Source of the DNA: Candidatus Woesearchaeota archaeon
GTDB taxonomy: Archaea; Nanobdellota; Nanobdellia; SCGC-AAA011-G17; PNOQ01
DNA: 64,000 bases
Assembly: GCA_043812195.1 (NCBI GenBank)
Contig: JBDRML010000001.1
Location: 1-64,000 of the forward strand
Direction: 5' to 3'
Under the pieces are notes generated by a model. The model saw nothing but the letters and a program-made list of their open reading frames with translations, did not search any database and was not told where the DNA came from. Of this stretch, positions 1 to 64,000 are shown one piece after another. Each line of letters opens with the position of its first letter. Position 1 is the first letter of the stretch. The translations under genes and the position numbers were made by a program.

Positions 1-294
1 AGAAAAACTTAAAAACATATAATATATATAAAATATTAAATTCTTTAAAATTTAAATAAATTAAAGCTTAAAATAGCATTATACCAAAATATAAAAAACA
101 CCATTAAAATAAGATAAAACAATGAAATTAAGCACATTAAATATATCTAATCAAAACATAGAACAAAACATTCCAAAGGAAAATAACACAAATTCCTAAA
201 AAATTACTTCTCCATTAGAAATCAAGGTGTGAGGGGTATAAAATAGCGTCAAAAGAACGAATAAATTTATATATTAACAATTATATTTTTCAAT

Positions 295-582
295 ATGGAC
301 ATAATACTAATCTTAATACTCTTAGTAATCCTTTTTATAATAATAGAAGCCTCAAAACACTTATTTTTCAAAACAGTAACTAAAATGGTTTTCATAATTA
401 TAATACTATTAATAGTCTTTTTTGTAGTAATAGGGAGTTTAAACTCAGAAAACATGTTAAAAACAGACAATGAATTTATTCAAACAGGTGCATCTGTAGT
501 TGAAGACATTGAAGAACAAGACATTTTTGAAACAATAAATGATAAATTAAAGGACCTCAAAGATGATATATTCAAAAAATGA
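295..582 (+). CDS. Small membrane protein, hypothetical
   Basis: Two hydrophobic N-terminal segments and an acidic tail; co-oriented with downstream genes. Confidence 0.65.
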   Translation: MDIILILILLVILFIIIEASKHLFFKTVTKMVFIIIILLIVFFVVIGSLNSENMLKTDNEFIQTGASVVEDIEEQDIFETINDKLKDLKDDIFKK

Positions 583-641
583 CCATAAGAAAATTTTATA
601 AAGAATAATAAACTCTCTATAAAAATCGGAGGTATGATCAT

Positions 642-905
642 ATGCCATCAGAAGATAAAAAATACACAAAACAACTAATAGGAAAGACTGTTGTCAGTAA
701 ATCAGGTAAAAAATTTGGAGAAGTAGGAAACTTCGTTTTTGAAGTTAAAACAGGTGAATTAATAAGTGTTGTTCTTAGAAACGCAACAACTTTCACAGAC
801 GGATTAGATCTTGAAAAGGATGAACAAGGAAATTTATTAATACCACACAGCGCCATAGTTGCAACAGGTGATTTTGTAGTAGTTTCAGAAGAAGACATAA
901 TATAA
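642..905 (+). CDS. PRC-barrel domain protein
   Basis: LIGKTVVSKSGKKFGEV...IPHSAIVATGDFVVV pattern; GGAGGT RBS upstream. Confidence 0.85.
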   Translation: MPSEDKKYTKQLIGKTVVSKSGKKFGEVGNFVFEVKTGELISVVLRNATTFTDGLDLEKDEQGNLLIPHSAIVATGDFVVVSEEDII

Positions 906-947
906 ACAATTAGTAAGATTTAAAAAACAGTTTATCTAATTCTTATT

Positions 948-2615
948 ATGGATTTCAAAAAACAAATAGAAACAATTCTAAAAAGAGAAACAAAACTAAA
1001 AGAAATACCATTAGAAATACCAAATAATCCAGATTTCGGAGATTATGCATTTCCTTGTTTTATATTATCAAAGAGATTAAGAAAGTCACCAATAGACATA
1101 GCGAAAGATCTTCAAAAAATAAAAATACCAAAATCAATAGAAAAAGTAGAAGCAAGGGGACCATATTTAAATTTCTTCATAAATAAATCAATATTCATAG
1201 AAGGAACAATAAAGAAGATTCTAAAAGAAAAAGACAATTATGGTAAATCAAAACCAAGCAAAGAAATAATTTTAATAGAATCTCCTGGGCCAAATACAAA
1301 CAAACCATTACATCTAGGACATCTAAGAAATATGGTTTTAGGAATATCAATATCAAAAATACAAGAAGCAGCAGGGAAAAAAGCAATAAATGTAGACATC
1401 ATAAATGATAGGGGGATACACATTGCAAAATCAGCATTAGCTTACAAGAAATTCGGGAAAAACAAAAAACCAAATAAAAAATCAGATCATTTTGTAGGAG
1501 ATTATTACATACTTTATTCTAAAAAATTAAAACAACACCCAGAACTAGAAAACGAAGCACAAGAGATGATAAGAAAATATGAAGAAGGAGATAAGCAAAC
1601 TATAAATCTATTCAATAAAATGAACAAATGGGCCATTAACGGCTTTAAAGAAACATACAACAGAGTAGGTATTAATATTAAAAAAACATATTTGGAAAGT
1701 AAACACTACAAAAAAGGAAAATCAATTGTTCTAAAAGGCCTTAAAGATAAAACATTCAAAAAAGACAAAGAAGGAAACATAACAATAAATTTGGAAAAAT
1801 ATGATCTTGGAGAAAAAATTCTTCTAAGAAAAGACGGAACTTCAGTTTATATCACTCAAGATATCTACTTAGCACAAAAAAGATACAAAGACTTTAGATT
1901 TGATAAAATGATATATATAGTAGGATCTGAACAAATACACCATTTCAAAGTTTTATTCACAATCTTAGAAATATTAGGATATAAATTCGCTAAAAAATGT
2001 TATCATCTTCCATACGGAATGGTTTACTTACCAGAAGGAAGAATGAAATCAAGAGAAGGAAAGGTTATAGATACAGATAATTTATTAGATGATATAAAAG
2101 AATTAGCAAAGAAAGAAATAATAAAAAGAAATAAAGTATCAAAAACAGAGCTAGAAAAAAAATCAAAGCAAATAGCACAAGCTGCAGTTAAATTCTTTTT
2201 ATTAAATAGAGACTCATTAAAAGACTTCACATTCAATCCAGAGGAATCAATTAAGTTTGAAGGGAACACAGGACCATATATTCAATATACACATGCAAGA
2301 GCATGTTCTATCCTAAGAAAAGCAAAGACATTCAAACCAGTATACAGATTCAACCACGAAGAACAGCAGATAATAAAACAATTATCAGAATTACCAGATA
2401 TAATAAAACAATCAGCACAAAATTATAAAACACACATAATAACAAACTATCTCTTAGCAATATCAAAAAAGTTTAATGAATATTATCAAAAATATCCAGT
2501 TTTAAACGCAGAATCAAAAATAAGAAACTCAAGATTAACATTAGTCAAAGCAATTATACAGACAATTAAAAACGGATTATCTCTTTTAGGTATAGAATCT
2601 CCTTCTAAAATGTAG
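948..2615 (+). CDS. argS: Arginine--tRNA ligase
   Basis: FGDYA, PNTNKPLHLGHLRN (HIGH-like), MKSREG (KMSKS-like), GPYIQYTHARACSIL and C-terminal ..PSKM. Confidence 0.97.
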   Translation: MDFKKQIETILKRETKLKEIPLEIPNNPDFGDYAFPCFILSKRLRKSPIDIAKDLQKIKIPKSIEKVEARGPYLNFFINKSIFIEGTIKKILKEKDNYGKSKPSKEIILIESPGPNTNKPLHLGHLRNMVLGISISKIQEAAGKKAINVDIINDRGIHIAKSALAYKKFGKNKKPNKKSDHFVGDYYILYSKKLKQHPELENEAQEMIRKYEEGDKQTINLFNKMNKWAINGFKETYNRVGINIKKTYLESKHYKKGKSIVLKGLKDKTFKKDKEGNITINLEKYDLGEKILLRKDGTSVYITQDIYLAQKRYKDFRFDKMIYIVGSEQIHHFKVLFTILEILGYKFAKKCYHLPYGMVYLPEGRMKSREGKVIDTDNLLDDIKELAKKEIIKRNKVSKTELEKKSKQIAQAAVKFFLLNRDSLKDFTFNPEESIKFEGNTGPYIQYTHARACSILRKAKTFKPVYRFNHEEQQIIKQLSELPDIIKQSAQNYKTHIITNYLLAISKKFNEYYQKYPVLNAESKIRNSRLTLVKAIIQTIKNGLSLLGIESPSKM

Positions 2616-2617
2616 AA

Positions 2618-2956
2618 TTATGTCAGAGCCAATATTATAAAGGCTATCACTGCTAACGATATTCCCACATAGGCCCAAGGAGATAATATTTCTTTTAAAA
2701 CCAATAATCCCAAAATATTTGCAAGAATAATAGATACTGCACCAAAAAGAGCCATAGTTTTTCCAAGTTCAATGGTTGTAAAAACATATAGTTGACCAAA
2801 CATAGCAATTATTCTAATAATAAAGTAAGAAGTAAACCACACACTTAAAAATGTGGCTAACACAAAGCCTTGCTTAGGCATATATGTTCTTGCAAGAAGA
2901 TCACTTGTTGTAAACAATAATTGTGCTCCCACTAAAATAATTATTGGCCAGTTCAT
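2618..2956 (-). CDS. Small 4-TM DMT/SMR/EamA-like membrane protein
   Basis: Four hydrophobic helices; GLLVLKE.LS...YVGI pattern. Confidence 0.65.
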   Translation of the reverse strand: MNWPIIILVGAQLLFTTSDLLARTYMPKQGFVLATFLSVWFTSYFIIRIIAMFGQLYVFTTIELGKTMALFGAVSIILANILGLLVLKEILSPWAYVGISLAVIAFIILALT

Positions 2957-3069
2957 ATATCAAAATTTTAAAAGAGATTAATAAATATTACGATTACTCA
3001 AATACTGTAAGTACATTTTCGTAGAAACATTTATAAACAAACCCAGAATCTCAATTATGGTGATATAAA

Positions 3070-3480
3070 ATGCCAGTAATTGGATTTAATTTAAATAATA
3101 TTTCAGCAGAGAAAAGAAACCAAATATCAGGAAAGCTGAAAATAAACAATAATTTGAAAATAACAACAATAGAAAAAGAAAAGCAAACAATAACAAATTC
3201 TGATGAAGTACTAAAATTTAATTTCAAATTTGATGTGTCCTACGATCCAGATATAGGCAATCTTAATATGGAAGGAAGCCTATTATTAATGGAAGAACCT
3301 AAAAAAGTACAGCAAATAATGACGGATTGGAAAAAAGATCAAAAATTATCAAAAGAAACATCTACATTAGTTTTTAATACAATACTAGCAAGATGCAATG
3401 TAAAAGCACTAACATTAGCACAAGATATAAGCTTGCCACCACATTTTAGACTACCATTAATAAGACCAAATCAAGATTAA
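3070..3480 (+). CDS. Archaeal-type hypothetical protein
   Basis: Clean ORF with GGTGA RBS and upstream TTTATAAA box. Confidence 0.7.
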   Translation: MPVIGFNLNNISAEKRNQISGKLKINNNLKITTIEKEKQTITNSDEVLKFNFKFDVSYDPDIGNLNMEGSLLLMEEPKKVQQIMTDWKKDQKLSKETSTLVFNTILARCNVKALTLAQDISLPPHFRLPLIRPNQD

Positions 3481-3767
3481 AAAAATTCTTTAAGATTTTT
3501 TCTTTGTTTTATCTTTTTTACAGCTTCATCCCAGTTACAACCATCATCTTTCATAACTTTAGATATCTGCAATTCTTTGTTCATACTACTAAAAATTCAA
3601 TCCCATTTATATATATACCCTCATTAGATTATAAACTATTGAATCATCTTCTTTCCTATCTATATTTTTAAAGCAGATACTACTTTAAAATTAACAAAGA
3701 GTTCATATCCATAAGTCACAACAATAAAAACCAGAAAATTTATATTAGCCAACATTAAATTAAACAT

Positions 3768-4487
3768 ATGATCTATATAATAATTTATATAATAATCATA
3801 ACAGCAGTTGCAGTTATTTTGTATAAGTTAATTAAAACATTCTGGAAAGTAATCTTATTAACTTTTTTATTCACATTAATCACTTTAGGAATAATTAGTT
3901 ATTTAGTGTACACAGATGTGAAAGATATAATAGATACACCAAAACTAATCATTTTAGATTCAAACAATAAAATACAAACAGGATACATAATAAATCAAGA
4001 AACACAAGATCCAATATCTCCAGATAAACTAAATGAAATAAACGAGAAATATAAGACAAATTCATTAGCATCTATAACTGAAGGAAAATACAGGCTATTC
4101 ATTTTAAAATCAACAATATTCAATGAATTACCAGAGCAAATAGGATATAAAAATATAACATATCCTAAAAAAAGCTTAATTAGATCATTAGATACAAATA
4201 CATCAGAAGAATTCTTAAATGAACTAGGAGTCTACCAAGAAGATATAATTGGCATAATTTCGGATACACTTTCAGAAGAAGACATAATAAAATACAAAGC
4301 AACAGTAACAGGGATATTATTATTCAAATTAGCAGAAGACCCTAAAAAATTAATAAAACAGATAAACTCAGAAAACTTCAAAATGTACCCAAGCTCAATA
4401 ACAATAACTATAATAAATCAAATACCTTCAATATTATTAGAATCACAAATTAAAGCCAGACTATCTGGCATAAAAATAGGAGAATAA
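3768..4487 (+). CDS. Membrane-anchored hypothetical protein
   Basis: Two N-terminal TM helices, 239 aa ORF. Confidence 0.65.
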   Translation: MIYIIIYIIIITAVAVILYKLIKTFWKVILLTFLFTLITLGIISYLVYTDVKDIIDTPKLIILDSNNKIQTGYIINQETQDPISPDKLNEINEKYKTNSLASITEGKYRLFILKSTIFNELPEQIGYKNITYPKKSLIRSLDTNTSEEFLNELGVYQEDIIGIISDTLSEEDIIKYKATVTGILLFKLAEDPKKLIKQINSENFKMYPSSITITIINQIPSILLESQIKARLSGIKIGE

Positions 4488-4488
4488 T

Positions 4489-4617
4489 ATGCAAGTCTTA
4501 AAACCATGTCAAATATGTAAGCAAGCAATAGCAAAACATAATTGCCAAAAATGCGGAGCACATGTTTGCGATTCATGCTTCAACAAAGAAAAGAATATTT
4601 GTACAAATTGTAAATAA
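4489..4617 (+). CDS. 42-aa zinc-finger protein with four CxxC pairs (not in ORF track)
   Basis: Manual translation MQVLKPCQICKQAIAKHNCQKCGAHVCDSCFNKEKNICTNCK; AGGAG upstream; fills the gap in an operon. Confidence 0.75.
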   Translation: MQVLKPCQICKQAIAKHNCQKCGAHVCDSCFNKEKNICTNCK

Positions 4618-4635
4618 TCAAAAGGAGGTGAACAA

Positions 4636-4845
4636 ATGGCAGAAGCAGCAGCTTTTACAGCAGGATTTTGGGTATTGTTAATGTTAATCTCTGTTTGGGG
4701 ATTAATATGGAAAGGATTGGCATTATGGGCATCAGCAAGAAACAAAAGCACAGCATGGTTTGTAGTGTTATTAATATTCAATACAGCAGGTATCTTACCT
4801 ATAATTTATTTAGGTTTCTTCAATAAGAAAAAAAGAAGAAAATAG
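4636..4845 (+). CDS. DUF5652-like small membrane protein
   Basis: WKGLALWASARN...WFVVLLIFNTAGILPIIY motif; GGAGGTGA RBS. Confidence 0.8.
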   Translation: MAEAAAFTAGFWVLLMLISVWGLIWKGLALWASARNKSTAWFVVLLIFNTAGILPIIYLGFFNKKKRRK

Positions 4846-4879
4846 ATAACTTTTAATTCTTTTATTATCTATCCCAATC

Positions 4880-5404
4880 ATGGAAATAGATGAATACCTA
4901 GAAGAAGAACAAGAATCCAAATTAAAGAAAATACTTGTTATTATTGGGGGCATAATTCTGATCATCTTAATTATTTCTTATTTAATAGTAAGTTTTCCAA
5001 TTTTCCAGATATTAGAAAGCCTATCAGAATCAAATATAGCAGAAGATCAAAAAATAGACATAGACGATTTTTCAATAATATTCACAAAAGAAACATACAA
5101 CAAATTGCAAGAACTATATCATAAAAACCTTGAGGTAGAATTTGTAGCGTGTTTACAAGGAATAAAAGAAACAGATTATAACATCAATCAAATTTATACA
5201 CCAGAGATAATAGATCAGTCCTTCAACCATGTAAGTTTCAAACCTTGTTCACAAGACACATTAATAGTCTTACATTCACATCCTTATCGACACTGCATAG
5301 GATCAGAGCAAGATATAAGACATCTTAATGAACTAAAAGAAAGAAATGAAAATAGTTTAATTATCATTATGTGTGAAGAAAATAGATTCACAGTCTACAA
5401 TTAG
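4880..5404 (+). CDS. Membrane-anchored JAB/MPN-like domain protein
   Basis: TM helix, EFVACL, then LHSHP...S.QD metalloprotease-like motif. Confidence 0.6.
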   Translation: MEIDEYLEEEQESKLKKILVIIGGIILIILIISYLIVSFPIFQILESLSESNIAEDQKIDIDDFSIIFTKETYNKLQELYHKNLEVEFVACLQGIKETDYNINQIYTPEIIDQSFNHVSFKPCSQDTLIVLHSHPYRHCIGSEQDIRHLNELKERNENSLIIIMCEENRFTVYN

Positions 5405-5453
5405 AAAATCTGTTAACCGAATATCTTAAATAGTTACAATATCTTATAGATCT

Positions 5454-5729
5454 ATGCCAATAATATCTGATAAAAAAGTCAAAAGAATAAAGGAAGAAGT
5501 ATTATTTACATTATTTGATTCACCATTAAATCCATTATATACATCTCAAATAGCTGATAAATTAATAAGAGATGAAGAGTTTACATTAAGACTACTTAAA
5601 GAACTCTTAAAAGATGGTTTAATAGAAGAAATAAATAAAAACACCGACGGTAAACCATTATTAAGGAGAAAGAAATGGTTATTAAAACCTCATGTTTATT
5701 CTGCATACAAATCGCTTTCTAAGGCCTAA
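5454..5729 (+). CDS. Winged-helix DNA-binding protein
   Basis: LYTSQIADKLIRDEEFTLRLLKELLKDGLI HTH-wing pattern. Confidence 0.7.
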   Translation: MPIISDKKVKRIKEEVLFTLFDSPLNPLYTSQIADKLIRDEEFTLRLLKELLKDGLIEEINKNTDGKPLLRRKKWLLKPHVYSAYKSLSKA

Positions 5730-5840
5730 TCAAGGCCTAATCAATCAATCACTCAACGTTTAAGCACTGGCCAATCACTCATCAAGCACATCCTAAGCAC
5801 TAATCACTCACATAATTTATTTAAACAATCACACACTCAC
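5721..5840. repeat. Upstream cluster of (C)AATCACTCA / AAGCAC / AAGGCCTAATC repeats
   Basis: AAGGCCTAATC x2 (5721-5742); CAATCACTCA at 5746 and 5772, AATCACTCA at 5802; TAAGCACT at 5761 and 5794. Confidence 0.85.
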
Positions 5841-5846
5841 TAATAT

Positions 5847-6431
5847 ATGACAGAATCACCAATAAAACATGCATTTTCTAGGGTTAAAGAAGATATAAAG
5901 GTCCTAGATGCTAAATTCGAGCTTATTAACTCTAAATTAGACCAAATTCTTCAAAAAAGAGACCCAAATAAGCCCAATTCTAATGAATTTAACGAAGATA
6001 AGCCCCAAAATGTCCAAATTCAACAAATCTCCAGTGGAAATGAAGGGGTCCAATCAATCAATCACTCAACAATCACTCAACAATCACTCAACAATCACTC
6101 ACTCAACAATCAATCAAAAAGAATAGAAGATAGGTTTAAATCACTCACAAATCAAGAATTCAGAGTATTTCTCACAATTTACAATTTAGAAGACCAATTA
6201 GGAAGAGGTATAAATTACGATGATATAGCCTCTAAATTAAATTTATCGACGAGCTGTATTCGCTCATATATCAGTTCTATGCTCAAAAAGGGTCTCCCTA
6301 TTACAAAATCAAAACTAAACAATAGATCAACAATACTCATAATTAACCCTCACTTTCGAGAATTAGGCCTAAAAGATAATCTTACAAAAGTATATTTAGG
6401 GCAAGATCCCAATCAAACTACCTTATTCTAA
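5847..6431 (+). CDS. Coiled-coil + repeat linker + C-terminal wHTH protein
   Basis: LTNQEFRVF...NYDDIASKLNLSTSCIRSYISSMLKKGLPI wHTH; SSGNEGV followed by repeat-encoded linker. Confidence 0.75.
   Translation: MTESPIKHAFSRVKEDIKVLDAKFELINSKLDQILQKRDPNKPNSNEFNEDKPQNVQIQQISSGNEGVQSINHSTITQQSLNNHSLNNQSKRIEDRFKSLTNQEFRVFLTIYNLEDQLGRGINYDDIASKLNLSTSCIRSYISSMLKKGLPITKSKLNNRSTILIINPHFRELGLKDNLTKVYLGQDPNQTTLF
6051..6116. repeat. Intragenic 11-bp tandem repeat CAATCACTCAA (~4 copies)
   Basis: Units at 6059, 6070, 6081, 6092 flanked by CAAT runs. Confidence 0.9.
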
Positions 6432-6781
6432 ACAAATACTCTCACTTTTTCAATAAAATTAGCCAAAATTATCTAATTTTAGCCATATTTCCCTAGTTTT
6501 TCCTCTCACTTAACTAAACCTAGACCGTTTAGTCTCTATTTTTTATATTATACATACTCTAACATTAGGTATATTACAAAAATTCTATATTAAAAATCCC
6601 AGAGATAAGGATCTCTCACCCACCCACCCTGTGCTAACAAAAAATAGACAAATATACTCTAAATACTAATCTCACAATACGAAATCTATACATTTTCAAT
6701 TAACTAAATAAGTAAATTCTAAAAATAATATACTCTATAAAAAATCATATAAAATTAATGTTAGAAAACTGTTCGGTAATT

Positions 6782-6846
6782 GTTCGCCGAACATTCGCCG
6801 AACGTTCTACGAACAGTCTATAGACGTCTACGAACATTCGCCGAAC
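6782..6846. repeat. Six tandem 10-11-bp quasi-palindromes (GTTCGCCGAAC family) upstream of a promoter
   Basis: gttcgccgaac, attcgccgaac, gttctacgaac, agtctatagac, gtctacgaac, attcgccgaac; followed by AAAAGTTTATATA. Confidence 0.85.
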
Positions 6847-6886
6847 ATTTCAAAAAGTTTATATAGACAAGATTCTTAAGAAAAGT

Positions 6887-7450
6887 ATGTTAGATTGGTT
6901 ATTCAAAAAAAGAGAAGATAAGGATTTTACAAAAAAATTTAATGAAGTGGAGTCCACTTTAAAGACGTCATTCTCAAATATTAAAGAAGATATGAAAATT
7001 TTATTCGAACATACTGAAAAAGCACATTCAAAACACTCAAAACATGAAGAGAATTTTCAAAAGATACACCAAAGATTATTAGCATTAGAAGCATTAATCT
7101 ATAAAGACAAAGATATTGAAGAGGTAGTAAATGAAATAGAAGAAATAGAGACAGAAGAAAGAGATCATCTAACAGAAATTTCACAAAAAATATGCATGGT
7201 ATTAGCTGCACTAGGTAAAGAAAATCCAGAAAAATTAATACCATTAAAAATACTGGCAGAAGAAATGTATCCAGATAAGAAGTATCAAGGAATAAGATCC
7301 ACAATATCACAATACACGACAGAACTAGAGAAATTAGGGTATATTCAAAAGAAAAGAAGAGGGAGGCAAGTATATATAAAGTCGACAGAAAAGAATCCTT
7401 ATTTAAAAAAACAAACAAAACAAAAAAAGAAAATAAAAGTTAAAAACTAA
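6887..7450 (+). CDS. Coiled-coil + C-terminal wHTH protein
   Basis: IRSTISQYTTELEKLGYIQKKRRGRQVYI wHTH; N-terminus (SFSNIKEDM) resembles 5847-6431 (AFSRVKEDI). Confidence 0.75.
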   Translation: MLDWLFKKREDKDFTKKFNEVESTLKTSFSNIKEDMKILFEHTEKAHSKHSKHEENFQKIHQRLLALEALIYKDKDIEEVVNEIEEIETEERDHLTEISQKICMVLAALGKENPEKLIPLKILAEEMYPDKKYQGIRSTISQYTTELEKLGYIQKKRRGRQVYIKSTEKNPYLKKQTKQKKKIKVKN

Positions 7451-7488
7451 AAGTTTAAATACTATTAATTCTAAAATTAAGTTAAGAG

Positions 7489-7761
7489 GTGTTTACATTG
7501 CCCAAAGCTAAAAAGAAAAAAACAACTAAAAAAGCTATTAAAAAGACATTAAAAAAAGCACCAGCAATACCAATAAACCCAATAAAAAGAAATATCTGTA
7601 AAAGCCATACACCCTATGTAAATCCTTTAAGCATAGTTCTTTATTTAATCGGATTGATAGTTATCATTTATGGTGCCTGGTTCCGTGAGTTACTCTGGTT
7701 AATGTTAGGGTTTGTACCAATAATAGTTGGAGTTTGGTGGGCATATATCATTAAAAAATGA
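7489..7761 (+). CDS. Small membrane protein with basic N-terminus
   Basis: Lys-rich start and two TM helices; start codon uncertain. Confidence 0.55.
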   Translation: MFTLPKAKKKKTTKKAIKKTLKKAPAIPINPIKRNICKSHTPYVNPLSIVLYLIGLIVIIYGAWFRELLWLMLGFVPIIVGVWWAYIIKK

Positions 7762-7904
7762 AAAACCAAAGAAGAAAAATATTGGATTGGGTCTGGATCA
7801 AACAGAATTTCTGGAATGTAGTATTAATATGGATAATATGGCAGATAATAGTTGCAGTGATTTTTGCAATAATTACTCAATTATTTGGTATTCCAATAGC
7901 TTAA
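7758..7904 (+). CDS. 48-aa membrane peptide (not in ORF track)
   Basis: ATGA overlap with upstream stop; MKNQRRKILDWVWIKQNFWNVVLIWIIWQIIVAVIFAIITQLFGIPIA. Confidence 0.55.
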   Translation: MKNQRRKILDWVWIKQNFWNVVLIWIIWQIIVAVIFAIITQLFGIPIA

Positions 7905-7971
7905 AACCTTTAAGCAATGCTTAAAACATAAAAATAGTTAACTTTATAGTTTTTTTTGTATTTACCTATTT

Positions 7972-8253
7972 ATGGTAAAAATAATAAGCATTTGGTATCA
8001 TAAATTAGAATCTCATTATGGTATAAATGATAGTCCTTATTCGGAAAGGAAACCAGATACTTATTTTATTAAAGAAACAATTAATAATGGTCTAGAATCA
8101 AAAGTAATAAAAATGTTAGAAGAAAAAGATTTATTAAAAAGAGGTATAATTGTTCAATTATCATATTCTAACGACGAAGAAAAGGAAAAGGTTACCAAAT
8201 TAGGCCAAATAATGCAAAAAATAAACCCCAAAGTCAAAATTACTAAAGAGTAG
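7972..8253 (+). CDS. Hypothetical protein
   Basis: ORF only. Confidence 0.45.
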   Translation: MVKIISIWYHKLESHYGINDSPYSERKPDTYFIKETINNGLESKVIKMLEEKDLLKRGIIVQLSYSNDEEKEKVTKLGQIMQKINPKVKITKE

Positions 8254-8298
8254 TAACAAATAGAAAAGTTTTTAAAGACAAATTACTATAATCATAAC

Positions 8299-8919
8299 AT
8301 GACACATGAACAAGATATATTTGATTTAAGTAATATAAGATCGGTTCCAAGAGAGAGATTAAGAAAGGGTGGCCCAATAAAATTAGCAAATATTCATATA
8401 AACTCTTTAGATCCAATAAATTTTAACATAACAGAAATAAGATTTAATGCCGAACAGAGTTTAGATACACAAATAAAACAAAGAATTTCTCCTATTAGAG
8501 ATAAATTAACTATTTTGGGGTTTGATGGAGATAAGTTGTATACAGCCATATATGAAGCAGTAAGAAATGCGCATCAACACGGAAATAAATCAGATCATTC
8601 TAAACCAGTTAAAGTTGGTTTGAGATATTCAAAAGACCACATTGAATGCATAGTTTCAGATTTAGGGCAAGAACTAGATCCCGAATTTGCAAGTTATGTA
8701 TTATTCCACAGATTAGGTTGTCAAGACGAAGTTAAACCAACAGATTTCTATAGTTTTACCGGAAGAGAAAAACCAAATCCAAATAATGGAACAGGAACAT
8801 ATTTTATGCATTTATACTCAGATGAAGTTAAATATTGTATATCTCCAGAAGGGGGATTACTAGTTTTATTATCCCAAAAGAAAAGAGAGAGAAAAACATC
8901 AAACAGAGAATTTACTTAG
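8299..8919 (+). CDS. HATPase_c (RsbW/anti-sigma-like) ATP-binding protein
   Basis: EAVRNAHQHGN N-box, VSDLG G1-box, GTGTYFM G2-box. Confidence 0.8.
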   Translation: MTHEQDIFDLSNIRSVPRERLRKGGPIKLANIHINSLDPINFNITEIRFNAEQSLDTQIKQRISPIRDKLTILGFDGDKLYTAIYEAVRNAHQHGNKSDHSKPVKVGLRYSKDHIECIVSDLGQELDPEFASYVLFHRLGCQDEVKPTDFYSFTGREKPNPNNGTGTYFMHLYSDEVKYCISPEGGLLVLLSQKKRERKTSNREFT

Positions 8920-8978
8920 AATATTAGATTCTTAAGAAATTTAACAAGTTTAATAAATAGCTTGATATTTACTTTTTT

Positions 8979-9260
8979 ATGGCATTAGAAGATAACTTAA
9001 AATTATATGAAGTCACCATAACAGCATATTTTCCAGAAATCAGTGATAGAATAGACTACAGAATGTACACTCCAGCAACAAACGGAGAAGATATAATAAA
9101 GAGGATAGAAAAAGAAAGGAGAAGAATACTTTTTTTAACAAGAACACGAGATGACACAATAGGAACAGCAGAAATAACACAATTTGCTGAAGTTCGCATA
9201 GAAGGCTATGAAATAACATTAAAAAAGCTAAATACTCAAGAGAAAAGATACCTAAAATAA
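8979..9260 (+). CDS. Hypothetical protein
   Basis: ORF only. Confidence 0.5.
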   Translation: MALEDNLKLYEVTITAYFPEISDRIDYRMYTPATNGEDIIKRIEKERRRILFLTRTRDDTIGTAEITQFAEVRIEGYEITLKKLNTQEKRYLK

Positions 9261-9417
9261 ACATAGTTCGCCTAACATACATGAGAACCAGGCTTTTCAC
9301 CCAAAATAAGCCATTTTATACTCATTCTTACCAAAACACCACACTTCTACCAATTCTGTGGTGGAAATAAGCCCAAAACACAACATATATAAGCAAGTAT
9401 TGCGTTTTTTATGTTAA

Positions 9418-10044
9418 ATGGACAAAAAAGAGGCTAATAAAGGTTCTATCAAAAAATCCAAACAAAAGTACAATATTTACTATCTCTCTATGGATGATAT
9501 GAACAAGATAATAAATGTCGCCAAATCACTCAGAGATTCATTAGTATTAAAAATATTAGCTAGAACTGGAATGAGGAGATTTGAATTATGCAATCTTAGA
9601 ATACAAGATGTAGACTTTACTAAAAAGAGGATATATATACCAAAAGCAAAAGGAAACAAACCAAGAACAGTACCAATAGATCAAGACACACTCCAAACAG
9701 TAAAGTTTTACATTGGGTCAAGGCAACATGGAAAACTCATTCAAAGCAACAAAAAAGATGTTGATGGGTTGGATGAAAGTAGAATTAATGCAATAATGAA
9801 GAATACAGCAGAAAAGGCTGGAATAAAACATCCAGATCCAATTAAAAAACATATGAATCCTCATATATTCAGACATAGCTTCATTAGACATCTAATTAAG
9901 GTGGGTATGCCTCCGAATTATGTACAACAAATAGCAGGGCACTCAGATATCAGGACAACACTACAAATGTATGGGATACCTGGTATAGAAGACATACAAG
10001 AGAAATATGATCAAATTGTAGAATCTTTTTACACAACAACATAA
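9418..10044 (+). CDS. Tyrosine recombinase/integrase, catalytic domain only
   Basis: TGMRRFEL (R), KAKGNK (K), HIFRHS (HxxR), AGHSD (H), TLQMY (Y); only 208 aa. Confidence 0.93.
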   Translation: MDKKEANKGSIKKSKQKYNIYYLSMDDMNKIINVAKSLRDSLVLKILARTGMRRFELCNLRIQDVDFTKKRIYIPKAKGNKPRTVPIDQDTLQTVKFYIGSRQHGKLIQSNKKDVDGLDESRINAIMKNTAEKAGIKHPDPIKKHMNPHIFRHSFIRHLIKVGMPPNYVQQIAGHSDIRTTLQMYGIPGIEDIQEKYDQIVESFYTTT

Positions 10045-10100
10045 CAAGCTTGCCAAACACCGACGGAAAGTATTTAAATTAATAAATCAATTAAGTTAAA

Positions 10101-10463
10101 ATGAAAAATAAAGGAGTATCTAACACAGTAAGAATCAAAATACTAAAAAGAGATAACTATGAATGCCAAAAATGCGGAGAAGCAGATAAAACAAGCAAAA
10201 CACTAGAGATACACCATGTAAATCCATTTTATCAAAGCCACGACGACAGTTTTAATAATCTAATCACATTATGTTCAACTTGCCACAAATATGCTCCCAA
10301 TTCTACAGAAGAGTTTCAAGGGTATATATCTGATCAAATTAGTGCAATCGCGACGGTATTGTCTAAAATATTTAAAAAAGTTATAGAAGAATATACCGAC
10401 AAGGAATGGGAAGGACTTGAGCAAGAAATAGAAAAAGAACAGAAACTTCCTATCAATACTTAA
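10101..10463 (+). CDS. HNH endonuclease
   Basis: RDNYECQKCG...LEIHHV...NLITLCSTCH. Confidence 0.9.
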   Translation: MKNKGVSNTVRIKILKRDNYECQKCGEADKTSKTLEIHHVNPFYQSHDDSFNNLITLCSTCHKYAPNSTEEFQGYISDQISAIATVLSKIFKKVIEEYTDKEWEGLEQEIEKEQKLPINT

Positions 10464-10639
10464 AACTTATAGGTCTCAAAACTTACTATCAATAATTAAA
10501 AGTTATGCACATATATAAAACTAAATAGTTTAATCAAAACTTAAAACTTTAAAACATTCAAAAATCCTCGACGGCGTTAATAAGCTTTATATACTAGTAA
10601 AATAATAATCAAATATCACTTTAAAAGGGGGTGAATCAT

Positions 10640-10795
10640 TTGGGAAAAGTAATTGCTAAAAACGTTATCACAAGAAAACCAGGATTTCTTTATTATGTAG
10701 ACGGACAAGGAAATGTTTGTGAAGCAAAGATGTCTCGTGGTGGCAAAAAAAAGAAGGTTGCTAAAAAGAAAGTAACAAAGAAAAAGAAGAAGTAA
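10640..10795 (+). CDS. 51-aa highly basic protein, putative nucleic-acid-binding (not in ORF track)
   Basis: TTG start with GGGGTGA RBS; MGKVIAKNVITRKPGFLYYVDGQGNVCEAKMSRGGKKKKVAKKKVTKKKKK; T-rich terminator-like tract follows. Confidence 0.75.
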   Translation: MGKVIAKNVITRKPGFLYYVDGQGNVCEAKMSRGGKKKKVAKKKVTKKKKK

Positions 10796-10907
10796 ATTAA
10801 TTATTTTATTTTTTTATTTCTTTTAACATAAGAAAGAACTCTAACAATTATTTTTATTTATTCAATTTAACAAAAATAATATATACTAGACCTTATTATA
10901 TTAAACA

Positions 10908-11603
10908 ATGAGAATATTTACAAATATATTTAGGAAAAGAACAGCAAAAAAAGCAAGATCAACTTTCCAAAACCTAAAACTGATAGATACTACTACTGGA
11001 AATTATGAAGATTTTTATGAAAAATTATCAAATAAAAGCCTAATTTTATTAATTACAGGAAAAAGAGGAAGTGGCAAAACAGCGTTAGGTATGAAACTAT
11101 TAGAAATTGCAAATTATACAGGAAAACCATGTTACGCAATCGGATTTCAAGATTCAAAATTACCAAGATGGATAATAAAATCAAAGAGTTTAGAAGAAGT
11201 AACAAATAATTCAGTGGTGCTTGTTGATGAAGGGGGAATAGTATTCAGTTCTAGGGAAAGCATGGGATCTTCAAATAAATGGCTCAGTAAACTAATGGCA
11301 ATAGCACGTCATAAAAATATAAGTTTATTCCTAATAACTCAAAATTCAGGAATGATAGATCTCAATGTGTTGAGACTTACAGATACAATTATACTAAAAG
11401 AACCAAGTCTACTACAATCAACTTTTGAAAGAAAAGCCATAAAGGAAAAATACGAAGAAGTTAGTAAAATATTCAAAAAACAAGATGAAAAAAGTTCTAA
11501 ATTTTACATTTGGGATGATGATTTTGAAGGATTAGTAAAATTTGATTTACCTCCCTTTTGGAATCAATCAATAAGTAAAAGTTTTAGTAAATTAAAAAAA
11601 TAA
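10908..11603 (+). CDS. P-loop NTPase (Zot/packaging-ATPase-like)
   Basis: GKRGSGKT Walker A, VLVDE Walker B, ARHK...ITQN. Confidence 0.75.
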   Translation: MRIFTNIFRKRTAKKARSTFQNLKLIDTTTGNYEDFYEKLSNKSLILLITGKRGSGKTALGMKLLEIANYTGKPCYAIGFQDSKLPRWIIKSKSLEEVTNNSVVLVDEGGIVFSSRESMGSSNKWLSKLMAIARHKNISLFLITQNSGMIDLNVLRLTDTIILKEPSLLQSTFERKAIKEKYEEVSKIFKKQDEKSSKFYIWDDDFEGLVKFDLPPFWNQSISKSFSKLKK

Positions 11604-12002
11604 TTACTTCTTCAAAAATTTATTCAATTCTTGATTCTTTATATCTTGATATTTCTTAATTTTTCTCCAACCAACTAGATCTAATCTTCTTTTTTCACCA
11701 CAATTAGGACATTTTGAAGGTTTTTTATTGTCTGTAGTATTAGACATCCATTCCCAATTACAACTCTTACACAACATAGTATGTCTAAATAACCCTTCAC
11801 CATCTGAGGAAGATGCTTCTCCATCATTCATTCTAAATCTAGAGATAAACAAAAACAAAATAAGGACAAACAAAGAAAAGATAGCAGCTAATAGGTATTT
11901 ATTATTAGACATATCCAATAATGACAAAGCAATAAAAGTAAAAATAAACGCAATAACATAAACAATCAGATCTTCAACAAGCTGTTTATGAAATTGACCC
12001 AT
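11604..12002 (-). CDS. Membrane protein with zinc ribbon
   Basis: Two TM helices; CKSC...CPNC. Confidence 0.65.
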   Translation of the reverse strand: MGQFHKQLVEDLIVYVIAFIFTFIALSLLDMSNNKYLLAAIFSLFVLILFLFISRFRMNDGEASSSDGEGLFRHTMLCKSCNWEWMSNTTDNKKPSKCPNCGEKRRLDLVGWRKIKKYQDIKNQELNKFLKK

Positions 12003-12032
12003 ATAATAGGGAATCTTACAAAATTTATAAAA

Positions 12033-12740
12033 CTAACCCATATAGCTAATTTCCCTTTCTTCACTATTTGTTTTTACAACATTAGCTTTTTTAACTATAG
12101 TTTTAATCTTTTCTTCGAATTGTTCAGCTTTCTTCAATAAAGGTTTATAATCTACTCCTAAACCAAGATATTTATCCAAAACCTCAATTATCTTAGCAGC
12201 AGCTCTACTATCTGGCAATCCAGTCTTTGTTTCAGCAAATATACACGAAATAGGAACTTTATCTGCCTTCAATAATAAGCTCGCACTAACTCCCATAATA
12301 ATTCCTTCTTCTAAAGGTTTAATTCCAACTTTATCCCACTTCTTAGATTTAATTTTAGAATAATAATATGCCTCACAACCACCTTTCTCTTTTCCAACTG
12401 CACCAACACCCTCAATACTAATAACTTCTTTAGCTTTTAATTTCTTGGCCATCTCTTCCAAAACATTTGCTAGTTTCCACTCAACACCTTTTATGTTCGT
12501 AATAGTATGTAATATAACCAAATTATATTTCTTGTTATAAAAAATTCCCAAAGGATCAATCACTTTTTTATCATGAACAGCAACGATAGGGTTCATTTCA
12601 CTAAACCATATAGAGCCTATCTTAACAGTTTCTAAGTGATCTAATAAAAATTCAGTAGAAATAGTCCCTACTAATCCAAATCCTGGAAAACCTTCTATAA
12701 TAGTTACATTTTGTGGTTTTTTCCATAATTCTATTTTCAT
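12033..12740 (-). CDS. PAC2-family proteasome assembly chaperone
   Basis: IEGFPGFGLVGTI...GIIMGVSA...PDSRAAAKIIEVL...SYMG C-terminus. Confidence 0.9.
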   Translation of the reverse strand: MKIELWKKPQNVTIIEGFPGFGLVGTISTEFLLDHLETVKIGSIWFSEMNPIVAVHDKKVIDPLGIFYNKKYNLVILHTITNIKGVEWKLANVLEEMAKKLKAKEVISIEGVGAVGKEKGGCEAYYYSKIKSKKWDKVGIKPLEEGIIMGVSASLLLKADKVPISCIFAETKTGLPDSRAAAKIIEVLDKYLGLGVDYKPLLKKAEQFEEKIKTIVKKANVVKTNSEEREISYMG

Positions 12741-12817
12741 AAAATAACTATTCTTTCTAATCTTTAAATATCTTTCTATACAAAAACTATATAAAATAGA
12801 AAATCAAAATTTCTGCC

Positions 12818-13639
12818 ATGGTTGATAGGGCACTTATAAACTATATTAAAGACGGTCTTTCTAAAGGATACTCAAAAGAAGAACTTAAAAAAATTCTTTT
12901 AGAAAATGGCTGGTCAATAAAAGAAGCAATGGAAGCACTAAGTATAGTATCAAGGATGCCAGTTCAACAAAAAACAGGAACACAAACACAACAACCACAA
13001 AGAAAATTAGCAGTAACTAGTCTAACAACTATTGAAAGAGATAGATTAGTCCCATTTATGAAAGCTGCACTAAACAAAGAAATTGATAGAGAAGACATAA
13101 AATTTGCACTAATAAAAAAAGGTTGGCCAGAAGACAAAGTTATGGAAGCATTTAGGTTAGTAGATATTGAAAAAGAAGAAGCAATGCAAAAACCAGTAGA
13201 ATACGGACAATATAAACCAGAATCTGGATTTGAATTTGATCCAAAAAGAATTATGTCTTATATTTTAAGTTTTATCCTTATGACTTTAGTAATAGGTGCA
13301 ACAGTTTCCCTTTTAATGTATGTAATTGCAATAACAGAATATAAAGTTATTGATCCAAAAACAGGAAGCCTTGTTAAAGGTGCATGTCTTGAAGAAAAAT
13401 GTGCAGACATGAAACGTCATGCCTTTATGGAAATTGGTTTACATCCAGATGCTACAGACAGAGGAAATTTATGGACTGCAATAATAATTGGTGCAGTATC
13501 AGCATTAATAATTTTATTAGCATTTATATTCGTATCTTTTAGAACAGCATTATTATGGGTTGTAAACTTGTTGTATTTCATGTTTATATGTTATATAGCT
13601 TATTTATGGATACGCTTTAATTACATAACATTGGGATAA
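12818..13639 (+). CDS. Membrane protein with two short helical repeats
   Basis: Repeated KGYS..ELK..L..NGW / I..ALIKKGW units and three TM helices. Confidence 0.65.
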   Translation: MVDRALINYIKDGLSKGYSKEELKKILLENGWSIKEAMEALSIVSRMPVQQKTGTQTQQPQRKLAVTSLTTIERDRLVPFMKAALNKEIDREDIKFALIKKGWPEDKVMEAFRLVDIEKEEAMQKPVEYGQYKPESGFEFDPKRIMSYILSFILMTLVIGATVSLLMYVIAITEYKVIDPKTGSLVKGACLEEKCADMKRHAFMEIGLHPDATDRGNLWTAIIIGAVSALIILLAFIFVSFRTALLWVVNLLYFMFICYIAYLWIRFNYITLG

Positions 13640-13679
13640 CAAAAGGCTTTTAAACTAATTCTTTTCAATTTTTAAGTAT

Positions 13680-13754
13680 GGGCCCATAGCTCAGTTTGGC
13701 TAGAGCACTTGGCTCTTAACCAAGGGGTCGCGGGTTCAAATCCCGTTGGGCCCA
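13680..13754 (+). tRNA. tRNA-Lys(CTT)
   Basis: GGGCCCA/TGGGCCC acceptor stem, D arm, CTTGG-CTCTTAA-CCAAG anticodon arm, GTTCAAATC T loop; no encoded CCA, no intron. Confidence 0.96.
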
Positions 13755-13803
13755 TTCACAATCTTAAGTTAATTTTATATATACTTCAATCATTATTATT
13801 TCT

Positions 13804-14529
13804 ATGATCAAAAAAGATGAAAAGAAAGTTATAATTGAATTACAAAACGCCTGCAAATATTATTATATGGGGCACAATATTTTAAAAGCAGTCAACGGAG
13901 TTTCTTTGAAAATTAGAGAAGGAGAATTTGTTGCAATAATGGGGCCATCTGGTTCAGGCAAATCTACTATGATGAATTTAATAGGTAGTTTAGATGTTCC
14001 AACTAAAGGAAAAATATTTCTTGACGGAGAAGATATTTCCACATTAGATGAATCAGATCTAGCTCAAATAAGAGGACAAAAAATAGGATTTATCTTCCAA
14101 TCATTCAATCTCATAAATAATCTTACTGCAAAAGAAAATGTAATGATTCCTATGATTTTTCAAGGATATGATATTGATGAAAGAGGATTTAGAGCAGATG
14201 AACTAATAAAATTAGTAGAATTAACACCCTGGGCTGCACATTCTCCAGGAGAACTTTCTGGAGGTCAGCAACAAAGAGTTGCAATTGCTAGAGCCTTAGC
14301 AAATTCCCCAGAAGTTGTGTTAGCAGATGAACCTACTGGAAACTTAGATACAAAAACTGGCGAAACTGTTATGGATTTTCTCAATGGATTGAACAAAAAA
14401 GGAAAAACTATTGTCATGGTCACTCACGATCCAGATTTAGCTAAAGAATATGCGGATATTGTATATTGGTTAAGAGACGGAAAAATCGAAAAAGTAACTA
14501 AGAAAACAGTTAAACGGAGAATAAAGTAG
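13804..14529 (+). CDS. ABC transporter ATP-binding protein (LolD/MacB type)
   Basis: GPSGSGKS, LSGGQQQRVAIARAL, LADEPTGNLD, VTHD. Confidence 0.95.
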   Translation: MIKKDEKKVIIELQNACKYYYMGHNILKAVNGVSLKIREGEFVAIMGPSGSGKSTMMNLIGSLDVPTKGKIFLDGEDISTLDESDLAQIRGQKIGFIFQSFNLINNLTAKENVMIPMIFQGYDIDERGFRADELIKLVELTPWAAHSPGELSGGQQQRVAIARALANSPEVVLADEPTGNLDTKTGETVMDFLNGLNKKGKTIVMVTHDPDLAKEYADIVYWLRDGKIEKVTKKTVKRRIK

Positions 14530-14530
14530 G

Positions 14531-15754
14531 ATGATTAAAGATTTTTTTTATTTAGCTTTCAAAAATCTCAAAAGCAGAGGAATTAGATCATGGTTAACTT
14601 TATTAGGAATATTTATTGGAGTAACCGCAGTTGTCTCTCTAATTTCTTTAGGAAACGGTTTACAAATGGCTGTAGCGAGTCAATTTGGCATAAGTGAAAA
14701 TGAATTGATTACTGTTCAGGCAGGTGGTCTAAGTGGATTCGGCCCTCCAGGAAGCACAGTTGTAGATCCTCTAACAAGAGAAGATGCAAACGCAATCGAA
14801 AGATTAAGCAGCGTAAAAAACACAGTTCTAAGAAATATTGAGGACGGAATAGTTGAGTACAATAATTATGTAAATTTCAGGTATGTTGGAACCATACCAG
14901 AAAATAAAGAAGATATAAAATTAATCAATGCACAATTAGACGCAGAACCATTACTTGGCAGACTCCTTAAAGAATCTGATTTAGGAAAAGTGGTCTTAGG
15001 TTATAATTTTTATAATAAAAAAGAAGAATGGGGCGACAAAGTAATAGAACCAGGTAAAGCGATACTAGTCAATAATGAAAAATTTGAAGTCATAGGGATT
15101 GTAGAAAAGAAAGGAAGCATAATTATGGACAACGTTGTCCTAATGCTTGAAAGTGATGCAGATGATTTATTTGGATTTGGAGATGAAGCTGATGTTATCA
15201 TTGTAGAACCAAAAAATAAAGAAGAAATAGCAAAAACAAAAGAAGATATTGAAAAATTATTAAGACAAAGAAGAGATGTAGATGAAGGTGAAGAAAATTT
15301 TGAAGTAAGTACTCCAGAAGCAGCATTAGCTTCTGTAAATAGTATTCTTGATGGTGTACAAATATTCATAGTAATTATTGCTTCCATCTCAATATTCATA
15401 GGAGCAATTGGGATTATCAATACAATGATAACTTCTGTCATGGAAAGAAAAAAAGAGATAGGAATAACAAAATCAGTAGGTGCAAGAAACGAACATGTCT
15501 TCTTACAATTTTTCATAGAATCTAGTTTATTAGGTTTAATCGGCGGTGCAGTTGGAATTTTATTTGGTACATTAATCGGATTTGCAGGAATCTATGGAAT
15601 TAATCTATGGTTAGGCACAGAATTGGGATTAAACATTGATTTTATCTTAATTTTTGGTTCATTATTTGGTAGTTTTTTAATCGGAGGCATAGCCGGAATA
15701 GTTCCTGCAATGCAGGCAGCAAAACAAAATCCAGTGGAGGCTTTAAGAGGATAA
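14531..15754 (+). CDS. ABC transporter permease (MacB/FtsX type)
   Basis: RSWLTLLGIFIGV...SVMERKKEIG...NPVEALR. Confidence 0.92.
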   Translation: MIKDFFYLAFKNLKSRGIRSWLTLLGIFIGVTAVVSLISLGNGLQMAVASQFGISENELITVQAGGLSGFGPPGSTVVDPLTREDANAIERLSSVKNTVLRNIEDGIVEYNNYVNFRYVGTIPENKEDIKLINAQLDAEPLLGRLLKESDLGKVVLGYNFYNKKEEWGDKVIEPGKAILVNNEKFEVIGIVEKKGSIIMDNVVLMLESDADDLFGFGDEADVIIVEPKNKEEIAKTKEDIEKLLRQRRDVDEGEENFEVSTPEAALASVNSILDGVQIFIVIIASISIFIGAIGIINTMITSVMERKKEIGITKSVGARNEHVFLQFFIESSLLGLIGGAVGILFGTLIGFAGIYGINLWLGTELGLNIDFILIFGSLFGSFLIGGIAGIVPAMQAAKQNPVEALRG

Positions 15755-16956
15755 TGTTAAGCGGAGAAAGCGTCAAATATTCATTAAAAAATTTGAAAAA
15801 ACATAAAGCTAGAAGTTTTTTAACAATATTTTCTATCTTAGTCGGTATAGCAACTATTTTTATTTTTGTAAGTTTCGGGCTTGGATTATACAATTATATA
15901 GAAGAACTATCTTCCAGCTCGTCAGCAGATAAAGTACTAATAATGCCTAAAACTGCAGGAGGATTTACTTCTAATGCTGTTACTATGAATGATTCTGATA
16001 TAAATGCAATTGAACGTACTCCAAGAGTTTACGAAGCTACAGGTATGTATTATGGTGCTGCATTAGTAAAACAAAATAAAAATCAAAAATATACATTTCT
16101 TATTTCATACGATCCCAAAAAAGATATGATTCTAGAGTCTTTTGCTGTTGATGCTATTGAAGGAAGAGTACTCAAACCAGGAGATACAAATAAAGCATTA
16201 CTAGGATATAATTATCTAATTCCAAATAAAATATTTCCCAAAGCATTAAAATTAAATGATAATATAGAAGTAAATGGAGAAAATCTTAAGATAATTGGAT
16301 TTTTAGATGAAATTGGAAATCCCCAAGACGATTCTCAAGTATACATTACAAATGAGCAATATGAATCAATGAATCCTGATACGAATTCTTATGGTCAAAT
16401 ATTTGCTAGAGTAGATATAAAAGATATAAATAAAGTAGTAGAAGATATAGAAAAAAGTCTAAGAAGATCAAGAGATTTAGAAAAAGGCAAAGAAGATTTC
16501 ACAGTACAATCTTTTAATGAGTTAATCGAAGCTTATTCTAGCGCATTAAATATAGTTATCGGATTCGTGCTTCTAATAGCTCTTATCTCTGTTATAGTTT
16601 CCACAGTAAACACTGCAAACACAATGATAACCTCAGTTTTAGAAAGGTACAAAGAAATTGGAGTCTTAAAAGCTGTAGGAGCAAGAAACTCAGAGATTTT
16701 TAGTATATTCTTATTTGAAAGTGCATTCTTAGGATTTGTAGCAGGAGTTTTAGGATGTTTATTAGGTTGGACAATAGCAAGTATTGGAGGTTTAATTCTA
16801 AAAAATTTAGGTTGGAGTTTCCTGCAACCTTATATTTCAATTTACTTATTTGCAGGTTTAATTTTATTTGCTGTAGTCACAGGCGCAATTTCAGGCGCTT
16901 TACCAGCAAGAAGAGCTTCAAAAACAAATATCGTAGACGCATTAAGAACAGAATAA
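15754..16956 (+). CDS. ABC transporter permease (MacB/FtsX type)
   Basis: RSFLTIFSILVGI...SVLERYKEIGVLKAVGA...IVDALR. Confidence 0.92.
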   Translation: MLSGESVKYSLKNLKKHKARSFLTIFSILVGIATIFIFVSFGLGLYNYIEELSSSSSADKVLIMPKTAGGFTSNAVTMNDSDINAIERTPRVYEATGMYYGAALVKQNKNQKYTFLISYDPKKDMILESFAVDAIEGRVLKPGDTNKALLGYNYLIPNKIFPKALKLNDNIEVNGENLKIIGFLDEIGNPQDDSQVYITNEQYESMNPDTNSYGQIFARVDIKDINKVVEDIEKSLRRSRDLEKGKEDFTVQSFNELIEAYSSALNIVIGFVLLIALISVIVSTVNTANTMITSVLERYKEIGVLKAVGARNSEIFSIFLFESAFLGFVAGVLGCLLGWTIASIGGLILKNLGWSFLQPYISIYLFAGLILFAVVTGAISGALPARRASKTNIVDALRTE

Positions 16957-17351
16957 TTATACAAATATATTAAAAAGATTTTTAACGGTATTTAAAACTA
17001 CATGGCTTGAGAAAATATTTGTGAACATTTTCTAATGATACTCTTTCTATAGCCTCTAGATTTCCGCTTTGGATTGCTCTATCTAATCTCTTATAGTGTG
17101 ATTCTTGCGCTCGAGCATTTAGTCTATTTTCTAATTCTCTAACTTTTCTTATGTTTTCCCAATCAATTTCTGCTAATTGAAGTGTTGGAAATATTGCAGT
17201 TAAGGTTAAGTTTACCATAAAAATGGTAGTTTTAAAAGGATATTTAAATCTTTCTATTTTGTAGTAATATGGTGGTAGTAACAAGAGAAAGGTTCATAAA
17301 GGGATTAATAACAATAATTTTATCATATTTAAGATATGAAAATGAGAAAAA

Positions 17352-17561
17352 ATGAGTAAAAAAATATATAAATATAAAGAATATCTATATGAGACTTATT
17401 ATTTACCTATAGAGTTTCGTGAGGATGGATTTTATTTAGGTCATGTTGGTATTGAAGAAATTGATACAAATAATGGGCCTTTAACCTATCCAGAATTGAT
17501 AGCTGCTTTGATAGATGAGACTAGACCAAATAACCATGGAACTGAATTAAATTTAGTTTAA
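17352..17561 (+). CDS. Hypothetical protein
   Basis: Short ORF only. Confidence 0.35.
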   Translation: MSKKIYKYKEYLYETYYLPIEFREDGFYLGHVGIEEIDTNNGPLTYPELIAALIDETRPNNHGTELNLV

Positions 17562-17781
17562 AATACAATAGACGCGATTTGTCTCAGGCTGAGGTTGAAG
17601 GTTTGGAAGGAATTATAAAACTTAAAAATCAAACAGGGGAATTAGTTCGAAAAATAAATGAAACTAAAGATTTGTTAAGTGATGAATAAAAACCCACTTT
17701 TTATTTTTTTTAAAAGATCCATTAATTTAACAATGCAGAATAGTCAAAAACTTTATATACTGAAAAAATACAAAATCAATT

Positions 17782-18681
17782 ATGAAAGGGGTGATAAAAT
17801 ATCAATTTGTATTAATTTTATTCTTAAGTTTGTTTATGATAAATTTTGTTTCTGCTGCTAGTGTAAATAAACCATGTGATCTAGATGCATCTTTAGTAAA
17901 TCAAGACCCTTATCCAGCGATACAAGATGGTTATGTTGAAGTATTATTTCAGATAAATGGTGTAAATGATAATTGTTATGGTGGTGTTGTTGCAGAATTA
18001 GTTTTAGATTATCCATTCTCATTAGACCTAGGAGATTACACAAGAGCCATCAAATCAAGCACATATGCAGGATATGGCACTAGTTCTCATTGGAATCTAT
18101 TATATAAGTTAAGAGTTGATAAAAATGCAATAGAAGGAGATTATGAAGTAGAGCTTAGATATGGTGAAGGAAGTTATTTAGGTTTAAATGGCTATAAATT
18201 AAATAAATTCAACATAACTGTAGAAGACGGAAGAACTGATTTTGAAATTCATATTGATAATTACAAAATAAAAGACAAAACTATTACTTTTGAAATCTTA
18301 AATACGGGAAATCAAGACATTGAAGCATTAACTTTAGAAATCCCTCAACAACCAAATATTGATGTAAAAGGATCAAATAGAAATATAGTGGGAGATTTAG
18401 ATTCAAATGAATACACCACTGCAGATTTTGAAGCAATCCCTTACGATGGAAATATAAATATTAAAGTTTTTTATACAGATGTCACTAATGAAAGAAGAGT
18501 ATTAGAAAAAACAGTGTATTATGATTCAAGTTATTTTTTAGACACAATAGAAAACAAACCAGCAAGTATGACCACAACTTATACAATTCTTGGAATTATA
18601 GTTTTGATAATTGCATTCTTTATTTTCAGAAGATTTAGAAAAAATAGTAAGTCAAAACACAGAAAAAAATTCAAAATCTAA
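17782..18681 (+). CDS. COG1361-like S-layer/Ig-fold membrane-anchored protein
   Basis: Signal peptide, NQDPYPA, NTGNQD, IVGDLDSNE and C-terminal TM + basic tail. Confidence 0.75.
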   Translation: MKGVIKYQFVLILFLSLFMINFVSAASVNKPCDLDASLVNQDPYPAIQDGYVEVLFQINGVNDNCYGGVVAELVLDYPFSLDLGDYTRAIKSSTYAGYGTSSHWNLLYKLRVDKNAIEGDYEVELRYGEGSYLGLNGYKLNKFNITVEDGRTDFEIHIDNYKIKDKTITFEILNTGNQDIEALTLEIPQQPNIDVKGSNRNIVGDLDSNEYTTADFEAIPYDGNINIKVFYTDVTNERRVLEKTVYYDSSYFLDTIENKPASMTTTYTILGIIVLIIAFFIFRRFRKNSKSKHRKKFKI

Positions 18682-18722
18682 TAACCATTATTCTTATAAA
18701 CACAACTTGATTACCTTTTAAA

Positions 18723-19340
18723 ATGAAATATTTATTCTTAGATATAGAAACAGTCCCAATAGAAATAAAGGATGAAACTATCAGAGAATACTTAATGGAC
18801 AAACAGATTAGCAAAGAGATGAGAGCATTTAATCCAAGCTACTCAAAAATAATTACAATTTGTATCAAACCCTTAGGAGAAGAAATTATCACATTAACAG
18901 GTAATGAAACAGAAATATTAACCAAAATGTGGCAAATCCTAAGCAACGAAAACCAGAAAGAAAAAATTACTATAGTAACCCATAATGGATATCAGTTTGA
19001 TATACCTTTTTTAATTTTAAGATCAATAACCAATGATGTAACAATTTCAATAAATATAAACACAAACAAATGGTCAATGGAAAATTCAAACCACTTTGAC
19101 ACAATGCTATTCTTTTCTCAATATGGGACCTTCACAAACACAAGACTAACAATATTAGGAAAAATGTTTGACATAGAAACCCCTGGAGAAGGTGTATCTG
19201 GCGCAGATGTAGAAAGATTATATCACGAAGGAAAAATAGAACTAATAAACAAACATTGTAAGGAAGATGTAGAACTGCTAGAAAAAGTATTCTCTAAAAA
19301 ATGTATCAAACATTTAGAAGCAAGAAGAAGTAGATTATAA
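18723..19340 (+). CDS. PolB-like 3'-5' exonuclease (RNase H fold, DEDD)
   Basis: LDIETVP, VTHNGYQFDIPFL, HFDTM, HCKEDV. Confidence 0.85.
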   Translation: MKYLFLDIETVPIEIKDETIREYLMDKQISKEMRAFNPSYSKIITICIKPLGEEIITLTGNETEILTKMWQILSNENQKEKITIVTHNGYQFDIPFLILRSITNDVTISININTNKWSMENSNHFDTMLFFSQYGTFTNTRLTILGKMFDIETPGEGVSGADVERLYHEGKIELINKHCKEDVELLEKVFSKKCIKHLEARRSRL

Positions 19341-19350
19341 TAATTTTTCT

Positions 19351-19665
19351 TTACCCAAGAACATATTCACACTTATTATTTACACATTCACAAGTTCCAG
19401 GGATACATTGTCCAGAAACAAACATTTTTCCAAAAATAGTAGTTCTTCCAGTTGAATAAGATTCACCAATATTAACACAAGTCCCGCAAGATACCAGCTT
19501 ACAATCAGAATTCACTGAACAAGAATAATCACAATTTTCAGGGTTCCACCTAGAACATCCAACAGCTTCCTTTATCATTATAACCTCAACAACCACAACA
19601 TAAACAAATATAGGAAATAAAAGTATCACTAAGAATATCTTAACCCATTTTTTCATAATTAACAA
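19351..19665 (-). CDS. Small Cys-rich membrane-anchored protein
   Basis: TM segment then CSVNSDC...CECVNNKC. Confidence 0.6.
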   Translation of the reverse strand: MLIMKKWVKIFLVILLFPIFVYVVVVEVIMIKEAVGCSRWNPENCDYSCSVNSDCKLVSCGTCVNIGESYSTGRTTIFGKMFVSGQCIPGTCECVNNKCEYVLG

Positions 19666-19691
19666 TTAAAAATAAAACTATTTAAATTATT

Positions 19692-19970
19692 CTATAACAA
19701 TAAGTCTTTTATATGTTCTATATGGTCAGCTACTTTCTCACCAGTCTCTGTTAACTTAATTGTCTTTATTCTTCCCTTTTTTTCAAAATTAACCAATTTA
19801 TTTTTCTCCATTTCTTGGATAATCTTAACAGCATGAGAATAAGTACAATCAACTTCCTTAGCTAATACAGAGCCGTATCTTGTCTTAGGATTGTTTCTTA
19901 GTGCTACAAGAATCATAGCGGGTTTTCGTCTGAAAAACACTTCAAATATATCTTTTTTGTCCACTTCCAT
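19692..19970 (-). CDS. Winged-helix (MarR-like) transcriptional regulator
   Basis: SVLAKEVDCTYSHAVKIIQEMEK...KKGRIKTIKLTETG. Confidence 0.85.
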   Translation of the reverse strand: MEVDKKDIFEVFFRRKPAMILVALRNNPKTRYGSVLAKEVDCTYSHAVKIIQEMEKNKLVNFEKKGRIKTIKLTETGEKVADHIEHIKDLLL

Positions 19971-20108
19971 TACTCCCTATGAATCAGCCATTATATTTAA
20001 AGCTTTATATATTCTACTATATATATTTTCTGTAACTTACTTTTAAATAGCCTCTTTAAATCAGGATATAACGCAACATTTATATAACTATTTTTTATGT
20101 CTTAAATT

Positions 20109-21395
20109 ATGTTAGACATAAAATTCATTAGAGAAAATGCAGATTTAGTAAAGAAAAATCTTGATAAAAGAAATCAGCCTGAAAAAAAAGAGTTGGTAGA
20201 TACAATTCTAAAGCATGATAAAAAATGGAGATTCCTAAAATTAAAAGCAGACAAATTTAGAAATCAAAGAAATGATTTAACAGCCCAAATCCAAAAATTA
20301 AAAACACAAAATAAAGATGCAGATTCTAAAATAAAATTAGCTAAAGAAATTCCAGAAAAGATAAAGGATACAGAAGCAGAGATGGAAGAATTAAAAAAAG
20401 AAATAAAATCCTACATAAATAGAATTCCTAATATCTTACATGAAAATGTCCCAAAAGGAGATTCAGATAAAGATAACAGACCTTTCAGATTTTATGGAAA
20501 ACAAACTAAACACGATTTTGAATTAAAACCACACGGAGAATATTTAGAAGAATCTGACTTAGCAGACTTTGATCAAGCAGCAAAAGTTGCAGGATCAGGA
20601 TTCTATTATTTAAAAGGAGACTTAGCATTATTAGATATTGCAATACAAAGATACGGAATAGACTTCTTATTAAAAAAAGGATTCACATTAATATCACCAC
20701 CAATCACTCTTAATAAAGCTGCAATAAGCTGCGTAATTAATTTCGAAGATTTCAGAGATGTTATATATAAAATAGAAGGAGAAGATTTATACATTATTCC
20801 AACAGCAGAACACACACTAGTTGTCATGTATAAAAATAAAACTCTAAAAAAAGAAGATCTTCCAATTAAAATATGTGCCCTAACACCTTGCTTCAGAAAA
20901 GAAATTGGAAGCCATGGAGTAGACACAAGAGGATTATTCAGAGTACATCAATTCTATAAAGTAGAACAAGTCGTTTTATCAACAGAAGAAGATTCCTATT
21001 CCCATTTAGAAGAGATGCAGAAAATCTCAGAAGACTTCTTTAAATCACTCAAAATCCCATTTAGAGTAATTGAGATATGTTCAGGAGATTTAGGCCCTAA
21101 AATGTCAAAGCAATACGATATAGAAGCATGGTTTCCAAGACAAAATGATTACAAAGAAGTAACCTCAGCAGGAAATACAACAACATATCAAGCAGCATCA
21201 CTAGGAGCAAAATATATAGATGGAGAAGAAAAAAAATACATTCACATGCTCAATAATACAATGGTCGCCACTTCAAGAACTATAGTTGCTATAATTGAAA
21301 ATTTCCAGAAAAAAGATGGAACAATCACAATTCCAAAACCATTAAGAAGATACATGAACGGCAAAAGGAAAATCATGGGGGTTAAAAATGCCTAA
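20109..21395 (+). CDS. serS: Serine--tRNA ligase
   Basis: MLDIKFIREN, PTAE, CFRKE.G..G.DTRGLFRVHQF, YDIEAW, HMLNNT. Confidence 0.97.
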   Translation: MLDIKFIRENADLVKKNLDKRNQPEKKELVDTILKHDKKWRFLKLKADKFRNQRNDLTAQIQKLKTQNKDADSKIKLAKEIPEKIKDTEAEMEELKKEIKSYINRIPNILHENVPKGDSDKDNRPFRFYGKQTKHDFELKPHGEYLEESDLADFDQAAKVAGSGFYYLKGDLALLDIAIQRYGIDFLLKKGFTLISPPITLNKAAISCVINFEDFRDVIYKIEGEDLYIIPTAEHTLVVMYKNKTLKKEDLPIKICALTPCFRKEIGSHGVDTRGLFRVHQFYKVEQVVLSTEEDSYSHLEEMQKISEDFFKSLKIPFRVIEICSGDLGPKMSKQYDIEAWFPRQNDYKEVTSAGNTTTYQAASLGAKYIDGEEKKYIHMLNNTMVATSRTIVAIIENFQKKDGTITIPKPLRRYMNGKRKIMGVKNA

Positions 21396-21678
21396 AGACG
21401 AAGATACAGATGAATTTGAGGTTGTTAGTGGAAAAGAAAAAGATATCTATAATGAAGATAAAAATGAAGAACTTGAAGAATCAGACGAGATAGATGAAGC
21501 AGAAGAAGGATTCATGAAAGGATACAATGAAGATGTAGATTTAAATAAATGCTCAAATTGTGACAAACTTTTAGATAACGAAGAAGATTTCTTTGAAAGA
21601 GAATTTAAAAATACAACTTACAGATTCTGTTCACAAAGTTGCGCTGATCAATTCGAATCAAGACAGAAAAAAATTTAA
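21388..21678 (+). CDS. Acidic protein with TRASH/YHS-like Zn motif
   Basis: CSNC...YRFCSQSC. Confidence 0.65.
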   Translation: MPKDEDTDEFEVVSGKEKDIYNEDKNEELEESDEIDEAEEGFMKGYNEDVDLNKCSNCDKLLDNEEDFFEREFKNTTYRFCSQSCADQFESRQKKI

Positions 21679-22398
21679 TCATTTCTTCCCACGAATATAA
21701 TCTTCATATTTTTCCCATTTTTTTACAAATTGAAGATAATTTTTATTCCAACGTTTATTTTTCTCACTTTTTGAAAAAATAGCATCACCAGTAATACTCC
21801 CTTCATGGAATACAAACACCTTCGGTTGAACATAGACTGCATAATTTTTAGAATATAATGTATAAAGCATATCTAAATCTTCAGCAGAAGCCTGTTTATA
21901 ATCTTCACAATAACCACCAACATCTTTCAGCACTTTTCTTGTAAATAAATTAAACTCACCCCAAACACCCTGTCTCCAACGAGGTATTTTAAAAGGTTTA
22001 CTAAGACTTTTTATTCTCCCAATTTTAAAGTTATATCTTAATACACTTCCATTAGTTAAGGGATAAACCATTCCAACATTCTTCTTTTTCTCAAAAACTT
22101 CTTTCATAGGCTGAAACCAATTTGGAGGCACAACAGTATCATTATTTGCAATAAGAACATATTTTCCTTTAGAAAGTTCTATTCCTTTGTTCCACGCTTT
22201 AGAAAGATCAGTGATTTTTTCAAAACGATAATAAACATCTGAATTTTCTTTTAAGTACTTTATAGTTTTTTTATCTTTACTACCATTATCAATAATAATT
22301 AATTCATAATTCTCTTTAGTATTATCTCTAATACTTGATACAAATCTTTGAGTTCTAGATAGCTGATCAATAACCACAGCAACGATTGAAAGTTCCAT
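21679..22398 (-). CDS. Glycosyltransferase family 2
   Basis: ELIIIDNGS, AWNKGI, ANNDT, EDLD, VFHEGS. Confidence 0.9.
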   Translation of the reverse strand: MELSIVAVVIDQLSRTQRFVSSIRDNTKENYELIIIDNGSKDKKTIKYLKENSDVYYRFEKITDLSKAWNKGIELSKGKYVLIANNDTVVPPNWFQPMKEVFEKKKNVGMVYPLTNGSVLRYNFKIGRIKSLSKPFKIPRWRQGVWGEFNLFTRKVLKDVGGYCEDYKQASAEDLDMLYTLYSKNYAVYVQPKVFVFHEGSITGDAIFSKSEKNKRWNKNYLQFVKKWEKYEDYIRGKK

Positions 22399-22499
22399 AA
22401 ATTTTATTTAAATTAGCCATATATAAATTTTTACATAGCTCTAAATCCAATTCTCTTCGACCCAAAGCTTTTTAAAAGCACCTTTAGAGCACTAAGTGC

Positions 22500-24560
22500 A
22501 TGGTAGAGTTAATAATCTGCGAAAAACCTGCACAGTCAGCAAAGATAGCTGAAGCTCTAGCAGATACTAAACCAATCAAAAAAGAAAGAAATAAAGTTCC
22601 TTATTATGAATTAACACATAAAAAGAACAAAATCTTAATTGGATGTGCAGTTGGCCATCTATATAACTTAGCCAAAATCAAAAATGGACCATATCCAAAT
22701 TTTAATATTGATTGGAAACCAAAATATGAAATGGATAAAAAATCAGCCTACATTCAAAAATACGCAATAATTCTAAAAGAACTAGCTAAAAGAGCAGATA
22801 AATTCACAGTAGCTACAGACTATGACACAGAAGGTTCTGTTATAGGTCACAATGTTGTCAAATTTATTTGCAATCAAAAAGACGCTAGTAGAATGAAATT
22901 CTCAACTTTAACAAAAGACGAATTAATTGAATCATATGAACATAAAAATAAACACTTAAACTTTGGAATGATTAATGCAGGAGAAACAAGACATCACCTA
23001 GATTGGTATTATGGTATCAATACATCAGCAGCACTAACAAATTCAATAAAAGCAGCTAATGGCGGATATAAACAAATGTCATCTGGAAGAGTTCAAGGGC
23101 CCACTTTAAAATTAATAGTAAAAAGAGAAGAAGAGATATCGGCATTCAAACCAGAAACATACTGGGAAATATTCTTACAAGGAATTTTAAATTCAAAACC
23201 AATTAAAGCTAAACACCAAAAAGACAGATTCACAAAAAAAGAAGATATTACAAAAATATTAACCAAAACAAAAAACAAAAAAGCAATAGTAGAAAAAGTA
23301 ACCAAAAAAGAAGTTAAAGTTGAACCACCAGTTCCTTTTGATTTAACTACATTACAAATAGAAGCATACAGAACACTAAGAGTCTCACCTAAAGAAACAT
23401 CTAACTTAGCTCAAGACCTTTATACTTCAGGATTAATTTCATATCCAAGAACAAGTTCTCAAAAATTACCAGACTCAATAGGCTATGACAAAATCTTTAA
23501 AAAATTATCAAAACAAAAAACATACACAAAATTATGTGAAACTTTAATTGGCAAAAAACTAAAACCAAAAGAAGGTAAAAAAATAGATCCTGCCCATCCA
23601 GCTATTTATCCAACAGGAGAAGCTAGTGCTATCACAGGAAAGAAAGCAAGATTATATGATTTAATAGTAAGAAGATTCTTGTCTGTGTTTGGAGAATTCG
23701 CAGTAAAAGAATTAACACATATTCAAATAGATGTTAACACAGAAAAATTTGTCTTATCTGGTTCAAGAGTATTAAAGCCTGGTTGGCAAACTTATTATGG
23801 AGTCTATGCAGAACATAAAGAAGAAGATCTTCCAGAAACTAAAAAAGATGATGAAGTTAAAAAACCTAAAGTTTCATCAGAAGAAAAAGAAACCCAACCA
23901 CCAAAAAGATACACAGAAGCTTCTATAATCAGATTAATGGAATCTAAAGGATTAGGAACTAAATCTACAAGAGCATCAATAGTAGATAAATTATCTGAAA
24001 TAGGATACATAAAATTAAAACCAATCAAAGCCACAGAACTAGGAATTAAAATCATAAAAACTTTAGAAAAATATGTTCCAGAAATCATAGATGAAAAATT
24101 AACAAAACAATTAGAAAAAGACATGGAATTAATTAGAGAACATAAGAAAAAAGAAGAAACAGTATTAGATAATGCTAAAAAATTCTTGACTAAAGTTTTC
24201 AAAACTTTCAAACAACATGAAGTAAAAATCGGAGAAGAATTATTAGAAGCAGCTAAAGATCAAAACGTAGTTGGAACATGTCCAAAATGTAAAAAAGGAA
24301 GTTTGAGAATATTATATTCAAAGAAAACAAGAAAAAGATTTTGCTCATGTGATCGTTATCCTAAATGTAAAAATATATATGGAATACCTCAAAACGGGCT
24401 AGTTAAACCAATGGAATTTGTTTGTAAAGAATGCGGATATCCTCAAGTTCTAGTTATTAGAGCAGGAAAAAGACCTTGGCAATTATGTTTAAGTCCAACT
24501 TGTAAAACAAAAGACTTCATGAAAAATAAAAATTGGAAAAAATCAAGTAAGTCTCCATAA
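22500..24560 (+). CDS. topA: DNA topoisomerase IA
   Basis: ICEKP, ATDYDTEG, SSGRVQ, ISYPRT (catalytic Y), AHPAIYPT, GLGTKSTR, C-terminal zinc ribbons. Confidence 0.97.
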   Translation: MVELIICEKPAQSAKIAEALADTKPIKKERNKVPYYELTHKKNKILIGCAVGHLYNLAKIKNGPYPNFNIDWKPKYEMDKKSAYIQKYAIILKELAKRADKFTVATDYDTEGSVIGHNVVKFICNQKDASRMKFSTLTKDELIESYEHKNKHLNFGMINAGETRHHLDWYYGINTSAALTNSIKAANGGYKQMSSGRVQGPTLKLIVKREEEISAFKPETYWEIFLQGILNSKPIKAKHQKDRFTKKEDITKILTKTKNKKAIVEKVTKKEVKVEPPVPFDLTTLQIEAYRTLRVSPKETSNLAQDLYTSGLISYPRTSSQKLPDSIGYDKIFKKLSKQKTYTKLCETLIGKKLKPKEGKKIDPAHPAIYPTGEASAITGKKARLYDLIVRRFLSVFGEFAVKELTHIQIDVNTEKFVLSGSRVLKPGWQTYYGVYAEHKEEDLPETKKDDEVKKPKVSSEEKETQPPKRYTEASIIRLMESKGLGTKSTRASIVDKLSEIGYIKLKPIKATELGIKIIKTLEKYVPEIIDEKLTKQLEKDMELIREHKKKEETVLDNAKKFLTKVFKTFKQHEVKIGEELLEAAKDQNVVGTCPKCKKGSLRILYSKKTRKRFCSCDRYPKCKNIYGIPQNGLVKPMEFVCKECGYPQVLVIRAGKRPWQLCLSPTCKTKDFMKNKNWKKSSKSP

Positions 24561-25694
24561 ATGAGCACCACCCTTTCCATTACCAACAATTTTAAAATTC
24601 CTAACTTTGCCAAGAGAATTCAAATAAACTAATCTTTTCCACAATAAATTAGATCTAACTTTCAATTCTTTTGATAATTCAACAAGATTGAGATTAGAAA
24701 CCCCTAAATTGCTCAATATCTCTTCATTTAAATTTTTAAACGATTTTCTAGAATTGGCTAGTTCAATACCTAGTTCAAGTCTTTCTTGTTTTTCCTTTAT
24801 TGGAATCTTTTCAATTTTCATGAAATCTTCGTAGATCTTCTCAAAACTTTCAGAGTAAGTTTCCAAATAGTAAGTTCTATTACTTTTTCTAATTTTTCCA
24901 GTCTTATAGGATAAATTATTACAAATTTGCTTTAAATCATTAAGTAAATCTTTATTTCCAGAACTAAAAGATAATTTTCTATCTCTCACAGAGCCTTCAT
25001 CTATAAAAAAAGCCCTGACAAAAGCTACTAAAAGTATTTGTTTTCCTTGAAAAAATTCGTTTGGAATTCTACTTTTATTCCATGTAAAATCTATTCTAAA
25101 TCTATTAATCAGGATCTTAGCAATTGATTTAGGAAAAGAATATCTATACATAAAATATTTTCTATCTTTATGCCAAATTTTACTCAAATCTTTTTTTGAA
25201 ATATCACCAAAACACCTAAATCTATCTATAAATTCTTCAACAGCTTCTTTGCTACTATTATCATACTTGCAAGTTCTATATTTGACGTTCTGAGCAGTAC
25301 CATCTCCTAGCAAATGTGCAAAAATTGCCCTCAAATCAATGGAATCTTTTATGGGCAAAATTGGGTTATCAACTCTGAGGAAGCCATGTATTGCTTTATA
25401 AGATTTAATATTATGGTTTATATCTTCATAATTAATATCCCATAATTCAGAATGTTTAGAATAATCAAAAATCTCTTTTATGTGTTTAACAGAACAGAAT
25501 TGAGGTAACCCACAGGACTTTCCTCTTCTCCAAGAAAGCATTGTAGGATTTGCTACTCCAATTTTTTTGGCAAGATGCCTATAACTTCTATTAATCTTCC
25601 AAGCAGTTTTAAAAAATTTAGCTCTGAAGCCATCCTTCAATAAAATAAAGACATCATCAGGAAAGTCTTTTAAACCAATAGATATTTCTTTCAT
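24543..25694 (-). CDS. Free-standing LAGLIDADG homing-endonuclease-like protein with HTH segments
   Basis: FAHLLGDG and FVRAFFIDEGS motifs; no intein splicing residues at termini. Confidence 0.8.
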   Translation of the reverse strand: MKEISIGLKDFPDDVFILLKDGFRAKFFKTAWKINRSYRHLAKKIGVANPTMLSWRRGKSCGLPQFCSVKHIKEIFDYSKHSELWDINYEDINHNIKSYKAIHGFLRVDNPILPIKDSIDLRAIFAHLLGDGTAQNVKYRTCKYDNSSKEAVEEFIDRFRCFGDISKKDLSKIWHKDRKYFMYRYSFPKSIAKILINRFRIDFTWNKSRIPNEFFQGKQILLVAFVRAFFIDEGSVRDRKLSFSSGNKDLLNDLKQICNNLSYKTGKIRKSNRTYYLETYSESFEKIYEDFMKIEKIPIKEKQERLELGIELANSRKSFKNLNEEILSNLGVSNLNLVELSKELKVRSNLLWKRLVYLNSLGKVRNFKIVGNGKGGAHLWRLT

Positions 25695-25768
25695 ATAACT
25701 TATATTAATTTTTATTTATAAATCACTTTCGCTGGTGGTTGTCGACCTTGTCAACCTGTAGTATAAAA

Positions 25769-26368
25769 TTATCCAAAAACTAAACCAGAATCTTCAATCT
25801 TAAACTTCAAAATCTTCTCTTCAGGCTTTAAAATAACAGCTTTCCTAGGTTCCTTTTTTAATTCAACTAAAAACTTAGCAAAACCCAAAACCATCTTTCC
25901 ACCTAAATATTTTTGCTCACCTTCCATATTAGAATAAACTTGATTAGTCATAATAATAGGAATATCAAGATCTTCTGCAACATGTGTTAATTTCCTTAAA
26001 TTAAGCAAAAGTCTTTTATTAACCTCTCCATAATCTCCATCCTGCAAAGCCTTTCTATACTGCATTCCTATTGTATCTATAATAATCAAACCAAAATCAC
26101 CATTCTTAGTTATTTCTTCAATATTATTCAGAAAATTAACCTGCTCATCAAAATTCTTAGCTCTATAAACTAAAATATTAGCCAATTCTTTTTCAAAATC
26201 AGGTTTCATTTGCTTTAATCTATCTGTTGAAAACCCCCCTTCTGTATCTACAAATAAAACTTTTTTATTTTCTGCTGCCTTTAATGATAACTGCATACAT
26301 AGAGTTGTCTTTCCAGTAGCTGCAGGGCCGAATATCATACTTATTTTTTTCTTTGGAAAATCTAGCAT
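25769..26368 (-). CDS. radB: DNA repair and recombination protein RadB
   Basis: GPAATGKT, FVDTEGGFS.DR, IIIDT, MTNQVY; short RecA-family core without RadA N-domain. Confidence 0.85.
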   Translation of the reverse strand: MLDFPKKKISMIFGPAATGKTTLCMQLSLKAAENKKVLFVDTEGGFSTDRLKQMKPDFEKELANILVYRAKNFDEQVNFLNNIEEITKNGDFGLIIIDTIGMQYRKALQDGDYGEVNKRLLLNLRKLTHVAEDLDIPIIMTNQVYSNMEGEQKYLGGKMVLGFAKFLVELKKEPRKAVILKPEEKILKFKIEDSGLVFG

Positions 26369-26410
26369 TAGTATTGGATATAAGTTTAGAATTAAAAATG
26401 TTTGTAATGT

Positions 26411-26433
26411 AGCGAGAGGTGTCTCGCACTCTT
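26411..26433 (+). repeat. Hairpin element copy 1
   Basis: agcgagaggtgtctcgcactctt. Confidence 0.9.
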
Positions 26434-26490
26434 ATTTAACAAGTTTTTTAAATTTCATTTTTTTACTTAAAAAAGGTAATACTTTAGAAA

Positions 26491-27957
26491 ATGAACAGAA
26501 TATCAAAAAAAAGCAAAATAACTCTTGTAGAGTTAGCTCCAACTCAATATGGAGTTTTAAATGGAGAACCCTCTTTTGATGTTTCTAGTCTAACTAGTTT
26601 TCCTGCTAGGGCTATACATCATTTAGAAGCAATTTTAACAGAAGCAGGATATGAAGATGTTCAATCAATAAATCAAAAGTGTCATGGAAGAGATGGGAGA
26701 TTAAGTGTAGACAATCAAAAAAGAATATACAGCTCAGACATCCTATTAACATCTTCAATAACAAGAACATCCCCTCAATCAATTATGCTAGGAAGAACCT
26801 ACAAATCTCTCAATCCAAATGGAATAGTAATAGCAGGTGGTCAAGATCCAACATTTAGATATAAAGAATGGCTAGATCAAATAGGGGCAGATATCATTGT
26901 GGTTGGTGAAGGCGAAAAAACTCTTGAATTATTAATGGAAAGATTAGAAAAACAACCAGATTATTTAGATGATATAGATGGTATAGCATTTAGAAATGGA
27001 GACACAATAAAAGTTACAAATACAAGAAAACGTTTAACATCAGAAGAGTTAGGTCAACTCCCACATCCCTGTTATGATGAAATTACAAGAAAATTAACTA
27101 CACCCGCCATTGAGACTAGCAGGGGATGCCCATGGGGCTGCGATTTTTGTAGCGAAACGGAATTTAATGGAGGAAAATATAGAACAAAACCAAATAAATA
27201 CACACTCAAAGACATGGTAACAGCAAAATCCTGGAAAAAACCACCATTTTATGTAGACAATAATTTTGCAGCCTCTCAAAAAAGAACAATGGATTTATGC
27301 AACCAAATTTATGAAGCAGGTCTAAGTATCCCAAAAAGTTCTGTGCAAGTTACAGTAAAAGCAGCCCAAAATCCAGAACTGTTAAAATCATTAAAAAGAG
27401 CAGGCATAAATTTAGTAAATATAGGAATAGAATCAATTATAGATGAAAGTTTAAAAGATCTTGGGAAATCATTTAATGCAGAACAGAACAAAGAAGCAGT
27501 TAAAATATTCAAAGAAGCAGGTTTTTGGGTTCATGGAATGATGATGCCAGGCGGTGAAGGAGATACAATTGAAACATTAAAAGAAACTTCAGAATGGATA
27601 AATAAAAACTTAGATAGTGTACAACTATTTCCTCCAATACCTGGACCAGGAACAAGACTAAGGAAAAGAATGGAATCAGAAGGAAGAATTCTTTCAGATG
27701 ATTGGTCTTTATATGATGGGCAGCATGTTTTAATAAGACCAAAACACATCACACCATACAAACTCCAAACCACAGTATTTGATATGTACAAATCATTTTA
27801 TACATTTAAAAATAATTTAAGAAGATTAAGAAATTCTCCACAAAGAAATTTTTCTTGGCAAATACTTCTATACACTAATCTCTTAAATGGTATAACAAAA
27901 GTTACAAATGCACCACAAACAAGAGATCATTTAGAATTTTTAAAATCTATCAATTGA
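26491..27957 (+). CDS. B12-binding domain radical SAM protein
   Basis: IAGGQDPT, VVGEGE, TSRGCPWGCDFC, GIES. Confidence 0.9.
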   Translation: MNRISKKSKITLVELAPTQYGVLNGEPSFDVSSLTSFPARAIHHLEAILTEAGYEDVQSINQKCHGRDGRLSVDNQKRIYSSDILLTSSITRTSPQSIMLGRTYKSLNPNGIVIAGGQDPTFRYKEWLDQIGADIIVVGEGEKTLELLMERLEKQPDYLDDIDGIAFRNGDTIKVTNTRKRLTSEELGQLPHPCYDEITRKLTTPAIETSRGCPWGCDFCSETEFNGGKYRTKPNKYTLKDMVTAKSWKKPPFYVDNNFAASQKRTMDLCNQIYEAGLSIPKSSVQVTVKAAQNPELLKSLKRAGINLVNIGIESIIDESLKDLGKSFNAEQNKEAVKIFKEAGFWVHGMMMPGGEGDTIETLKETSEWINKNLDSVQLFPPIPGPGTRLRKRMESEGRILSDDWSLYDGQHVLIRPKHITPYKLQTTVFDMYKSFYTFKNNLRRLRNSPQRNFSWQILLYTNLLNGITKVTNAPQTRDHLEFLKSIN

Positions 27958-27965
27958 TTTTATTT

Positions 27966-27988
27966 AGCGAGAAGTTTCTCGCGCTCTC
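27966..27988 (+). repeat. Hairpin element copy 2
   Basis: agcgagaagtttctcgcgctctc. Confidence 0.92.
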
Positions 27989-28029
27989 CCCTTAGGAAGT
28001 TTTATATATAAAATTATTTAAATAAAAAT

Positions 28030-29022
28030 ATGAAAAAAGTAGCCATATTACTGATTATATGCATCTTAATGGTTTCTCCAATTGTTCACGCTCAAACCTA
28101 TTCTAATTTCGAAGGCTTTGTAGATAATGTAAAGCTGTTCTTTGCCTCTGGAGATAAAAAAGTAAGTCTTTCTTCAGAAATAAGGGAGAAAGAAGTTAAT
28201 TCTGCAATTGAAAGCACAAAAAAAGGAGATATTAATAAAGCTAACCAAAATCTTGAAAGAGCAAGAGAAAAACTCCAATTTATACAAGAAAAAGTTTCTT
28301 TAAATACTGCTGATGAAATAAAAGAGAGTGTTAATAATGTTGTAGAAAATATAGTAGTAGAAGAAAATCTTCCAAACACTTTTGATGTGTATGTTATGGA
28401 AGAGCAAAAAACACAATTAATCGCAGAACTTGTTATAGTGGTTGAAGGTAAAGAAGGGCAAGATAAAGTAAGAGTAGTAGAGGGAGCATTAGGAGAAATT
28501 AATAATGAGATCAAAGGTTGGGTAGTTGAAAACACTGTTGCAGAAGGTGAAAATTCTATGGATAATGGTTTAACCTGGGAAATAAAAACAGATATAGATT
28601 CTGGGAATTACGGTGGAGATGATGGTTTAACCACTATAGTAAAAGAATATATTGAAGGAGATGGAACATTAAAAATTGAAGATGTTAAAAAAGTTATTGA
28701 AAAAGGAAAAAATCAGATTGATAGTGCACCTATGACAAAAGACAATGAAGACGTAACCCCTGCTCCAAATATAGTTGATGATGATATGTGTGAAGAAGGA
28801 GAAGAAAATTGTAATAATGATGACATGGCTCCAGGACCACAAGGAATTGTAGGACAAGTTGATGATAGTAATTCAAATGAAGAAAATTCTGAAAATTCTG
28901 GTAGTGAAAATAATGATGGAGAAGATTCTGGAGGAGATAGCGGAGAAGAGATAACAGGAGAGATAGTAAGAACTCAAAAAACAAGTTTTTTAGAACAAAT
29001 TTTCAATTTCTTTTTTAGTTAA
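28030..29022 (+). CDS. Secreted acidic protein
   Basis: Signal peptide; E/D/N/S-rich C-terminal half. Confidence 0.7.
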   Translation: MKKVAILLIICILMVSPIVHAQTYSNFEGFVDNVKLFFASGDKKVSLSSEIREKEVNSAIESTKKGDINKANQNLERAREKLQFIQEKVSLNTADEIKESVNNVVENIVVEENLPNTFDVYVMEEQKTQLIAELVIVVEGKEGQDKVRVVEGALGEINNEIKGWVVENTVAEGENSMDNGLTWEIKTDIDSGNYGGDDGLTTIVKEYIEGDGTLKIEDVKKVIEKGKNQIDSAPMTKDNEDVTPAPNIVDDDMCEEGEENCNNDDMAPGPQGIVGQVDDSNSNEENSENSGSENNDGEDSGGDSGEEITGEIVRTQKTSFLEQIFNFFFS

Positions 29023-29053
29023 GTTTAAAAACAAGTAATTCTAAAATTAATTC

Positions 29054-30052
29054 ATGAAAAAAAGTGTGATATTAATTATTCTATCAATTTTAATTAGTGG
29101 TTGTGCCACAGAAGAACCAAGAGAAACTGAGATTTTCTGCCCAGATTATGATGGAGATGAAGAAGTATGTTTGTCTCACTCAGAATGTGAATGGGATACA
29201 GAAGAAAACAATTGTGATTCAATTGGAAACATAAATGAAAATGATGAAAATGAAAATGATAATGATGAAAATGATGATGGGGGAATTAATCAAGAATTAG
29301 AAAATATTGTTGTTCCAGATAATCCTTCAAATACTCTCTGCAAAAAAATACCTTTTTCAGATGGACTAACTTATAGTTCAAGATATCATTGTCTTGCTCT
29401 TGTAAATAATGATGAAAAATTTTGTGAAGGGGTTGATACAACAAATGATAAATATATTTGTTTAGCTCATGCAAATGCAGATTCTTCTTATTGTGAAAAA
29501 ATTGAAGATCAGGATGCAAACCATGTTGGTGATGATGCAAACCATGTTTGTTATTTTATGCTCGCTGTATCAAGTGAAAATGCTGATTTTTGTAATGACA
29601 TTGATTATTTAGATACAGCACAAGAAAACAAAGAGGAAAAAGAAAAATGTTATTTTAGTTTTATGAGTAATTTATATCAGTGGGACAAATCTGATGAAAT
29701 AACTACAGAAATTTGTGGTCATCTGGAAGATGAGATGGAAAAAACTTGTCTTGCATTAAAAGCAAGAGATATTTCTATGTGTGAAAGTAATCCTAACTGT
29801 TTGAGTTTTTTTGAACAGCCATTATCTTTTTGCGATGAACGTCCAGATTTTGTTTCTTGTATGAAAGATAGAGCAAAAACAGATAAGAATGTTTCAATCT
29901 GTGAACTGCTTTCTCAACCAGATAGGGATGTTTGTGTTGGGGTTTATTGTACCCATACAGAGCTTAATGCAAACATTTGTGATACAATTGAAAATGTTCA
30001 AAAAAGGCAAGAATTTTATGTAGAACTTGCAATGAATTTAGCTAATAAATAA
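29054..30052 (+). CDS. Cys-repeat lipoprotein
   Basis: Lipobox ISGC; repeated C..I.....C units. Confidence 0.75.
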   Translation: MKKSVILIILSILISGCATEEPRETEIFCPDYDGDEEVCLSHSECEWDTEENNCDSIGNINENDENENDNDENDDGGINQELENIVVPDNPSNTLCKKIPFSDGLTYSSRYHCLALVNNDEKFCEGVDTTNDKYICLAHANADSSYCEKIEDQDANHVGDDANHVCYFMLAVSSENADFCNDIDYLDTAQENKEEKEKCYFSFMSNLYQWDKSDEITTEICGHLEDEMEKTCLALKARDISMCESNPNCLSFFEQPLSFCDERPDFVSCMKDRAKTDKNVSICELLSQPDRDVCVGVYCTHTELNANICDTIENVQKRQEFYVELAMNLANK

Positions 30053-30183
30053 AAATTCCTCCAGACATCATTTCTGGAATAATTAAAAATTGGCATATAA
30101 ATTTGGAAAAGAAAATTTTCTAAAAGAGGGTTAGATATTATTTTCCAAAAAATACTTAAAACATAGACAATTCCTATTAAAAC

Positions 30184-31416
30184 ATGGGAATTTTCAAATT
30201 TTTAAAAAAGCTTTCCAGCAAGGAAGAAGAAATAAGAGAGATTAAACTAGAAGAATTAAACCAATTTATCGATTCCTTATCTAAAAAAATAGTTGGAAAT
30301 GCAGATTTAAAGTTAGTAGAGATAAAAGAGAAGATAATCAAAGAAAAAAGGGAAATGGAAGAAAACATTCAAAAATTAAATGATACAAAATTAAAAAATC
30401 CAAATATTCCAGAAAGAGCTAAACAGATAGCAATAGGTAACAAGGAAGTATATCTACAAAAAATCAATATATTTCTACAAGAAGTTAATCTCTTTAAAAA
30501 TTTTGATGAAAGCATAAATTTCTATGACTCAATTGATAAAAATTTATACATTTTTGATAAAGCAACTACTAAAAGCAATAAAATTCTATCTGAATTTTTC
30601 CCTGATGAAATGATGAGCATTTCTAAAAATATAAAGAATTTATGTGATTTAGCAAAAAAAATAAAAAAATTAGTAGATGATGCAGAAATAGAGAAATACA
30701 GTAAATTAAAAGATAAAGTTAATGAAATACAACAGAAAATAAAACAACAAGAAAATATAACAAAAGAAATAGAACTAATAAAAACAGAATTACAAACTCA
30801 AATTAAAAAGATAAATGAAAAAGAAAATAAAATAAAAGAACTTGAGGAAAATGATGAGTACAAAAAATTTTCTGAGTTAACAAATAAAAAAGAAACATTA
30901 GAATTAGAAGCAGAAGAGATTGAAAAACAGCCATTTAATTATTTTTATAATATTAAACCTGCTTTAAAGAAATACGAAAGGCTGACTTTAGATTATATGC
31001 TAATAAACGAATATTTAGATAATCCTCTGAAAGCTTTATTGAAAGATAAGGAGCTAAAAATACTAGAACATATTGGCAAAATTAAAGAATTTATTATTAA
31101 TGAAAAATTTGAGATAAAAGAAAAAAAGAAAAGTAGAATATTAAAAGAATTAGATGAACTTACTAAAAATAATCTTGAAATATTTTTAAGCAAGTATTAT
31201 GAATCAAACAAAAAATTAAATGAAGTAAATTTAGAAATAGAAAAAATAGAAGTTATTAAAGAAATCAAAAAGATAAAAGAACAATTTAATCAAGATAAAA
31301 GTAGATTAGAAGAAAATGAATCCAAAATTGAGAATATGAAAGAACAATTAAGAATGATTAATATTGAGAATTTAAAATTAGTTTTAGAAGAAGAGCTAAA
31401 AATAAAAATAATTTAA
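30184..31416 (+). CDS. Coiled-coil hypothetical protein
   Basis: 410 aa K/E/I/L-rich ORF. Confidence 0.7.
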   Translation: MGIFKFLKKLSSKEEEIREIKLEELNQFIDSLSKKIVGNADLKLVEIKEKIIKEKREMEENIQKLNDTKLKNPNIPERAKQIAIGNKEVYLQKINIFLQEVNLFKNFDESINFYDSIDKNLYIFDKATTKSNKILSEFFPDEMMSISKNIKNLCDLAKKIKKLVDDAEIEKYSKLKDKVNEIQQKIKQQENITKEIELIKTELQTQIKKINEKENKIKELEENDEYKKFSELTNKKETLELEAEEIEKQPFNYFYNIKPALKKYERLTLDYMLINEYLDNPLKALLKDKELKILEHIGKIKEFIINEKFEIKEKKKSRILKELDELTKNNLEIFLSKYYESNKKLNEVNLEIEKIEVIKEIKKIKEQFNQDKSRLEENESKIENMKEQLRMINIENLKLVLEEELKIKII

Positions 31417-31433
31417 TATTTTGTAGAGAAATT

Positions 31434-31682
31434 TCATTTTTTCTTAATCAATAAAACTATCATCCCAATTAAACCAATTATAAATGCTATGGGTGCTATT
31501 GGAACCGAAACAAAGAAAAATATTGTGCTTAAAATCTCAAATAAATATTTTAATATAAATATATCTTCAAATATTATTCCTAAAGCATAAAATAAGTTAT
31601 GTAGTAATACTGAAACAAAAAATAAAATAACAGATCCAACAGTTAAGATTACAAACTTTCTAAATTTACTCAACTTTTTCAT
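31434..31682 (-). CDS. Small membrane protein
   Basis: Hydrophobic helices; 4-bp overlap with upstream gene. Confidence 0.65.
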   Translation of the reverse strand: MKKLSKFRKFVILTVGSVILFFVSVLLHNLFYALGIIFEDIFILKYLFEILSTIFFFVSVPIAPIAFIIGLIGMIVLLIKKK

Positions 31683-31993
31683 TTTAATTTAACGGCAGTA
31701 CCATAAGCTAATATTTCTGCAGCACCAGTCATAACCATTGAAGTCATAAATCTTACATTTATGATTGCATCTGCGTTTAGTTTTTCAGCTTTATCAGTCA
31801 TTCTTTTCAGTGCAATCTCTCTTGCTTCGCTTAACATTTCAGTATATTGCTTTATTTCTCCACCAATTATTTGTTTAAAGCCAGCTATAATATCTTTTCC
31901 TATATGTTTTGCTTGAATAACATTTCCCTTTACTAATCCTAAGTTTTCTGTTACCTTTTTATTTGGTATATAATCTATGTTTGTTATTATCAT
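31679..31993 (-). CDS. YbjQ/UPF0145 family protein
   Basis: GKDIIAG.KQIIGGEI..Y..ML..ARE.A..RM...ADAIINVRF...EILAYGTAV. Confidence 0.92.
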   Translation of the reverse strand: MIITNIDYIPNKKVTENLGLVKGNVIQAKHIGKDIIAGFKQIIGGEIKQYTEMLSEAREIALKRMTDKAEKLNADAIINVRFMTSMVMTGAAEILAYGTAVKLK

Positions 31994-32253
31994 GGTTTTA
32001 AATCCTCCTTGTTTATTTTTTTAAGATCTTTATCATCTTGAATTCTTTCTTTTATTAGAGAGATTAATATTAAGATAGTTCCTATTCCCATTAATACAAA
32101 ACTTATTCTTAGTATAAATAAGAATAGACCATCATCTTCCATTTCTCCATCCTCTTCAAAATCTCCGAAAAAAATTGGATAAAATGAAACTAATATGATT
32201 ATTATTAAGCCTAAAAGAAAGATTATTGCTCCTGTAACTGTTAGTTTGTTCAT
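31990..32253 (-). CDS. Small membrane protein (start revised to MNKLTV)
   Basis: Two TM helices; the longer track ORF reads through hairpin copy 3 and is probably over-extended. Confidence 0.6.
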   Translation of the reverse strand: MNKLTVTGAIIFLLGLIIIILVSFYPIFFGDFEEDGEMEDDGLFLFILRISFVLMGIGTILILISLIKERIQDDKDLKKINKEDLKP

Positions 32254-32294
32254 AATTTTAGTATTTAAAGATATGTTTAAAAATGTTTTGAGTA

Positions 32295-32317
32295 AGCGAG
32301 AAGTATCTCGCGCTCTC
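32295..32317 (+). repeat. Hairpin element copy 3
   Basis: agcgagaagtatctcgcgctctc. Confidence 0.92.
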
Positions 32318-32328
32318 ACAAGAGGTTT

Positions 32329-32610
32329 GTGCTTAGAAAAGGATATTCAGATTACTCAAAAAAGAAAAAATCTGTAGAAATAGGGAAGGTATGTATAAAA
32401 AAAGGAGATAAGATACTATTAATTGATGATATTTTTGAAAGCGGAGGCGTTGGTAGGGCAACTATACATCTAATTGAAAAACTTGGAGGAGAAGTGAAAG
32501 GAATTTTTACAGTATTTAATAAGTTAGATAAAACAGGTGAAAAATATTTTAAAAAATATAATTATCATTATTTAATAAAATTAGAAAAAAAGAAGAAAGA
32601 TATTAAGTAA
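32329..32610 (+). pseudogene. 5'-truncated phosphoribosyltransferase (APRT-like C-terminal half)
   Basis: ILLIDDIFESGG PRPP-binding motif with no N-terminal half; bounded by hairpin copies 3 and 4. Confidence 0.7.
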
Positions 32611-32632
32611 GCGAGAAGTATCTCTCGCTCTC
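32610..32632 (+). repeat. Hairpin element copy 4
   Basis: agcgagaagtatctctcgctctc; first A is the last base of the upstream TAA. Confidence 0.88.
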
Positions 32633-32677
32633 CTAAGAACCAAAAGATTTATATAGTTAGTAAGATTAGTCTTACTT

Positions 32678-32953
32678 GTGATTAAAATGGATATTGCTAT
32701 AACAAAAATGAGTTCAAAAGGACAGATTGTAATACCGTCTGAGATGAGAGAAGATATACCAGAAGGTGAAAAAATGATAATAATAAAAGATAAAGGAAAG
32801 ATAATAATGAAAAAAGCAAGCGACATGGACAAACAACTAAACGAAGATTTAGAATTCGCTAGAAGGACTGAAGAAGCATACCAAAGAATTGAGAGAGGAG
32901 AAGGAATCAAGATGGATTTTGATAACTTTATTAAAGAGATAAAGAAATGGTGA
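32678..32953 (+). CDS. AbrB/MazE-like antitoxin
   Basis: TKMSSKGQIVIPSEMRE. Confidence 0.88.
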   Translation: MIKMDIAITKMSSKGQIVIPSEMREDIPEGEKMIIIKDKGKIIMKKASDMDKQLNEDLEFARRTEEAYQRIERGEGIKMDFDNFIKEIKKW

Positions 32954-33192
32954 ATGTTATATTTGATCCTATTTTTAAAAAGAAATTTATGAAAATAAAA
33001 GATAAACAATCAAAAAATAAGATAATAAAACAAATCCAAAAAATAAAAGAAAACACAGAGATTGGAAAACCAATGAAATATAGCAGAAAAGGCAGTCGAG
33101 AACTTTATGTTTTTCCATTTAGACTATCTTATATGATTAAAAGTAGCGAATTAATTTATATTTTAGACATTTATCATAAAGATGAACAATGA
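32947..33192 (+). CDS. RelE/ParE-family toxin
   Basis: IGKPMKY.RKG.RELYV.PFRLSY...DIYHKDEQ; overlaps antitoxin end. Confidence 0.85.
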   Translation: MVNVIFDPIFKKKFMKIKDKQSKNKIIKQIQKIKENTEIGKPMKYSRKGSRELYVFPFRLSYMIKSSELIYILDIYHKDEQ

Positions 33193-33256
33193 TAAAGATT
33201 TATTTACTATTCTCAAAACCAACATAGATTCTAAATATTAATTTTTATAATAAGTA

Positions 33257-33279
33257 AGCGAAAGGTTTCTCGCGTCCTC
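33257..33279 (+). repeat. Hairpin element copy 5
   Basis: agcgaaaggtttctcgcgtcctc. Confidence 0.82.
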
Positions 33280-33337
33280 TTAGAAAGCTTTTTAAGCTTT
33301 TTTTAAACTCTATAAAAAGGGTAAGGAGGAATTTAAA

Positions 33338-33805
33338 ATGAATGGAATACAAAAAGGATTAGCAACATTAGCTACTGTAGGAACATTAGGATTAGGTTTG
33401 AGTTGTGGTAAACCAACTAAACCAAGAGATACAAACAGCGGCAATAATAATACTAGTTATACTTTAGACACAAAAATTAAGAAATTAGAAGTAGTACATC
33501 GTGGTGGAGGATTGTATTACCTTAACGTTATAGTTGAAGGAACACCACATAATAAAGTAGACAAATTCCTTGTTTATATTGATAATGAAGATGATAGACA
33601 TGCATTTGGTGGATCAGATTATACTTTTAGTAATGGAACTGCTTCAGCTCGTATGTTTATCCACTGTGGAAGTATTGAATATCCATATTATCAAGATGAA
33701 ACAGCTAGCTGTCCAGGAACACATAATTTTGTAATTGCAGCATATAACATAATGGATATAAATGCAGATAAAACACCGGCAAGAAAAACATATAGGATAC
33801 CTTAA
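33338..33805 (+). CDS. Putative lipoprotein
   Basis: LGLSC lipobox; AGGAGG RBS. Confidence 0.65.
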   Translation: MNGIQKGLATLATVGTLGLGLSCGKPTKPRDTNSGNNNTSYTLDTKIKKLEVVHRGGGLYYLNVIVEGTPHNKVDKFLVYIDNEDDRHAFGGSDYTFSNGTASARMFIHCGSIEYPYYQDETASCPGTHNFVIAAYNIMDINADKTPARKTYRIP

Positions 33806-34009
33806 AAATCTTGAGTTCAAACTGGAAATTATAACTGTGATGACTGAAATTGTAGTGATTAAATATAGATTAAAGCCAACTAAAGATAAAAGATTAAAAT
33901 CCAATTTTATTAGAAAATTAAATAGTTATTTGAATAGATTGGAAAGATAGTAAGTAACATACATTCAATTTAATAAAATTTTTATATTATACAAAATTCA
34001 TCTTTTCAT

Positions 34010-34201
34010 ATGACAGATAAGAAAATAGAAGATATACTTTCTGAATGCGAATATTGTGAAAAAAAAGAAGCTAGAGAAATAAAAAGAGAATGGAAAGAGT
34101 TAATTTCACCATATTATACAGAGCTTGTGGCAGATTATGAATGCAAATCCTGCGGTAAAAACTATTCAAGAATTCTAAAAAGGGATATGCGCTATAAATA
34201 A
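34010..34201 (+). CDS. Small zinc-ribbon protein
   Basis: CEYC...CKSCG. Confidence 0.55.
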   Translation: MTDKKIEDILSECEYCEKKEAREIKREWKELISPYYTELVADYECKSCGKNYSRILKRDMRYK

Positions 34202-34246
34202 GCCCAAAAAAATCCCAACCTTTAAAAAACCAACCAATCTCAAAGT

Positions 34247-37200
34247 ATGATGGACTGGAGTTTATTCAATAAAAAAGAGTATTTAGAACCTTTAGTATTT
34301 TCTAATGGAAAATCACAATTAGATGTTGTTAAAGAAGTAATACAAGCAATTAAAGAAGGACATAAGATAATTTTCATAAAAGGTATCTGTGGCACAGGTA
34401 AATGTCTAGAAAGAGATTCCAGCGTATTTTGTAAACCAAATAATGAAAATCATTTTAGTTATCATAAAATTTCGGAGTTAGTTGGGAAGGGAGGAGATAT
34501 TTTAGCTCTTGATAGAATGGGAAAAATCACAGAGTCTAAGTTTAAAAATGTGAGAAATACTGGTATTAAAAAATTATACAAGATAAAAACAAGAACTGGA
34601 AGAGAAATAGTTGCTTCAGCAAATCATCCATTACTTACTATAACAAAAGAAGGGATAGAATGGCTGCCCTTAGAAAAACTAAATAATTATTCCTATATTT
34701 GTCTTCCAAATAAAATTTCTTTTGGAAGAGAATTAGATTATGATAATGATAAGATTAAAATTCTTGCCCATTTAATTGCAGAAGGTAAATTAGGGGACAA
34801 GGCTGGGTCTCCAATTTATTTTCAAAGTCCAAGTAAAAACCCAGAAATAAGAAAAGATTATATCTCTTCATTAAGAAGAGCATTCCCAGATGGAGAAATA
34901 AAAAGCTATTGTGAAAAAGATGTTGCTATTGTTTTTAGAAATATGAACACAACTAAAGGAGCCACAAACAAACTAAGACTTTTCATTAGGGAGCATGGGT
35001 TGGATAAAAAAAAGTCCAGCCAAAAATTTATACCCAAAATAATATTTAATTTAAAAAAAGAAAAAATTTCTTTATTTTTAAGTAGATTGTTTTCTTGTGA
35101 TGGAAGTATCTATCAAAAAAAGAAGGATGGCCAAATAACTATTGAATATTCTTCTATCTCAAAAAGATTAATTCAAGACGTTTCTCTTTTACTTCAAAGA
35201 TTTGGGATCCAACATACAATTACTTCGAAAAAATTTAAAGAAAATAAAGAATATGCTTGGATAATTTGTATTTCAAATCACAACTCTCTTAGAAAATACA
35301 TAGATGAAATTGGCTTTGTTGGTAGAAAACAAAGATTAGCTTTGAAATTATACAACAAACTAAAAATACATAAATTTACCAATATTGATAAAGTTCCAAG
35401 AGTCATACGTGAATATTTAAAAAAGAAGGGATATAACTATACTGAACTCGATAGATTTTTAAATTACGAAAAAATTGAAGAATCTAGAAAGAAAAAAAGT
35501 TTTAAACAGATAAGAAAAGATAAATCAATAGAAACTCCTTTTGTATTTAATCAACAAAAAATTGATTTTTTAAGAAGCCATATTAAAAAAATAAATAATT
35601 ATATCAAAGATGACACTCTTTCTTTTATTTGCAATGAAGATATCTTTTGGGATAAAGTAAAATCAATTGAATATATAAAAAAAGATGAAACTTATGATTT
35701 AGAAGTTCCAAAAAATCACAATTTTATTGCGAATGGAATCATTGTTCATAATTCTGCCATTGCATTAAATATAGCTAAAGAAATCGGTAAAACATCTATT
35801 GTAGTCCCAGTTAAACCATTGCAAAAACAATACGAAGAAGATTACACAGATAAAATGTATGTTCTAAAAAAAGATGGTAAAAAATTAAAAATAGCCATTA
35901 TTGATGGAAGAAACAACCATAGATGTATCTTTAAATCAAATTGCATGGCAGATGACAGATATATTCCATGTACTATTGAAATAAAAGAAGATAACCTTAA
36001 CTTACTAAAAGAATACCTACACCAAAATAAATTTGTAAACACCAAAGGCTTCAAAAAATTAAAAGACATCAGAAGAAAATCCATAGCACCTGCATGCCCT
36101 TATTGGTCTCCAATTTTACACAAAGATATGTTTGAACAAGATTATAGCATAGAAGACGCAGAAGAAATAAATTATCAAGGTCTTCAAAACAAAACATTCA
36201 CTTATTTCCAAAGAGAAAAAGGCTGCAAGTATTACAACCAATTCTTAAATTACCTTAATTCAGATGTTATTGTATTTAATAGTAAGAAATACGAACTTGA
36301 AAATTTAATGGATAGAAAACCAGCAACAGAAATAGAAATAATAGATGAATGTGATGAATTTTTAGATAATCTTGCAAATGAAAAAAAAATAAACCTAGAT
36401 AGACTATCACTGGTGCTTTCAAATGTAAAAACTAAAGATTTCGATTTAAAAGAAATAACAATAGAAATTAACGATTTAGTTCTTGAATTATTAAATGATA
36501 AAAAAATCTCTGAAAAAGAAATATTTCCAATCAAAAAAACTAAAATCTATCCATTATTAAAACATTTCACATCAAATGCAGGATTAATCGATTTAGAAGA
36601 AGAAGAAACAGATTATTTATACAATGTATATCAAACAGGAAAATCTTTTGAAGATTACTTTGATGAAACCTATGTAACATTTTATAGAAATGATAGAAAT
36701 GAATTATTAGTTAATATAATTACAGTAGATCTTGAAAAAAAATTAAAAGAGTTCTTAGATAAAAATAAGGCTTTTGTAATGATGAGCGGAACTATCCATT
36801 CTGAAATGATATTAAAAGAAGTTTTCGGAATTAAAGATTTTAAGATAATAGAAGCAGAAGTAAATCCAATTGGCAAAATCAAAAAAATAAGAACAAAATT
36901 AGAAAAATGTTTTGATTATCAAACTTTAAAACAAAATGGAGCTAGAGAAGCATACTTAGATGCTCTTTCTAGAGCTGTAGAAGTAGCTGAAAAACCGGTT
37001 TTGGTTCATGTGAATGCATTTAAGGATTTGCCATCTAAGGAAGAGTGTTTACGGTTTAATATTTCAAATTTGAAAACCAAAGAAGAGCTTATGATCGAAC
37101 AAAATGAATATAGGCGTGGTGAATTAGTCAAAAAATTTAAAGATAAGGAAATTGAAGTTCTTTTTTCAACTAAATGTAATAGGGGCGTAGATTTTCCAGG

Positions 37201-37432
37201 TGAAATTTGTAATAGTATTATATTCACAAAATATCCATATCCTAATGTAAGTTCTTTATTTTGGCAAATATTAAAGAAAAGTAAGCCTGAATATTATAGT
37301 ATGTTCTATAAAGATAAAGCTGAAAGAGAATTCTTGCAGAGAGTTTACAGGGGTCTTAGGTCAGAAAAAGATCATATAAACATTTTAAGCCCGGATATTA
37401 GGATTTTGAATTCCATTGGGTTGGTTAAGTGA
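34247..37432 (+). CDS. XPD/Rad3/DinG-like SF2 helicase containing an intein
   Basis: GICGTGK|S Walker A split by intein, Cys cluster (HRC..C...PC...ACPY), IIDECD, MMSGT, RGVDFPG, QRVYRGLRS. Confidence 0.88.
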   Translation: MMDWSLFNKKEYLEPLVFSNGKSQLDVVKEVIQAIKEGHKIIFIKGICGTGKCLERDSSVFCKPNNENHFSYHKISELVGKGGDILALDRMGKITESKFKNVRNTGIKKLYKIKTRTGREIVASANHPLLTITKEGIEWLPLEKLNNYSYICLPNKISFGRELDYDNDKIKILAHLIAEGKLGDKAGSPIYFQSPSKNPEIRKDYISSLRRAFPDGEIKSYCEKDVAIVFRNMNTTKGATNKLRLFIREHGLDKKKSSQKFIPKIIFNLKKEKISLFLSRLFSCDGSIYQKKKDGQITIEYSSISKRLIQDVSLLLQRFGIQHTITSKKFKENKEYAWIICISNHNSLRKYIDEIGFVGRKQRLALKLYNKLKIHKFTNIDKVPRVIREYLKKKGYNYTELDRFLNYEKIEESRKKKSFKQIRKDKSIETPFVFNQQKIDFLRSHIKKINNYIKDDTLSFICNEDIFWDKVKSIEYIKKDETYDLEVPKNHNFIANGIIVHNSAIALNIAKEIGKTSIVVPVKPLQKQYEEDYTDKMYVLKKDGKKLKIAIIDGRNNHRCIFKSNCMADDRYIPCTIEIKEDNLNLLKEYLHQNKFVNTKGFKKLKDIRRKSIAPACPYWSPILHKDMFEQDYSIEDAEEINYQGLQNKTFTYFQREKGCKYYNQFLNYLNSDVIVFNSKKYELENLMDRKPATEIEIIDECDEFLDNLANEKKINLDRLSLVLSNVKTKDFDLKEITIEINDLVLELLNDKKISEKEIFPIKKTKIYPLLKHFTSNAGLIDLEEEETDYLYNVYQTGKSFEDYFDETYVTFYRNDRNELLVNIITVDLEKKLKEFLDKNKAFVMMSGTIHSEMILKEVFGIKDFKIIEAEVNPIGKIKKIRTKLEKCFDYQTLKQNGAREAYLDALSRAVEVAEKPVLVHVNAFKDLPSKEECLRFNISNLKTKEELMIEQNEYRRGELVKKFKDKEIEVLFSTKCNRGVDFPGEICNSIIFTKYPYPNVSSLFWQILKKSKPEYYSMFYKDKAEREFLQRVYRGLRSEKDHINILSPDIRILNSIGLVK
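34403..35752 (+). mobile_element. 450-aa intein with LAGLIDADG endonuclease
   Basis: N-terminal C(LERDS), ASANHPLL block B, LAHLIAEG and LFSCDGS, TYDLEV.KNHNFIANGIIVHN followed by S. Confidence 0.95.
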
Positions 37433-37440
37433 TTTATTTT

Positions 37441-37463
37441 AGCGAGAGGTGTCTCGCGCTCTC
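37441..37463 (+). repeat. Hairpin element copy 6 (directly after helicase)
   Basis: agcgagaggtgtctcgcgctctc then ttttagata. Confidence 0.95.
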
Positions 37464-37512
37464 TTTTAGATAAGTTTTTATATGTTTGGATACTATGCTA
37501 TGATATATTAAA

Positions 37513-37830
37513 ATGGGAAAAAGAACAACAGAATTTGTTTTGGGACTGCTTGGAGGAATTTTTGGTTTTGGAACTGCTTTCTTTGGGTTTTTTTTTAGTT
37601 TAATTGCTACAGAAATAGGTGGCTCTATCCCTTGGATATTTGCTGGTTCTATAGTTGCTATTGTTGGGTCTGTATTTGTTAAATCAAAAGCTAAAATCGG
37701 AGGGATTATAATGCTCCTAGGTGGGATTACAATACTTATTTCTAGTGGTTTATTTGGAATATTACCTTTTGTATTATTATTTATAGCTGGTCTTATGGGA
37801 TTAATTAAGAAGGATGGCAAAAGAAAATGA
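37513..37830 (+). CDS. DUF4064-like membrane protein
   Basis: KRTTEFVLGLLGGIFG start; four TM helices. Confidence 0.7.
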   Translation: MGKRTTEFVLGLLGGIFGFGTAFFGFFFSLIATEIGGSIPWIFAGSIVAIVGSVFVKSKAKIGGIIMLLGGITILISSGLFGILPFVLLFIAGLMGLIKKDGKRK

Positions 37831-38576
37831 AACTTAATCTTTTAATATTTTTATTTTTAATTATGGTTGGTTTATTTTTTATAAGTGGTTGTCAACCTAA
37901 TGTTAATCCTGAAATTAAAGAAGGATGTACTTCAGATAGTTGTATAAGTTCAGAATTTATTTCATGCGAACAACAACAAAATGGGATTTATATAGGAATA
38001 AATAAAGGTAAAGTTGTTGGAAAATGTGAAGTTGAATGTTTATCAAATGATGACTGTTTAAGTAATCAAGAATGTGTAGATAGTAAATGTCAGATAATTG
38101 AAGAAAGTATAATACAAGGTCCAGGATTTAATAGAGACACTCCATTATCTTTAAATACTCTCGGAGAAATTACAATGGGTTATGAATGGAGTCAGTTAGC
38201 AAATATAAAAATAACTATAAGTGGAATTAAGAGGGGAAGTTCTGCATGGTCTATGATTGAAGAAGCTAATATGTTTAATGATGAACCCCCTTCTGGAAAA
38301 GAATATTTATTAACTAAAATTAAAGTTGAAGTTATAAGTACTTCCGATAATAATGCATATGACCTAAGTTCTTATAATTTTGATGCAGTTTCTAGTAGCG
38401 GAATTGTTTATGATAAAACTTATGTTGTTGAACCCGAACCTAGTTTCGGCGGAGAAATTTACTCTGGAGGCATGAAGGAAGGTTGGAAAACTTTTGAAGT
38501 AAATGTCGGAGATACAACACCTTTATTGAGAGTAAGTGGTGCTAATGATAAAGATTTGTGGTTTAAACTTTATTAA
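37827..38576 (+). CDS. Lipoprotein with Cys-rich region and DUF4352-like Ig domain
   Basis: ISGC lipobox; AWSMIEEANMFNDEP..GKEY...GEIYSGG..EGW..FEV. Confidence 0.7.
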   Translation: MKLNLLIFLFLIMVGLFFISGCQPNVNPEIKEGCTSDSCISSEFISCEQQQNGIYIGINKGKVVGKCEVECLSNDDCLSNQECVDSKCQIIEESIIQGPGFNRDTPLSLNTLGEITMGYEWSQLANIKITISGIKRGSSAWSMIEEANMFNDEPPSGKEYLLTKIKVEVISTSDNNAYDLSSYNFDAVSSSGIVYDKTYVVEPEPSFGGEIYSGGMKEGWKTFEVNVGDTTPLLRVSGANDKDLWFKLY

Positions 38577-38661
38577 AATTAAAAAGAAAAAAAAGAATCA
38601 TTTTCTATAGCCCTAACTGTTCATAATATTGTGAGTTCCTCCTGGGGCTTCGAACAAAATT

Positions 38662-38728
38662 AAAAAGATAATATAAATATTTTAAGTCCAGATATTAGGA
38701 TTTTGAATTCTATTGGATTGGTTAAGTA
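38662..38728 (+). repeat. Displaced copy of helicase 3' end (~65 bp)
   Basis: aaaaagataatataaatattttaagtccagatattaggattttgaattctattggattggttaagta matches ~37365-37430. Confidence 0.9.
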
Positions 38729-38751
38729 AGCGAAATGTGTCTAGCGCTCTC
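38729..38751 (+). repeat. Hairpin element copy 7 (degenerate)
   Basis: agcgaaatgtgtctagcgctctc then ttttagata. Confidence 0.82.
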
Positions 38752-38792
38752 TTTTAGATAATCTATATAAATCAAATTAAATAATTTATTTT

Positions 38793-39233
38793 ATGACCCC
38801 AAAATACCTATGGCATGGCTCCACAAAAAAAGTTAATATCATTAAACCTTCAAAAGCCATAGATTTATCTAAACATCCAGATAGTAATAGAAAAGGAGTC
38901 TATGCTACCGATTTAAAAGAGCTTGCAATAGAATTTGGTTTAGCAGATAAAAAATTACATAAATATGCAGATTATAGTAAAAAACCAGTTCAAATTGTAC
39001 TTATAGAAGGAGATATAAGAAAAGGCAAGAAATTTTATTTATATAAACTTAAAAATAAAGGATTCAAAGAAATGCCCAAAAAATCACATCAATGGGTATC
39101 TTTCAAAGAAATAAAACCATTAAAAATTGAAGAATTAAATGTTGATGATTATTTACATTTGATTAGAAAAGCAAATAAAAAAGATAAAGAGTATTATTTT
39201 AGTCTTATAGGAAAGTTTAAAAAAGTTAAGTAA
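38793..39233 (+). CDS. Hypothetical protein, possible ADP-ribosyltransferase (Arr-like) fold
   Basis: LWHGS...GVYAT....A..F pattern; stop codon abuts hairpin copy 8. Confidence 0.5.
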   Translation: MTPKYLWHGSTKKVNIIKPSKAIDLSKHPDSNRKGVYATDLKELAIEFGLADKKLHKYADYSKKPVQIVLIEGDIRKGKKFYLYKLKNKGFKEMPKKSHQWVSFKEIKPLKIEELNVDDYLHLIRKANKKDKEYYFSLIGKFKKVK

Positions 39234-39255
39234 GCGAGAGGTGTCTCGCGCTCTC
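39233..39255 (+). repeat. Hairpin element copy 8
   Basis: agcgagaggtgtctcgcgctctc. Confidence 0.95.
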
Positions 39256-39378
39256 TTTAGTAAGCTTTTTAAGTTCTTCTAGATTTCCAATTTCATGCAA
39301 AGAAAAAGACGGTTTGATAAGATAGACATATGCATAATATCTACAATTTATGCTGGGAGTAGATTTTATATGTAAAAA

Positions 39379-40737
39379 ATGATGAAAGAAGACAAACCAA
39401 AAAAGTTCGGCCTTAAATCGCCATTAAATGCTCAGTTTGAACTTACTTTTGCATGCCCCAGCCTATGTTCACATTGCTATAATTATTGGAGATATTTAGA
39501 AGAAAAAGAAATGGTCAAAATTGAAAAAGAACTTGGCCCACACCATTTTTTAAGTATTGCAGATAAGATAGCAGAAGCAGAAATTTTTTCTATAACGCTT
39601 ACTGGGGGAGAACCTTTATTAAGAAGAGATATTCTTTATGGTGTAATAGAAAGATTAAATTCTAAAAATGTTGAAACCAACATTAATTCAAATTTAATGT
39701 TAATTACGGATGAAGATTTGGCTAGAATGGAAAGCTTACAAGTAGGGGGGTTTCTCACTTCATTCCACACATATGATGAAGAAAAATTTGATAAAATTTC
39801 TAATTTAAATGGAGCATTTAGAAAAACAATTAGAGGGATAAGTTTGGTAAGGAGAAATAAAAGAAATCCAAGCACGAATATGGTTGTTTCTCAAATAAAT
39901 AAGGGAGATGTGTACCAAACTGGAAAATTTTTATATAGCAACTTTGGAATAAAACGTTTTAGTGCTACACCTATTAATCCCTGTACAAATGCAAAAGCTC
40001 ATCTTGATATGAGATTAAGCAAAGAAGAAACCATAGAAACACTAGAGGATTTAGTAAGGTTAGAGCAAGATTTAGGAATCTCTACCGAAGTTCTTGAACC
40101 AATTCCTTATTGTTTAATTTATGATAATCCAAGCTTTGAGAAGTTTATGAAAAAAACTTGTACAGCAGGCAAATCAACAATTGCAATAGACCCCACAGCA
40201 AATGTTAGAGCATGCATACATCTAACAAAAAATTATGGTTCTTTATTAGAAGAAAGTTTAGAAGATATCTGGGGTAGAATGGCAGAGTGGAGGCAAAGTG
40301 GATATTACCCTGATGAATGCAAATCTTGTTCTGTAATAGATAAGTGCAAAGGAGCCTGTAGATCTGAAGCAGAATCTGTTTATGGAGACATAACCTCCAG
40401 ACCACCCCTGATGACATCTCCTCTAGATACAAAATTAGAATCGACACACCAAAATACAGAAATTTCACTAAAAGGATTTGATAATAGTTATTTAACTACT
40501 AATAATGTAAGATATAGGAAAGAACATGGGGGGTATATATTATTTTCACCATCAAAAAAGTATTTATTTTTAAACCAAGGAGAATTTGAAGCATTAACAG
40601 AATTAACTGAAAAACAAACATTTAAATTATCTGATCTATTACCAAATACAGATCAAAACGACCACAAAATCACCAATTTTTTAAAAAAGATGGTTGGAGC
40701 AAATATTATTGTTCCTAAGGAGGAAAAAATAAAATGA
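39379..40737 (+). CDS. Radical SAM/SPASM peptide maturase-like enzyme with C-terminal RRE/PqqD-like domain
   Basis: CPSLCSHC, TGGEP, CTAG...C, CKSC.....CKGAC; C-terminal RYRKEHGGYILF...FLKKMVGANII. Confidence 0.88.
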   Translation: MMKEDKPKKFGLKSPLNAQFELTFACPSLCSHCYNYWRYLEEKEMVKIEKELGPHHFLSIADKIAEAEIFSITLTGGEPLLRRDILYGVIERLNSKNVETNINSNLMLITDEDLARMESLQVGGFLTSFHTYDEEKFDKISNLNGAFRKTIRGISLVRRNKRNPSTNMVVSQINKGDVYQTGKFLYSNFGIKRFSATPINPCTNAKAHLDMRLSKEETIETLEDLVRLEQDLGISTEVLEPIPYCLIYDNPSFEKFMKKTCTAGKSTIAIDPTANVRACIHLTKNYGSLLEESLEDIWGRMAEWRQSGYYPDECKSCSVIDKCKGACRSEAESVYGDITSRPPLMTSPLDTKLESTHQNTEISLKGFDNSYLTTNNVRYRKEHGGYILFSPSKKYLFLNQGEFEALTELTEKQTFKLSDLLPNTDQNDHKITNFLKKMVGANIIVPKEEKIK

Positions 40738-40955
40738 TACAAGATTTAAAGGAAGTCATTGCAAACAGTTCAAAAAAGACAGAAAGATTACAAATTATGA
40801 CTACAAGCGGAGACTTAAAATTAAGTTTATACCAAAAATTATCTAAGACCAATGACATTGAAGGAGCCTACTCAGTTGATTCGTGCACATGTGATTGTGT
40901 CTGCGATGGAGACTGTGAAGTGTGTGATTGCGATACCTGTTACACAAGATACTAA
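40734..40955 (+). CDS. Putative RiPP precursor with 8-Cys acidic core
   Basis: C-terminal SCTCDCVCDGDCEVCDCDTCYTRY after a leader-like region; AGGAGG RBS; ATGA overlap with rSAM gene. Confidence 0.75.
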   Translation: MIQDLKEVIANSSKKTERLQIMTTSGDLKLSLYQKLSKTNDIEGAYSVDSCTCDCVCDGDCEVCDCDTCYTRY

Positions 40956-40969
40956 CAACCTAACTAATT

Positions 40970-41665
40970 ATGAGCAATAAAAAAGTATATTTTGAAAAAA
41001 GCAGAGAAAAAGAAGAAAGAAATTATTATATGATGGCTAATTTTAAATGTGGCCCTATTTCTCGTGGTAATTTTTTTGATGAAGAATTTACTAAAAAAAT
41101 AAAAAATAAAAAATTCGAAGACGTAAGAGATATAATAAAACAAAAAATAAAAAAAGATTACGAATCGCTGACATTCGATTTAGATGGGTTTCTTAGAAAT
41201 GCTAAAAAAGAATGGAGCAAGGTCGAAGAAGAATATCTTAAAAAATTAGAAAAGATTATGCAAAAGCCATTTTTAGCCAACAAAGTAATTTGCTACTCAA
41301 CAATTCTCCCAAGATGCAATTATTGGTATAAACTGCCTTGTCCATGGTTTAAGCTTAGTATCCTCTATCCTAAAAAAAAATGGAACCAGGTGTGTATGCA
41401 CGAAATAATGCATTTTATGTTCCATTGGCACTACTGGGATTCCTGTAGAAAACATTTAAATGAAGAGAAAACTTGGCACTTAAAAGAAGCATTAACATTT
41501 ATACTCAATGAAGAATTTTCAGATTTATTAAAAGAAAAAGATATTGGATATCCTCCACATCAAGAATTAAGAAAGAAATTACTTAAGATTTGGAAAAAAG
41601 ATAAGGATTTTAAAAGTTTTTTAGATAAAAGTATCAAAGTTATGAAAATGTGGAAAATTGAGTAA
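40970..41665 (+). CDS. HExxH zinc metallopeptidase-like protein
   Basis: MHEIMHF...HLKEAL gluzincin-like motif. Confidence 0.65.
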   Translation: MSNKKVYFEKSREKEERNYYMMANFKCGPISRGNFFDEEFTKKIKNKKFEDVRDIIKQKIKKDYESLTFDLDGFLRNAKKEWSKVEEEYLKKLEKIMQKPFLANKVICYSTILPRCNYWYKLPCPWFKLSILYPKKKWNQVCMHEIMHFMFHWHYWDSCRKHLNEEKTWHLKEALTFILNEEFSDLLKEKDIGYPPHQELRKKLLKIWKKDKDFKSFLDKSIKVMKMWKIE

Positions 41666-41687
41666 GCGAGAGGTTTCTCGCGCTCTC
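41665..41687 (+). repeat. Hairpin element copy 9
   Basis: agcgagaggtttctcgcgctctc; abuts TAA of upstream gene. Confidence 0.95.
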
Positions 41688-41724
41688 TGAAAAGATTTAT
41701 AAAAATGAATATCCTACCAAAAAT

Positions 41725-42405
41725 ATGAAAAAATCCTATATTATTACTGGATTGCTTATTGTTATATTTTTATTAATATTAAATACACTTAATATAATCG
41801 CAGAACTTAATCCCTTTGTAAATAATATTGGAAATACTAAAGAAGATGAAATCCCTATTAATGGGATTCCATATACTGAAAAAGAATTGAAAGATATACT
41901 TATTTTAGAAACTAAAAATATAGAAGTTCAGGATAAAACTTTAGACGAGATTATAAGTGAGATAAGACCAAGAATAAAAACATTCACTGGAAACAAATAT
42001 AAATTATTTGAACCTGTACTTTCTGTAGATAGAGGTTCTCCAGAAGCTACGGTCTTTCTTTTGAGTGGTAATGGATATATTGATGATAATGCATATGATG
42101 GTTATTATATATTAATTAGGTGGGATGAAGAATCTGCAGATATTATAGAAGAATCTATTGCTTGGAGAGGCATTCCTATTGAATATAAAAAAATGGCTGA
42201 GAAAATAGCTAGAGAGAATGAAGAAATTATGAATAAAACCCCCTATTTAATAGATGTTAGATGGATACCAGAAAAATTAGGGCAGGTACAACTATTTTTT
42301 GATGATATGTCTGCAATTCCAGAAAGCCCCATGGCATTTATCATAGTAGATTTAAATACAAAAGAAATTATTTCTATCGAGAAAAGATATTGGGATGGTT
42401 GGTAA
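41725..42405 (+). CDS. Secreted/membrane-anchored hypothetical protein
   Basis: N-terminal hydrophobic signal. Confidence 0.65.
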   Translation: MKKSYIITGLLIVIFLLILNTLNIIAELNPFVNNIGNTKEDEIPINGIPYTEKELKDILILETKNIEVQDKTLDEIISEIRPRIKTFTGNKYKLFEPVLSVDRGSPEATVFLLSGNGYIDDNAYDGYYILIRWDEESADIIEESIAWRGIPIEYKKMAEKIARENEEIMNKTPYLIDVRWIPEKLGQVQLFFDDMSAIPESPMAFIIVDLNTKEIISIEKRYWDGW

Positions 42406-42417
42406 GCAAGTGCTCTC
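42403..42417 (+). repeat. Collapsed hairpin element (copy 10, stem lost)
   Basis: taagcaagtgctctc then tttgagata: both ends of the consensus retained, at a gene boundary. Confidence 0.55.
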
Positions 42418-42428
42418 TTTGAGATAAA

Positions 42429-42950
42429 TTAATCTACATATGCTTTTAAATACCCTGTTTTTGTATGAGGAAGACCACCAACCCCTACATAATCAAATAC
42501 AATATCAGCTTTAAATAAACTTCCAGGTATCCCAATATATCCATCGCCACAATCGTCTGATCTCCAGGTAGTTAATACATCAGCTGGCATAGTATCTGAT
42601 TCTGTTCCCATGCATCCTGTAACACATGAGAGTGTACAAATAACTTCACCACCATCAAATCTTATTACGGCCGGGGTTGTTATTATCACATTTACAGAGT
42701 AGATATCATCACCAATACCATTTCTTAAATCAAGCGTTATTCTATCATTATAACCATCTAGGTATTTTACTAAATAGTCATCACAAAAGATTCCAGGTGT
42801 TATCACACATTTTCCAGATGCAAGAGTTGGGTAACTATTTTGGAGATTTGATATTTTATTTTCTGATTCAAATGAAATTGCCAGCACAATAAAAGGTATA
42901 ACAAGAATAGAAATTATAATAATAGGCAATATAAAGTATCTTTTTTTCAT
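42429..42950 (-). CDS. Secreted/membrane-anchored hypothetical protein
   Basis: N-terminal TM; Cys pairs. Confidence 0.65.
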   Translation of the reverse strand: MKKRYFILPIIIISILVIPFIVLAISFESENKISNLQNSYPTLASGKCVITPGIFCDDYLVKYLDGYNDRITLDLRNGIGDDIYSVNVIITTPAVIRFDGGEVICTLSCVTGCMGTESDTMPADVLTTWRSDDCGDGYIGIPGSLFKADIVFDYVGVGGLPHTKTGYLKAYVD

Positions 42951-42997
42951 GTTATTAATTTGAATTTTGATTTATTTAAGGATTATGGTATTAGTAA

Positions 42998-43020
42998 AGC
43001 GAGAAGTGTCTCGCGCTCTC
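42998..43020 (+). repeat. Hairpin element copy 11
   Basis: agcgagaagtgtctcgcgctctc. Confidence 0.95.
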
Positions 43021-43067
43021 AATAGTAAGGTTTATAAATAGTAATTTGGTTTTGAATTTTAGTAAAA

Positions 43068-43337
43068 ATGAAAAAATATACACCAATAATAAAAAATATA
43101 GTTGCAATAGTTGATTTAGAAACTAGTTTAGATTTAGAGAGCCTATCAACTCAACTAGAAAATGTTAGTGAATACAATAAAACAAAATTTCCAGGATTAT
43201 GTTTAAAATCAAAAATCCCCGGATTATCTTATCTTCTATTTGAAAATGGAAAGGTTGTTTTAACAGGGGCTAAATCTGAAGAAGAATTACAACAGGGAAC
43301 TGAATATATATTACACATTTTGAAGGATAATCTTTAA
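43068..43337 (+). CDS. Single-repeat TATA-binding-protein domain protein (half TBP)
   Basis: NIVA.VDL...LDL..L......EYN...FPGL........LLFENGKVVLTGAKSEEEL; 89 aa. Confidence 0.85.
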   Translation: MKKYTPIIKNIVAIVDLETSLDLESLSTQLENVSEYNKTKFPGLCLKSKIPGLSYLLFENGKVVLTGAKSEEELQQGTEYILHILKDNL

Positions 43338-43364
43338 TAGTTAATAAAACTTTTCTCTAACAAA

Positions 43365-43422
43365 CATATAAACATTTTAAGTCCTGATATTAGAATTTTT
43401 AATTCTAAGTTGGTTAAAAGTA
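43365..43422 (+). repeat. Displaced, diverged copy of helicase 3' end (~58 bp)
   Basis: catataaacattttaagtcctgatattagaatttttaattctaagttggttaaaagta. Confidence 0.82.
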
Positions 43423-43445
43423 AGCGAGAGGTTTCTTGGGTTCTC
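43423..43445 (+). repeat. Hairpin element copy 12 (degenerate)
   Basis: agcgagaggtttcttgggttctc. Confidence 0.78.
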
Positions 43446-43599
43446 TTAAAAAAAGCAAAAAGCTTTAAAAGTTAATTTCCTTGCTATTAAACAAAAGATA
43501 TGATAGATTTGGTTGTAATATGGAAAATGACAAAAACAATATACTTAAACAAGGATTTTAAACCAAAACTATTGGCAGTGGCAGATAAACTTAGAAATA

Positions 43600-44901
43600 A
43601 TGAAGATGAATAAAAAAGAAATTTCAGAACTTATAAAAACAGGAGAAGGATATACTCTTGAATTCAAAGAAAGTTTAAGTAGTTCTATTGGAAAGACAAT
43701 ATGCGCTTTTGCAAATTCTTCAGGAGGAAAAATTATTTTAGGAGTTACAGATAATGGGGTTGTTAGGAGTTATAATCTAAATAACGCTGACCGTTCAAAA
43801 ATTGAAAATATTGTAAGGAATATGGATCCTTCATTTCGAGTAAATATAGAACAGGTTTCAGATTTAGTTGTGATTTATGTTCCTGAAGGTAAAGAGAAAC
43901 CTTACGCCATAAACGGGCATTTTTATTTAAGGCAAGGAGCAAATTCACAACAATTAAGGCGGGATGAAATTAGATCATTATTCCAGAGAGAGAATTTAAT
44001 TAGATTTGATCGTAAAGCCAATCAAGAATTTGATATGAAAGAAGATTTTGATAAGAAAAAATTCAAATCATTCATTACCAAAACTGGGATTGACAGTTCT
44101 TTGCCTAAACAACATATCTTAAAGAATTTAGGTTTAATTACTGAAAATAAGCTTAATAATACAGGAGTTTTATTTTTTTCACATCGCATTTCTAAGTTTT
44201 TCTTAAATTCTGTCATCACCTGTGTGTTATATAGCGGGAGAACAAAAACAAAGATTTTGGATAAAAAAGAATTTGATGCAGATTTTGTTTCTAACTTCAA
44301 TAATGCCGTCATTTTTGCATTAAAAACACTTAAAACAGAATATGTTATTGAAAAAGTTGAAAGGGAAGAAAAACATGAAATCCCTGAAAAAGTTTTGCGT
44401 GAATTAATAATCAATGCAATGATTCACAGAAATTATTTTTCAGAAGGCCGTATTTTAATTGAGATTTATGCAGATAGAATTGAAATTACTAATCCAGGAG
44501 AGCTATTATTTAAGAAAAGTGATTTGGGGAAAAGAAGCCTTGCCAGAAATCCTCTTTTAGTTGATTTAGTTCACAGGCTGCAATTTGTGGAAAAAATAGG
44601 CTCAGGTATTAAAAGAGTCAAAGAATTAATGGGGAGTAAAATTAAATTTGATATAGATTCTGACTGGTTTGGAGTGATTATTAAGAGAAATGACACTGTA
44701 AATGACACTGTAAATGACACTGTAAAAATCATTTTATCTGAATTAAGAATTAATCCTAATATTACTTATGATGAACTAGGAAAGAAAATTGGTAAAAGCA
44801 GGAGCACAATTATTCGTCATATTGACAAACTAAAAGAAAAGGGTATTGTAAAGAGAATTGGCTCAGATAAAGGAGGACATTGGGAAGTGGTTGGAAAATG
44901 A
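43600..44901 (+). CDS. AlbA_2/Schlafen + HATPase_c_4 + wHTH protein
   Basis: GEGYTLEFKE, ICAFANSSGG.I.LGV.D, RELIINAMIHRNY, RNP, EKIGSGI, RIGSDKGGHWEV. Confidence 0.88.
   Translation: MKMNKKEISELIKTGEGYTLEFKESLSSSIGKTICAFANSSGGKIILGVTDNGVVRSYNLNNADRSKIENIVRNMDPSFRVNIEQVSDLVVIYVPEGKEKPYAINGHFYLRQGANSQQLRRDEIRSLFQRENLIRFDRKANQEFDMKEDFDKKKFKSFITKTGIDSSLPKQHILKNLGLITENKLNNTGVLFFSHRISKFFLNSVITCVLYSGRTKTKILDKKEFDADFVSNFNNAVIFALKTLKTEYVIEKVEREEKHEIPEKVLRELIINAMIHRNYFSEGRILIEIYADRIEITNPGELLFKKSDLGKRSLARNPLLVDLVHRLQFVEKIGSGIKRVKELMGSKIKFDIDSDWFGVIIKRNDTVNDTVNDTVKIILSELRINPNITYDELGKKIGKSRSTIIRHIDKLKEKGIVKRIGSDKGGHWEVVGK
44689..44724 (+). repeat. 12-bp in-frame tandem repeat x3 (NDTV linker)
   Basis: AATGACACTGTA x3. 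Confidence 0.9.
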
Positions 44902-44958
44902 AAGATCTAAAGAAGAATTTAAAGAGAGTTGTGTGCACGTTTATGGTAAACTACTACT

Positions 44959-45531
44959 ATGAAAAAGAAAAGGCAAAAACCATGGGAAACAAAATTAATT
45001 GAAAAAATTATTGATGTTACTGGTTATTGTTTTCCTGGAGCGGAAGAAGAAGCATTGAAGCAGTTTAACAAAGTAAAAGCTAAAGAAATTTCTGTAATGC
45101 GAACTAAAGTAGATTTTGATCGTGGTTTTCAAACATGGTTTTTATTAAAATATTTAATCGAAGAAAAATTTACACCAATGGAAGTTATTTCTGGAAACCC
45201 GTCAAATTATTTTACAAAAAGAGAATTGCAAATGGTTGATAACTTTCTCAATAATAAAGAGGGCTTTTATGAAATAATATCCATCTCAAGAGACAAAAAA
45301 GACTTTACCATAAAGAATGTTATGAATAGCGAGATTATTTCTGTAAAAACAATTGATTTTCCCAACAAATTAAGTAAAGGAGAACATATTTATACAATTC
45401 CTGTGCAAAAGCTTGATGGAAACTATTTCTTTTACGGCAATGTAACATGTTATTCAAAAGAGAATTGTGTAGATATTGTAAATCTTACAAAGATAGAAAA
45501 AGCACATAGGTTAAGTTTATATGAGAGATGA
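44959..45531 (+). CDS. Hypothetical protein, possibly 3'-truncated
   Basis: Its TGA stop is formed by the first bases of the helicase duplicate. Confidence 0.55.
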   Translation: MKKKRQKPWETKLIEKIIDVTGYCFPGAEEEALKQFNKVKAKEISVMRTKVDFDRGFQTWFLLKYLIEEKFTPMEVISGNPSNYFTKRELQMVDNFLNNKEGFYEIISISRDKKDFTIKNVMNSEIISVKTIDFPNKLSKGEHIYTIPVQKLDGNYFFYGNVTCYSKENCVDIVNLTKIEKAHRLSLYER

Positions 45532-45841
45532 ATTAGTCAAAAAATTTAAAGATAAGGAAATTGAAGTTCTTTTTTCAACTAAATGTAATAGGGGTGTAGA
45601 TTTTCCAGGTGAAATTTGTAATAGTATTATATTCACAAAATATCCATATCCTAATGTAAGTTCTTTATTTTGGCAGATATTAAAGAAAAGTAAGCCTGAA
45701 TATTATAGTATGTTCTATAAAGATAAAGCTGAAAGAGAATTCTTGCAAAGAGTTTATAGAGGTCTTAGGTCAGAAAAAGATCATATAAATATTTTAAGTC
45801 CAGATATTAGGATTTTGAATTCCATTGGGTTGGTTAAGTAA
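45529..45841 (+). pseudogene. 311-bp duplicate of helicase 3' end
   Basis: 45529-45839 matches 37120-37430 with about 8 substitutions by eye; encoded protein identical. Confidence 0.93.
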
Positions 45842-45863
45842 GCGAGAGGTTTCTCGCGCTCTC
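45841..45863 (+). repeat. Hairpin element copy 13
   Basis: agcgagaggtttctcgcgctctc; the next (minus-strand) gene's stop begins at 45864. Confidence 0.95.
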
Positions 45864-46478
45864 TTAATTAAAATAACCTTCATACTGTTCTAAATGTTCA
45901 AAGAACTTTTTAGCATATACCTCGCAATTTGGTTGCAATTGGGCATCAAGATCTCCATGGCACCCAAAATTTGCATATGCATTTCCATATATTTTATCAT
46001 ATTCAATAATTTTCTTTATAGTATTGGGAGGAACTATTAAAGGAATTCCTTCGTTTTGATAGTATTCTACAGAATGAGGAGGCATCATATTAATTTCTGA
46101 ATAATTATACCAAACTTCAAAATCTCCTAAATTTTCAACTTTGCCCCTTTTCTTCACTTTTTCAGTTTCTTGATAATATAGATTATCTTTATTAAAAACC
46201 AAAACAGTAGCCACGATTCCAGCATAATAAAAAGTATTCTCATTTGTAATGTTCCTATTTTTATCCTCAGCAATCAGCATAGAATAATATCCCCATTCAT
46301 CACCTTCCAGTCCTGCCCCTCCTACTTCTGAATTAGGAATATACCCTTCAGGAAGTTCGGTATTAACAAAACTTAAAAATAAATTATTATCCTTTTCTAT
46401 ATCAAGTTTAGAAAACTTACATCCTGAAATAGGCAAGATAATTAAAATAATTAAAATAAATAATAACTTCTTTTTCAT
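45864..46478 (-). CDS. Putative lipoprotein
   Basis: ISGC lipobox. Confidence 0.7.
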   Translation of the reverse strand: MKKKLLFILIILIILPISGCKFSKLDIEKDNNLFLSFVNTELPEGYIPNSEVGGAGLEGDEWGYYSMLIAEDKNRNITNENTFYYAGIVATVLVFNKDNLYYQETEKVKKRGKVENLGDFEVWYNYSEINMMPPHSVEYYQNEGIPLIVPPNTIKKIIEYDKIYGNAYANFGCHGDLDAQLQPNCEVYAKKFFEHLEQYEGYFN

Positions 46479-46525
46479 AGTAAAATATTAATACTTTACT
46501 ATTTAAATATTTCCAAATTAGTCTT

Positions 46526-46549
46526 AGCGAGAGCTTCTCCCGCGCTCTC
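46526..46549 (+). repeat. Hairpin element copy 14
   Basis: agcgagagcttctcccgcgctctc then tttagtaa. Confidence 0.85.
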
Positions 46550-46618
46550 TTTAGTAAAAAACCTAAAAAAACCCAAAATTAGTTCCTTTTATATATTTTT
46601 CTAATATTTCTATTTTAG

Positions 46619-47881
46619 ATGAAAATACTAAAAAGCCCTATTTCAGTTCACTATGAATTAACTGAAAATTGCAATCATCGTTGCGAACATTGTTATAATC
46701 CCTTTGCGCATATTTCTGAAGAAGTTCCAAAATTAACAAGAGATAGAATAATAGAAGAATTAGTACAAAATGAAGTATTTCATGTTATCCTTACTGGAGG
46801 AGAACCATTATTTTATCAAGATATGGCTGTAGATGCTGTAAAAAGATTAAATAAAAATGGAGCTGTTGTTTCTTTAAATTCAAATTTAACTTTAATGGAT
46901 AGAAATACTGCAGTCTCACTTAAAAAAGCAGGTCTAAAAAGTGCCCTAACTAGCATAACTCACTATGATCCAAATATTCATGATAAAATTACTAAAATAG
47001 ATGGAAGTTTAGAAAGATGTATTTCTGGAATTAATTATCTTGTAAATCAAGAAATACCTGTCTCAGTAAATATGGTCGTAACAAAAGACAGAGTTGACGA
47101 TGTTTACAAAACAGGAGAAATGTTAGTAGATTTAGGTATTACAGGTTTTTCAGCAACAAGAATGGCGCCAAACAGAGATAATCTAAAAGAAATTTTAGAT
47201 GCTCAAGAAGTAAAACATATGTTAGATCAATTATTATTATTAAAAGAAAAATACGGCATTAATGTTTCAAGCTTAAACAATCTTCCAAGATGTTTTAGTT
47301 CTGACAAAAAATATGGGATATTTATGAATAGATCTTGTAATGGTGGAAGAACAAGTGCAACAATAACTCAGATAGGTGGATTAAAATCTTGTCATCATTT
47401 AGATGAAGTTGTTGGAAATATAATAGAGGAAGGATTATCAACAGTTTGGGAAAAGGCTCCAGTATTAAAAGATGAAAGATTGCCAAAAGGATGTTTAGCA
47501 TGTGATGTAAATGAAAACTGTGCAGGAGGCTGTAGACAAACTGCAGAAGTTGTTAGAAACAAAAAAACAGGCCTAGATCCAATTGCAAGAGGAAAAGAAC
47601 AAATAATAACCTTAGATCCACCAGAACTGCCAAATAAAGATAGCACATTAAGATTTATGAAAGATACATTATATAGAAAAGAAAAAAATGGAGGGGTTTT
47701 ATTTAGAAATCCAAGAAATTATGCAATATTAAATGAATCACAATATCAGTTAGCTTTAAAACTGTCAAACAACTCTTTTTCAATAAATGAATTGAAAGAT
47801 TTATTTGGAAATGAATTAAGTTCCTTTATGGAAAGATTATACCAAAAAGGTTTAATAGGGGAGGCAAAATGGAAAAATTAG
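46619..47881 (+). CDS. Radical SAM/SPASM peptide maturase-like enzyme with C-terminal RRE/PqqD-like domain
   Basis: CNHRCEHC, TGGEP, CNGG...C, CLAC.....CAGGC; paralog of 39379-40737. Confidence 0.88.
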   Translation: MKILKSPISVHYELTENCNHRCEHCYNPFAHISEEVPKLTRDRIIEELVQNEVFHVILTGGEPLFYQDMAVDAVKRLNKNGAVVSLNSNLTLMDRNTAVSLKKAGLKSALTSITHYDPNIHDKITKIDGSLERCISGINYLVNQEIPVSVNMVVTKDRVDDVYKTGEMLVDLGITGFSATRMAPNRDNLKEILDAQEVKHMLDQLLLLKEKYGINVSSLNNLPRCFSSDKKYGIFMNRSCNGGRTSATITQIGGLKSCHHLDEVVGNIIEEGLSTVWEKAPVLKDERLPKGCLACDVNENCAGGCRQTAEVVRNKKTGLDPIARGKEQIITLDPPELPNKDSTLRFMKDTLYRKEKNGGVLFRNPRNYAILNESQYQLALKLSNNSFSINELKDLFGNELSSFMERLYQKGLIGEAKWKN

Positions 47882-48033
47882 TTACTAACGAAAAAAGAAT
47901 TGACTTAAAATATGAGCCAGCAGGCAAGTTAGCAGAGATTAAAGAATTGACTTCAAAAGCAAATGTAATAGAAGAATTAAATTATTTAAGAACAATAGAT
48001 TACGATTGTGATGACGGAAATTGTAGTGATTAA
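47869..48033 (+). CDS. 54-aa putative RiPP precursor (not in ORF track)
   Basis: GGGGAGG RBS; MEKLVTNEKRIDLKYEPAGKLAEIKELTSKANVIEELNYLRTIDYDCDDGNCSD; same position as 40734-40955 in the paralogous module. Confidence 0.72.
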   Translation: MEKLVTNEKRIDLKYEPAGKLAEIKELTSKANVIEELNYLRTIDYDCDDGNCSD

Positions 48034-48035
48034 AT

Positions 48036-48623
48036 ATGATTTATAACTTAAATGAAGTAAATGAAAAAGAACTAAAAGAGTTCTTAGATACCTCATTAGA
48101 AGAACTAAAAGAGTTTTACAAATTAGGGGAATTTCAAACTCCTAATTTATTTATTTTAAAAGATAGAAAAACTATAGATCAATTAAAAGGGAAAAAAACA
48201 GAGGATTGGTTAGTTGGTTGGTCTGTCCCAGAGCTTAATTCAATTTTTGTTCTAGAAAAATCTAAATTCGGAACAGAAAGCAAAAAAGTATACAGCGATA
48301 ATATGTACAATAAATTACTGAAACATGAATTAGTTCATATTATATATCATAAAATTTCTAAAAATAGAAAACCAGTTTGGCTTAGTGAAGGTATAGCAAT
48401 TTATCTTTCAGGCCAATATCTTAAAAAAACTAGACCAGAAAAATTCAAAAATTTCCTAAATTTTTATAATGAAGGAGGATCTGAAGTTTATGAAGAAAGC
48501 GGATTTGCTGTTGAATTATTAATCAACAAATTTGGAAAAGAAAAATTATTAACTTTAATTAAATCTTTAAACGGAATAGAATCAGATAAAGAATTTTTAA
48601 AGAAATATACAAAGTTGAGCTAA
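48036..48623 (+). CDS. Peptidase MA-like HExxH protein
   Basis: LKHELVH...PVWLSEGIA.Y...YEESG.AV..LI.KFG. Confidence 0.75.
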   Translation: MIYNLNEVNEKELKEFLDTSLEELKEFYKLGEFQTPNLFILKDRKTIDQLKGKKTEDWLVGWSVPELNSIFVLEKSKFGTESKKVYSDNMYNKLLKHELVHIIYHKISKNRKPVWLSEGIAIYLSGQYLKKTRPEKFKNFLNFYNEGGSEVYEESGFAVELLINKFGKEKLLTLIKSLNGIESDKEFLKKYTKLS

Positions 48624-48653
48624 ATTACAATCTTTTTAATAATTAAAAATTTT

Positions 48654-48670
48654 AGAAAGAGAGTGCTCTC
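48654..48670 (+). repeat. Collapsed hairpin element (copy 15)
   Basis: agaaagagagtgctctc then tttagata, at a module boundary. Confidence 0.5.
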
Positions 48671-48713
48671 TTTAGATAGATTTTTATATTTCAATTAATT
48701 AATAAAAATAAAA

Positions 48714-57629: not shown

Positions 57630-60531
57630 CAAAGAAAAATTAAAAAAATTTAAAGAACAACTTAGAAAAATGTTTAGAAGTGATGAACCAGATTTCAACT
57701 GGGGGGTTTATAGGATAATAAAACAAAAGAATCAAGATGTTGATGATTTTATTGAAAATGAGATTCCAAATATAATCAAAGATAATTTAAAAGTTTTATA
57801 TGCAAAAAGTGTTGAAAGTTTAGAAAAAGAACTTGATGAGATTAAATCAGATTGTCAAAAATTGGGTGTTGATTATGAAACAAATGAGAGGCATAAAGAA
57901 AAATTAAAAGAAAAGAAAGAATTAACAGAAATTGGAGATATTGAATCCCAAATTTATAATGATTTATTGGAATTTTTTTCTAGGTATTTTATAGATGGGG
58001 ATTTTATTTCTAAATTCTATTACAAAAATGACCAATACATGGTTCCTTACGATGGTTCTGAAACTTATTTGCACTGGGCAACAAAAGATCAGTATTATAT
58101 AAAAACCTCTGATGTTTATAATAGATTAAGTATCAATGCAGGAAAATTTAATATAATATTTAGGGTTGTTCAAGCAGATCAAGAAAAAGGCAATGTTAAA
58201 GCTAAAGGTGATAAATTTTTTGTTTTAGATAAAAATGCTTTTGAACTTAATAAAGATACAAATGAGTTTTTTGTTAATTTAAATAATATTGTTGGTGATG
58301 ATGAAATAAAAGAAAAAGGTAAAAATAAATCTGAAATACAGGAAAAATTAAACGAAGAAATACTTAATGAATTAAAAAATGAACTAGAAAAGAATAATAT
58401 CAAATGTAATGAAGATTTTGAAAAGGTTTTGAAAACTTTCCAAAAAAGATATACTAAAGATTTTTTCATACATAAAAATTTGAAAGAATTTTTAAGTGGT
58501 GAGCTAAAAACTTATGTAAAAAATGAGATTTTTGATCTTGATAAAGTTATAGATATAGAGATAAAGATAAATAAAGAGTTGATAGTTCAATCTCAAACTT
58601 TGAAAAAGATTGCAGATAAAATAATTGAAAGACTTGCATCTATTGAAGATCTTAAAAGGAAAGTTTGGGAAAAGAAAAAGTTTATTTTTGATACGGGATA
58701 CTGCATGACTTTAGATTATATAAATAAAAAATATTATAAAGATGTTTTAAAGAATAAAAAACAAATAGCCGAATGGGTCTCTTTAGGTTTTATAAAAGAA
58801 AGCATGTTAAATGAGAAATATTTAGAAGAAAATCCCACTTTAGTTATTGATACTGCTTTTTTTGATATTGACTTCAAATACAAAATATTATCTGAAATTG
58901 ATGATTTGGATGAAAAAATTAATGGTATTTTAATTAATTCGGAAAATTTCCAGGCATTGAATCTGTTATTAAATAAATACAAAGAGAAAATTAAGTGTTG
59001 TTATATAGATCCGCCATATAATACTGGAAATGATGGGTTCTTGTATAAAGATGGATTTAATCACAGCAGTTGGCTAAGTTTAATGAATGATAGATTAATA
59101 TTAACGAAAGAATTATTGAATAATAATGGGGTTTTTTTTAGTAGTATTAATGATATTGAGTTAAAAAATTTAAATAAAATAGCAGACTCCATATTTGGAA
59201 ATGAAAATTTCATCGTAAATTTAGTCTGGGAGAATAAAGAAGGGGGAGGTAGTTCTGATAGTAGATTTTTCAGAATCAAGCACGAATATGTTACTTCTTA
59301 TTCAAAAAATACAAATACATTAAAACTTGATGGAGATATTAAAGAAGAAGACGAAGCTTATAATTATAATGATAGGTTTGTAAAAGAAAGAGGCAAATAT
59401 AAATTAATAAAATTAAATAGCTTCAGTATAAGATCTTCACCTAGCCTACAATATGAAATTGAACTTCCCAATGGTGAAAAAATTACTCCTCATGAAGGCG
59501 GAAAAAAAGGTTGTTGGAGATGGAATGAAGATCAATTTAAGTGGGGTTTAAAGAACGAATTTATTGAATTCAAAAAAAATGCTGAAGGAAAACTTTGGGT
59601 TTATACAAAACAATACTTTAAAGTGGATCATAAGGGAAATGAGATAATTAGAAGTGTTCCATATAGGGCGGTTATATCTAAGTTTTCTAGTACCCAAGCA
59701 ACAAAACAATTAGAAAAATTATTTGGAGATAAACCATTTGCATACTCAAAACCAACCGATTACATTAAGTTTTTATTAAACTTAAGCATAAATCAGAAAT
59801 TAAATGATAATTTTTTAGACTTTTTCGCTGGTTCAGGAACTACAGGTCATGCAGTATTAAAACTAAATAAAGAAGATAGAGGAAATAGAAAATTTATTCT
59901 CGTAGAAATGGGGCAATATTTCGATACTGTTCTTAAACCCAGAATATTAAAGGTAATTTTCTCTGATAATTGGAAAGAGGGAAAACCATTAGACAATAAG
60001 GGATCTGAAAAACAAATTATAAAATATCAAACACTAGAACAATATGAAGATTCATTAGAAAACATACAATTCAAACAAACAGATTTAAGGGGATTGGATA
60101 AAGTGGACAAGGAAACACTATTTAAATATGATTTCAATGAAGTACCAAAAAAAAGTAAAACTTTTCTTGGAGCAGATATAGAAAAAAATTGGAGAGATTT
60201 TAGTATTTTAACACTAGATAAAAACTTAAAAGCAAATCCAATAAAAGTTGACCTAATTGAAACTTTTAATTACTTAATAGGGATGTGGATTGATAAATAT
60301 CAAATAAAGGAAGACAAACAAAGAGAATATATTGTAATAAAAGGTAAGATAAAGGATAAACCTTCCATAATCATTTGGAGGGACAACAAAAATTTGATTC
60401 CAGAAAAAGATAAAAAATTCATAGAAGAAGAAATAATTGAAGGTGAGAAAGTTGAAAATATCTTTGTAAATTCAGATTGTATGATAAAAGGAGCAAAACA
60501 TATTTTTAATGAGATGAGAAAAAGATTATAA
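57622..60531 (+). CDS. mod: Type III R-M DNA methyltransferase (Mod)
   Basis: YIDPPYNTG and DFFAGSGTTGHA; HWATKDQYYIKT N-terminal motif. Confidence 0.92.
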   Translation: MIDKEKLKKFKEQLRKMFRSDEPDFNWGVYRIIKQKNQDVDDFIENEIPNIIKDNLKVLYAKSVESLEKELDEIKSDCQKLGVDYETNERHKEKLKEKKELTEIGDIESQIYNDLLEFFSRYFIDGDFISKFYYKNDQYMVPYDGSETYLHWATKDQYYIKTSDVYNRLSINAGKFNIIFRVVQADQEKGNVKAKGDKFFVLDKNAFELNKDTNEFFVNLNNIVGDDEIKEKGKNKSEIQEKLNEEILNELKNELEKNNIKCNEDFEKVLKTFQKRYTKDFFIHKNLKEFLSGELKTYVKNEIFDLDKVIDIEIKINKELIVQSQTLKKIADKIIERLASIEDLKRKVWEKKKFIFDTGYCMTLDYINKKYYKDVLKNKKQIAEWVSLGFIKESMLNEKYLEENPTLVIDTAFFDIDFKYKILSEIDDLDEKINGILINSENFQALNLLLNKYKEKIKCCYIDPPYNTGNDGFLYKDGFNHSSWLSLMNDRLILTKELLNNNGVFFSSINDIELKNLNKIADSIFGNENFIVNLVWENKEGGGSSDSRFFRIKHEYVTSYSKNTNTLKLDGDIKEEDEAYNYNDRFVKERGKYKLIKLNSFSIRSSPSLQYEIELPNGEKITPHEGGKKGCWRWNEDQFKWGLKNEFIEFKKNAEGKLWVYTKQYFKVDHKGNEIIRSVPYRAVISKFSSTQATKQLEKLFGDKPFAYSKPTDYIKFLLNLSINQKLNDNFLDFFAGSGTTGHAVLKLNKEDRGNRKFILVEMGQYFDTVLKPRILKVIFSDNWKEGKPLDNKGSEKQIIKYQTLEQYEDSLENIQFKQTDLRGLDKVDKETLFKYDFNEVPKKSKTFLGADIEKNWRDFSILTLDKNLKANPIKVDLIETFNYLIGMWIDKYQIKEDKQREYIVIKGKIKDKPSIIIWRDNKNLIPEKDKKFIEEEIIEGEKVENIFVNSDCMIKGAKHIFNEMRKRL

Positions 60532-60532
60532 A

Positions 60533-63500
60533 ATGGAAAAAAAATATAGTGAAGACCTAAGTAATTTGTTATCAACTTCAAGAATACTTTCAAAATTATT
60601 GGGTTTTGATGATCAACATCAAATACTGAAAAAATTTAATGATGCTAATTTAACATATGATTTTTTAGAAGGAAAAAGTAATTTAATAGATTTATTAATA
60701 GGATATAAAAAAACAAAAGAAATTGATTTAGATATCATAACAGAATCAATGTTGTTAATGTTTGATGAAAATATAAGAAAACATTTAGATCACATAAATA
60801 AGTATAGAGAAGATAAAATAGAACCAAGAAACTTTCAATATCTTGCTTTATTGTTTTCTGAAATTTTTTTGTATTTTAAATTTAATGAAAATGATTTTTT
60901 AGAGATTTTAAATGAGTATGTAGACTTACTAAATAAAAATAGCATTGAAAAATTTGATTATTATAAAAAAGAAGATTTAAATAAAATTTGTTTTTGGATG
61001 GCGACAGGATCTGGAAAAACAATAATCATGCACATTAACTTCTTACAATACTTACATTACAATCCAAAAATAAATAAAATAATTTTAATAACTCCCAATG
61101 AAGACATGTCTAAACAACATAAAGATGAATGTGATGAAGATAATATAAACTCTTCAATAATTGACAGTTCAAATTTAAGATATTCGTCACTCAAAAACTC
61201 CATAAATATTTTTGATATAAATAAAATTAAAGATAAATCCGAAAAAATAACAAAAAACAAAGGGAAGACAATAGATTACAAATCATTTGGAAAAAATAAT
61301 TTAATTCTTGTTGATGAAGGGCATAGAGGTTCAAAGGGAGATAAGTGGATGAAATTAAGAAAAGGAATTTCAGAAGAAGGTTTTACCTTTGAATATAGTG
61401 CAACATATAATGATTTCCTTGATGAAAAAAATAAAAATAACACAGATGATTACAAAAGAACAATTATTTTTGATTTTTCATATAAGTATTTTTATCATGA
61501 AGGCTACGGCAAAGATTATGATATTTCATATGTAACTGAGAAAGATAAATATACCAATAAGATGAGAGAATATATAATGTTGGGGAATCTATTAAGTTTT
61601 TATGAACAAAAAAAATACTTTAAAGAATATAACAAAGAATTAGAAGATTTCAATATTGAAGATCCATTATGGTTGTTGGTTGGTTCAAGAGTAAAAGAAG
61701 ATAATAAGTTAGATGGCACAACAAAATCAGATATTGCAAAATTTGTATATTTTTTAAATGAACTAACGAACGAAGGATTAGACGAAAAAATAGAAAAAAT
61801 ATTGACTCAAAAAACCGGAGTAAAAAAGAAAAATACCAACAAAGATATTTTTACAAACAGATATAATTACTTGAGAGAACTATTAAAAAATAGATTCAAT
61901 GAAAACTATTCTAAATTGATTGATGATATTTTTAAAGTTGTTTTCTATGCAACACCAAATTCTGATCTAATTTTAACAGATATAAAAAATGGAGAGGGGG
62001 AATTAGCATTGAGTTACTCAAGTGGAAAAAAACCATTTGGTTTAATTTATGTTGGCAAGGGAAGTGAAAAGGACTTGATTAAAAAAATTAGTGAGAATCA
62101 TAAAAATATAAGAAAAGAAAGTGATAAAATTGGTAATTCTTTATTTCCTAGTCTAAAAGAAACAAAGGAAGAAATCTATCCACTTAATTTATTAATTGGT
62201 GCAAAAAAATTTATAGAAGGGTGGAATAATTTTAGAGTTTCTTCAATATTACTCCTTAACTTTGCAAAGGGTGCGGGTGCATCAGCAATTCAATTATTTG
62301 GAAGAGGAATAAGATTGAGGGGATATGATCGTAGTTTAAAAAGATCTGGTTTTAATAATATTGAAGCACCAAAGAATATTAAAATAATAGAGACACTAAA
62401 CATTTATGGGATTGAAGCTCACTATATGCAAAAATTTCTAGATGATATTGGAACAGATTTAGAAATTACTAGCACAATTGAAAAAGACATACAAGTAATC
62501 CCAGATAAATACGGATTAAAAAAAGAATTCGGAAAAGAGTTGTACTACATAGATAACCCCACAGAAAAAGAAGTAGAGTTGACAAATAGATTAACAATAT
62601 GTGGTTTGAAAAAGATGCAAATAACTTTAGATACGTATAATTATGGTATGTCTTCAAAATCTAAAGGAATTAGCAAAGAAGAAGCAAAAGAAAAAAAACA
62701 AACAGTTTCTAAACAAACATACTATAATAACTTTAAAGATTTTATAGATTGGAATGAAATATACTCAAATGTATTAGAATACAAAAGAAATGTCGGTTCT
62801 AGACAAACAACAAATAATTATTATTCGAATTTCTATATTGATGGAATAGATGATTTGAAAAATGTATTTGAGAATAAAGATATAGCGATAACTGTATACG
62901 GGGAAGAAAAGGAATTTTATATGGATAATAAATCTATAAAAGAATTGTATGAAATGAGAGAGAAAATCCAGAACATATATACTGACATAATTAAAAAATT
63001 GATAAAGTTAACTCATACTGCAAAAATAAGAGGTAAAACAGAAGCAGCATATAAATTGACTAAATTAGAAGATAAACACATGATTGATGATTATAAATTA
63101 ATAATTGAACTAAAAGAAAATAAAGTGTTGGCGGAAGATCTTGGTTTAAAAAATATTTTCGATAAATTCATTGAAAAAGAAAGAATATTAGATTTAGAGG
63201 ATGATGAATTAAATGACTTTGTAGAAAAAGAACAAGATAAAAAAGAGTTTATATTAAAATTTAATAAACATTTATATTTTCCTCTTTTAGTTTCTCATGA
63301 AAAAGAAAAATATTCTTTGTCTCCAAAAGGTTTGATTTCTTCCGAAGAATCTTTTGTAAGAAAACTAAAAAAATACATTGAAACTAATGAGAAATCGATA
63401 AAAAATAAAAAAGTGATGTTGTTGAGAAATCATGAAAATAAAGGCATAGGATTTTATATGAAAACAAAAAAATTCTATTATGACTTTATTTTATGGGTGA

Positions 63501-63790
63501 TTGATGAAAATGAAAAACAAAAAATATCATTTATAGATCCAAAGGGATTAGTTCATGGGGATGAAGAAAAAGAAGAATTCAACAAAAATGAAATAAAAAA
63601 AATAGAAGAAAAAATCAAAGAAAAAGAAAATAAGGATTTTGAATTGCTTACATATATTATAACTCCAACGTCAAAAGAGGATATAGCTAGTGCCATGATA
63701 AGAGAAGATCCGATTGGCTCAAATGTTTATTTAGAAGAAGATATTTACGATTTATTTAATAAACTGTTTGAGATTAATCAAGAAGATTAG
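60533..63790 (+). CDS. res: Type III R-M restriction subunit (Res)
   Basis: [43 protein letters not shown]...FIDPKG. Confidence 0.92.
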
Positions 63791-64000
63791 CTTCTCTAAA
63801 ACTATAATAATTCCTTTTATGCTGATCGCCAATAATAATATGGTCACTTAATTTTATGTCAAATAATTCACCTATTTTTTTCAAACGATTTGTAATTCTT
63901 CTATCATCCGTAGAAGGTTTAGAATCTCCAGAAGGATGATTATGAACTAATATTATAGAATTAGCACTTTCTTTTATTGCTTCTTTAAAAACTTCTCTAG
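63774..64000 (-). CDS. radC: RadC-family JAB domain protein, C-terminal part (runs off window)
   Basis: Manual translation [36 protein letters not shown]...DHIIIG...YYSFRE. Confidence 0.9.

Follow-up and report, generated by a model that had tools for sequence, protein, structure and literature searches.

A duplicated helicase gene end within an array of dif-like sites in a Candidatus Woesearchaeota archaeon

DPANN archaea have very small genomes, and the gain and swapping of their accessory genes are poorly understood. In the genome of a Candidatus Woesearchaeota archaeon (GCA_043812195.1; 938 kb in 45 contigs, 28–31% GC, 90% complete), the 3′ end of a helicase gene occurs once in the intact gene and a second time as a separate fragment, and all coding differences between the two are synonymous. 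This raises the question where the fragment came from and how a piece of a gene could keep the appearance of a coding sequence. The stretch analyzed, referred to as the window, comprises the first 64,000 nt of contig JBDRML010000001.1 (C1, forward strand); it was compared with the other contigs of the genome, with related genomes, and with public metagenome contigs.

Comparison of the two helicase ends

The helicase gene and the two copies of its end are located as follows:

34247–37432 (+): intact helicase of 1061 amino acids, XPD/Rad3-like, with Helicase_C_2 at residues 909–1055
37120–37432 (+): copy A, the terminal 313 nt of the complete gene, up to AAG TGA
45529–45841 (+): copy B, a 313-nt helicase 3′ end and probable relic, ending AAG TAA

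A repeat search returned 37109–37408 versus 45518–45817 at 96% identity, and pairwise alignment identified 45529–45841 as an ungapped copy of 37120–37432, the final 313 nt of the helicase ORF. In the helicase frame, A and B differ at nine positions in 312 nt. Eight are third-position transitions, all synonymous (A/B: 37186 C/T, 37267 A/G, 37339 G/A, 37348 C/T, 37351 G/A, 37381 C/T, 37390 C/T, and 37393 G/A), and the translation of the 103 sense codons is the same in both copies. The ninth difference (37431 G/A) converts the stop codon TGA of A to TAA in B. It is followed by a 9-nt indel: A continues from TGA through TTTATTTTA to GCGAG, B from TAA straight into GCGAG, and both then run into one common 28-nt repeat. 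Upstream of 37120/45529 the similarity stops; the best candidate for colinear homology upstream of 45529, a 30-nt window at 60% with a 5-nt shift, was one among 78 tried and was not convincing. A preliminary description of this DNA had reported about eight synonymous substitutions with an identical protein, and its eight codon pairs were exactly right; the stop codon change, the 9-nt indel, and the common 28-nt repeat were absent from it.

With 57.3 synonymous and 251.7 nonsynonymous sites, the probability that eight of eight differences are synonymous is ~1.4 × 10−6 (unweighted). In simulations of eight neutral random transitions each, all were synonymous in 17 of 100,000 trials (P ~1.7 × 10−4). 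Thus, the earlier argument against a neutral local duplication was borne out: B is no young local copy in neutral decay.

In the intact gene, Helicase_C_2 (PF13307) scored 51.7–55.9 bits, above the cut-off of 25.3 bits, and an intein with a LAGLIDADG domain occupies residues 73–502. The gene is bounded by copies of the repeat at 33258 and 37442, and two small ORFs lie upstream of it in the same interval. Helicase relatives at 59–77% identity were found in Woesearchaeota and Pacearchaeota (457 confirmed stretches, from which 80 loci were kept, all 80 carrying a helicase relative). A second helicase fragment within 10 kb was found at none of these 80 loci, which speaks against a general hot spot at such helicases, and a repeat of the gene end occurred at one of 80, a marginal case of 24 nt. 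Among relatives from the organism's own family, 23 of 24 genomes have a helicase of ~610 amino acids that scores 130–145 bits on Helicase_C_2, and no gene of this type was found in the present genome at 90% completeness. Since the 1061-amino-acid helicase differs from the type of the organism's own family, and that type was not found here, it may itself be acquired cargo.

The site array and the exchange of modules between strains

The 28-nt repeat following both helicase ends is part of an array of 15 co-oriented site cores with the repeat core GCGAGARGTNTCTCGCGCTCTC; all 15 matches in the window lie on the plus strand, against 0 expected from 100 shuffles. The sites are distributed as follows:

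26412–52193 (+): the array
26412, 27967, 32296, 32611, 33258, 37442, 38730, 39234, 41666, 42999, 43424, 45842, 50801, 51766, and 52172 (all +): starts of the site cores
37440–37465 (+): site copy right after the helicase, with spacer AGGTGT, preceded by the 9-nt TTTATTTTA that the helicase tails lack
66918–69751 of the same contig: three copies in the opposite orientation
contig C34: one copy

In the whole genome 19 copies were counted, 18 of them on this contig. A column profile of 28 distinct copies limited conservation to ~28 nt, with the layout TA(A)GCGAG, a 6-nt spacer ARGTNT, CTCGCGCTCTC, and then T's. Conservation is strong in the right arm and weaker in the left, and two positions of the spacer are variable. 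Read as 11-6-11, the consensus is AAGTAAGCGAG-AGGTGT-CTCGCGCTCTC, with arms complementary at seven of 11 positions; folding gave a 6-bp hairpin or a short alternative only. No Rfam family was detected in 26–53 kb. The same site was found in none of 60 relatives, in no GTDB contig, and in no viral contig, and, among the matches listed for a relaxed site pattern, all were single and came from bacteria or haloarchaea.

The sites separate ~14 modules in a row. A module has one to five accessory genes, which occur in either orientation; most sites are followed by a TATA-like stretch. The cargo comprises radical-SAM/SPASM proteins, a MazE/AbrB-like protein, several DUF proteins, a single-lobe TBP, a Schlafen/AlbA_2-wHTH protein, YdjM, and a NosD-like protein. 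A PADLOC search gave weak viperin-like matches for two radical-SAM/SPASM proteins and a match of the Schlafen domain to a pAgo-associated model.

In public metagenome contigs, the exact core was retrieved at 18 loci, six of which (54–68% GC, coding context) were set aside as chance matches. The other 12 have 25–32% GC; 11 match this genome at 97–100% identity, and one (L017) has no match to it and represents a module absent from it. Six contigs (L015, L016, L020, L026, L027, and L029) were colinear with the genome across sites. The arrangement differs in five of 12, and in all five the breakpoint lies ≤6 nt from a site:

L021: a second long helicase tail (B′) and its site, followed by the TBP module (43021 onward)
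L028: a new left module at site 32296
L022: different sequence beginning 6 nt after the site of the helicase
L013: break at site 66918
L014: break at the C34 site

At the L021 joint, the left arm stems from the site of B, and the spacer and right flank stem from site 42999, which places the crossover in the core, right of the stop codon. A contig from run X1 has a joint of the same kind (51763 to 42997). Most Logan joints listed have sides of 21–30 nt and were left out of the analysis. One junction (69730 in C1, L015, and L026) has identical flanks with three different spacers, which a single fixed crossover point does not predict. The data showed that modules have been swapped between strains via crossovers inside or at the edge of the site. 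The recombination with conspecific donor DNA that the preliminary description had argued for was in this respect found at the level of modules, as exchange between related strains with all five breakpoints ≤6 nt from a site.

Helicase tails, their left junctions, and probable gene conversion

Copy B is one of four helicase tails in the window, which are 58–313 nt long and each lie directly before a site; 11 of the 15 sites are tail-free. The three short tails and the module with copy B comprise the following features:

38662–38729 (+): short tail, last 68 nt, TAA end, closing the DUF4064/DUF4352 module
43365–43423 (+): short tail of ~58 nt, with indels and more diverged, closing the single-lobe TBP module
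51698–51765 (+): short tail, last 68 nt, TAA end, closing the YdjM module
43446–45863 (+): module with copy B, comprising a Schlafen protein, a 190-amino-acid protein, the helicase tail, and the closing site
43600–44901: Schlafen/AlbA_2-HATPase_c_4-wHTH protein
44959–45531: 190-amino-acid protein of a Woesearchaeota-only family
45469–45528 (+): 60-nt filler between the conserved part of the 190-amino-acid protein gene and copy B
45521–45841 (+): predicted 106-amino-acid ORF, formed by copy B and an ATG that overlaps the end of the 190-amino-acid ORF by 11 nt
45842–45863 (+): site core closing the module, with spacer AGGTTT

A fourth short tail was present on the metagenome contig L013. The tails at 38662 and 51698 and that of L013 have a common left boundary 68 nt before the stop codon, although they close unrelated modules. 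Local alignment against 465 nt of the helicase detected no decayed helicase similarity upstream of the short tails (z −1.1 to 0.7). A translated match at 51598–51762 with three stops was an extension artefact, its upstream alignment being at shuffle level. The short tails (n = 4) end in TAA where readable. Including the long tails B and B′, TAA was found in six of six tails, versus TGA plus the 9 nt in both intact genes (C1 and L022).

Proteins of 184–225 amino acids, all from Woesearchaeota, make up the small family of the 190-amino-acid protein. Nucleotide homology to the nearest relative of its gene (L245, 81%) covers window positions 44960–45468 only, and the protein alignment departs from the family after approximately residue 170. 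Both observations indicate that the join removed the native end of this gene and left the 60-nt filler, which gives the ORF a C-terminus foreign to the family. No helicase fragment follows the homologous gene at the two related loci. A half-site or pseudo-site was sought at the left junction of B and none was detectable (score 10 versus a shuffle mean of 10.0, z ~0). L021 retains the left linkage, with the end of the 190-amino-acid protein gene followed by the tail, and has a different right neighbour; a Logan contig from run X2 covers 45392–45733 with 0 differences and crosses the same junction. The left junction of B is therefore real DNA. Its right junction (45863 to 45864) was seen in this contig only, which is also the only one with A and B on one molecule; the Logan contigs break at sites, and none bridges A to B.

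Four long copies were available for comparison: A from this contig, A′ from the intact helicase of another strain on L022 (97.3% identity to the contig's gene over 2190 nt), B, and B′ from L021. All 12 segregating coding sites among them are synonymous third positions. Both intact genes have C, A, and G at 37186, 37267, and 37351, and both B and B′ have T, G, and A; together with these three synonymous states, the TAA stop and the lack of the 9-nt insert set B and B′ apart from both intact genes. The tail was shown to derive from a helicase lineage other than that of the resident gene. B and B′ also have one common left junction with the 190-amino-acid protein gene, and their common markers, end type, and junction suggest that they descend from a single capture of the end of such an other-lineage helicase.

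Over 312 nt, dS was 0.154 for A–B, 0.113 for A–A′, and 0.093 for B–B′; between the two intact alleles A and A′ it was 0.094 over the rest of the gene. Because the left junction recurs in L021, and the B–B′ dS resembles that of A–A′, the duplication is of roughly the same age as the divergence of the sampled strains; it is not recent. Hence, the earlier proposal that one copy came from a different strain and replaced the other recently is supported as to the distinct helicase lineage of B and not as to a recent replacement. Some of the eight B states also occur in intact helicases on other contigs: L022 has four (37339, 37348, 37390, and 37393), and the intact-gene contigs of runs X1 and X4, which start upstream of 37120, have two (37339 and 37348).

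The five differences between B and B′ are all synonymous, even though both are fragments. Third-position bias was also observed in the short tails, where nine of 11 differences of three tails from the intact alleles fall on third positions (P = 0.0014), and these 68-nt tails of 22 codons cannot encode a protein. The coding-type pattern thus characterizes the tail set in its entirety and not a functional 106-amino-acid ORF. The preliminary description had ascribed it to purifying selection on two functional alleles; the mark of coding selection is there (eight of eight differences synonymous), but since it also separates two fragments, the synonymous-only pattern alone is no proof of this.

At 37333 and 37336, B has the rare states C and G like the gene of its own genome, and B′, L022, X1, and X4 have T and A. 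Combined with 37186, all four gametes are present. From this we infer short-patch gene conversion between the gene and the tails, an argument built on four long sequences, with L021 and L022 possibly from different strains; the tract would need to end between 37336 and 37339. Conversion with working genes implies that the variation of the tails would be drawn from variants that had already passed selection. The clean synonymous pattern is thus better explained by ongoing conversion than by recent replacement.

Origin of copy B and comparison with known systems

On balance, copy B is probably a relic of a helicase 3′ end that forms the right-hand tail of an exchangeable module bounded by Xer/dif-type sites, captured once, maintained by conversion, and perhaps moved by a XerA-type recombinase in trans. 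The tail would have been captured once through an illegitimate join, and the same join would have cut off the native end of the 190-amino-acid protein gene and left the 60-nt filler. In the one readable module swap, that of L021, the left arm and all DNA to its left remained with the upstream module, and the spacer and right arm went with the downstream module. Short-patch conversion with the resident gene and with other tails would keep the tail gene-like, so that every difference would be a variant tolerated by a working helicase. The same 68-nt left boundary in three tails is not explained by a single chance capture.

In this scheme, the enzyme would be a tyrosine recombinase of the XerA type with its gene at another place in the genome. 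The ORFs at 26–53 kb and the metagenome variants yielded no recombinase domain. The genome encodes four tyrosine recombinases, all closest to archaeal XerA and none beside the array:

contig C36: 264 amino acids, XerA score 201 bits versus a cut-off of 220 bits
window 9418–10044: 208 amino acids, without the N-terminal domain, adjoining an HNH gene, 16 kb from the first site
contig C15: 420 amino acids
contig C45: 399 amino acids

None of the four reaches the NCBIfam cut-off for XerA or that for IntI. One serine recombinase and one Y1 transposase are encoded on other contigs. The layout of the site is what prompts the guess of a XerA-type enzyme acting in trans. Doubtful as yet, but of wider reach, is the idea that a housekeeping-type XerA moves the integrase-less modules in trans via the dif-like 28-nt site, with the tails as working parts, either as an extended left arm or as a homology patch. 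Tails with such a role would explain both the 68-nt boundary common to three modules and the maintenance of gene-like tails by conversion.

A different origin would be a circular element with a copy of the helicase end that crossed over inside the helicase 3′ region, gave the gene its incoming end, and pushed the resident end 8.4 kb downstream, where it would now be copy B. Partial 3′-end copies in a row behind the complete gene are what repeated integration at a single att site classically leaves, as described for partial tRNAs (bioRxiv 10.1101/2020.12.28.424599). B-type variants do occur in working genes (four of eight states in L022, two in X1 and X4), and the junction beside the helicase differs between strains (C1 versus L022). 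We nevertheless regard displacement as unlikely. Had the crossover taken place inside the tail, the fragment would have received the resident stop codon and left arm, yet TGA with the 9 nt was found in both genes and TAA in all six tails. The sole readable crossover, that of L021, took place within the site core, past the stop codon, where no gene fragment arises, and the equal divergence of B–B′ and A–A′ argues against a recent event.

There is little probability that the ORF at 45521–45841 is an expressed and selected stand-alone C-terminal half-domain of the helicase, carried as cargo. It contains the C-terminal part of Helicase_C_2 (46.6 bits versus a cut-off of 25.3 bits), its 11-nt ATG/stop overlap with the 190-amino-acid protein gene is compatible with coupled translation, and its start is the same in L021. 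A look for transcripts turned up no RNA data set with this DNA among the sequencing runs listed. The five synonymous differences of B–B′, both being fragments, would also fit, as would 35 other short proteins in the protein database (78–185 amino acids, 57–72% identity), a few of them on contigs of 4.8–17 kb. However, most of these short proteins are encoded on contigs below 2.5 kb, where contig ends may have truncated the genes, and the fragment itself has no N-terminal RecA domain and only the later part of the second RecA domain. Selection on the fragment is not needed where noncoding tails of 22 codons have the same third-position bias, and no comparable fragment lies within 10 kb at the 80 helicase loci or after the gene at the two loci of the 190-amino-acid protein homologue.

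Just as improbable is a second complete helicase module from another strain that was inserted into the array and deleted down to its last 313 nt. Such a module is conceivable, as the helicase lies between two site copies and, being unlike the XPD type of the family, fits horizontal acquisition; the native end of the 190-amino-acid protein gene was cut, as by a deletion. Independent deletions would not yield three tails with the same 68-nt boundary, however, and no helicase 5′ relics were seen. An assembly artefact merging the helicase ends of two strains is hardly credible: the contig does come from a metagenome bin, with no Logan contig bridging the site breaks from A to B and the right junction of B in this contig only, but two independent assemblies (L021 and X2) join B to the nonhelicase context of the 190-amino-acid protein gene on the left, and six metagenome contigs reproduce the order of the contig across seven other sites.

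With copy B read as a captured and conversion-maintained module tail, the duplicate would serve as a datable marker within a hot spot of module exchange. Modules can, on this reading, take along pieces of a neighbouring gene, and these pieces keep exchanging sequence with the working gene. A methodological caution follows: synonymous-only divergence between a gene and a fragment is by itself no sign of recent arrival, since gene conversion can have the same result. Should the exchange be driven by an Xer-type enzyme of the host, the array would be a gene-capture system without a dedicated integrase.

The array was compared with three kinds of known systems. In staphylococci, SCC elements are a comparable case of integration at a gene end, that of rlmH. 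Tandem accretion of integrative elements at the 3′ ends of tRNA or protein genes, with partial copies of the target gene left behind, is exemplified by the tycheposons of Prochlorococcus (bioRxiv 10.1101/2020.12.28.424599), and tandem integrated archaeal elements and module exchange are covered by a review (PMC8371274). As in those elements, an intact target gene is followed by accessory modules, several of which end in a partial target 3′ end with a short direct repeat; module content varies from strain to strain, and modules without an integrase occur. Unlike them, no module seen here encodes an integrase, and 11 of the 15 sites have no helicase fragment. Since the readable crossover falls beyond the stop codon, the crossover repeat is not formed by the fragments, and the target gene, a helicase, may be cargo in its own right. 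In sum, direct repeats of the target end and an intact target are present, and an element-encoded integrase is not.

Defining features of integrons are an integron integrase (IntI) and attC sites, imperfect palindromes of 57–141 nt (R″-L″...L′-R′) ending GTTRRRY. Cassette arrays and CALINs have been described in archaea including Nanoarchaeota (Ghaly et al. 2022, PMC9668308). The present locus resembles them in its many co-oriented, near-identical short sites between accessory genes, with the sites most alike within the genome, and it shares with CALINs the lack of an adjacent integrase and a module order shuffled within the population, the order of cassettes between sites varying between strains. 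It differs in that the site measures ~28 nt and is not a folded attC of 57–141 nt, that modules have one to five genes in both orientations, and that a TATA-like stretch follows most sites. The best score for the integron integrase model TIGR02249 was 168 bits (C36 protein) versus a cut-off of 265 bits, and the 208-amino-acid recombinase of the window scored 87.5 bits; GTTRAGT precedes some copies and not others, and its left-hand position is wrong for R′. With neither IntI nor an attC-type site, the array falls outside the integrons, just as its multicopy site sets it apart from a chromosomal dif. In the literature searched, no paper pairing Woesearchaeota with an integron was found.

IMEX and pdif modules are elements that use Xer/dif sites. 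In bacteria and archaea, a dif site has 28 bp, with two 11-bp imperfect inverted arms and a 6-bp spacer, and the archaeal XerA/dif system has been described by Cortez et al. 2010 (PMC2958812). The site of the array agrees in its 28 nt, its 11-nt imperfect inverted arms, its 6-nt spacer, and its one better conserved arm. As with Xer-using elements, no element has its own integrase, and XerA-type enzymes are the only tyrosine recombinases of this genome. Whereas dif is a single-copy site at the replication terminus, 19 copies occur here, in two facing arrays, and the site is dif-like by sequence layout. If the reading with XerA in trans is true, the locus would be an archaeal counterpart of the Xer-exploiting elements, grown into an integron-like store of genes.

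Helicase type within the family

The XPD/Rad3-like, intein-bearing helicase gene (34247-37432) is the sole Helicase_C_2 gene of the genome, with a score of 55.9 bits. A helicase of roughly 610 aa, scoring 130-145 bits on Helicase_C_2, was found in 23 of the 24 relatives from the organism's own family (including those represented by the loci L119-L124). The family's XPD may thus have been displaced by a foreign, intein-bearing helicase. In L022, a metagenome contig with the intact helicase from another strain, the 49 nt at positions 1-49, starting 6 nt past the helicase's site, are identical to positions 7966-8014 of C40, a contig of the same genome as the window, where no site adjoins the stretch. 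This match may reflect either an insertion sequence end or an assembly join.

Modules and gene fragments bounded by sites

The 293-nt module between the sites at 32296 and 32611 is wholly occupied by a 93-aa ORF (32329-32610), which covers just positions 80-141 in a phosphoribosyltransferase domain of 158 positions and is another site-bounded gene fragment. An 89-aa ORF (43068-43337) with one TBP repeat (3e-22) makes up a small module by itself, and its left neighbours differ in the metagenome contigs L027 and L021. Three further sites, oriented opposite to the main array, are located at 66918-69751 of contig C1, from which the window is taken. The radC genes of the stretch L031 (C1 52001-70662) are:

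63774-64481, 66943-67443 and 68689-68937, all minus strand: radC set, including a full gene of 235 aa

Besides the full gene, there are two 5' fragments of radC, one 166 aa and one 82 aa long; the end of the 166-aa fragment coincides exactly with a site, which provides the stop codon. Metagenome contig L026 links the end of C1 (68976-70662) with that of C31 (23244-24240), another contig of this genome, through ~4 kb of DNA containing TspO, pyrimidine-dimer glycosylase, nucleotidyltransferase and PD-(D/E)XK genes.

The two site arrays are separated by a defence-type block:

within 54146-63790: CARF-wHTH (Csa3-like) gene
within 54146-63790: fusion of a UvrD-type helicase with a PD-(D/E)XK nuclease
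57622-60531: Mod of a type III restriction-modification pair
60533-63790: Res of the same pair

LAGLIDADG and recombinase-HNH genes

24543-25694, minus strand: free-standing LAGLIDADG-domain ORF, 383 aa

This ORF is flanked by genes for a topoisomerase and a RadA/RadB-like protein. In the 99%-identical metagenome contig L029 (1365-1684, corresponding to window 24533-25761), it is swapped for 320 nt with a different small ORF. The stretch 9418-10463 encodes a XerA-like tyrosine recombinase of 208 aa, which matches model positions 83-263 only and lacks the N-terminal domain, and after it an HNH protein of 120 aa with the HNH part of IscB as its best match.
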